The notes beneath the pieces were generated by a model that was given only the letters and a program-made list of their open reading frames with translations, was not told where the DNA came from and ran no database searches. Made by a program: the position numbers and the translations under genes. Source: Sminthopsis crassicaudata (lineage: Eukaryota). Taken from it: a DNA stretch of 64,000 nucleotides. Shown in pieces: positions 1-64,000 of the stretch; the first letter of the stretch is position 1, and each line of letters begins with the position of its first letter. The DNA is taken from contig NC_133622.1 in assembly GCF_048593235.1 (NCBI RefSeq), positions 54,312,001 through 54,376,000 on the forward strand, in the 5' to 3' direction.

Positions 1-966
1 TCAGTACTCAAAAGGGAAGACAGAATCTGAAAGAAAAAAAAAAAAAAAAAAAAGAATGAGACATCCCTTGAAACCTGGAATGTAAAGGAGAATTGTCAGC
101 TCTCCTGGGCTCAGTTACCAAAGTGAAAGAAATCATTTGCAAGTCCATTGGAGGCTTTAAGTATAGTAAGCAATACTCTCTTAGTTTGACCTCCTTGAGG
201 ATATAACTAAAGATAGACTAGACTATTATGACCCAAGTTGGAAAAACAACTTAAATAAAATTTCATTACATGCTTAAGAATATAGCCAGGAGAAGATATT
301 CATGTTCTAAAGCCATAATTTGGAGCTCTTTTGAAAAACCAATAGAATCACAGAGCTCAGACTGATGAACAATCACTGGTTAACTCATCATTTGATTTAA
401 TATTTCTTTCTTTAATCTTGTCTCCAACCACACTCATTCAAAAATCTTTTGCCAGCAAAGATGCCTTAGTGGAAATGTGTTGGCCTCTCAATAATCCAAC
501 CAGCTGTGATATATCCCTCGGCCAGCCCAGGAAAGTGTGAACATCAAAGGCCATTGGGACCACTTTGCACTTTAAGGTTATTCAGCATTAGTTCAGGGTT
601 CAATTGAGCTTGAGAGCTTGAAATTTCTGAAGTCCCTTTTCAGTTGCTACCCCTAGACCATGTAGCCTTCCACAGGGAAAATGTGAGGATACCCCTAGTA
701 TGACCTCACCCTAAAGCCCATTCAGTGTTTGGTGAGTCTCTGTCTTGAACTGCTATGGCATGAGAAGTCCCACCCATCCTTGTCACTCACTTCTGGCTCA
801 CTGTCTGGTCTGCTCTACCTCTACACTGGCTACTTTGCTCCTACTGTATAGCCTCCTTCCACGTCTCCTTTTTTTCCCTTATTAGAACATAGTTATTATT
901 TTGTTTTGTTTTGTTTTGTTTTATTATTTCCTTGATTAGAATGTAAGCTTCTTTAGGGCAAGAACT

Positions 967-1291
967 TTTTCTGACACAGTTCTCTTTTATAGTCCTGACT
1001 CAGTTTTCCCTAAATTGTCCTGCCTTGGTTTCAAGTTGTTCTGCTCAATTACCCCTCCCTCCTAATCATGATGATCCAGATAAGGAGAAAGACCTTCTAT
1101 CTATCATTAGAATGTTGGGTTCCTCTCCCCATTCCGACTTATCATAATGCTGGATGCCCCATTCTGTAATCCCAATTATCAGATATCCCCCATGCCTCCC
1201 CTCACCCTGTCAGAACTAGATTTAGTCCCATGTTCCTGAGCTTAGCACTCTGACTCTGCCCCTACCTTGGTCTACCCCCTGTATCTGAGCC

Positions 1292-1334
<43 letters not shown>

Positions 1335-1495
1335 ATTGAGAACTCACATTGTTTGCTGGATTCTTGGAGATGATAGTCTCATCCAGTCCTGGGACCAAAC
1401 TATGGATACATTTGGTCCCAGTAAATCTCTCCCTTTCAAATAAAACATTAAATACTCTCTAATCTCTATCTTGCCTCAGTTTCTCCGGCATTACA
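967..1495 (+). mobile_element. Solo ERV LTR (ERV1-like)
   Basis: Ends ...ctcagtttctccggcattaCA; AATAAA about 55 bp before the end; 4-bp TSD AACT at 963-966 and 1496-1499; interrupts an L2. Confidence 0.85.
1295..1331. repeat. (TA)n microsatellite inside the LTR
   Basis: About 18 perfect TA units. Confidence 0.95.
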
Positions 1496-1526
1496 AACTG
1501 TGTGGTTTTCTTTTCTTTTCTTTCTT

Positions 1527-1566
<40 letters not shown>

Positions 1567-1956
1567 TATCCACAGAGCTCAGCATAGTGTCTGGTACATA
1601 ATAAGTGCTTAATAAAACCTTAATAGATTCTTTTAATTCATTCATTCATCCTTCAAATAATGCTATGATATTCCCTGAAGATAATTAAAAATGATGCAAG
1701 TTTGTGGTTTTTTTAATCCTTGTCACATAGAGCTGTTTCTATGTAGGGGGAGAAAATGGTATTTCTAGCAATAATAGTACCTATTGAACCAATTAAAATC
1801 CCAAACTTCTCCTCACAGTCTAACTTTAATAACTATAAAGACTATAGTTATTAGAGATAAGTTATTATAAATCTAAGATCTAAGAATTTTTTTAAAAGCT
1901 ATTTTGATATCTTTAGCAAGGCAACTGCAAGTTCACTATGCAACACACATGGTCAA

Positions 1957-2135
1957 GAACTCAATTCAAATACAGCTTCAGATACTCTCTAGCTTGTGAC
2001 TTTGGGTAGGTCACTTAGATTTAGTTTCTTCAACTCTAAAAGGGGGATAACAGCACCTATTTTTCAGAATTGCTGTGAGGAGAAAATGAGAATCTCTGTA
2101 AAAAGTTCTTAGTGTCTTGACTGGCATATAATTAC
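1957..2135 (+). mobile_element. MIR/CORE SINE
   Basis: ttcaaat..ctagc.tgtgactttggg..ggtcactta..agtttcttc.actctaaaa.ggggataa..gcacct core. Confidence 0.7.
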
Positions 2136-2214
2136 ATGTGTGCCTTTATAACTATACAAATTACCTTCTCCTTCCCTTTTATTTCAATATGGTTGGTTTC
2201 CTTCCTAATCCTAT

Positions 2215-2312
2215 ATACTCTAAATATTTGAAAACATTATTCTGAGAAGGAATTCAAAGATTTTAACAGACTACCAAAAGAGTCCTTAGCACAAAAAAGA
2301 TTGATAATCTTT
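2215..2312 (+). mobile_element. hAT-Charlie DNA transposon fragment
   Basis: aaacattattctgagaagg...cagactaccaaaagagtcc..gcacaaaaaag; related fragments at ~21990-22090 and ~39000-39110. Confidence 0.55.
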
Positions 2313-2474
2313 TTGCCTTAGAGAAATATTCTAAGATGATTAGGTATAGATATTGGTACATTTATATTGGTAGAAGAAGGTTTCTTACCAGACAATGAAA
2401 TTACAGAGCTATTGAGGGGATTCTTAAAGAAAATATCAGGATGATAGAAATAACAATAATAGTAATAGAAACTC

Positions 2475-2600
2475 AAGAGGCAGTGTCCTTAGACTCAGAA
2501 GATGGATTCAGGAACTACTTATAATCTTATTCAACATCACAGCTATTTACATCTCTTTTAGTCTCAGTTTCCATTATCTATACAATGGAAATAATCATTT
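2475..2600 (+). mobile_element. MIR SINE fragment
   Basis: ctcagtttccattatctatacaatggaaataat core. Confidence 0.55.
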
Positions 2601-3289
2601 CTATACAATCATGCTTGTTATAAATCAAATAAGAAAACATGTGGAAAACATATTAGAAATTGATCTATGAAAATGTTAATGTTTTGGCTCTTCAGTGGAT
2701 ATGGGAACTCATCAATGTCAGAGCTCCCCTTAATGGTACAGATCTCACCCCCTCCATACCTGCTTGTTCGTGTTCTCCTATAAATCCTATACCCAATATG
2801 CTGAGGGCTATCCTCTGAGACTCTAAACACTGAATGAATACCAGTGGAGCATGTGGACTACCTATAGTTTATCCCTCCCTCTTGCCACATGACCAGCCTG
2901 CTTCCTTTTCTAGTCATAAGTGTCCCTGAAGGTATCCTTTATGTCTCTTCTTCTATATAATTCTTCATTGTGTAATAATGGTACATCCTACCTCCTTCAT
3001 GCACTTCTCCATTGCCTTTTCATTCTTAGAGCTGTGCATGATTCACACAGCAACACTACGAGAAGAAATGATGTTTAAAAAGTAAGCCTGTATATAAAAA
3101 TAAAGTATCATTATGATCCCAAGATCATCTGTAGTACAAAAGCCTGTGATTTTAATACCTATATTCTTTCAGTGATGCTATATGATTCTAAATCATGAAA
3201 CATCACTTTGACTTCAGAAGAATAAAAAAAAAAAATTTCAGGCGACTCGAGCTCAGTTACCCATTAGTGCTTTCATTGGTTACATTACT

Positions 3290-3530
3290 GTAGTTTTCAC
3301 CCATATTTCTCTGAATTCTTCATATTTGTCATTTCTTACAATGCAATAATATGCCATTACTTTTAAGTACCACAATTTGTTCAGCTATTCTCCCGTTGGT
3401 AGGTATTTGTTTGCAGGTATTTACTATCCCATAAGAACAAAGCTAAGTATGTTGTGGTATAAACAGAGCCCTTCCTTCTATTTCTACTCTCATTGGGGAA
3501 CAGGATATAAACAATTTAGGGACTTTTCTC
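3290..3530 (-). mobile_element. Old L1 3' fragment
   Basis: caataatatgccattac...ccacaatttgttcagctattctccc matches the antisense L1 3' region. Confidence 0.55.
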
Positions 3531-4594
3531 AAAGAGTTACTTATTGTTTTCCAGGGCAAGAAAAATAAATTATTTAAATTTAAAATTTAAATTATTTTAA
3601 AATTTTATTCCATCCCTTTCTTTAACATTACTTTTTTTTTTTATGACATTGCTTTCCCTCATTTTCAGACCATCTAAATTTTTTTTCTATGGTGAGATAA
3701 GAAGAATCTGGCCTATTTCTATAGTTGTTCATAGTATGTTTATACTCTGCAGGCTTGTGAGATACAATACTTAAAGTTGCTCCCTAATCATATTGCACTT
3801 CCTGTCCCATCATTCCCTCTAATGAACAGAATAAATCTGAAAGCATGCACACAACTGTAAGAAAAAGAGAATCAAATCTGTGTAACAGCAATGAAAATAG
3901 CGACAAAAGTGATTAATTGTTTGTTTTAATGAAGTGACTGGCATTTAATAAGCTATTGATCCCCTCTAGCATTGACTAAAATTGTTGAGGGGGAAGTATG
4001 GCAAAACAAACAAACAAACAAATAAATAAATAAAGATCCCACCATACCAATTCATATCATGTAATATTGATTAAATATGAATTAATATATTGAGCTTTTA
4101 ATATTCTACCATTTCAGGGCCAGAATGGATCTCTTGATTAGTATTGACTTCTCCAACATCCATCCAAAGTAATTATAAAGGCAGAATTTGAGATTAAGAA
4201 CAATGAATCCTTTAGTGTGACCCTGAAAAGTCCAGTGGCAAAAGACCTTTAGGAAATTACATTGCTGACATGTAGTTGTGGAAAAGAAACACTCATTGAT
4301 AATGAATCATCTTTCTCCACTTCTCAGTGGATGAGAATCAGAGTCTTACAGTGTCACTCACTTGATAGGATTGGGTGAAGAGAGTTCTGCAGAGTATTAT
4401 TTGTTTTCATTGGTTTTGGAATCAGAACATGGCATTGACATTAAGCACCATTTTTTTTGCTCCTAGTGCAAATTCAGTTGTGGATGGCTGAGATGACCAT
4501 ATGGAGGAAGACAATCTTACCACTTGTCTCCAAAAGTATCATGCAGATATCCCTCTAAAAAGATCCTTTCCTCATTTCTTTAGAAGATGGTTCT

Positions 4595-4712
4595 TACACA
4601 CACACATAAACAGAGAGGGGGGAAAGGGAGGGACAGACAGAGAGACAGAGAGAAGGAGGGAGAGAGACAGAAACAGACAGACAGTCAGAGGGTGAGAGAG
4701 AGAGAGACAGAA
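4595..4712. repeat. CA/GA-rich low-complexity tract
   Basis: acacacac then gaga/gaca/ggga iterations; source of ORFs 4501-4695 and 4594-4842. Confidence 0.85.
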
Positions 4713-5559
4713 ATGCTGATAAAGAAGTCTCTTGGGGGGTCAGGATCCTGGGGATAGAAGCTAAGGACATTGACATGAAAAGATACATGAGATAAGGGGT
4801 GGGGAATGTAGTTGCTATGGAAAGGAAGACTTCTCCACTCATGTATTCATGCTCTTTAGGGCAAAGTCCTACCGAAGTAGGAGTCCTTGCTTATGAATCT
4901 TCTGTCCTTTATGCTTGGAATGTCCTTCCCATCACCTCTCAATTTAAATATCATATCTTCACTTCTTTTTACATTCCTTTCTCCAGCCGCTAGTACCTTT
5001 AAGGCATAGAGGCTAAAGACATCAGGGTGAGACCACAGGGATTGGTAACCTCTCTGCTCTTTTCCCAGTCATGTGGTTTGCTCAGGTTCAGTTCTGAGGA
5101 AGATTGACTTCTCCCTTTGAGGGAGAAGTAAGGTTCCCTCATTCTCACACTCATTGGCTGACCAAACCCTTGGTGCCAGCCTACAGCCAGGCTACAACCA
5201 CAGCCCCTCAGACCTTTTTACTTGTAAGATCATCTGCTAAAAGAAAAGGGAGACAAAAAGAGAGGCAAGGAAACCAGATGCCCCTGAAGCAAGACTGTCC
5301 TTTGCAAGGAGGGATGGTGGGATCGACACTGAACCAGGACAGAGAAGAATCATTATCATCTAGTCATAATAGGAATTATATCTTATCATTTGGATAACTA
5401 GAGCCCAGAAGAAAGCCAGTTGGGAACTTTATCCTCTTTCTAAAAGTCCCTTGAATCCTTCATGGAAGTTCAGCAGCCACTAGAAGCTGGTCTTCATGGT
5501 CAACCAGAAATGAGCAGGAAATATTTGATCATGTTTCGTATGACCCATCTACATATGTC

Positions 5560-5680
5560 CATGTCTCTCTACCTAGACTATAAGTTCCTTGAGGATGAAA
5601 TTGTGTTTACTTTTTAATTCTTGTATCCCCAGTGGTCCATGACAGATGTTTGATAAATGATTGTTTGGTTTGTTGAAATG
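5560..5680 (+). mobile_element. L2 3' end fragment
   Basis: ctagactataagttccttgagg...ttgtatccccagtg...gataaatgattgtt. Confidence 0.7.
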
Positions 5681-6264
5681 TAAATGGTGCTGATTATAAT
5701 TTTGAAAAGATAGGCTGATGACTATCCAAGAATGAAAGGATTTAAGGAGCAGGCTATGTTGACTTCAGGCTGTGCAGAACAGATTTTTTTTCCAGTTTTG
5801 CTATCATAGAAATAAACACTGCATTGATGATAAACTTTCATAGTTTTTTCAAGGAATTACCTGAAAAAAAAAACAATGTTCATTTTCTTCCAATTTTCAG
5901 ACCACATTTTAGTATAGTTATATTAAATTTGACATAGCACAGACCTCAGAATCTGAGAAATCACACATGGGGTAATTGTCAAGAGTTCTTTCTCCTAAAT
6001 ATAGGTCTCTGTGTGTGAATGATTTAGCATGTCCCTTCATCACAATGAAGTGCCTCCCCCAGATTTGGAATGTGCTTCCTACCATCATTATTTGTTGCAA
6101 TTCTATCTATATTTTCAAGGACTAAGTTGAGTAGTACCTCCTTCATGAAGTCTTCCCAGGTAACCTATTTTGGAAGTGATTTCTCTGTTGTAGGTACTTT
6201 CCTAAGCTTCATAATATTGACAGTTAATATTTGTCCACAAGTTTGCCAAGTGTTTAACAAAATA

Positions 6265-6425
6265 CATTAATTCTCACTTGTTCCTCACAACCCATTGAGA
6301 AAAGTTATGTCATCAACATTTTAAAGATGAGGCAACTGAGACACAAAGAGTTTAAGTGATTGTCCATTATCACTTAGCTGGTGTCAGAAACAAGATTCAA
6401 AAGTCTCTTCTCACTGCAAGCTTAA
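6265..6425 (-). mobile_element. MIR SINE
   Basis: cctcacaaccc...attttaaagatgaggcaactgagacacaaagagtttaagtgattgtcc. Confidence 0.75.
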
Positions 6426-6669
6426 CCCTCTTTCCAATATATCATGAAAGTCATGGCTTTGAGTTTAAATTTGGGGATCTGCTACTACTGTATTATGCTG
6501 GACTTGTACTTCGGATTTCACTTCCTTCATCTGTAATGTATGGGGATGGAACTAGATGAGTTATGATAAGTAAGGAGCTGGAGAACTTGTAAGCTATGGC
6601 TTTTTTTGCACCCTAAATTCTGAAAAATTTTGTTGACAGGATGAGTAGTGAACCTTTAGAAAATAACAT

Positions 6670-7812
6670 GATGATGAGGAAGAGTCAGTCTGGCTTTGTC
6701 CAGAATAGATTATATCAGACCATCCTTATTTCTTTTTTTGCTTAGATTTTACCTCAGCATTTGATAAAGTCTCTCATATTGCTTTTTTGGGTGGGGAAAT
6801 ATGGAGAGATGTGGGTTAGGTGTTAAACCAATTATATAGATTCAGAGCTCAAAGAGTAGCAAGCAATGATTCCATGTCAACTTGGAAAGAATCTCCAGGG
6901 AACACCCTGGAAAGCCGTACTTGGCCATATGCTGTAGAGCTTCTTTTAATCAATGACTTGTTTAAAGGCATAAGTGTCCAAAGTTGCCAATGACATAAAG
7001 CTGAGAGAGAGAGCTAACATATTGAATGACCAGAGTCAGGATCCAAAAGGTCTTTAGAGGATAGAAAATTAGGTTGAAAATAATAAGATGCAATTCAATA
7101 GAGATACATGTAAAGTCTTGCCCTTGGATTAAAGGCATCGATTTCAGAAGTACATTGTTAAATGAGCCATTTTTCTGAAAATTATCTACTTGTAGGGAGT
7201 GATTAGTGAACTACAATCTCAATATGCCAGCATGGTGATATGGCCAAGTGCTTAGCACATAGTAGGTACATGATAATTTTGTATTGTTTGAATTAAGTGT
7301 TTGAATTAAGTTTGAATTAAGTCCCATTGAACTCTGCCTTGTTCTGACAACATCTGGAATATTGTGTTCCATTTTAGAAACCATGTTTTAAGAAGAGCAT
7401 AAGCAAGATGGATGGTGAAGTACATGAAGAATGTGCCCTATGAGTTTTAGCTGAAAGAGCTGAGGGGATGTATCTCAAAGAAGAGAAAAATTATAAGCCA
7501 CGAACATAGCTTTAAAGTACCGTCATATGGAACAAGGATTGTATTTTTCAATTTGATCCCAGAGCTTAAGTCTAAAAGCAACTGTTGGTAGTTAGAAAAT
7601 ATTACATTTGAGTTTGATAGAAAGAAAAACTTAATAATTAGAGCTACCCCCAAATGGAATGGGCTTCCTCAGGAAATAGTGGTTTTTCTCTCACTAGAGG
7701 TCTTTCAAGTTAGCTAATTCCTACTTGAATGTTTTATAGTGGGGATTCCTTTCCAGATGTGGATTAGACTAAATGGATTAGACAAAGAGGTCCTTTCCAT
7801 TTCTGAAATTCC
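6670..7812 (+). mobile_element. CR1/L3 LINE, decayed RT region and 3' UTR, with a small L2 piece at ~7245-7320
   Basis: Remnants of CR1 RT motifs: gcatttgataaagtctctcat (AFDKVSH), atcaatgacttg (INDL), aagttgccaatgacataaagctg (KFADDTKL-like), ttcaatagagatacatgtaaagtcttg (FN..KCKVL-like); L3 3' end gaggtcctttccatttctgaaattc. Confidence 0.85.
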
Positions 7813-7874
7813 AAGATCCCTAAGATCCCTCTTCTTACTAGGTCTTATGATAATGACACTATTCATATCTTTTT

Positions 7875-8100
7875 GGGCAACTAAGTGGTCCAGTGGGGAG
7901 AGCTGTAGGCCTGGAGTCAGGAAGACCTGATTTCAAATTCAACCTTGGATACTTACTAGCTGTGTGACCTTGAACAAGCCAAACCTGTTTACTTCAGTTT
8001 CTTCCTCTGTAAAAAGCGGATAATAATGACATCTACTTCCCAGAGTTGTGAGGATCAAATGAGATAATAATTGTGAAATATTTAACACAATTCTATCGAC
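7875..8100 (+). mobile_element. MIR SINE, near full length
   Basis: tRNA-like head gggcaactaagtggtccagtgg...ggagtcaggaagacctgatttcaaat, core, tail gttgtgaggatcaaatgagataat. Confidence 0.85.
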
Positions 8101-8369
8101 AATAACTACTCCATAAATGTTAATTATCATTATGCTGCCTCTTTTTTTTTTTTTTTTCTAGATTCTAAGTTCCTCGAGACCAGGGAAAGAGGATTATTTA
8201 TTTTTAAAATTTCTTTCAATGTTTATTATGATGACCTATACATGTTTGTTCATGATAAATATTTGTTCAATGAAAGAATGAATTTGATGTCTTTTGACTA
8301 TGGAATAATAAGATAGATTTTTATCCTGTAGGAGAAAGTCTCTTTACTAAGATCTCCTTTTTTCTTTTG

Positions 8370-8580
8370 GGCCAGACTGTGAGTTCATCTTTGTAGAAAG
8401 CTCCCACTGGGGAAGCTCCTTCCAGTGCTATGAAGGAGCAACTTTTGAGCAGCTTGTGATCATAGATGCTTTCTTGGAAAAACTGAGAGGTTGAGTGGCT
8501 TTCCCAAGATCACAGAGCTATATGTCACAGGCAGAACTTGAATCAAGGCCTTTAGAACTCCAAGGGTGGTTCCTTTTCCA
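8370..8580 (-). mobile_element. Marsupial MIR3-type SINE
   Basis: Antisense of the family also seen at ~19585-19765 and ~55130-55290. Confidence 0.6.
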
Positions 8581-8908
8581 CCAAGCAAGTTGGCTTATGT
8601 GAGTGTTTTCTCTTATTTTTCTAACAGGCTTGATGTTTCTATAGCACTGGGAATTCTACCTATCTGTTCATTCATTTAAAGCTTCTCCCAAATTTAAGTT
8701 CAATGTGGGGAGGGACATTGTCTCATTTAAACTTTTTTTCTTTCTTCCCTCATTCTCATTTTAAAATGCTATATACTTGATAAATGGTTGCTGGATCATA
8801 AGGAGATTCACACTTTGTAGAGGAAGGTTCCACGTTTCCAGGTGCTTGAGAGCTCCATTGCCCCCCCAGAGCATGCACTCCTGTCTTGAATAGTTGCCAG
8901 TGTCCACA

Positions 8909-9051
8909 NNNNNNNNNNNNNNNNNNNNNNNNNNNNNNNNNNNNNNNNNNNNNNNNNNNNNNNNNNNNNNNNNNNNNNNNNNNNNNNNNNNNNNNNNNNN
9001 NNNNNNNNNNNNNNNNNNNNNNNNNNNNNNNNNNNNNNNNNNNNNNNNNNN
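8909..9051. other. Assembly gap (143 N)
   Basis: N run. Confidence 1.
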
Positions 9052-9345
9052 AGAGAGGGAGTGAGGGAGAGAAGAGAGAAAACGATAAGAGAGAGACAGA
9101 GACAGAGAGAGAGAGAAAAGGGGAGGGAAAGGGAAAGAGACAGAGAAGGAAATAGAGGAAGAAAGAGAAATAGAGAAAGACAGAGGGAGGGAGAAGGAAA
9201 GAGAGGGGGAGGGAGAGACAAAAAGAAAGAAGGAAAGAGGGAGGGAGGGAAAAAGAAAGAGTGAGAAAGGAAAAGACAGAGACAGACGGACACAGACACA
9301 CAGAGAGAGACACACAGAGGCAGAGACAAAGAGAGTTCACATGAC
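9052..9345. repeat. Purine-rich (GA/GGGA/GAAA/GACA) low-complexity tract
   Basis: Almost entirely A/G on the + strand for ~210 bp, then GACA/CA repeats; abuts the gap. Confidence 0.9.
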
Positions 9346-9364
9346 ACTGAAAGACACAGAGGGA

Positions 9365-9530
9365 AGACTGCTAGATGATTTGAGTCATAGTACTAGCCTT
9401 CAGTCCCAGTCTTGCCATTTACTGTAATGAACTGTGTGACCTTGGACAAACTAGAACATCTTTAGGCTCGTTTCCCCTTCTATTTAAAATAAAAAGGATG
9501 GCCTTGATTACTTAAATGTGTTTTCCAACT
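9365..9530 (+). mobile_element. MIR SINE
   Basis: ctgtgtgaccttggacaa...gtttccccttctatttaaaat. Confidence 0.6.
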
Positions 9531-10011
9531 CTGTTTCTGAACTTACAAATCCAGTATAGGGCATTGCCTTCACATTGAGTGAAAATAACAAATTATGAAA
9601 CTGAGAGTTACAGATGCAAGAGTATCTGTGGACAGAAGGTGGTTGGGTGTTTTTGGTGATGGTGGTTGTTTTGGGAGGGTTTGAGAGAGGGCATATTTTA
9701 TTATGCCTTTTGTTTCTACCGTTATTTCCAGAAATAGCACTTCTCCCCTATCCTCGCCCACAGGTTCCCATACCATTAAAAGCAGTTAAGAAAGCTCTTG
9801 GCTTTGATAACTTATTCAGCATTGTACACCTATGACTGTAATAAACTCTGAAGGGCTTTAGGATAGTTTGCCTCACAACATATGAAGATCAGTAAGAGTT
9901 CTCAGCTCTCTCAAGGTGCTTCCTAAAATGTGTCCACTCCTAGCAGAGGTTAACAACACCTTAGCACTTAAAACAGTGATCCGTTGACAAGGTACTGAAA
10001 TGAAAGGCTTT

Positions 10012-10049
10012 GGGAAAGGGTTGCAAGGGGATGCTGGGGGAATGCAGGG
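10012..10049 (+). other. Potential G-quadruplex
   Basis: GGGaaaGGGttgcaaGGGGatgctGGGGGaatgcaGGG: five G-runs, loops 3-6 nt. Confidence 0.5.
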
Positions 10050-10339
10050 AGGAGGAAGCAGACAGGGGAAAGGGCAGCCAATGGGGGCATGGAGACAGGC
10101 TTTGCATTTGTCATGGTTTTGCCCAACCTGCATCAGTAGCACCTGCCCCAGTGGTCTTTTAAAAGCCCTAACACCAGAAGAGCATAACCTTTTCTGTCTT
10201 GGATTGCTTTGGCAATGTGGTAAAGTCTGTGGAGCCTTTTTTCAGAATAATGTTTTAAAATGTAAAAAAAAAAAAAAGCAAAGGGTGAGATGTAAAGGAT
10301 ATTTATTATATCAATATACAGTTATTAAAAATTTTTAAC

Positions 10340-10724
10340 AATCAAAGCAAACAATTAGACATTGAAGGGATGCCTTCAATTGGGGAATAGCTGAACAAGT
10401 TGCGAGTACAAGATTATGAAAAAGTACTATTGTTTCTAAGAAATGATAAGCAGGATGCTTTCAAAAACAACAACAGGAGAAGAACTAAACAAACTGATTC
10501 AAAGCAGAACCAGAAGAATATTGTACATAGTAGCAGTAACATTATATTGTTCAATTGTGAATGACAACTATTATTCTCAGCAATATGATCCAAGACAATT
10601 CCAAAAGATTCGTCATGAAAAAGTTATTCACCTCCAGAGAGAAGAACTGATAGAGTCTGAAATCAGAGCCAAAGTATACTCTTTTTTAACTTTGTTTTTC
10701 TTGGTTTTTGAGTTTATTGGGTTT

Positions 10725-10771
<47 letters not shown>

Positions 10772-10990
10772 TTTTGTGTGTGTGAGAAAGACATTTCTTT
10801 TGCAACTTGGCTAATATGGAAATAAGTTTTACTTGATTGCCCAAGTATAATCTATAGCAAATTGCTTGTCTTTTCAAGGGAGGGGGAGGGGACAAAAGAA
10901 GGGAATGAATTTGGAATGTACATTTTTTTAAAAAACAAATATTAAAAAAATTTTACATGTAACTGAGAAAAAAATACCTAAAAGAAAACA
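10340..10990 (+). mobile_element. L1 3' end (5'-truncated)
   Basis: aatatgatccaagacaattccaaaagat...ctccagagagaagaactgatagagtctgaa...tttacatgtaactgagaaaaaaat, A-rich tail. Confidence 0.85.
10727..10784. repeat. (TG)n microsatellite
   Basis: Perfect TG run to ~10764, then degenerate. Confidence 0.95.
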
Positions 10991-11253
10991 AAACCAACCA
11001 AATTCATGGATGTGAGATTAAGAATTCCTATAATTTAATCAGCCACTAATACAAAACTAGCATCCTTTTGCACTAACACAGAAATGGGGAAAGAAGTACT
11101 GTGACCTTTGGCTATAGTGTAGGTTAGTGGAAAGACCATTGGATAGGGAATCAGTAGAGCTGAATTCAGATCCTATTACTATACCTTATTAACTTAATTG
11201 GGGAAGCCATTGTTCTCTTTCACCTATTAAATAAAAAGATTGGTCCTCTAGAA

Positions 11254-11464
11254 TTTGGGGCTTCTTAAACTTTTTCTTCTCATGACCCCTTTTTACCTGA
11301 GAAATTTTTATGTGACCCTGGGTAGATACATAGATGACAGATGGACGGATAGATAGATACAGATATAAAAGAGATATACAGATCAAACATTTACTGATTT
11401 TTTGACCTCTACATTCAGATATTAGTTCCCCTATGTGGTCAGGAACCATAATTTAAAACTTGGG
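11254..11464. mobile_element. hAT-Charlie MITE inserted in a MIR tail
   Basis: 8-bp TSD CTCTAGAA (11246-53) / CTCTAGAT (11465-72), fitting the Charlie NTCTAGAN target; flanks rejoin to ctctagatgacctctaa..ttccttccagctct. Confidence 0.65.
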
Positions 11465-11839
11465 CTCTAGATGACCTCTAAATGAGTTTCCTTCCAGCTC
11501 TGTGATTCCATCCTTTTTGGATATGGGAACTATATACTTCTTAGGCTGCCAGGATGCTGCTAATTAAAAACGATGCATGTTTTACCTGCAAACTACACCT
11601 TGTTTATTCCTAGAAATATAAGCTCCTGATATTAGTCCTCCTAATGATGTTTCTGAATGCCTTTCTCTGATTTCTACACACTTCAATGCTTTTACTCCTG
11701 TTTTGCTAAAGAATCTCACATGCCTTCAATTCTTCATTTTAAATAGGGAAGGGGAGAGTCCATTTGTTCCATGGCTAATGTACAAAATATCTGTGGACCA
11801 ATTGCTGAACACTTCAGATTTTTATTCCCTTTGAATTAA

Positions 11840-12530
11840 ACCATTTTTTAAAAATGAAGGTTCTGTGCTGACACGGTGGCCCACGCAGCTGAGAAGTGGT
11901 ATCTCTGGACACGAAGTGCTACTTCTTGTCAAGATCTGAATCTAAACGTGCCCGTTGGGAGGCTTTATTTTTATTTTTATTTTTATTGTAGAGCCTCTAA
12001 AAACCCATTGTTGCCTTATGCTATGTAACCACTACTTATCCTGGATTGATCCATTCTGCAAGAGGGAGGTGGGAGGTGGGAGGCTTTATGAAGACTGAGA
12101 GTCAGTCTTAGACTGGTGAGAAAGTAACCTTTTAATTATCTTTTCCATGCTGGCATCCTAAGCTTCTTTGTGGCGGCCTCATTTCACAGTGGCCTGCTCC
12201 ACGGCTGTCATTTTCCCAGTGTCACTCAAGCGGGTATAAAAAATGATTGCTTTTATGGCTTGTATTTGGGAATTTGTCAAGGTTTCACATTTATAGAAGC
12301 CTCGGAGCATTGGCCTAATGGGCCATAATTTGGTGTTTAAAGGGATATCGATGGGCAACCCACAGGGGCCCAGGGTGGCTTTTAGTGATTACATCCTTAG
12401 GCCTGCCAAAGAAATCACCCTCCTTTATTTCGGCTGCAATAAACCTTGACTGTCAGAAAACTCCAGCCCAGGTTTCTGAGAACACTGCAACCTGAAGTGG
12501 AAGGAAGAAGAAGAAAAACAACTGGTTACG
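11840..12530. promoter_or_regulatory. Candidate conserved non-coding element / enhancer
   Basis: Unique, repeat-free, higher GC, about a dozen retained CpGs against a strongly depleted background; no ORF. Confidence 0.5.
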
Positions 12531-12959
12531 GCTCATATGACCTGGATATCATGGAGGGCAGGGAAAATGGAAGAATTTAAGTTCTATTCCCCTAAAATGC
12601 ATCTCAGGTGTTAGCACATCCTGGTTTTGAAAAGATCTAGATTTATGGGCTTCTGTGTGATCTCTGCCAGGCACTCACAATTATTAGAGATGCAGGTGCC
12701 AAAGCTGCCTTTAGATAATATGATGAGATGTAATAGAAAGAATCTCCTGGAAAGACCTGGAAGAGAAGTTCTAATCCCAGTTTTGCTGTCACATCAGGAT
12801 GGAAATAAATAAATCATTCCTGAATCTTTAGCTTCTTTATCTGAAAAATGAGACATTGGACCAGCTAATTCTTAGCATTCTATGAGTTTGAATGTTCTGT
12901 AATATTAGGATCTCAAAGCACTTAAATGGCTTTTTTAAAGAAAGAATTTTATGGAACAG

Positions 12960-13345
12960 TTAGACTACACACCTATAATCCACTTCCAGCAGCCTCCTCA
13001 TTGTTCCTTGTACAAACACTCAATCTCCAGACTCTGAACATTTTCAGTGACTGTCCTTCATGCCTGAAATGTTCTCCTTCCTCACTTCTCTCTCCTCACT
13101 CCCTTCAAGTCTCAACTAAAAGTCCATCTTCTTCAAGAAGCCTTTCCCTGACTTCCTTAATATTAGCATCTTCAGTTTATTCATATATATATTTTATTCA
13201 TATATAATCATTTGCATGTTATCTCTCCCACTAAACCATTCTTAAAAACAATGACCATTTCTTAAAACTTTCTTTGTATCCCCAGTCCTTTGGAACAGTG
13301 CATGGTGCTGTAAATACTTAATAAATGCTATTGTCTGACTGATAC
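12960..13345 (+). mobile_element. L2 3' region
   Basis: ccttcaagtctcaactaaaagtccatcttcttcaagaagcctttccctgac...tttgtatccccag...cttaataaatgc. Confidence 0.85.
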
Positions 13346-13953
13346 TTCATTGGGACTCAGGGGGTTTCAAGCTGGAAGATCACAGAGTCCTAGATCTTTC
13401 ATTTGGCAGATTAGAAAATGAAGAAGGGTTTGGGGGTGACTTTTAAGATCACACAGTTTATAAGGACAGGTTTGAATGGGGTTTTTCATCTGAAGAACTC
13501 AAACTCAGGTTCTCTGAAAATCTTGCAATCTTTCCCACAATGCCCACACATTCTAAGATCTCTTGAGCCTTAAAGCACCTAAGTGAAAAAAAAAAAAAAA
13601 GAAAAATGAATTCTACAGAGATGCCCACACATTCGAGACTACACATATTATTCACAGCCAAGCTGGATTCAGTCCTCTTGCAAACATAGAACACCACCAC
13701 TACATCATATTTTCATTGTCCAAAATTTTTTTGGCATCCTGCCCCTTTCTGGACACCCTTATGGTTTCATTAATATGGACCCTCTATTAGTCTAGTAAGA
13801 AAGTAGCCAAATTCTCAAATATAATCTGTGTTCTTGGTGGTGATGTGGGCAGAGATACAACTAGTGTGAGAATCTGATTCTTTGGCTTTGCTCAGACTGT
13901 CCCATGTGCCCAAGGAGGAATGGGCTCCCTGCTTCCTCTCTGTTAGGCTAGAG

Positions 13954-14123
13954 CAGTGCTTTTCAAAGTGTGGTCTGGGTAACAGGGAGCTACAGATTCA
14001 AAATTAGTTTTTTATTTCTAATATAGTAAATATCTAGAAAAATAATCCACATAATTTGGACAGATCTCCAATGATTTTTAAGAGTATAAAGGAATATTGA
14101 AAACAAAAGTTTGAGGACCACTG
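13954..14123. mobile_element. hAT-Charlie (MER5-like) MITE
   Basis: TIRs cagtgcttttcaaa / tttgaggaccactg; perfect 8-bp TSD GGCTAGAG at 13946-53 and 14124-31. Confidence 0.85.
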
Positions 14124-14371
14124 GGCTAGAGAGTCCCTTCAAAATATAGCTCGTGGGGCTTCTGCCATGGGAAACCTTTTCTCATTCCTGAGGTTATTCA
14201 AACTCTCTCCTTATTTAATGTTTCATAAGAGGCATTGTGGTATATTGGAGAGTGAGCTGGACTAGGACACTATTTCTGTGACGCTGGCCACATCTTACTT
14301 TCTCTCTGAGTTTCCTCATCTCTGAAGTGAGGGAGTCATACTCAATGATCTTTGACTATCCATCTATTATC

Positions 14372-14507
14372 TTTTTTCCCCCTGAGGCAATTGGGGTTAA
14401 GTGACTTGCCCAGGGTCACACAGTTAGGAAGTTTGAGATCAGATTTGAACTCAGATCCTTCTGATTTCAGGGCTGATCCGCTATCCACTGCACCATCCAG
14501 CTGCCCC
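14372..14507 (-). mobile_element. WSINE1-type SINE
   Basis: tgaggcaattggggttaagtgacttgcccagggtcacacag...gatttgaactcag...ctgcccc; 13-bp TSD TCCATCTATTATC at 14359-71 and 14513-25. Confidence 0.9.
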
Positions 14508-14729
14508 ATATGTCCATCTATTATCATATGTATGCATGTATCTCCACAGTGAAATGTAAGCTCCTGGTGGTCAGAGGTTATTTTTTATTTATTTTGTCCT
14601 TGTATCTCCTATACCTAGCACCTGCTAGGTACATAGTAGCTGCCTAATAGATGTGTAGTTATTTTGTATGACACATAATAATTGACTGATTGTCAAATTA
14701 GATCAGACTGATGTATGGGGCTTTGCCCC

Positions 14730-15800
14730 AGGGCACAAATATGGCGGCATGCTTCCTTCCCATGTCCTATTGCCTTGTGACCGTGACTCCCACCTCTAGG
14801 GCCCCATCACCCTCCGGGACCCTCATCTCTCTCTACTCCTCCCTTCCACCCTCTGGAGACAGGTAACAGTCTTCCTGGGCCATGGACAGCTCCCTCTCCC
14901 AGCATCACTACCCAGGCCCCTGCCCACCCAGCAGCCACCCCCACCCGAAGCTGCCTCAGGTGAGAGCTGGAAGTGTGCGTTACATAAGCGTGCACCTTCC
15001 CCTCAGCTGCTTTCCTTGTAAATCACCTGGTTTGGCCCTAGTCTCCGTGGCCCTGCTGGTGTTTATTACAGCTGGTCTTTCTTTCCCCTCAGTATGTCTC
15101 CGCTTAGCTGGTGTGTATTTGCTCAGCAGGCGATTTCTCTGAAGTGACCTCGGCAGCCCTGGAGATTGATGGCGGCTGGTACTTTCATTATGTCTCAGTG
15201 CTGCCTCGTGAGCTCACTGCATCTGTCAGAGGGAGAACAGAATCCTTCCCAGAATAAGCCTCCAGTCTTCTCTTTGAACATATGTTCTTGATTACACGAG
15301 AAGAGGAAAGTCTCTTCGTTTTTCCCCATTTGGAGGTTAAAGTGGAGGGTTTGTCTAAAAACAGATTGCAGTAAATTGTGGGTTTATTTGAACAGTATGT
15401 CAACATTATTTACTTGGGTGGGGGGGAGAATTCTCAAATTGATAGGTTTCTTTTAATTACCTCATCCTGAAAGCTGCTTTCAACAAACAGCAAATATTTC
15501 AGAAGCCATTTAGATAAGTCTGGAAATGCTGAATTACTGGAAACCCGCCGAGAATAATACCTTTGAAAATGTTTCCCTAGTTCTGAATAGAAGAAACCTT
15601 GGTTCAGAAATAGCTTGTCTTGAACTAAATGGAGTAGTGCCTTCTGTAATCCAACTGGCCTCCTGGCTTCCCTCTCAGCAAGGCCTGGGAGAGCCGAGGG
15701 ATGGGACTGAGGGCTGACTATCACCTCGGAGAAAGGGGACTCGGGGGCCAGGGCTACAGTCACAGCACAACGGTGTCTTTGGGTCTCACTGTAAAATTCA
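14730..15800. promoter_or_regulatory. CpG-retaining GC-rich promoter/enhancer candidate
   Basis: About 20 CpGs in ~1.1 kb; YY1-type AATATGGCGGC (14738-48) and ATGGCGGC (15169-76); several CAGCTG/CACCTG E-boxes; no TE signature. Confidence 0.55.
14882..14959 (+). CDS. Candidate first coding exon MDSSLSQHHYPGPCPPSSHPHPKLPQ (unidentified)
   Basis: Strong Kozak GGGCCATGG, 26 open codons, phase-0 donor CAG|GTGAGA, inside the CpG-rich block; no homolog recognised. Confidence 0.3.
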
Positions 15801-16578
15801 CTGCCTCCTGTCTAGGGGTCTGCCCATAAAATCCAAGAGAAAGGCGCTTCAATAAGCTGGAAAATTGGGGGAAGCCAAAGAATGAATCTATATTATTCGA
15901 GACAAGATATATCTAGTTGATAAATGAACTAAGCCTAACCCCACTTAAATTAAATATATCCTGGAATCATACATTTTAGAACTTTCAGGAAATTTAGGGG
16001 TGATCAAGCACAAACAATTCTTTTTATAATTGAGGAAAGTGAAGTTCAAAGAGATTAATGACTTCCTCAGTTCTCATAACAATTTGCCTGGAACAAGATT
16101 TGAACTCAGTACTTCTTGCCACCAAACTTTCCAGTCAGCTGCCACCTTCTCTTAAATTCTTTCTAAATCTCCTTCAGTCATTCTCACTCTCTCTCCTCAA
16201 AATTACTTTGCATATATTTTGCATTAGTTTTTTCAGTGTTTATTTTGTATCCTATAATAGAATAAAAAATCCTTAAAAATGTGACAATTTCATTGGTTTC
16301 TTTACATCCCCTCCTTAGAACCTAGCCCAGTACTCTGCACACAGTAGGCACTCAAATGGCTCTAAAATGTAATTAACTCACAATTTGATAGCATTGTACA
16401 ATCACAGACATATTATATATTTTATTTCTTTTGATCTTCATCGTGAAGTGGTACCCATTTTAAAGATGAGAAAATGGGACTCAGATAATAAGTAGTAAAA
16501 GCAGAATTCTAACCTAGGTCTTCTAACTTTGATTTTCTTAACTTAATCTAAGTAAAAGAGATTATCTTTCAAGTAGAA

Positions 16579-16804
16579 CAGGGGTCCTCAAAGTGTGGTC
16601 CAGGGACCTGAGGACTCCCTGACATGCTTTCAGTGATTCTATGAGGTTAAAATTATTTTCATTATAATATGAAGATGGTTTAATTTGTAATGTGATAACA
16701 ATGGATAGCTATAACCCACATGAACAAAAACTGGGGGAAGGTATCCTTAATACATTTTTTTAAATGTAAGGAAATTCTGAGAATGAAAAGCTTGAGAACC
16801 ACTG
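16579..16804. mobile_element. hAT-Charlie MITE, same family as 13954-14123
   Basis: caggggtcctcaaagtgtggtcc ... cttgagaaccactg; TSD decayed. Confidence 0.75.
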
Positions 16805-17559
16805 GTATAGGGCCATCTATAGGATATTGAATTGGAGCAAGTGGTCTGGGTCTTAGGTTTGGGGGATTTCCACCTTATTGTAGGAACTAAGATTAATTTG
16901 GGAGTTACCTGGGAAAGGGAAAGGGAGATGAGAGAGCAAGAAAGGACTTTAGAAGTCATATAGACCTACTCTCTCATTTTTTATAGGCAAAATGATTGAC
17001 TGGGCTCAGAGCACTTTCTAATCCAAATAAGAAGACTGTGATATTAAGGAGCACTTAATTCAGAGGATGTGAGTCCAAATTTCACTTCTGTGTGATTTCA
17101 GGCAGTCATGAACTAGTCTAGGCTGATCTGAAAAGTAAGGAGGTCAATGAGCCTCTTGCTCAAATTCACAAAACTAATTAATGGATTTGAACTCCGGATC
17201 TTTAGCACCAAATTCAGCTCTTTCTTCTATACTACTTTGTCTGAAGCAGTGTTATATCTAAAAATATATCTATTATATTCTATCTAAATATCTAAAAATA
17301 TCTAAAAAATGAGCAACCAGCCCTTCCATACGTATGCCCCATACTTACTAGTCTTTTTTTGTGTGACTTTTTTTTCCTTCTATTTTACATGATGTTCATT
17401 ATAAACCCCTTATTTCTTAAAGTACTAGGGGAGAAAAGAGAGAAGGAGCCCGAATAATGTGATTTGCATCAGGACTTAAGTCCCAGTAAAAACCTGGTCA
17501 GTTTAAAGGTACCACCTTTATATGGACCCAACAAGATGAAGAATGTTACTTTCAAGAAT

Positions 17560-18130
17560 ATTTTAGTATATACCAATGAACAATTCCACTAGCACATAAT
17601 GAATATCCACTCACGTGCTGGGTTCTGGGAGTACCAAGGTAAAAAAACACAATAGCTTTTGCCTTCAAAGAGTTTAAAATAAGGAAAGATAGTGTTTGGG
17701 TTTTATCTTGGTATCTCTAGTGTTTTGCACAGAGTATGCTCTTAAATTGTAGACTTATTGAATGAATGAACCAACGAATCAATGAATTCTACTGGGAAGC
17801 AGGAGTTACAAATGAATGCAAATAAGTATAATAAAATTAAAGAAGAAAAAATTCTTTAAAAACTGAAGGGATCATGGGAAGCTTTACAGATAAAGCCTCT
17901 GAGTGAGTCTAAAATTCTGAAAGGCACCCAGGCATGAGTGACAGCTTGCATAGATGTATAGGAGAGGGAGATAATGTCAAATTTAAAGAATGAAAGGCAA
18001 GCCAGAAGAACAGACATATAGATTTCATAAAGAAGGAAATATCTAGACAGATAGATAGAAGCTAGATTGTAGAGAACCTTGAATTTCAGCCTAAGGAGTT
18101 CAGTCTATATATTTCCTATGGGAAAAGAAG
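17560..18130 (-). mobile_element. L2 fragment
   Basis: tgctgggttctgggagtac...gccttcaaagagttta...gaaccttgaatttcagcctaaggagtt. Confidence 0.65.
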
Positions 18131-18451
18131 AATAGAAGGCCCTTAAATAGGCAAAAAAAAAAAAAAAAAAAAAAAGCCACGATGACATGCCCACCTCCAA
18201 CATTTACTATGTGTATAACTTAGGCAAATGACACTTCCTTGGATCCCTCTTTCCTCATCTGTCAAATAAAGGGGATTTGAGTAAATGTCACCTGAGGTAC
18301 CTTCTATCTCACAATATACGACCCTATATGATCAGGCTCAAGTTTTACGACAATTTTGGCAGGTTGTGGTAGATAGATTGGAAGAGGAAGAGGCTAGAAG
18401 GAGGGAGACAAGTTTGGAGCTGATTACAATAGGGCAGGTAATGCAAAGACT

Positions 18452-18930
18452 TCCAGGAACTAATGCTGAATAAAGTGAGCAGAACCAGGACAACACCATA
18501 CACAGTTACAGCAAGATTGTGTGATGATCCACTATGATAGACTTAACTCTTCTCAGCGAAGAGTGTCCCAAGATAATTCCAAAAGACTTGGAATGGAAAA
18601 TGCCATTCACAGCCAGAGAGAGAACTACGGAGACTGAGTGCAGATTGAAGCATTCTATTTTCACCTTTTTTGTTTGTTTGCTTGCTTTTTCTTTCTCACA
18701 GTTTTTCCCCTTTTGTTCTGATTTTTCTTGCATATCATGACTACCATGCAAATATGTTTAAATTTATTTTAGATGTATAACCTTTATCAAATTGCTTGCT
18801 GTCTTGGAGGAAGGGAGGAAGAAAAAAATTGGAACTCAAAAATCTTACAAAATTGAATGTTGAAAACTATCTTTACATGTAATTGGAAAAAATAAAATAG
18901 AATAAAATGAAAAAATAATGCCAAAAAAAA
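18452..18930 (+). mobile_element. L1 3' end
   Basis: ctaatgctgaataaagtgagcagaaccagga...ggaactcaaaaatcttacaaaattgaatgttgaaaactatctttacatgtaattggaaaaaataaaat. Confidence 0.9.
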
Positions 18931-19584
18931 TCCTACGAGGACAGATGAGGTCTTATTAAGATCACTTATTAAGTGATGAACCTGGGATTAAATGGAAGTA
19001 GAAGGCTACTCATTGGATAGCAATTCCCTGAATGCCCCTGTAATATTTGCAGAGCCCAGAAGCACTGGAGCATCATTCTCAGGAAAAACAAATCATCCCA
19101 CTGCCCCCACATGACCCAGATGTGCTTCACAAGTGGTTAGCTCAGCCAGGTGCCAGTGACTTCTCCATTTTATTTTCTGGCCTGACTCTCATCAGCCAAT
19201 CTTGTTCAGGGAAGGGAATAAGGTCTCTGCTCTTCAGGGACTTCAGAGGGAAGTCCATCTGATTGACATTAAATTCATGTGCCCAAAGGAGTAGCCTGAA
19301 TTGGATTTACTCTCTTAACATTCAATCTGAAACACTTTTTGTCAAATGAAATACTGCCTGGAACATATGCCCATTGACACATTGACCTTTAGTCACAGTA
19401 CCAGCAGGTTGCAGAAAACAGAGAAATGCTATCCAGTGGAGACAAACCTAGCACAGCTCCATTATCAATAAATGGACTAGGTAGAGAGGTTTAGACCAGA
19501 ATTGAGAAAACTCTTTGAATAATTCATGTAAAATAACTGATATTTCCTGAGAAATTGTGTGTTTTTAATACAGATATCTGTGTC

Positions 19585-19765
19585 TACCTTCCTCTGACAT
19601 TCACTGGCTCTGTGACCTTGAACAAGTCATTTAACCTCTCAGTATCCTATGCAATTCTATAAAACTATAAGATGCAGAAAAGAGCTCGACTGGCATTGGT
19701 AGAGTTGGTCTTTTTACCTGGAGGTCCCTTATGATACTGATGAAATCACAGATATAGTCCCATCC
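19585..19765 (+). mobile_element. Marsupial MIR3-type SINE
   Basis: ctgtgaccttgaacaagtcatttaacctctcagt...aaactataagatgcagaaaag...gcattggtagag...tgatgaaatcacag. Confidence 0.7.
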
Positions 19766-20239
19766 CCTATCCTAATACAATAGACATTTACATAGCACTC
19801 TCAGGTTTGCAAAGACTTTTACATTCATTATCTCATTTGAATAACTCTGTGAAGGTTATTGTGAAAAAACTTGCAAGAATTATTTTGCTCATTTTACAAA
19901 TGAAAAAACTACTTCTGAAGCCACGAAGGAGGAGAGGAACTTCTATGGAAAAGATCCCCGTTATTCTTGTCATCACCATCACTAACCATTAATCAATGAC
20001 CATTGACAGCAAGGTAAGTCCAAGAGCCTGGGAATAGCAGTACCTCTTCCTAAGACGTCCTTGACCATCATTATGTTGGGGTCACTCCAGGATCATGAAT
20101 GGGCCCAGGAGCCCTGGGAAGAGCAATACCTTTCAGATCAATTGGCCCTGCTTCCCGTCCAGTCCAGGCAAAGAATCAACTCTTATGGAAATTTAGTCTG
20201 GAAACCGCCTTTACAGATGCTGTAGTCCCCACACCTACT

Positions 20240-20350
20240 GAAGACTCAGAAAAGAAAGTTTTCACTATCAAAGACCTTGGCATTATAAAGCAATTCAATG
20301 TCACAAATGGATATCGTTTTATTAATAGAAATAACATTAAAGATGCCATC
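20240..20350 (+). pseudogene. YBX3: Decayed processed Y-box (cold-shock domain) pseudogene fragment, YBX3/YBX1-like
   Basis: EDSEKKVFTIKDLGIIKQFNVTNGYRFINRNNIK vs YBX3 [34 protein letters not shown]; intronless across the equivalent of exons 1-3; RNP1 W and G substituted; YBX3 preferred over YBX1 from EDxEKK, not certain. Confidence 0.8.
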
Positions 20351-20399
20351 TGCTTTGTCATTGTATCCTAAGGACTGTGGGGCCTTTCCATCTGACTTG

Positions 20400-20590
20400 C
20401 AACTGGATTTTCCCATATGTGTCATCTCCTGCACTAGAATTTGAGTTGCTTGATAGCAAGTTCTATCCTGATTTTTTATTTCTACTGCTTATTACTTCAT
20501 AAATGCTTAATAAATAGCACTTATTATTTAATAAATGTATTCCCAGTAATTATTTAGGGTGTTTTTTCACTTATTCATTCTTTCATTAAC
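20400..20590 (+). mobile_element. L2 3' end fragment
   Basis: cactagaatttgagttgcttga...atgcttaataaat...ttcattctttcatt tail. Confidence 0.6.
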
Positions 20591-21788
20591 TTGTGGAAAT
20601 GGAGTGACCTTGGTCAATCTTGATGTGTGATTGCAAGTAAGGTCACTTGACTTGAAGTACAGCACTACCAGGATGTCACCAGTTCCTAGTGCCCCCATTA
20701 ATTAACATTTACTTGTCATATATTTTGTATGTCATGACAATTCCCTAAGACTCTAAATTGCTGAGCAGGTGACAATCTTCATTGAAAGAGGGAGTTTCCT
20801 TTTCAGAAATTCTCTATGCCAGTGAAATAGCAGGTCCCGTACCAAAAAAAACAAGTATATTTACTTCTTTTTGTACATGATTTACCCTCAGTGGAATGTA
20901 AGTTCTTAGAAAGTAGAGACCATTTCAGTGTTTATAGCTTGAGGGCAACAATAAACATATAAAACAATTAATACTTCCTGAGTGAATGAATGAACAAACT
21001 CCCATTACACTGGGGATACTTTCCTAATTTGTTCATTTAATTTCCAATTTTTAGGTACATAAGCTTTTCCTAGGTGTTGTTGCTTAATGGTCATAAATAA
21101 TGTTCAAGAGAGCAATGTTGAAGTTTGGTTTTCCAGGTAATTAGAATGGGTAGAATTTTCTTTTTTGAAGATATGGCAGAAAAAGAGAGAAAAGGGCACT
21201 TACATCTCCTGAAAGAGAGGCAGTTGAAATGGAGGGGGGGTGGGGGGTGGGAAATGGGAGCTCAGGATTTAAAGTTATTTGTAATCCCAGGCTCTCCACA
21301 GATGACTTCTGCAGTCAAGGGCTTGTGTTTACCTATCCTGATACAAGGGGAAAGTGTTTTGCTGTAAGCCTAGGATCAACTGGGAAGCTACTACTTTAAA
21401 ATACATCTTACTTCCTTTCCTTTTCTCCTAAGAATTCTACCAAGGGAAGCAAACTTTGTTCAGATTTACCCCCAGACCAACCTGCAAAGTGACTTTTTTT
21501 TTTTTTTTTCAGGACTAGCATTATACTTTGCAGTGATCCACAAAGACAGTGATACTGATCTCATAGTTAGGACTTTTGGTTGTATGGCTTGAGTGCTGCA
21601 AAGCTTACAGTAAGTGCAATAACTGTATTAATTATCCAGTCAGGTAGGTTAATATCTAAATTGCCTACCGGCTGATGCTCTACCTGAATCAACAACACAA
21701 CCATGTAAATTAATCCCTTTCTGGTATATTCACAGGATAATAAATAAGATACATCTTTCCTAAAAAAAACTTGCAGTATCTCTACCAG

Positions 21789-21802
21789 TCACCAGAGGGT
21801 GT
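21789..21802 (+). promoter_or_regulatory. CTCF-like motif
   Basis: TCACCAGAGGGTGT vs consensus CCACCAGRGGGCGC; unique flanks. Confidence 0.3.
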
Positions 21803-23019
21803 TCATCCTGAAGACACCATCCATCATGGCAAAACATCTGCAATGTCTATGGTTCTAAAGTAGCTTTGATTAATGCTTTTTTTTTTTTTTTTTTTTTGTG
21901 AGGGTAAAATTAATTTAGAGCAGAATGTAACCAAAATATTTTTAAATATTTAATAATAATAAATAATAATTATATTACAATATAATGTGATTCCTTTGTA
22001 ATCCTTTGTGCTTTTTTTCGGCATTTAAAAACATCATTCTGGATCCAAAGACTTCGCTAGCCTGCCAAAGAGAACTATAACACAAAAATCTCTCATCTCA
22101 AGAATGAAATTGGATGTAGTTCAAAATATTAAAATATTAAATCTATTGTCCGGCCATCTCCTAGCCTTCCACCTAATTGCCCTTCTAAATCTTTGAGTCT
22201 GGCTGGGTAATTGTAACAGCATGCATTCTGGCTAATGGAAAAGAAGGGAGAAAGCATATACTACATCTCTCATGATTCTGGATTAAAAACAAAGGAAAGT
22301 GAGGAAGATGATGAGGAACTTCCAATCCAAGCTCCACAATCCAATGAGATTATATACTTAAACTCAGCAACTCTGGATCTTTTTTCCTTATAGTTCCTGG
22401 TCACCAGCACTACTCTAGGAATGGAACTGGATTTCCTCCATATAATACTAGCTTCTCTTGTTTGCCACGGGACTCATGAAGGCAAAGCTGTTGACTGTGG
22501 AATATTTAAACCCTTCTAAGAGATTTTTTGTCGTTTATTTTTTCCTTTTTAATCTTCACAAAAGTCCAAATAAAAAGGAAGTCAAGAAGCTAAAACAGGA
22601 GGGGATGTCATGAAGGTCAGATATCATCCCTTCATCCTATCGTCATGTAACTCTTGATTCAATTACAAACAAGGGCCCAATAAGAGCCTAGAGGAGGGGG
22701 AAATGGAAAATACCAAAATCTGAAACTTCTGTCTGCTAAACTAACCTCTCTGTGTGTCTCCCAAGACTTAGGAGAAAACGATAACAGACAGAAATAAAAG
22801 GGCAAAGCAAATTCTTCTCACTTATTACTATAATAATTCTGGTTTGGTATGTTCTACTTGAGACAGATTGATATAGAGGAAAGGACTCTGGAAAAGGAGA
22901 ACTGAGCTTTGACTTGCCTTTGCTACTTTTATCTGTATGACTTAAGACAAGTCATTTAACCTCTACTTGTTTGGAAAATAAAAGATCTGGACACTGATAA
23001 GCTTTTAGGAGTAAAACTG

Positions 23020-23405
23020 GAATGGTGAATGACTTTGAGGTCACGTCATATACAGGAGAGTTAAGGTGAAGAAGAGAGAGGACTTAGGGGACTTTCCCCA
23101 TGACCTTAAGAGGCTGTTAGAAGCTAGCAGAATGAGACTTGATGTTTTTGGTCCCAGAGGACAGAAGGAAGAGTGAAAGACCAGAAGAGACATGATGTCA
23201 AAATAAATAAATAAATACAGCTTATCAACAATGAAAATTTAGCCAAAATAGAATGAGCTACACCAAAATATAGCTGTTTGAAGGCTCATTAGCAGCCTTC
23301 ACATTGAGGTTAGATGATCTTCTCTTGATATGTTAGAGAAGGGATTTTTTCTCAGATGAAATGACCTCTGAAATTTCTTCCAACACTGAAATTCTGTGAT
23401 TCTGT
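23020..23405 (+). mobile_element. CR1/L3 3' fragment
   Basis: ggtcccagaggacagaa...ccttcacattgaggttagatgatc...ttccaacactgaaattctgtgattctgt. Confidence 0.75.
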
Positions 23406-26400
23406 AATTACTACTACCTAGATAATCTCCAAGATCCTTTCTAACTCAAAAAATCTTTTGATCTCTCATTGGATTTTGTATCTCTCTGATTCATTTATCA
23501 TACGTTATCTTTATTTCTTGTGTGCTTTATCCCCCTACTGAAATAGGGGATTCCATAGGTGAAGGGAGTTTAACATCTAAACTTTGTATTTCTCCAAGTG
23601 CCTACTAGATAGTATGTGTGATGCAGTAGCTGCTGGATAAATATTTGCTGAATGAATGAGGACTGAGAACTGGCCATTTAATTAGTTTCATTCTTTGAGG
23701 AAAAAAATGTTATCTGGTCCCACAAACATTTTCACTATATATGGAAAGTTTCACTGGCCTTCCCACAGTTATCAATGTTTTCTGGTGGAAGGTAAAGAGA
23801 TGAGATAACAGAATGATAGAGTTTTAGAACTGGAAAGGGCTTTCTTCATTCAAAAGAGGAAGAAAATGGAGGCAAGGAAAGATGATAAGATTTGACCAGA
23901 TTTGCATAATTAATAGTATAATTGTAACTAAAACTCCAGTTTCTCTAATAATAATGCAGTGTGTGTGTCTGGGGGGGGGTTGTTTGTTTGTTTTTTCTTT
24001 AATGACCTTCTGTGAAAGGTCTTTGAAAATTAAAAAAAGAGTGGGAGGGAACTTAGTGCAGTGGGCAGACAATAGTTTGAAAGCAGAATATCTGGATTCC
24101 ATTTCTTGATCCCTTCTTACTATTAGTGTGATATTGGGCAAGTCACTTTACTTTGCTGTAAAATGAGCAGGTTGAATTAGGAAATCTCTAATGTCCCTTC
24201 CATTTCTCACTTTAAGACTCTATGGTCTATGGCCCTATATAGAGATGTGTTGATAAATGTTTAGCAATCAGAACTCAAGAAAACAATAAATATATGCATA
24301 TATATCCACGATACACTTTTAATTCTAACCTGCATTTTTAACATGGTCTCCATCACTTTCATAAATCTAGGTAACAAAACAATAAACTAATACCTGATTC
24401 GTAAGATTTGCTGATTTCTTAAATGTAGATGCTCATATTAAAAATTTGATAAATTAGCTCACCCAAGTTGGTTCAAACTGGCTCCGGCCACCACTGAGCC
24501 TATACAAATATGAAGCTGGCAAATTACTGCTATATAATCCTTTGTCCATAGTGCAAAACCCACAAACAGCGCATTGGTGAAATTCCAGACCCATTACCTA
24601 TGCTTAGGAGGAGTCAGATACTGGTCCTTGATCAAGAGATATTCATGTCTTGCCGATGTTACTCTCATCTCAAATGTGTAACTACAAACATTCATAGCAT
24701 GAGCATCTGCCAAGAGAAGCAATACAGTTAGGTCTCTTCTAATACAAATAATGAATCCTATGAAAGGGTTTCATGTATTCAAATTAATACCATTTAAAGT
24801 TATACTTGTATAAAATATGGTAATTGTTTTCAGCCCAATAAAAACATGCAGTGCAAATTTGAATAATTCAACCACTTCATGGGATTCATTATTCCATAAT
24901 TCACAGTAATTGGGACCCAGCTGGTGGGAAGAGGCTTAGACTTGGAGTCAAGAGATCAGAGCAAAAATCTGGCCTCTACTACACACTAACTATGTGACCA
25001 TGGGCAAGTCATTTCACTGAGCATGACTGATTTAAAACTAGAATGCAGTTTTTGAAGTTGTCTAGTTCATATTCTTCTTTTTACATTCTCAAGGAAGGAA
25101 ATAAATTGTCATATGTCATATGGGTATAAATTGTATATATAGATATAATTGTATAAATTGATCCTCTGACTCAAAATCCAAATCTTTTTTTTTTCCAATA
25201 TATTATCAGAACCTTCTTCCTCAAATGGGATTGAATTAAGCTCTGTAAAGATAAGAACTGTCTTATTTTTGTATTTGTATGACCAGTGTTTAGTACAATG
25301 TCTGGCCCATAGTAAGTGCTGAATAGTTTTTTTTATAAATCATTTATTCAACGGACCTGAGTGTCTTTATTTGTAAAAATACCTTCCCTAATTTCATCAG
25401 AGAATTCATTCAAGAGAGTGCTATGCAAATGGAATATACATGGGTAGAAAAATATAGTAAAATCTTGTTAATTCAGATCCTGGGAATTAGAATTTGTGAT
25501 AATCAGACACAAGATACATGACTTATAGAATAAAAATGTCAAGAGAATGTATTTCTCTGCAAATCATTAGGGCTTTACTTGTAAGAAAAATCCATATCCA
25601 AAATCAGTAGCTTTTTCAAATCAATGGCTCAGGAAATGAAGGATTCCTTCAATCTGCCTTGGGCTTCTAAACCCAGCAGGTAATTCTGACAAGGAAAAGT
25701 CTTGTGATGGGTATGACACATTGGATTGTTGGGCTGCTGGGACTTGACCCTTTTTTCCATGAACTTACTTTTTTTTCTATTTGGCATTTATTTATAGCTT
25801 AGTTTTTAATATGGAGTGCATTTATATTTCCTGGTAGCACTCAAAAATCATGAAATTGCTTTTCTTTAAACAGGATTCTACAATTCAACCTTAGACTAGC
25901 TTTTTGCCTTTACTTTTAAATTATCAAGGTTCTCTTGCACATCTCTTCTGAAAGGCAAAAATTCTCACACACACACACACACAAAACTAAAGGCAAGTAA
26001 AAACAGATCAGGTTAGTAGAACCCTTTTTAACTCTGATGCTCTGTGCTAACTCTGAGTCTCTCCTTTCTCTTCCTTAAAATGAGGGGATTGATCTAAATG
26101 ACCCCAGGGTTCCATTCTAGATCTAAGTCTACAATTCTATGTCAGAGTTTTCAGTATTATAGTTATATTTGTAGTCCCAGGATGGTATATTCAAGTCTTT
26201 AATATAACAAACTTGATTGTAATGGGCACAAATGTATGTAATTGATTGCAGGTCTATAACCTGATTTTTTTTTTAGCCCAATTCACATTCTGGTCTCAGT
26301 TCCAGGTTGAGTCATGGGTTCATTGACCATAGAAGTCATCTAATTTAATCCTCCCCCTCCACCTTCTTTATAAAAACTAAGACTTAGAGAATGATTTGTT

Positions 26401-28012
26401 TAAGGGGATACAAATAGTAAGGGACTGAGCTGAAATTGAACACAGATCTTCTAACTCCAAATCTAATCCTTGTTCCAGTCTACTATGTTTTAATAGGAGT
26501 TAATCTATTCAGATCAGATTCAGAATAGAGGGGGGATTGGAGTGGGGACTTATCTAATTCAACTACTTTGTTTTACAAAGGGGAAAATGGAAACTCATAA
26601 AGATGAGATGATTTGTTGGTGGTCACTCAACTGGCAAGTGCTTGTTTATTAACCCATTTTTTCTAGTGACTCCCCAAGACTTGAGAATAAACTCTCCACT
26701 ATATCTTATTATTTTATAAATCAAGGAACAATTGCTAAAGATATCATGGGGAGTGAGGCTTTTGAAAATAGGGAGCAGAAGGGAATTTATTTAGAGAAGT
26801 ATGTGGGTGGAGGGGTCAGGGAATTCTGTTCCATTCATGACATCCATCACCCCCACTACCATCCTCAGAGTGGCTCATTAACTTTGAACTATGGTACAAT
26901 CATCATGCTTCATTCCATTGACATAATAGAATACCTCACTTTTTCATAGCTCATTTAGTTTAAAAACTTCTCACAACAATTTTGTGAGGTACATTTTTTT
27001 TTTTTTTACAACTGAGGAAACTGAGACTCAGCCAAAAAAAAAAGGATATGGTCCCAATAGTCAACATACATTCATTCTTGGAGACTTTTGTTTGGTTTTA
27101 TCTTATATATTGCAACAACAGGATCACAGAATATTAAAGCTGAAAAAATCTTTATTGATAATTTCCGAGTCCTGTATTTTTCAGATCAGACAATATGGGC
27201 TCAGTAAGGTAAATGATTTGCTCACAATAACACATGAAATTAATGTCAGAGCTAAAGCTAAAACCTTAGGCTACTGACTCCCAGTCCAGTGCTTACTACT
27301 GTTCAAGGCTACTCATTAGTCATCTGGCCAAAGAGAATTTATTAAACATTTATCAAATATAAGGTATTATTAAGCCTTAGGCAAAAAAAAAGTTTGGAGT
27401 CCAGACATGAAGTTTTAGGTGCAAAGAGAAGCAAGAAAGATTCTTTGATGGATTGTACAAATACGTTCCAAATCCAGCATTTCGATCTGATACCATTTAT
27501 TCTAAAACTCTGGAGCAGCCAGGGATATAAAACACAATCTGTGAGAGTCCTGGAGGTTACCTATAGGCTAAGATTTTGTATTACTGGTGTTGATATTTTA
27601 AAAATGTTTTTGCTTTTATTTCTGGTTGAAGGAGGAAGGACATCAGAAGAAGACCAGAGATATAGAGAGTAAGAGTTTTCCAATTTGGGATTCTACTTCT
27701 TTAGAAATATTCTTGCAAATGTTGGGTAATCATTTGGTCAATTTTCTGATATGTTTTAGAGGGAATTCTTGCTCAGGTGTGAATCGGACTGGATTACCTC
27801 TGAAGAACTATTCAAGTCAAAGATTGTGACTCTCTGGCTTTTCCCACTTCAGGACATTGTAGTGGAGGGATTAGATTTCTCTTAAATGTATCTTGGGCTG
27901 CCAGAGTCACCAGTGCTATGTCCGAAATTAGGAAGATAACTGGGTTTAAACCCTGACTCTGATCCTAGGTAGCTTGGTTGTTGATGTTTACAATTGCGTC
28001 TGACACTGAGAG

Positions 28013-28238
28013 ACCATTTGTTTTTGTTTTTGTTTTTTTGTTTTTGGCAAAGATACTACAGTAGTTTGCCATTTTCATTTTCCAGCTCATTTTACAGATG
28101 AGAAAATTGAGGCAAAAAAGTGTTAAGTGAATTGCTGGGTTCATTCAGCTAATAAATGTCTGAGGCTAGATTTGGACTCAGGATGATGAATTTTCCTAAC
28201 TCCAAGCCAGGCATTCTACCCATTGTAGAGCCTAAATG
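28013..28238 (-). mobile_element. Mar1-type SINE (RTE-related tail)
   Basis: ttggcaaagatactacagtagtttgccattttc.tttccagctcattttacagatgagaaaattgaggcaaa. Confidence 0.85.
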
Positions 28239-28439
28239 TACCTAGTGTGACCCTGAATACTTCATCAGTTGTTTTGAACCTATCATTCCTCATCTGTAAA
28301 GGATGGGGGAGAATCATATCTGTATTCTCTATAACTCACAGGATTAAGACTCAAATAAGATTATGTGTGAGTTATAGTGTACATTTTTAAAAATTCTTAT
28401 CATTTCTTACTATAATGTTATGAGGGAAAGGAAACAACT

Positions 28440-28610
28440 AGTTGTGTGATCCCCAAGTCACCAAGCTTCCGTTTGTCTCAGTTTCCTCATTTGTAAAAAA
28501 AAGGGGATAAATAATACAGCATCTATTTCCCAGAGTTGTTAGGGAGATCAAATGAGATAATAATTGCAAAGTGCTTAAACTCAGTGCCTGGCTCATATTA
28601 AGAGCCATAT
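28440..28610 (+). mobile_element. MIR SINE
   Basis: ctcagtttcctcatttgtaaaa..ggggataaataatacagcatct..ttcccagagttgtt...atcaaatgagataat. Confidence 0.8.
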
Positions 28611-28613
28611 TTA

Positions 28614-28614
<1 letters not shown>

Positions 28615-28652
<38 letters not shown>
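28615..28652. repeat. (TTA)n microsatellite
   Basis: Perfect ATT run; gives poly-N in ORF 28438-28773. Confidence 0.95.
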
Positions 28653-28764
28653 CTAGAAAAGTTTTTACAGAGAAGGAAGCATTTGAGGTGGATCTTGAAG
28701 GGAAACACTTCAACGAACAAAAAAGAGCTGGAATGGATTGAGCTAGTGAATGGAGTCCCAGAGC

Positions 28765-28970
28765 TGAAGTCAAGAAGACAAATCAAGCTTCATTACTATA
28801 TCATCCAAAGCAAGTCACTTAACTCCTGTATACATCAATTACCTCATTTATAAAACAAACAAACAACCCAAAAATCCATAAGAAGAGCACCTACCTCCCA
28901 GGGTTATTGTTAGGATAAAATGAGATAATATTAGAAAAGCACTTTAAAAATGATCCCTAAATGCTAGCTA
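28765..28970 (+). mobile_element. MIR SINE
   Basis: gcaagtcacttaac...cacctacctcccagggttattgttaggataaaatgagataat. Confidence 0.7.
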
Positions 28971-29649
28971 TTGCTGGAGTGGATTCTGAACATGGTTTAA
29001 GCAAAGACACAGTAAACCCGGGAATGGACAAGTCAAGAGCCAAGATTTAGTCATTTAGTCTGACAGGAATACAAAATGCACCGAAAGAAAAAGCTTTCGA
29101 GATGAATCTTTGAGACCATTGTTGGTTAGCATGTCCTCTCTAGTTTGAATCCCTTTCTTAATCTTTATTCTCCATTTCAATAATAACGTGAAATCACTTC
29201 TTTTGATTCAATGACCACTTTAGAATAAGAAAGACTTTGTTGGGGGCAGTGCAGAACCCAAGAAGCAAAGGGATAGTATGTGAAATAGTTTAAAAAAAAA
29301 ATGCCTATAGTGGAATCCAGACCGGATTTGGGATTTAACTGTATAACTTCTGACAAAGAACTTGGTCTACCTGGATCTCAGTTTCCTCATTTGTAAAGTA
29401 TGTTTGGAATGGATGATCTCCTAGTTCTCTCTTCATTCTAATTCTGTAGTGTTGTTGTTATTGTAAGGCCTTTTAGATAATTGTCTGATTATTCATTACT
29501 GAAGAGTTGTTTTTTTTCTTCCAATTCCAAATCTTTTACATAGTGTGATTTTCAGGAAGTGTAAGGTTTCTAAAAAATAATAAGACAGTGTCTGTGTAAC
29601 AAACCCAAATTAATTGCCAAAGGTAGATTATCTATCTTGGTAGTCTGGT

Positions 29650-29840
29650 GTCATTTATAGAGCACTGGCTAGGAAGTCAGTTGCCTCAGACACTAATTGT
29701 GTGGCCCTGAACAAGTCTCAGTCTCAATTTCCCCATCTATAAAATGGGAAAGACAATAATAGCATCTCTCTTAAAGGCTTGTTGTGAGGGAATATGAAAT
29801 AATGTGTGTAAAGCATAAACATTTTAGCTATTATTATTGG
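29650..29840 (+). mobile_element. MIR SINE
   Basis: gcctcagacactaattgtgtggccctgaacaagtc...gttgtgagggaatatgaaataatgtgtgtaaagc. Confidence 0.7.
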
Positions 29841-30355
29841 CAAAGTATAGATGGTACTCAAGTCAAGGGACTATCCTTCCATAATTACAAAGTATAACTG
29901 TTCTCTGATACATCACTACAGATTGTACCCTTGACCTTAGTCACCTCCCTGGAATGGGAATGGGGAGGAAAGGAAAGATGAGGGATAGAAAATGGAAAAC
30001 GAAGAGAGCAGGTGGAAGGATTTATCTCAACTTATGTATAACATATGTTTTACCTATGGGTCAACAATATACTTATATTTGAAAGACTGTTTAAATCTCT
30101 CCAAGGGAGGTTTGACATACTCTTAGAACTAACATTTAAGACTGATTTAATCCAATTTGGTAAGATTTTTTCCATATTATAAATGATTAAATTTTCTCAC
30201 ACCTCTCAGAAAATCTTAGACATGGAATTCTTATCTGAATCATCCAGCTCCCAAGTCTTACCTAGAAACCCTACTAATATCATTATCCCAATTCTTCAAA
30301 GGGAATTTAAAATTGTTTATAAACTTAGTCAAAATACAAACACCTTGAGAATAAA

Positions 30356-30827
30356 NNNNNNNNNNNNNNNNNNNNNNNNNNNNNNNNNNNNNNNNNNNNN
30401 NNNNNNNNNNNNNNNNNNNNNNNNNNNNNNNNNNNNNNNNNNNNNNNNNNNNNNNNNNNNNNNNNNNNNNNNNNNNNNNNNNNNNNNNNNNNNNNNNNNN
30501 NNNNNNNNNNNNNNNNNNNNNNNNNNNNNNNNNNNNNNNNNNNNNNNNNNNNNNNNNNNNNNNNNNNNNNNNNNNNNNNNNNNNNNNNNNNNNNNNNNNN
30601 NNNNNNNNNNNNNNNNNNNNNNNNNNNNNNNNNNNNNNNNNNNNNNNNNNNNNNNNNNNNNNNNNNNNNNNNNNNNNNNNNNNNNNNNNNNNNNNNNNNN
30701 NNNNNNNNNNNNNNNNNNNNNNNNNNNNNNNNNNNNNNNNNNNNNNNNNNNNNNNNNNNNNNNNNNNNNNNNNNNNNNNNNNNNNNNNNNNNNNNNNNNN
30801 NNNNNNNNNNNNNNNNNNNNNNNNNNN
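30356..30827. other. Assembly gap (472 N)
   Basis: N run. Confidence 1.
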
Positions 30828-31813
30828 GTTTCTTTCACTCTTCCTTCCGTCTTTTTAAAATTTCTTTCCCCCTCTGTGACACTAAATCAATGAACTCCCA
30901 GTAAAACAACTCCTTACATCCATATAGATCTGCAACCCCACTATGATTTAGAGTCTTTGAGAATTTTTGTTGACACTGAGACATGCAAGGTTATATGATG
31001 TGGTCAGTAATTATCAGAGGCAAAATTTGAACCCGGGTTTTATTGCTCTTCTAGCAAATAGTTTTCACTTGAATTCAATTAAATTAGACTGGAGTGGATA
31101 GAATTGAATTTCTAAAGAGATGATCACTGGGGAAAAGCTCTCTTTTCCCTATTATGACAAGAGGTTCAGCAACTGTCTTTAAGCTTTGGCTTTGATTTGC
31201 AGTGAATAATTCATACTTCAGGGCCCACGGTTGATTGGTTTTGTTTTGCTTTTAAGCTACCATCAAATTTATTATTCTTGAGTAAGTTTGTCTTACATCT
31301 AGATGAGTGTTTGCATTCCAATTCTGAGACAATAGGGGCTACTCGTTAAGGGTAAACCTCATAATCCCCAGTATGGAACCTCTCTTGTATAGATAGTGAA
31401 ACTGGATATAATCAGTGAATACTAAAGACAATAATTATGGAATTAGAATCAGAGAACCATAATCCAACTACTAACTTCCTATACATTTCTCAGAAGTTAC
31501 CCTGGGCCACTAGTTTTGATTCTTTGAAAATTATGAGGGAGAAGAACCATAAACAAAAATATAAAGAAGCAAAATTTAACCAAAGGAATGTTATCTATAT
31601 TGAGAGAATTAGTCTTTCATTGAAAGATGAATATATTTCTTGGCCATCTATTTGCTTTGTCAAATCCCTGTCAAGTGAGTCTTCTGTCAAGTCAAATGAA
31701 CTTCATTCCATATCAAAACCAAGGGATGTTGTTAAGAATTCACTAGATTAAAAACTCTTCCCTCTGGAGCTCCAGGGTCAAGGATTGCAGGAAAAATGCA
31801 GGGAGGAATATCC

Positions 31814-32007
31814 ATTAGAGGTGTCAGCAAGCAAAAGTGTTGACTGAGTTTAAATCACTAGCGTGAAAAGCAAAAGCAAACACATTTTAATTTATTGGTG
31901 GGAAAAAAATGGCCCATATCATGGCAAAAATTCTAATAAAAAATAAATAATGTTGACAACAGAAGTGGAAAAAAACCCTAATGTTCTTTGCAGCTCTGTG
32001 AATTAGC
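31814..32007 (+). repeat. Local duplication, copy A
   Basis: Direct repeat of 33341-33539; first 81 bp align ungapped with 8 mismatches. Confidence 0.9.
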
Positions 32008-33340
32008 TAGCAAAGGACGTGCCTGTCCATTAGTCAAAAGATAAAAAATATAGGAAGCAGTCTGAATTGATAGAAGAAGCCCTCACTAGAAACCCAGGGT
32101 CTGGCCCTATTTCAAACCTCTTAATCTTTCTGGGCCTCAGTTTCCTTATTTGCAAAATAGGTATAACACTTTGCTAGTCCTTATTTTTTGAATCGTTTCA
32201 AAACTCCTTTTCCCCCAACAAAGAGTCATATTTTTTTACTCTGGGATTTGTAGAAGATAGAGTTGTCTGATACTTTTGAAGATTTATCAACTAAGGTGCC
32301 ATTCTCCAAGTTAAGGTCTAATACTGAGGAGTAATACAGAGAGGTTCTAACAAAGTATTCCACTATTCTTTTATGAAGACAAGGGAAAAGAGCAGCTATT
32401 TCAGAGTGAGGACATCATTACTGTGCTTTCACTGTGTCCTCAAGACCTAACAAACTAATGGTAGCTATAGAAACATCAATTACTGAGATGAAAAGTCATG
32501 GTGCTAATTATCAAGAATCTTGTCTAAATTAATAATTTTTGAGTTTATGAATTTTTGAGGTCCTGAAAGAATAACAGATTTGTAAACAGAGGTCTGAATT
32601 CCAATTCAGGTCTGCTAATTACAACTTTTGTGACTTTGGATAAATTATTTCATCTAACTTGGTCTTAGTTTGCTCATCTATAAAAAGTGAATATTAACTT
32701 GGATAATCTCTAAGAGCTTTTCTTACTCAAAATTCTAGGAGCCCATCATCTTATGCTATTTGGATTAGAATTAGAAAAATGTTTGTTGCCAAGATGACAA
32801 TATGAGTTAGATGGACAATCTGGGACAGACAGTCTAAATGAATGAGTTGGGCCCAGAATTAAGCAGTAAGAAACTGCCAAGTTTCTTTAATGAAAACTAG
32901 GCTTTTCTCAGAACAAAGGCCCATTTTCTTTTAGTACATATATTCTACCAGTGTTGTATGACTTTTGTACTATAATAGTTTCTGAAGAAGGAAAAAAGAA
33001 TATCATGTAATGAGCGAAGGAAAAGCCCATACTGAGTGTGAGCTGGCTAGAATATAGAAGCACTGAGGACTACTAAAGAACATGAATTAAAGATGTCATC
33101 AGAGAGATGGGCTGCTCATGGAGTGAGGGAGGACAAATGGATAGTCTGAGAAATCCACAGGTATCAGAAAGCAAAAAAGGCCTCCAGCATCTTGAATTAG
33201 TGGCCTTGTGGTGAATCTATGGAAAAGACATGGAAGAGAATTAAACAAGATGGATGGGCATGAATAGTTTATGATCAGCATCTTTGGAGGAAATAACCAA
33301 ATCCTAAGATCACAGATTCATTTGAGTATTAAAACTCTGT

Positions 33341-33539
33341 ATTAGAGGTGTCAGCATGTGAAAGTGTTGATAGAGTCTAAATCACTAGCGTGAAATGCAA
33401 AAGCAAACACATCTTAATTTACCAGTGGGGGGGGGAAAAGGGTCTTTATCAAGGCAAAAATCCTAATGAAGAAATCAATCATTCTGACAAAAGAAGTGGA
33501 AACAGAACATCAATGATCTTTACAGCTGTGTAGGTTAGC
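33341..33539 (+). repeat. Local duplication, copy B
   Basis: Direct repeat of 31814-32007; a second shared block at ~32168-32222 / ~34057-34116. Confidence 0.9.
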
Positions 33540-34376
33540 CAGGCGTACCTTTAGCCTGACCCATGTTAAGACATAACCCTCTGAAGGAAATAAGTAAAAA
33601 TGCCAAAATACAACAAAAAAGTTCTTATGAATCAGCTCAGGTGGTGTAATCATTAGAACATTCACTTTGCACACAAAATATCTCCAATTTTAAGCCACAC
33701 GCAAACCCCTATTGTGCCTGAGAAAAATCATGGGACAGTAGCAAAAGCATTAGATTTGGTCAGTGGATTTGGGTTCAAGTCCCAGCCCTGTCCCTTTCTA
33801 ACTGTATGGTGAGAGGCATTTCATTTTACTTCTTTGGAGCTCAGTTTCTCCATCTACAAATTGAGGGAATTGGACTAAATGATCTCTAAAAATCTCTTCC
33901 TGATCTAGATCTATGATTCATTGATCATGTTTATGATCAAGGCGGTTCTACACTGAATATGTGAAGAACTTGACAAAGACACAATTGGAAGAGCTTGCAT
34001 GTGATCAATCATTCAACAACTCTTTTAAGTTTCTACCATGTAAAAAAAGAGCATATACTTGCTAGTCCTTACTTATTATTTTTGGATTGTTTCAAAACTC
34101 TTTTACCCCCAACAAATAGCTACCCCTTATAGCTACATTCCAGATGCTTCTAATCACAAGCGGATACAATAATATCCTGGAAAATCGTGAATAAATACAA
34201 TGTTTTCAGTTTTGCTTTGGTAGATCCTTCATATGTTTTCTCTACTCAGAGGACTTGAGACTTCTCCACACTTCTTGTTCTGTCTTGACTCTATGATCTG
34301 GCTGTAGGATGAGCTATGGAGTATTAAAGAGGGAATCCTAACTAAACATTTTAACTCCAGTTCCTATTAGTTTTTT

Positions 34377-34540
34377 NNNNNNNNNNNNNNNNNNNNNNNN
34401 NNNNNNNNNNNNNNNNNNNNNNNNNNNNNNNNNNNNNNNNNNNNNNNNNNNNNNNNNNNNNNNNNNNNNNNNNNNNNNNNNNNNNNNNNNNNNNNNNNNN
34501 NNNNNNNNNNNNNNNNNNNNNNNNNNNNNNNNNNNNNNNT
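34377..34540. other. Assembly gap (164 N)
   Basis: N run. Confidence 1.
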
Positions 34541-34634
34541 GAATAATCTAAAAAAAGTGAAAAAAGGTGAAATTTAATTTTGGTACCATGGCCATTTTAT
34601 TATATTGGCATGGATTGGCATAAAAAAAGTATAT

Positions 34635-34870
34635 GGGTGACTTGAGTGGATAAAGCACTGGGCTTGAAATCAGGAAGTCCTAAGTTTAAAGTTGACCTCA
34701 GTCACTTATTAGCTTTATATCCCTGGCCAGGTCACTTAATCTGTGTTACTTTAAATCCACTGGAGAGGGAAATGACAAAGGAATTTAGTATCTTTGCCAA
34801 GAAAACTCCATAGAATGTAAGATCCATGTGGTCAGAAAGTCACATAGGACTGATAGACTTAACAACAACA
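34635..34870 (+). mobile_element. Mar1-type SINE with RTE tail
   Basis: tRNA-like head, then ccactggagagggaaatgac...agtatctttgccaagaaaactcc...ttaacaacaaca. Confidence 0.85.
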
Positions 34871-34899
34871 GAAGTGAGCACTGGATTTTCTATCAACTC

Positions 34900-37720
34900 T
34901 TCATTTTGTTTGTTTTATTGTGGCTGTTTTTTTTAATTTTCTAAGGAGCTCTTTGTAAATAAATTTATTCAAGGCTTTGGCATTCTTTAGGAGATTAATT
35001 TCCATATGTTTTATGCATTGTTTAATTATTTGGAATGAAATTTCCATTTATTTTATTTTTTCTTATTTTATAATTAGTATATAAAAATGCTTTGATTTTG
35101 TAGTTGCAAATCTCCTCAAGCTATTAATTGTCTCAATTAGTTTAATTGATAGTTCCTTGGGATTTTCCCAATAAACATCACATCATCAGCAAAAAGAATA
35201 GTTTTATTTTTTATTTACCTCTCCAAATTCCTTTTTTCCCCACTTCTCTTATTGCTATAACATTTCCAAAATGATATTAAATCATAGTGTAGAAAGTGGG
35301 CAAAGAATCTATGAAGTAGATGCCCAAAGTATTGAACGCTATTATCTTCAAAAACTTCTTCAGTTCCACATTTTCCCTTTTGCTAATCTTTTTTTTTTTT
35401 TTTTTTTTTTTTTTTTCCCCAGTCATACCCCAAACTGATAGAGGGATATTGAAGTCTCCTATCACTCTTTTGTTAGTTTCTATGTATCTTGAAGTTCAGA
35501 TATTGTTTTCTTTGTAAATTCAGATGTAAAGTCTTATGGAAGATATGTGTTTATTACTGACATTAATTTGTAGTCTCGGTTTCTTTCAGCATTTTTTATT
35601 TCTTGAATATTTATTTTTGCTTTGATATCATTGTAGCAATTTTTTATTCTTTTGACATATACTATGTTTTCTTTTTCATTTCTCTTAGTTTTTTAAATGG
35701 TTTCTTATGAATAGTAGATCATAAGGATTTGTTTTTTTTAAATCCAATTTGTAGCTGTTTTGTTGTTGTTCTGTTGTCTTATTTAATCCATTCACATGTA
35801 ACTGAATACGTTAGATTAATGTTTTCCTACATTTATCTTTAAAATTATTTTCTTCAGTTTTAATCTCTGCCACTGTTTCTTCTGTAAACACAATATTATG
35901 CTCTTTCAATTACTTTATTTATTTTTTTTTAACATGGCCCTATATCATTTAGTTCTCTTACCCTTATTTTGATCTTCTCTTCTCATTTGCCACTCTTCTC
36001 CACTTATGGTTGTGTTTATTAGTTTCTATTTATTCTTCTTTTTAAATCTTCCTAGATATTTCTTTCCCTCATTTCCCCTCTCAGTCAAGTAGATTTCTCT
36101 TTCCTCTCCTCTTCTTCTGCCAGTTATGTACATCAATTTTTTTTTTTAAATTTCATTTTTATATCCCTTTCCAAAAAGAATATCTTTACCTCTCTTCATT
36201 TTCCATCCTCTAAGATTACTCTAGGCCCTAATTGTCTGATTAATAAACCTTACAATCATCTGATTTCTTGCTTTTTTCTATATCCTTCATGTAATAAAAA
36301 CTTCCAAGGCTCTAACATCTTTCCTCTTTTTGTCATTGCCTTATAAGATTTATACCATTAATTCCACTCTCAGTACAAAGTCTATCATTGAAGGTATTAA
36401 AAAGGGTACTGCCACATAATAGGAAACATTCCTTTCTATTTCTATATAGCTTCTCTTATTGACTTCCAGCCCAAGATTGCATGAAAATATCTTCCTTGAT
36501 TGCATTCTCTCATACTTCTCTTAGGCCAATGGTATTTCAAATTCTCTCCCCTCCAACACATATAAAACAAATAGACTTTTCAGACATCAACTGCAACAGG
36601 CCTCATCCAGTGTACCATTCACATCTTTCTTCAAATAAAGGAATATTAATCATTAGAAACATCTCATTTAATTTCCTATGTTGGAAAGTTCTGGATCCTT
36701 CTCTTCTATTATTTCCTTTATGATGTTTTCTCCCCCTAACCTTAACCCCAGAGGACTCATAATCCTTATGTTGCCAGTATACATCCGGCTTTAAATTTGT
36801 ATGTTTTGTTTTTATAATGAGCATAGTTTCATCAATGTTCAGTTTTTTTCTCTTATTCTAGGTTAACTTTAACTCTTATGTACTTGCATTCCCAATTTAT
36901 TGCTTTCTTTCTTTGTTGACAATTTTCATTGCAAATTCAAGTTTTTCCATTTTACTTTTTTATATAGGATGTAAATTTTGTTCTCATGATTTTCATTTAT
37001 TCTTTCAACTACACAAAAACATCATATTATAGTTCCATGTTTCCTCAAATTCCACAGTATCCTGTTTCATCAAGGATTGGATCACATCCCTTCTCATTCA
37101 TAGATGTCTGAAGTTGTTTATTAAACCTAGAGTCATATTTCTGTCTTTTGTTACTATTTTCACCTTTTTCTGATTTATTTGTTTATGTTCAATGTCTTTG
37201 AAATTTATTGACTTTGATATCTTTTGTACTTTAATTTTTTTGTCACCTTGTTTTCCTTATTATTCACTTCTAACTTATTTCCCTATCCCTTCCTCACCCT
37301 CTCCCCCACTTTCCCATTGTGTTTTCTTTTAAGGCTAGATTTCAGCCTCTTATACACAGGCAAATTAATATTTCACCAGCAAACATGTCTTCCCCAACTG
37401 TCTTTTGAGTGGTCATAATTGCCTCCAATTGCTGATGTGATATTCTCTCAGGCTTTGTCTAGTTGCTACATAGATCACCAGATGCACAGTGTAGTAGTCT
37501 ATTGATCTATTATATTCTCTTATTTCCTTAGCTCTATAGTCTGACACTGGCAGTTCAGAGCCTACTTGAACCATATTTCAGAGCTTGCTTTTCCTAGCAC
37601 TGGCAGAAAATGCTTTCCCTAAAACATGGATTGGTGCTTTTGGGTTTCAATCCTCAGTAGACATTTTATCCTTATGGGACTGTGTCTATTCTGTCTTTGA
37701 GGCCCAAGGACACTTCCTTA
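34900..37720 (-). mobile_element. Old internally deleted L1 (RT part, endonuclease, ORF1, 5' UTR)
   Basis: Antisense RT segment (catcatcagcaaaaag) joins near 35310 to the antisense endonuclease segment (gaagtctcctatcact), then T-rich ORF1 and a 5' UTR-like region. Confidence 0.7.
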
Positions 37721-38879
37721 GCCAGAATCTAGTATTCTAGCAAACAGAAAAGAAAAATGGGAAGATGATTTGGTGTAAACCTGTGTCATGTCCTTGAGTT
37801 TATTAGTTCAGACTCTCTACCAGTTCATGATATGGGGTAAATAGTTTGCTGAATGAACTCAGATCAATAAATATCAGTTTCTGGATTTAGGGATACATAC
37901 ATACACACATACACACTCACACTATTTTGTTTTATATTGTATGTGTCAAAGGTCCTGGGAAAATTTTTTTTTTTTTTTTTTTTTGGTGTACAGTTTCTGT
38001 TTTTCAGAGGTCTGAAAGGTCATAGGGATCTGAGAATTTGCCTTCTTGCTCCTCATGGGACCCAAAAATTGATGACCCATAGAATTTCAAAATTTTATTG
38101 TTTATTGTAAATAAAACAAGAGAGAAGATAATTATCACATGTTAAATGAAACATTTTGGTTTTTTTAAAATTTTTTTATCTTGATCTAATTACAGTGACT
38201 ACAATTGTAGAACATATGCATTTACTTTCTACCAATTCGAAATATGATATGAAGAAGTAGTAATAATATTTAAGAAGATAAAATCATGAAAGTAGGCTAA
38301 CAATGATCAAATGTTATGTGACAAGGAAAGTAATAGTAATGTCGCTTACAGTAAAACAAACAAAAAGCCACCAGACACAGATTCATTCATATGAGTGATT
38401 TTTTCATGTCTAATATCTGTATGCGGATTGTAATAAGGGAGTTTTCACACATGATTTTATACAACAGACCACATCATTGAAATGATAAAATATATTAACT
38501 GTCTTTCATTCTGCTGAAGCTCTCCAATTGTTCATCTAGTCATTCAAAACTGCTTATGTAAAATACTTAGTATTTACAATTTTAAGTCTTACCCTAGGCT
38601 CCAATTGCTAAGGATCTTTTTTTCTTTCTTCCATGATTTTAATACATTTGCGTAACTGCTAACTTGGTTGAATTATAAGGAATAGCGAATAAGACCTATT
38701 AGTTTTAAAAAAAGGAATTAAAGGAAATTATATGAAATTATACAAAAGGGGAAAAATAGCTTTCCTTTGTACATGTTCATGGCAATGTTGCTTAGGATTC
38801 TAAAATTAATTTCATTATGGAAAGTTGATGGGGAAAGTGCAGAGAAGAATATGATCTGGATAATCTAGAAGAGAGATTC

Positions 38880-39112
38880 TTAATCTCTGCTCTTCAATCC
38901 AAGGATCCATAGATAAATGTTAAAACATCCATGAAATATTATGGGGTAAATGTTTTTTACTTAAATATAGTTAGTTTCCTTGGTAATCTTACACATTTTG
39001 TTTTAGGTATTTAAAAACAGGATTCTGAGAATGAGGTTTAGGATTATCTGAACTCTCAAAGACTTTAAATTTTTAAAATTAAAACTCTGAAATTAAAAAA
39101 AAATAAGAATCA
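38880..39112 (+). mobile_element. hAT-Charlie MITE, decayed
   Basis: gatccatagata...gtttccttggtaatc...tatttaaaaacaggattctgagaa. Confidence 0.55.
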
Positions 39113-39234
39113 CCTCTCTATTCTCAAAATAACTATGTCTTTGACTGGTCCTAAACAAACAAAGAAACAAGAACAAACAAACAAAAAAACATGCCAGTAA
39201 ATAGACAAACACACAAATAAATATCTGTTATTTT

Positions 39235-39545
39235 TGGTGTTGTTGTTGTCTGTATTTGCTCATCCTTCATTCTCACAGAGGGTCAATAACATCATGATGT
39301 TCAAGTTTTGATACTTGATTTGCATGTGAATTTGATTTAAGTGAGACAGAGCTGTGCAATGTTGTCAGCCTCACTTTTTCCTTCAGAATCATCAAAGTCC
39401 AGCAGTAATAAAAAATGAAGAAAACTGGTGATTGCCCCTGGATGCAGTGGAAGACTTTTGCCTTTCTAAATTAAATTATTTCCTAGGCTTCATTTTTCTC
39501 TGAGGCAACACTTATACAATGACTAAGGGCCTGTTATGTGTAAAC
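39235..39545 (-). mobile_element. RTE-related marsupial SINE
   Basis: (GTT)n = antisense CAA tail; ccttcattctc..agagg...gtgaatttgatttaagtgag..agagctgtgcaa...cagcctcact...ctggatgcagtgg. Confidence 0.7.
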
Positions 39546-39609
39546 TCTTGGGAAAGATTCCTTTGGTGAAGTTAGTGTTTTTGAGATAGAAGTGATTCAA
39601 TTCTTTTAT

Positions 39610-40375
39610 TTTATATTAATACTTTTCTTTTTGTTAAATAAAGCTTTTACAAATAGTTTTCAACATTCACCCTTGCAAAATCTTGTATGACAATTTTTTT
39701 CTCCCGATCTTCCCCCCAGTCCTACTCTAGACAGCAAGTAATCCAATATATGTTAAATTCTTCTATAAATATTTCCACAATTACATTCTGCACAAGAAAA
39801 AAACAGATCAAAAAGGGAAAAAATGAGAAAGAAAACAAAATGCAAATAAACAACAAGAAAAAAGTGAAAATACTGTGTTATGATTTACACTCACTTCTCA
39901 CAGACCTCTCTCTGGATGCAGATGGCTCTTCGCTGTTGAAAAGAGCCACATCTATCAGAATTGATCATCATATAATCTTGTAGTTGCTATGTACATTGTT
40001 CTCCTGATTTTCCTCACTTTATTTAGCATTGTTCATTTAACTCCAGGCTTTTCTGAAACCTGCCTGCTGATCGTTTTCTGTAGATCAGTAATATTCTATA
40101 ACATTTATATGCCATAACTTATTCAGCTATTCCCGAATTGATGAGCATCCACTCAGTTTCCAGTTCTTTGACACTATAAAAAGGGCTGCTACAACATTTT
40201 TGCATATGCAAGTCCTTTCCCCTTTTTTATGATCTCTCTGGCATAGAGACTCAGTAAAGACACTGCTGAATCAAAGGGTATGCACAGTTTGATAGCCTTT
40301 TGGGCATAATCACATATTGTTCTCCAGAATGGTTGGATCATTTCATAACTCCACCAACAATGCATTAGCATCCTA
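39610..40375 (-). mobile_element. L1 3' end (ORF2 C-terminus and 3' UTR)
   Basis: Minus ORF 40189-40371 LMHCWWSYEMIQPFW..CIPFD matches the L1 ORF2 Cys-rich end. Confidence 0.9.
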
Positions 40376-41215
40376 GTGGATTTTAATTCTTCTTAAAAAG
40401 TTGAGATATAGAAAAGTTTTATTGCATAAATTATAACTTTTCTTCCTGAAGAAAATATAGATTCATCAGAATTACCCAGTGCCAAAAACTTATGGAAAAT
40501 AAATATGTGCCAATAGCTGAATAGTGAACCCTCTAATGAAGCCATTAAGCACTTTAATATAATCTTTGATATATACATTTGAGAAGATAATAGCAAAAAA
40601 TGAGGCTTTTATTCCCTTTGTGTGTAGAAAATAAAGAATTTTAAAATTCAGTTATAAATTAAGATGGTGTTTACTTCCTTTTTTAATGGGCAGGAATAAG
40701 TTTTTAAAATTCTCTTCAGATATCCAGGATGTCTTTTAAATTTTCTATTTCTGCTTCATTACAGTCACAATTATCTAATACAGACATAATTTGCATTACC
40801 TATGTGTGGAACTACACATAGCCTAGATTATTTTCTTTCAAAACTTTATTTCTGCTTTGGTTTGGGAATGTTTAATAAGGTCCTAAAGCTTGATTACATT
40901 AAGATGAGGTTTCCAAAAAAAATTCAAAGTGGAGAAGAGAAAGTTAAAAACGTTTGACTAAGTAATGCCTACATATTTAATATTATATGTGTGAAATGAT
41001 GAAGTTTAAACACAAAATTGCAATTTCTGACTTGCCTTTTGCTAGGTATGAAGGTGAATCCCTTACTTACTTGATATAAATCATTGGGCTTTATTAATTG
41101 CTTGTGCAATGTTAGGTTTCATGATACAAATTCAAAAATTCGGCAACAATTTTCTCAAAGAGTTAACATTATGTTTGTGGGGAAATAATATATTCATAAA
41201 ATGTAACTATATAAA

Positions 41216-41420
41216 NNNNNNNNNNNNNNNNNNNNNNNNNNNNNNNNNNNNNNNNNNNNNNNNNNNNNNNNNNNNNNNNNNNNNNNNNNNNNNNNNNNNN
41301 NNNNNNNNNNNNNNNNNNNNNNNNNNNNNNNNNNNNNNNNNNNNNNNNNNNNNNNNNNNNNNNNNNNNNNNNNNNNNNNNNNNNNNNNNNNNNNNNNNNN
41401 NNNNNNNNNNNNNNNNNNNN
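41216..41420. other. Assembly gap (205 N)
   Basis: N run. Confidence 1.
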
Positions 41421-41666
41421 TAATTTTTTAATTTTTGGGGTATATGTCCCTGAACTGAACTTAGAAAGACTTTAGAGGTTCTAAGAAGCCTAGATGAGAA
41501 GAGATGAATTCCAGATTTGGGAAACTAATTGGGAGACTATTGACACAGTCCAAAAAAGATATGATCACAACCTGATTTAAGGTGATGATTCTATACATAG
41601 AAAGAAGAGGATAGATGGATGATAGAATTGACATGTTTAGGGACCTGGTTGATTATTTACATGATG

Positions 41667-41667
<1 letters not shown>

Positions 41668-41709
<42 letters not shown>

Positions 41710-41755
41710 TATATATATGCATATATATGTATATATGTATGTATATATATATATA
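41668..41755. repeat. Compound (AT)n/(ATGT)n microsatellite
   Basis: Alternating purine-pyrimidine run inside an L2-like fragment. Confidence 0.9.
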
Positions 41756-42039
41756 ATAAAAACAAAAGAATAAGGAGTTAAAGATGATTCTGAGGTTAGA
41801 AACCAGTGTAACTAAAGGGACAATGATTCTCCTAATAGGAAACAGGACAAATAGCAAAATTCAGAGCAAAATATATCCTGATTATCCATTGATATCTTTC
41901 TACATTTAGATATGAGAATTGTTTATTAACAAATTTTTCATATTTTATTTTTGAAAAGCAGGCAAAATAGCATTGGACTATAAAGTATTCAGAATCAACT
42001 TTAGGTGCAAGCTACCAGTTAGCATATTCAGTTATTCTA

Positions 42040-42210
42040 TACATAGTATATAGCTGGGAGTCAAATCAAGCTTCAATACTTATGAGCTATGTGTCCATGA
42101 ACAAATCACTTAACCTCAATTTATCTAAGTTATTCCATCTATGAAATAGTGATAAAAATAACAATTACCTCCCACAGTTGTTGTGATGATTAAATGAGAT
42201 AATAATTATA
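42040..42210 (+). mobile_element. MIR SINE
   Basis: aaatcacttaacctc...acctcccacagttgttgtgatgattaaatgagataat. Confidence 0.7.
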
Positions 42211-42727
42211 AATTATAAAAAAGAAGAAAGGAAGGAAATAAAAAGAAAGAAAGGAAAATAATAGCAAATAAAAAAGAAAAGATACAATACAATCAAATTC
42301 AGATAGGATTTAAAATATATGAAGATATTACATGGTTTCAAATTTCTCTACTATTTGGGACTTATGGCAAAAACCGATGAACTAATGTAAACATGCTCGC
42401 TCTGGTAAGCTGAGAACAAGTGGTCAGAACAAGAGCTGGCGAAGTTTTCTGTAAAAGGAGTAAAGCAAAACTGATTTTATACTCATCAGAAAATTATTTT
42501 TTACATTTATAAAAATTATTTTTGAGAAGACAGCATTATGATTCAACTCCCCCCTTTCCACATACTTTTCCCCACTCCCAACACAACATTTATTAGAAAC
42601 CTCTATAGAGCAGGTTGGTTTTTGTTGTTGTCATTTTTAATGTCTTTATGTGTTATAAACCTATAATATATGTATGAAAATCTATTTCAAGTTACCTTGC
42701 TGAATTATAATTATCATTAATTGGGGG

Positions 42728-42860
42728 GACAAGGCAATTGGGATTAACTGAGTTGTGCAGGGTCACACAGTTAGGAAGTGTTGTGACTGAGGCCAGATTT
42801 GAACTCAGGTCCTCCTGACTTCAGGGCTGGTGTTCTATCCATTGGGCCATCTATTTACTC
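42728..42860 (-). mobile_element. WSINE1-type SINE
   Basis: gcaattggg...cagggtcacacagttaggaagtgt...tgaggccagatttgaactcaggtcctcctgacttcagggctggtg. Confidence 0.9.
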
Positions 42861-43819
42861 CAATAAAACTATTTTTTGAGAAACTTCTGCATGTAGAGTA
42901 CTGTCCCACATGCAACTGAATACATAAAAAATCTGTTTTTGAACAATTTTATTAAATTAATAAATGCTAGCAGTCATATTTGAACCTAAGTATTTCTAAT
43001 GCCTGAAAGAGTACTACTCTTTGTTACAGCATATTGTCTTGATCTCAGACAGTAAGGGTATTTCAAAGAAAATACATTCCCTGTGAATGGTTGTGAAGTA
43101 TAACAATATTCATCACTGTTACGTCATTTTAATGTCTATAAAATATTCCCTCATCACTATATAGCACAAAGAAAGAAATGATAAAATAATACTTAAACAT
43201 TTATACATATTATAAGATTAAATAGTATAGAAAATATTTAAGGAAGCATTTTCCTCCCTGGAAATGGGCCACCAATGGACTTAAGCAATCAAAACTAATT
43301 TATTAAATACCTCCTGTATACCATGTTCTGCTGTAGCTGCTGAGGACACAAATACAAATATAAATACAGAAAGTAGTACAAAATCTGAGAAAATGTAGAA
43401 GGCTAAAAAAGTATTTTATATGAAAAACTAATATACATAGACACACAAATAGGTTATTCATATAGAAGTCAACTCTCTTCTCTTGTCCTTATCATTTGGA
43501 AATTACTTGATATCATCCTGTATCAATTCTTTTTTTGCTACATTTTTTGATAAGAAGTGACTATTTCTCACTGAAGTAAAGCCCTTTATATGACTACTCC
43601 CTCTCTCATCCTTCTACCTTCTATAAAAAGCAATATAAAAAAGGAAAGATTCAGAAATTAATTCAATGATTTACCCAAAATCTCATACCTAGATATATAA
43701 TGGGTATACTTGACTCTATGCTTTCATGTCTTTTGTATCGATTAAACCATGTTACAATATATGACCACTATTTTATAATTGGTACAATTAGACCCACTTT
43801 TTTCATTAATTCTTAAATT

Positions 43820-44008
43820 CTTGAGCTTTTGTTTTTCTAGATGAACTTTGTTATTATATTTCTATCTCTGTAATTTCTTGACAGTTTGATTGGTATGACA
43901 CTGAGAAAGTAGATTAATTTAAAAGGAGTTGTCATTTTTATTATGTTAGTTTAATTTATTCATGAGTACTTGGTATTTTCCCAATTATTTAGATCTAACT
44001 TTATTTGT
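43820..44008 (-). mobile_element. L1 ORF2 (RT region) fragment running into the gap
   Basis: gtttgattggtatgacactga...gtagattaattta...gtcatttttattatgttag. Confidence 0.7.
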
Positions 44009-44033
44009 NNNNNNNNNNNNNNNNNNNNNNNNN
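44009..44033. other. Assembly gap (25 N)
   Basis: N run; same length as the gap at 54328, probably a placeholder size. Confidence 1.
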
Positions 44034-44676
44034 AAGAAAAGGACTCCAACCCTTGAAGGAGCCAAGAATCCTGGGAGGCAGAGATGAGCAAGAAGTGTTA
44101 TTACTTACTTAGGGGACTGTGACAGCCTTCACAAAGGCACAGAGGGAAATCACGGGAATGTTGTGTATGCATATAATACCAAATAAGCAGCTCTGACCAG
44201 AGGTTCATTGTTATGAGACAGAGTAATGTGAACTCAGTTAAGAAAAACAGTAGAGCATTATAGAGAGGTTTTGGCTCAAACATCAATTAATGTAGATAAT
44301 CACGGATGTCTTTCTCTAATTGTGAGTGAATAGTGAATAGTGTAATAGAAATATTCCTGCAAAAATTATGTGGTTCTGGATTTCCTTTAATTGGCCATCA
44401 GTTAAACTAAGTGAATACCCTTTTTTTTATAATAATGGGATATGCCTGGAAGTTACTCTAATTTCTGTCAAGGTCAATGTCTAGTTGCTATTTCATTACA
44501 ACTTTCTTTATGTCCTTTGTTCTTGCTTTGTGCCTTAATGGCAGGTCCAAAATCTTTGTGGGTCATATGGGAAATAAATTTGGATCATGTGTCAAAATAT
44601 AGAAACAGAAACCTAAGTCAATTGAAGCAATGTCAAAAAGTGCATGTCCATTTTATTTTCATAGAGAAAGCCATAC

Positions 44677-44911
44677 TGTGGTCCAGAGCTAGAAAAAACA
44701 GCTGACTGAGGGTGGAGTAAGAAAGAAAGAACCAAGGCATGATGTTGTCCTGTTTTTATTGAGAGGTAGATCTGGAATTACTGCACTGCCACAGGTGGAC
44801 ATGACACAGCCCCAATAGAGCCCTCTCCCTAACTATTCCTCTCGTTCAACTCCACTTACTCAGAACTGATTAACTATGTATACAAGAACAATCCTTAATG
44901 TCCCTACCACA
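44677..44911 (-). mobile_element. Probable short solo LTR
   Basis: Termini TGTGGT...ACCACA (inverted); minus-strand AATAAA about 80 bp from the 3' end; no TSD found. Confidence 0.4.
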
Positions 44912-45561
44912 AGAAGAGCTCTCTAACTATTGGGTGTGTCCATTCCCAAAATTAAATTATGGGAGATGTTTTGTTTTTAAGTAATCATATCATACCTATG
45001 TAGGACTGCCCTATACTAATATCACAATCGCCTGATCTTCCAGTAAAAACCAGAGAATGAATCATTAGTTCCTGGTTAAAGAGACCTTAGGCAGCCTCTG
45101 GGAATAGAGTAAAAATTGAATTTGTAGATTCTAGAAATCATAGCTTTAGTGTTTAAAGGAACTTTAGGGATCATCAAGTCTACTTTCCTCAGTTTATTTC
45201 ATATTTCAATTTGGTTTTTTTCTAATTTTAACAACCATCAGAAAAGGAGGGTTCCCTTGGAACATAAAAAGAAGATTGTACCTGAAACAATTATTCTCTA
45301 TTTATATAGAGTAGTTTGAATTTTCTAAAACATGCATATCAAATTCCATAAATTATTTTCAAAGCTTCCCTTTTTGTTTTTTGTTTTTTAACATTTTATT
45401 TATATGTTTTGTTTTTATATTATATACATTTCAGGAGAGATCTTTTCTAATGAAATAAAACAATCTTAGTAAAAGTAATAGGGATTTCATCTGAAAATAC
45501 ATGTAGCATTTCATATCTGTTGTACTCCTTCCACCTCTCTCTTTTAAAAAGCTAACAAAAA

Positions 45562-45705
45562 GGACAGTTAAGTGGTACAGTGTATAGAAGATTTACCCTG
45601 GAGCAAGGAAAATCTGAGTTCAGATTTAGCTTCAGAAACTTGGCATGTGCTATCTATGAGACCCTGAACAACTCGCTTAATCCTAATTGCCTCACCAAAA
45701 AAATA
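45562..45705 (+). mobile_element. WSINE1-type SINE
   Basis: ggacagttaagtggtacagtgtataga...ctgagttcagat...cttaatcctaattgcctcaccaaaaaaa. Confidence 0.8.
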
Positions 45706-45719
45706 AAATAAAAAAATTA

Positions 45720-47005
45720 ACAGAAGTCTATTTTTTCCTTGCTCTCTATCCCCACCCAATTGGGGGAAAAAAGAAAAAAGTTTCTTTTAACAGATATGCA
45801 ATAAAGCAAAACATTCCCCCAATAACTATCTACAAAAATACGTACATCTCCCACTGCACCTTAAATCTCTCACATCCTTTCTGAACTTCATTCTGCCTTC
45901 TTCTGTACAGTGTTTTTTTAAAGTCTTAAAGAACCTTATTTTAAATTCTCTTCTTTCTTTTCTTTTTTTGGCTAATTTCTTCTCTAAATCCTAACTCCCT
46001 TATTTAAAATGAAGGAAAAAACAAACTTGTAATAAATAAGCAAAGGCCAAAAAAAAAAAAAAAAAAAAAGAATCCACATGATAATCATATCTGAAAATGC
46101 ATATGTCTTAGTACATCTTTTGACAATCCCCTCTCAGGAGTATGTAACATCCTTCATCAATGGTCTTTTGAAGTCATGGTTAGTCATTGCTATGATCAAA
46201 GTTCTTAAATCATTTATAGCTGTCTTTCTTTATATTTCTATTCTTATATAAATTATTCTCCTGGTTGCACTCACTTTACAATGCATCAATTCATACAGTC
46301 TTTCCAGGATTCTTTGAAAACATCTTTCATAATATCTCAAGACCCAATAATATTCCATTTTCATCATAATGTATTCATCTATTCTCCAATTGAGAAGCAC
46401 CATCTTCTTTTTTTCTTTTAAACACTCTACTTAGCATCTTTCCTCTAAAAATAAAGTTCATTTTTTCTTGTAACTATTCCTTTCCTCTTTTTTCCTTTAT
46501 CTTAACTCTTCTTTTCCCTATCTCTGACTTCCTGTTAAATTTAATGTATTTCTACACCAAACCCCATGTGTNNNNNNNNNNNNNNNNNNNNNNNNNNNNN
46601 NNNNNNNNNNNNNNNNNNNNNNNNNNNNNNNNNNNNNNNNNNNNNNNNNNNNNNNNNNNNNNNNNNNNNNNNNNNNNNNNNNNNNNNNNNNNNNNNNNNN
46701 NNNNNNNNNNNNNNNNNNNNNNNNNNNNNNNNNNNNNNNNNNNNNNNNNNNNNNNNNNNNNNNNNNNNNNNNNNNNNNNNNNNNNNNNNNNNNNNNNNNN
46801 NNNNNNNNNNNNNNNNNNNNNNNNNNNNNNNNNNNNNNNNNNNNNNNNNNNNNNNNNNNNNNNNNNNNNNNNNNNNNNNNNNNNNNNNNNNNNNNNNNNN
46901 NNNNNNNNNNNNNNNNNNNNNNNNNNNNNNNNNNNNNNNNNNNNNNNTGCATGTTTATGTGAATGTGTTTCACCTTCCTTTGTCAGATTTGTGTACATGA
47001 GGTTT
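45720..47005 (-). mobile_element. Old L1 fragments (3' end, then inter-ORF spacer), spanning the gap
   Basis: aatccacatgataatcatatctgaaaat...caataatattccatt; spacer-like aatgtatttctacacc..(tg)n..ttcctttgtcagatttg. Confidence 0.55.
46572..46947. other. Assembly gap (376 N)
   Basis: N run. Confidence 1.
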
Positions 47006-47018
47006 ATCTATCCTTATC

Positions 47019-47485
47019 TGACCCGGCCTGCGGGTCTCGAACTAGGGACGGCTGAAGTCACACATCAGTCTGTAAGCCAGAGGCTGGGGGAGGCGTTTGC
47101 CTGGGGATGGGCTGAAAAGAAAGAAACGGAGGCAACTCTGGCAGAAGGTAGAATAGCTACTTTATTGAAGGAGGGTTTGCCCCACACCCCACATTCCAAG
47201 AATTAATAAAAGACCTTGGTTTGTCGAGTTCTAAGAAATATGCTCAACAAAGCATGAGAACATCCTGCCTCCGAACATCACAAGGACACACATATCTACC
47301 ACCAGATGTCCCATAATCGACAAATGTTACCTTTGTTATACGACCCCTAATCATGGAATGTTTTTTCAAAAAACTGCCTACGTGACCAAGCCCCTATATA
47401 AACCCAAACCCTCCTTCAATAAAGTAGCTATTCTACCTTCTGCCAGAGAATAAGAAAATAAGAAAATAAGAAAAAAAAAAAAAAA
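47019..47485 (+). mobile_element. Young LTR-derived insert: inverted U5-R-like segment + U3-R + poly(A)-type tail
   Basis: TATATAA 47395-401, AATAAA 47418-23, tail (AATAAGAA)3 plus A run at 47449-85; perfect 44-bp inverted repeat 47136-179 / 47405-448; 11 CpGs in ~390 bp. Confidence 0.75.
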
Positions 47486-47496
47486 CTTGCGTTTTC

Positions 47497-48362
47497 CGGG
47501 ATGTGGGAAAACTGGGACACTGATACATTGTTCGTGGAGTTGTGAACTAATCCAACCATTCTGGACAGCAATTTGGAGTTATGCCCAAAAGGCCATCAAA
47601 CTGTGCATACTCTTTGATCCAGCAGTGTCTCTACTGGAATTATATCCCAAAGAGATCGTAAAGGAGGGAAAGGGACCTGTATGTACAAAAATGTTTGTGG
47701 CAGCCCTCTTTGTAGTTGCCAGAAACTGGAACCTGAGTGAATGCCCATTAACTGGAGAATGGCTAAATAATTTATGGTCTATGAATGCTATGGAATATTA
47801 TTATTCTATAAGAAATGACCAACAAAATGATTCAGAAAGGCCTGGAAAGACTTACATGAACTGATGCTGAGTGAAATGAGCAGGACAAGGAGATCATTAT
47901 ATACTTCAATTACAATACTATATGATGATCAATTCTGAAGGACATGGCCCTCTCCAACAATGAGATGAACCAAATCAGTTCCAATAGAGCAGGAATGAAC
48001 TGAACCAGCTACACCCAGTGAAAGAACTCTGGGAGATGACTGATCCACTACATAGAATTGCCAATCCCTCCAATTTTGTCCGCCTGCATTTTTTATTTCC
48101 TTCACAGGCTAAATGTACATTATTTCAAAGTCCGATTCTTTTTGTTCAGCAAAACAACTGTTTGGACATGTATACATATATTGTATTTAATTTATACTCT
48201 AACATATTTAACATGTATTGGTCAACCTGCCAACCGAGAGAGGCGGGGGAAGGAGGGGAAAAATTGGAACAAATGGTTTGGCAATTGTCAGTGTTGTAAA
48301 ATTACCCATGCATATATCTGGTAAATAAAAACTATTTAAAAAGAAGAAGAAGAAGAAGAAGA
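47497..48362 (+). mobile_element. Relatively young L1 3' end
   Basis: GCGKTGTLIHCSWSCELIQPFW..CILFDPAVSLL (ORF2 C-terminus), 3' UTR, AATAAA at 48324, A/(GAA)n tail. Confidence 0.95.
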
Positions 48363-48760
48363 CAGTTGACTTGGTTCTTTTCTACAATGAAGTGATTCAA
48401 GGTAATTCCAATACCCTATAATGGAAAGAGAGAGAGGAAATGGAGAGAGAATTATAGAGACTGAATATGGATCAAAATATAATAGTCTCACCTTATTTAT
48501 TGTTGTTCTTTGCTTGGTTTTTTTGTGTGTGTTTTTCTTTTTGATCTGATTTTTTTTGTGTGTGCAGCATGATAATTGTGGAAATATGTTTGGAAGAATT
48601 GCACATTTAACCTATATTGAACTGCTTCTGGTTTAGGGGAGGGAGATAGGGGGAGGAAGGCGAGAATAATTTGGAGCACAAGGTTTTGCAAAGGTGAATG
48701 TTGAAAACTATCTTTGCATATTTGGAAAAATAAAATGCTATTTAAAAAATAAATATTGCA
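48363..48760 (+). mobile_element. Second, older L1 3' UTR fragment
   Basis: gacttggttcttttctacaatgaagtgattcaagg...tgaatgttgaaaactatctttgcatatttggaaaaataaaat. Confidence 0.8.
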
Positions 48761-48769
48761 TTTTTATTT

Positions 48770-59378: not shown

Positions 59379-62300
59379 GGGGGGGATCTAAGATGGTGGA
59401 GAGTAGACAGGTCTTTCTCGTACTTCTTCCAGGTTTCCTTCAGATCAACACCAGCTCAAGCCTCTGGATGGGTTTTGGAGTGACAGAACATACAAATATT
59501 TGGAGTGTAACAAATTTTTAGCAGAAGATATTTTGGAAAAACTTCAGGAAAGGTCTGTCTCAATTGGTTGGGAGGGAATCGGGTTTGCAGCCTAGTACAG
59601 GTGCAGAACTGCACAGTGCAGAAATACCCAGGCTGAAGAGGCTTCCATGTGCTGGAGGAATCTAATGGGAGGCTCATAGCCAAAATAAATCAGCGTTTGC
59701 TACTCTGTCCTGGTTCAGAAGCCATTGAATCAGCAGACTAGCTGTGAGACCTCCAACACAACTACAGAAGGCAAATAGTGAGCCTCTGAATCCCAGCATA
59801 ATGTGGTATTTGGCCACTGCCACACAGCACAGGAAGGGAGCCAAAAGCACTGGCCTCAGGGCAGCCTGAAATCTCTGTCACCTGTAGGGGAAGCTTGGGA
59901 CAAAATTTCCTTTGCCCTAAGAGCAGACCTCAACCTTAAAAATGAGCAGAAAAACAAAAAGAGCTCTGACCATAGAAAACTATTATGCAGACATGCAAGA
60001 ACAAATCTCAAACTCTCAGGACACTAAAAGCAAAATGTCTCCAAATGAAGTCTCAAAGGGTGTTATGAGTTGGTCTGCATCTCACGAAGCTCTCTTGGAA
60101 GAATTCAAAAAGGCTCTTAAAAGAAAGTTAGAAGAAAAATGGGGAAAGGAAATGAAAGCTCTGGAAAAGGAAACAATTGTCAGGAGAAAATCATTCCTTA
60201 AAAAATAGTTTTGACAAAATGGAAAAAAAAAAAACAAACAACTCTTTGAAAAAACAGAATTTGTGAAATGGAAAAAAAAATCCAATGAACAAAACAACTC
60301 ATTTAAAAGTTCAATTGGCCAAATATAAAAGGAAATTAAAAAAGCTAACTGAAGCAAATAATTCACTAAAAATTAGAATTGTACAAATGGAAGTGAATAA
60401 CTCAATGAGACATTAAGAATCAGTCAAACAAAAGAAAAAAATGAAAAAATAGAAGAAAATATAAAATATCTCATCAGAAAAGCAATTGACCTGGAAAATA
60501 GACGCAAGAGAGGCAATCTAAGAATTATTGGACTGCCTGAAAACCATGATGAAAAAAAAGAGCCTAGACAACATCTCTCAAGAAATCATCAAGGAAAAGT
60601 GTCCTGATGTCCTAGAACCAGGGAGTAAAATAGCCACTGAAAGAATCCATGGATCACCTTCCAAAAGAGACCCCAAAAATGAAAACTCCAAGGAATATTG
60701 TAGCTAAATTCCAGAATTATCAGATCAAGGATAAAATTTTGCAAGCAGCCAGAAAGAAACAATTCAAATATCGAGGAGCCACAATCAGGATTATCCAGAA
60801 TCTAGCAGCTTCTACTTTAAAGGATCAAAGGACCTAGAATATAATATTCTGGGGGACAAAGAATCTTGGATTGCAGTCAAGAATCAACTATCCGGCCAAA
60901 TCAAGCATTATCTTCAGGGAAAAAGATGGGCATTCAATGAAATAGGGGATTTTCATTTATTTTTAATGAAAAGACCAGAACTGAACAAAAAAAATTCATC
61001 TTCAAATACAGAACCCAAGAAAAACATAAAAAGCTAAAGATGGAAGGAAAAAACTATGTTTTTTTAAGAAATTAAAATGTTTATATTCCTACACAGGAAG
61101 TTGATATATGTAACTCTTGAGAATTGTATCTTTGTTAGAAATATACTTAGAGGGTATAGGTATATCATCACTTTACTGTGATATAAAAAAGAAACTAGGG
61201 ATGGAAAAGGGATTGTACTGGAAGAAGAGGGAAAGAGAGGTAAAATGAAGTAAATTACATCACATGAAGAGGCAAAAAAGACCTATTACAATTGAGGGAA
61301 AGAAGGGAGGGGAGTGAGCATTGTGTGAATATTAATCTCATTGGATTTCACTCAAAGAGAGAATATCTGATGTTTTTAGTTTAATATAGAAACTTTTCTC
61401 ATTCTATAGGGAAGTAGGCAAAGAAAAGGGAAAGGAAAGGGGGAAGTAATAGAAGAGAGAACAGAAGTAGAAAGGGAAAGGGATAAGAATGGGGGTGCTG
61501 TAAAAGAGGAGGTCAGACTAAGGGAGCAGTGGTCAGAAGCAAAACATTGGTGAGGAGGAGAAAGGGGGAAAGGAAAGATAAAAGTATAATTTGGGGGAAA
61601 TTAGATGGCAGGAAATATAGAGTAAGTAATTTTAACTGTGAATGTGAATGGGATGAACTTTCCCATAAAATTGAAAGGGATAGCAGAGTGGATTAAAAGT
61701 TAAAATTCTACAATATGTTGTTTATAAGAAACACATTTAAAGCAGAGTGATATATATAGAGAGTAAAGGTAAAAGTCTGAGCAGAAATTATTTTGCTTTA
61801 GTTGAAGTGAAAAAAGCAAGGGTAGCAATCCTGATTGCAGATAAAGTAAAAGCAAAAATAGATCTAATTAAAAGAAATAAGGAAGGAAACTACATCTTGC
61901 TAAAAGGTACGACAAATAATGAAGTAATATCACTACTAAACATATATGCACTGAGTGGCATAGCATTCAAGTTCCTAAAGAAGTTAAGAGAGATGTAAGA
62001 AAAAAAATAGATAGCAAAACTATACTAGTAGGGGGCTAAACTTCGCTCTATCAGAACTAGACAAATCAAACCACAACATAAACAAGAAAGAAGTTAAGGA
62101 TGTAAATAGAATTTTAGCAAAGTTAGGTATGACAGACCTTTGGAGAAAACTCAATGAGACAGAAAAAAATATATACTTTTTTTCTTGACAATACATAGAA
62201 CCTACACAAAAGTTGACCATGTATTAGGACATAAAAATCTCAAAATCTAATGCAGAAAGGCATAAATAGTAAATGCATCTTTTTTGGATCATGATACAAT

Positions 62301-62407
62301 AAAAATTACATGTAATTAAGGACCAGGGAAAAATAAACCAAAATTAATTGGAAATTAAATAATCTAATCCTAAAGAACAAGTGGGTGAAACAACAAATCA
62401 TAGAAAA
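59379..62407 (+). mobile_element. L1 with 5' UTR, frameshifted ORF1, ~0.6 kb spacer and endonuclease domain; 3' part missing
   Basis: Start ggggggg..aagatggtggagag; ORF1 from 59942 (MSRKTKRALTIENYY...TPRNIVAKFQNYQIKDKILQAARKK); ORF2 start at 61605 (ILTVNVNGMN.PIK; VAILIADKVKAKIDLIKRNKEGNYILLKGT); homology stops at ...caaatcatagaaa. Confidence 0.95.
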
Positions 62408-62461
62408 GAAAGATGAATTTGTCTTTTACTTACAGGGAAGCTAGGTAATTCTCAGCAATCC

Positions 62462-62503
62462 CACAAAGTAGACAAGGAAGTACACAAAGTAGACAAGGAA
62501 GTA
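62462..62503. repeat. Perfect 21-bp tandem duplication
   Basis: cacaaagtagacaaggaagta x2. Confidence 0.95.
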
Positions 62504-63329
62504 CATTTTAGCAGGCATAATTTTTTTCAATTACTATTTAACAATCCTTTTTTAAAATTTCTTTAAAAAATAAACAATGGACATCAGCAAAGAAAGGCAG
62601 CCTAATATAATGGATAGAGTCAAGTATTAGTTAAATATTTATTGATTGAGCAAAATGAATAAAAATCTACTATGTGCCTAGCACTATGCTAGTCTCTAGA
62701 TCCATAGAGGAACAGTCCCTGCCCTCAAGGATAGAATATAAACTCTTTGAAGGGGACTATACCTAACACATAGTAGACATTTAATAAATGCTTATGGATT
62801 GATTTCATTTTCTGAAAGAGTTTACGTTCTATAGGGAGAATACAATACATAGTTATAATTTATACCATATATATGGGTTCAGATCCCTTTCCTGACACTA
62901 GCTGTTTGATATGGTCATTTTGTCTCATTAGTCTCCATATTTTCATGTGTAAAGTAAAAATAATAATAGAATAAACTTTAAAGTACTTTGAGACTCAAAT
63001 AATTTCATATTAGTTTCTTTCCATAGAATATTAAGGGCATCTGTTTTGCATATCATATAAATGTGAGCTATTATAATTTTAGAGGATGGGAATGAATTTG
63101 ATACAATAAAAAATGTAATATTTTGGTAGATACTATCATCTGGACTTTAGGCTTTATTCTCAAATAAGAATATTTTCTTCTTTGTAACTTACTTGGCTTG
63201 AAAGACTATTTGAATTGATAGAACTTTAGAGATCAACTAGTTTCTAAACTTATAAGTGAACAAAATTTAAATCCAGAGATTAAATGGGTTTGCTCATTTA
63301 ATAATAATGGTTACTGTAGTAGCTAAGTA

Positions 63330-63530
63330 GAATGGTAAATAGAGCTAGTCTAGAGTCGAGACCTGAGTTCAAATCCATCTCAAATACTTATTAGGTGTGT
63401 GACTTTGAGTAAGTCACTTAACTCGTTTGCCTCAGTTTCCTCATCTATAAAATTATACCCTATAAAATGGGTATAATAATAACATTTACTTTGCATATTA
63501 CTTTGTGAGAATCAAATGAGATATATTTGT
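63330..63530 (+). mobile_element. MIR SINE
   Basis: agacctgagttcaaatcc...tgtgtgactttgagtaagtcacttaac...gcctcagtttcctcatctataaaat...gtgagaatcaaatgagatata. Confidence 0.85.
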
Positions 63531-64000
63531 AAAATACATGGCCATTCCAAAATCACAAAACCAAAAGATTAGCAAGAACTTTGAGAAACATTAGACCAAA
63601 TCTCTTATTTTAAGGAGGTTTTGGAATTGAACCCAGATCTCCTGACTCTAAACCTGCTGTCATTTTCACTGTATCAGTTAGTTAGTCTCAGAGGTAATTC
63701 TTGAATTTTATACTAGGAAACTTTTGCTCTCATTTAACACCCAATACTGTTGGGGTTTTTTGTTTTGTTCTGAAAAATCTGATTATATTTGACATCTCTC
63801 AATACAATTCAAAGTAAAAAGAAGAGCAAGAATAATGCCATCTTTGAGGGCAAATTCTACCTTCATCATATTTCTTCTCCCTCTGTTCACCAGTTATGAC
63901 AATCAATAGACTCCACGATTGTGTCTGTCTCAAAAGAGTATTTCCTGTCTTCTTAGAGGTTTGAAATTCCAGGAGATGGGGAAAATCACCTTGCCATTGA

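What the first reader, a model, noticed from the sequence alone, without database searches (positions are those of the whole stretch)
47019..47485. Young LTR-derived retrocopy with a perfect 44-bp inverted repeat and a poly(A)-type tail
Seen: 47136-47179 (ctctggcagaaggtagaatagctactttattgaaggagggtttg) is the exact reverse complement of 47405-47448, across a 225-bp spacer. The + copy follows TATATAA, contains AATAAA, and runs straight into (AATAAGAA)3 plus an A run. The - copy instead continues into a CpG-rich U5-like sequence ending ...gccgggtCA at 47019. The two copies diverge exactly at the tail, as expected at an R/U5 boundary. Known: proviruses end in TG..CA with short TSDs and no poly(A); L1 twin priming gives a 5'-inverted segment joined to a sense 3' segment with poly(A); short TATA-to-AATAAA spacing is typical of beta-like LTRs. 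Inference: an ERV transcript (R-U5...U3-R-polyA) was mobilised by L1 machinery with a 5' inversion that captured both RNA ends. Caveats: no TSD found, the inverted copy extends ~20 nt upstream of the expected start site, and a gap lies 70 bp to the left.
Basis: partly seen in the sequence, partly recalled or inferred. Interest (0 to 1): 0.8.

Follow-up and report, generated by a model that had tools for sequence, protein, structure and literature searches.

The report
Inside-out retroviral LTR with A-tail
One end-repeat of a young endogenous retrovirus has been partly flipped in place and given an A-rich tail; it is a real but one-off scar, more likely a local rearrangement than a copy of the whole viral RNA.

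Summary
The 44-bp inverted repeat, TATA, AATAAA and A-rich tail are real. Both pieces come from one young, low-copy 401-bp LTR family with TG..CA ends, mostly 6-bp TSDs and a Lys-type PBS. The sense piece is LTR nt 13-284 plus tail. The inverted piece is nt 241-401 and stops exactly at the terminal CA. A 3-nt microhomology joins them. Together they make one LTR minus 12 nt, with 44 nt twice and no internal viral sequence. That fits a full-length mRNA retrocopy poorly: it needs a 5.6-kb deletion ending at both LTR edges, 16-19 nt upstream of the inferred cap site, and no TSD was found. Best reading (0.4): an integrated LTR locally inverted by a template switch, with the tail from an L1-type poly(A) event or host tract. 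Rivals use the virus's own polyadenylated RNA. It is a singleton; the second genomic copy is probably an assembly duplicate. The empty site would decide.

The parts
47019..47135 (-). U5 of the LTR (LTR nt 285-401), ending exactly at the terminal CA; joined to unique host DNA
   Evidence: flank 46948-47018 hits only this locus and its duplicate
47136..47179 (-). Left arm of the inverted repeat: LTR nt 241-284 (end of U3 plus inferred R)
47177..47179 (.). 3-nt microhomology at the inversion joint (LTR nt 241-243 reversed = LTR nt 13-15)
47180..47404 (+). U3 (LTR nt 16-240), the 'spacer'; the first 12 nt of the LTR are missing
47395..47402 (+). TATA box (LTR nt 231); cap site inferred near 47424 (LTR nt 260)
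   Evidence: cap site is inference from TATA spacing, not measured
47405..47448 (+). Right arm of the inverted repeat (LTR nt 241-284) with AATAAA at 47418-47423
47449..47485 (+). Patterned A-rich tail, (AATAAGAA)3 plus 13 A; origin (viral poly(A), other RNA, or host tract) unresolved
47486..47497 (.). 12 nt of unassigned sequence between the tail and the old L1
47498..48345 (+). Old 5'-truncated L1 3' fragment; older than the LTR and not part of the event
   Evidence: best other copies 87-90% over 414 nt, 82-89% over longer alignments
44034..54327 (.). Block between two 25-N runs that duplicates G000:C6:53907776-53918070; probably an assembly duplicate

Best explanation
An LTR of this family (most simply a solo LTR) was integrated here by integrase, on the minus strand; the joint at 47018/47019 is its U5 end. 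Later a break or L1-type nick near its other end was repaired by a local template switch. Synthesis left the LTR at nt 241, re-primed on the opposite strand at nt 13-15 through a 3-nt match, copied U3 back past the leaving point to nt 284, and was joined to an A-rich tail and the right flank. The first 12 nt of the LTR, the right TSD and some flank were lost. This gives an inverted repeat around an inverted spacer. The tail is a poly(A)-only L1-type insertion or a host A-tract, and sits at the viral poly(A) site by chance. Shown: the anatomy. Inferred: the resident LTR, the order of steps and the source of the tail. The product is most likely inert.
For: The element is LTR-only: nt 13-401 with 241-284 twice. 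It ends exactly at the terminal CA, as natural copies do. The inverted piece runs into U3 upstream of the inferred cap site, which LTR DNA gives for free. 8 of 14 loci compared are solo LTRs. One template in cis explains why both pieces belong to the same rare family (19 exact motif matches in 3.2 Gb). The topology matches the '3-1-2-4' template switch, an inverted repeat around an inverted spacer, 23% of events in PMC5453318 (passages). L1 insertions with local inversion or inverted duplication of flanking DNA are described in 10.1101/2024.12.14.628481 (section 9), and templated insertions and solitary poly(A) tracts in 10.1101/2024.08.27.596794 (passages). No other tailed copy: 0 of the 15 ordinary matches of this family and 0 of 59 in a sister family.
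Against: The tail starts 22-25 nt after AATAAA; a DNA switch would end in the 10-30 nt window about 13% of the time (21 of 160 positions). Runs of 13 or more A occur only 23 times in 178 kb, and the tail unit never occurs twice in tandem in 147 kb of control DNA. No remnant of the missing 12 nt (best match 3 mismatches) or of the left hexamer (0 in 1000 nt) lies to the right, so an extra deletion is needed. The template-switch examples I read are much shorter than 272 nt. No ancestral allele or empty site was seen.
Confidence: 0.4

Rival explanations
1. L1 twin priming on an RNA that read through one LTR, crossed an LTR-LTR junction (2-LTR circle or tandem LTRs) and was polyadenylated in the next LTR: U3-R-U5-U3-R-poly(A).
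For: On such a template the gap at the inversion joint is only 12-15 nt, against a median of 14.5 bp in twin priming; the sense arm is longer than the inverted arm (272 vs 161; reported ratio 2.6). Tail at the expected site and 3-nt microhomology. A transcript across the 2-LTR junction is reported for HIV (PMC3148978, passage).
Against: No U5-U3 junction in the assembly (exact pattern, gap up to 12 nt; the 59 sister-family matches are at least 1.4 kb apart). The exact CA end would be a coincidence. No TSD. Needs read-through as well as a rare template.
Confidence: 0.2
2. Hand-off between machineries: the U5 end was made by retroviral RT or integrase (resident 3' LTR, one-ended integration, or minus-strand DNA just after its first jump), and the sense arm is cDNA primed by the right flank on the poly(A) of the virus's own mRNA, joined by the 3-nt match.
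For: Explains the exact CA end, the run into U3 and the tail position together, and expects no TSD. The 3 nt left of the joint match 2 of the 3 nt that precede the PBS (weak).
Against: Needs RNA of the same rare family at the same break. The cDNA stopping 12 nt from the LTR start is unexplained. No precedent turned up (0 papers; 1 review, listing only; 0). No donor provirus matches both arms.
Confidence: 0.2
3. One reading: L1 twin priming on the full-length R-U5...U3-R-poly(A) mRNA, capturing both ends.
For: Inverted 5' piece, sense 3' piece, tail and microhomology are all present. L1-processed ERV copies exist for HERV-W (PMC5016936, passages).
Against: Needs a 5.6-kb deletion whose ends fall 0 and 12 nt from the LTR edges; 16-19 nt of U3 lie upstream of the inferred cap site; no TSD; no internal sequence.
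Confidence: 0.1
4. Assembly artefact (chimeric or fold-back read).
For: The window's copy sits in a 10.3-kb block between two 25-N runs. No listed contig bridged the inversion joint or the tail joint (a cut listing).
Against: The same structure is at G000:C6:53.91 Mb in N-free sequence. Contigs of 2 of 2 same-species runs laid cross the left joint without differences, though with only 26-27 letters in the LTR, under the tool's 31-letter bar, and one may be the assembly's source. The element differs from all 20 natural LTRs compared.
Confidence: 0.05

Closest known systems
'3-1-2-4' template-switch events (PMC5453318)
   Same: Perfect inverted repeat around an inverted spacer, copied from local DNA.
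   Different: Here the fragment is 272 nt, ends in an A-rich tail and comes with a deletion; no ancestral allele was seen.
L1 insertions with local inversion or inverted duplication (10.1101/2024.12.14.628481); templated insertions (10.1101/2024.08.27.596794)
   Same: Short-homology inversion joint, flipped neighbouring DNA, poly(A) end against the far flank.
   Different: Those are somatic or cell-culture events with L1 sequence; here no young L1 sequence is present and the flipped DNA is an LTR in the germ line.
L1-processed ERV pseudogenes (HERV-W, PMC5016936)
   Same: U3-R end followed by an A tail; R-U5 piece present.
   Different: Those are colinear with the mRNA and have 5-15 bp TSDs; this has no internal sequence, an inverted 5' piece and no TSD, and is a singleton.
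5'-inverted (twin-primed) retrocopies (PMC2912911)
   Same: Inverted plus sense segment, microhomology, tail.
   Different: The junction gap fits only if U5 was followed directly by U3 in the template; no TSD.
Marsupial beta-like ERVs (MEBrv clades, PMC11334065)
   Same: LTR length in the reported 281-469 nt range; a beta-type matrix remnant in one provirus.
   Different: No sequence comparison with those clades was made; the 8 proviral loci checked have no long ORFs.

Membership tests
L1-processed ERV pseudogene (HERV-W type) | 3' end is U3-R followed by poly(A) | tested here: met
   LTR nt 13-284 then tail, 22-25 nt after AATAAA; the true poly(A) site was not measured
L1-processed ERV pseudogene (HERV-W type) | Colinear with the mRNA, 5' end at or after the cap site | tested here: not met
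   No PBS, PPT or internal sequence; inverted piece starts at LTR nt 241-244, cap site inferred at 260
L1-processed ERV pseudogene (HERV-W type) | 5-15 bp TSD | tested here: not met
   Best flank match no better than controls: 4504 of 5000 reach it; only scattered 7-8 nt matches in 4.7 kb upstream
L1-processed ERV pseudogene (HERV-W type) | TT/AAAA target motif | not testable with these tools
   Needs the empty site
Twin-primed 5'-inverted retrocopy | Inverted 5' segment, sense 3' segment, tail, junction microhomology | tested here: met
Twin-primed 5'-inverted retrocopy | Short deletion or duplication between the two segments on the template | tested here: inconclusive
   About 5.6 kb on the full mRNA (not met); 12-15 nt on an LTR-LTR junction RNA (met), but no such junction in the assembly
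Integrase-made solo LTR | TG..CA ends | tested here: inconclusive
   CA end exact; TG end missing with the first 12 nt
Integrase-made solo LTR | 6-bp TSD | tested here: not met
   Left hexamer absent from 1000 nt right of the joint; 12 of 14 natural loci have a perfect 6-bp TSD
3-1-2-4 template switch | Inverted repeat around an inverted spacer | tested here: met
   Relative to a minus-strand LTR, nt 13-240 are flipped between two copies of nt 241-284
3-1-2-4 template switch | Ancestral allele holds the template locally | not testable with these tools
   No relative genome held; no older paralogue found
Beta-like ERV LTR (parent family) | TG..CA, 6-bp TSD, Lys-type PBS, beta-type matrix | tested here: met
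   Gag_p10 E 1.9e-11 in 1 of 2 proviruses scanned, the other gave only sub-cutoff RT and MLV-type integrase hits. The PBS-to-tRNA-Lys assignment is recalled, not from a call

The most novel reading that the evidence does not exclude
The element is a germ-line fossil of cross-talk between an endogenous retrovirus and L1: either a twin-primed copy of an RNA that crossed an LTR-LTR (2-LTR circle) junction, or a half-finished retroviral integration closed by poly(A)-primed reverse transcription of the virus's own RNA.
Probability: 0.3. Interest if true: 0.55.

Novelty: new variant of a known kind. Interest (0 to 1): 0.28.

Why it matters
As a locally flipped LTR it is a single mutational scar with no sign of function or spread, useful only as a germ-line example of a repair pattern described in tumours and cell lines. 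If the tail proves to be the virus's own poly(A) on an LTR-only template, it would be genomic evidence that junction-spanning transcripts or stalled integration intermediates of an ERV can be fixed by L1-type priming. I found no report of that (listings only, open-access library). One PCR or one orthologous sequence would tell these apart.

Tried and rejected
A family of tailed copies: rejected; only this locus and its duplicate match, none in the sister family (exact patterns, so diverged copies can be missed). The second genomic copy as an independent event: rejected; 0 substitutions over about 9.9 kb and ends at the window's 25-N runs. Co-insertion with the downstream L1 as one chimera: rejected; the L1 is far older and flank similarity is at control level (1950 of 5000). 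The 12 nt after the tail as a decayed TSD of the old L1: not significant (2180 of 20000 controls). A donor provirus: none stands out. Older paralogue as an empty site: none. Tandem LTR template in the assembly: none. Reads: 4 of 24 runs laid; L1 reads swamped the tables, so the inversion and tail joints stayed untested. A second species had depth on the left flank (15.4) and none on 47007-47183, but its contig was not listed, so the empty site was not read. Its RNA run had no reads on the LTR. RNA fold (z -7.6) only restates the inverted repeat. The ORF at 47487-47864 has no Pfam hit. No tRNA gene in the window. Host-gene context was not obtained. Earlier findings: none. Dfam and Repbase are not available here. 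Supplements were not read.

Full report
Observation. The inverted repeat is exact, 44 nt, with 225 nt between the arms. TATATAAA starts at 47395, AATAAA at 47418, and the tail runs 47449-47485. The genome has 3.24 Gb in 8 contigs; a marsupial is my inference from that and from the repeats, not a tested result.

Parent family. Searches of the own genome with the sense piece and with the inverted U5 piece gave abutting hits at 95-99% identity. In 20 natural LTRs from 14 loci (6 proviruses, 8 solo LTRs; of the 17 ERV loci fetched, L014, L017 and L018 were not captured or were left out) the LTR is 390-403 nt, or 467 nt in a subfamily, and runs TG..CA. 12 of 14 loci have a perfect 6-bp TSD, one has a mismatch and one has 5 bp. 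5' LTRs are followed by 3 nt and a PBS that I recall as tRNA-Lys type. Paired LTRs differ by 2-10 substitutions (6 pairs). The 8 proviral loci checked have no ORF over 253 aa. One gave a beta-type matrix hit (Gag_p10, E 1.9e-11), another only sub-cutoff RT and MLV-type integrase hits. So this is a young, low-copy, probably non-autonomous element with beta-like LTRs. An exact R-region motif matches 19 times in the genome, 4 of them in this element and its duplicate.

Anatomy. The sense piece is LTR nt 13-284 and the inverted piece nt 241-401. The inverted piece ends exactly at the terminal CA and meets unique host DNA. Three letters at the inversion joint fit both sides; the same triplet occurs at 4 places in LTR nt 1-240. 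No PBS, PPT or internal sequence is present. TATA is at LTR nt 231 and AATAAA at 254, so the cap site should be near nt 260 (inference), and the inverted piece carries 16-19 nt of U3 that a normal transcript lacks. The element differs from natural copies by 3-9 substitutions in the sense piece and 1-5 in the inverted piece, so it is about as old as the proviruses; identical arms are expected about 41% of the time at 1% divergence.

Flanks. After the tail come 12 unassigned nt and an old truncated L1 whose best other copies are 87-90% identical, so it is not part of the event. No TSD was found for the element alone or for element plus L1 (4504 and 1950 of 5000 controls score as well). The left hexamer does not recur in 1000 nt to the right and the missing 12 nt are not found.

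Is it real, and how many? A second copy lies 448 kb away. It has no substitutions over about 9.9 kb, and the shared block ends exactly at the window's two 25-N runs, while the rest of the window has no counterpart there. I read it as an assembly duplicate; a very recent duplication is not excluded. Contigs from 2 of 2 same-species runs laid cross the left joint without differences but with only 26-27 letters in the LTR. The inversion and tail joints were not seen in the cut listing. No other copy of this family or of a sister family with 59 matches has a tail, and no U5-U3 junction was found.

Mechanism. Seven features need explaining: exact CA end, run into U3, sense start 12 nt from the LTR start, tail at the expected poly(A) position, microhomology, no TSD, LTR-only content. 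The full-length twin-priming model explains the tail and the microhomology only. In 10.1101/2024.08.27.596794 (passages) junction deletions have a median of 14.5 bp, against 5.6 kb needed here; HERV-W processed copies are colinear and carry TSDs (PMC5016936, passages). A resident LTR flipped by a template switch explains all but the tail. The shape is the '3-1-2-4' class of PMC5453318 (passages), and L1-induced breaks give local inversions and inverted duplications beside a poly(A) end (10.1101/2024.12.14.628481, passages and section 9). It leaves a roughly 1-in-8 coincidence for the tail position, needs a source for the tail, and needs loss of the right TSD. I give it 0.4. Twin priming on an RNA across an LTR-LTR junction gives a textbook 12-15 nt gap, and such a transcript is mentioned for HIV (PMC3148978, passage), but the exact CA end and the lack of a TSD become coincidences: 0.2. 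A hand-off from retroviral RT or integrase to poly(A)-primed cDNA explains the most features but has no precedent in my searches: 0.2. These weights are judgement; the models that use the virus's own poly(A) sum to 0.5, so the question is open.

Other papers seen: PMC2912911 (first part and passages), PMC2664473 (passages; poly(A) site normally 10-30 nt after AATAAA), PMC11334065 (passages and section 7). Searches were listings. No supplements were read.

Verdict. Real, singular, non-coding, with no sign of function or spread. It works like a local inverted duplication or a twin-primed insertion but fails the membership tests for a processed ERV pseudogene. Interest 0.28; about 0.55 if the empty site shows an RNA-primed origin from an LTR-only template.

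Noticed in passing
window 44034-54327 and G000:C6:53907776-53918070: A 10.3-kb block between two 25-N runs is identical, apart from three 1-nt indels, to sequence 448 kb away; likely an assembly duplicate.
   Followed up: partly
L003-L007, L013 (proviruses of the parent family): LTR pairs are 97.5-99.6% identical while the interiors have no long ORF; one interior has faint gamma-like pol remnants behind beta-like LTRs, suggesting a recombinant non-autonomous element moved in trans.
   Followed up: partly
window 47013-47018 and L004: The hexamer left of the joint equals the 6 nt after the 3' LTR of L004 (same contig, 6.7 Mb away, fewest substitutions to the sense arm) but in the orientation that cannot be copied from it; it is also one letter from the reverse complement of the tail unit. 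Post hoc, probably chance.
   Followed up: partly
G000:C5:247343196-247366757: Six matches of the sister LTR family in 24 kb, spaced like three proviruses in a row.
   Followed up: no
L013, L015, L016 versus L002-L012: Two LTR length classes, 467 and about 401 nt, differ by a U3 segment; a sister family shares U5 but has another U3 and R.
   Followed up: partly
window 40193-40377 and 39934-40029: Another old L1 3' fragment in the opposite orientation, 73-81% complementary to the one at 47511-47959.
   Followed up: no
window 58747-58819 and 62462-62505: Perfect tandem duplications of 36 and 21 nt.
   Followed up: no
window 14001-16000: Raised GC and CpG (25 CpG against 1-15 in the other 2-kb bins); may hold an exon, not examined.
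   Followed up: no
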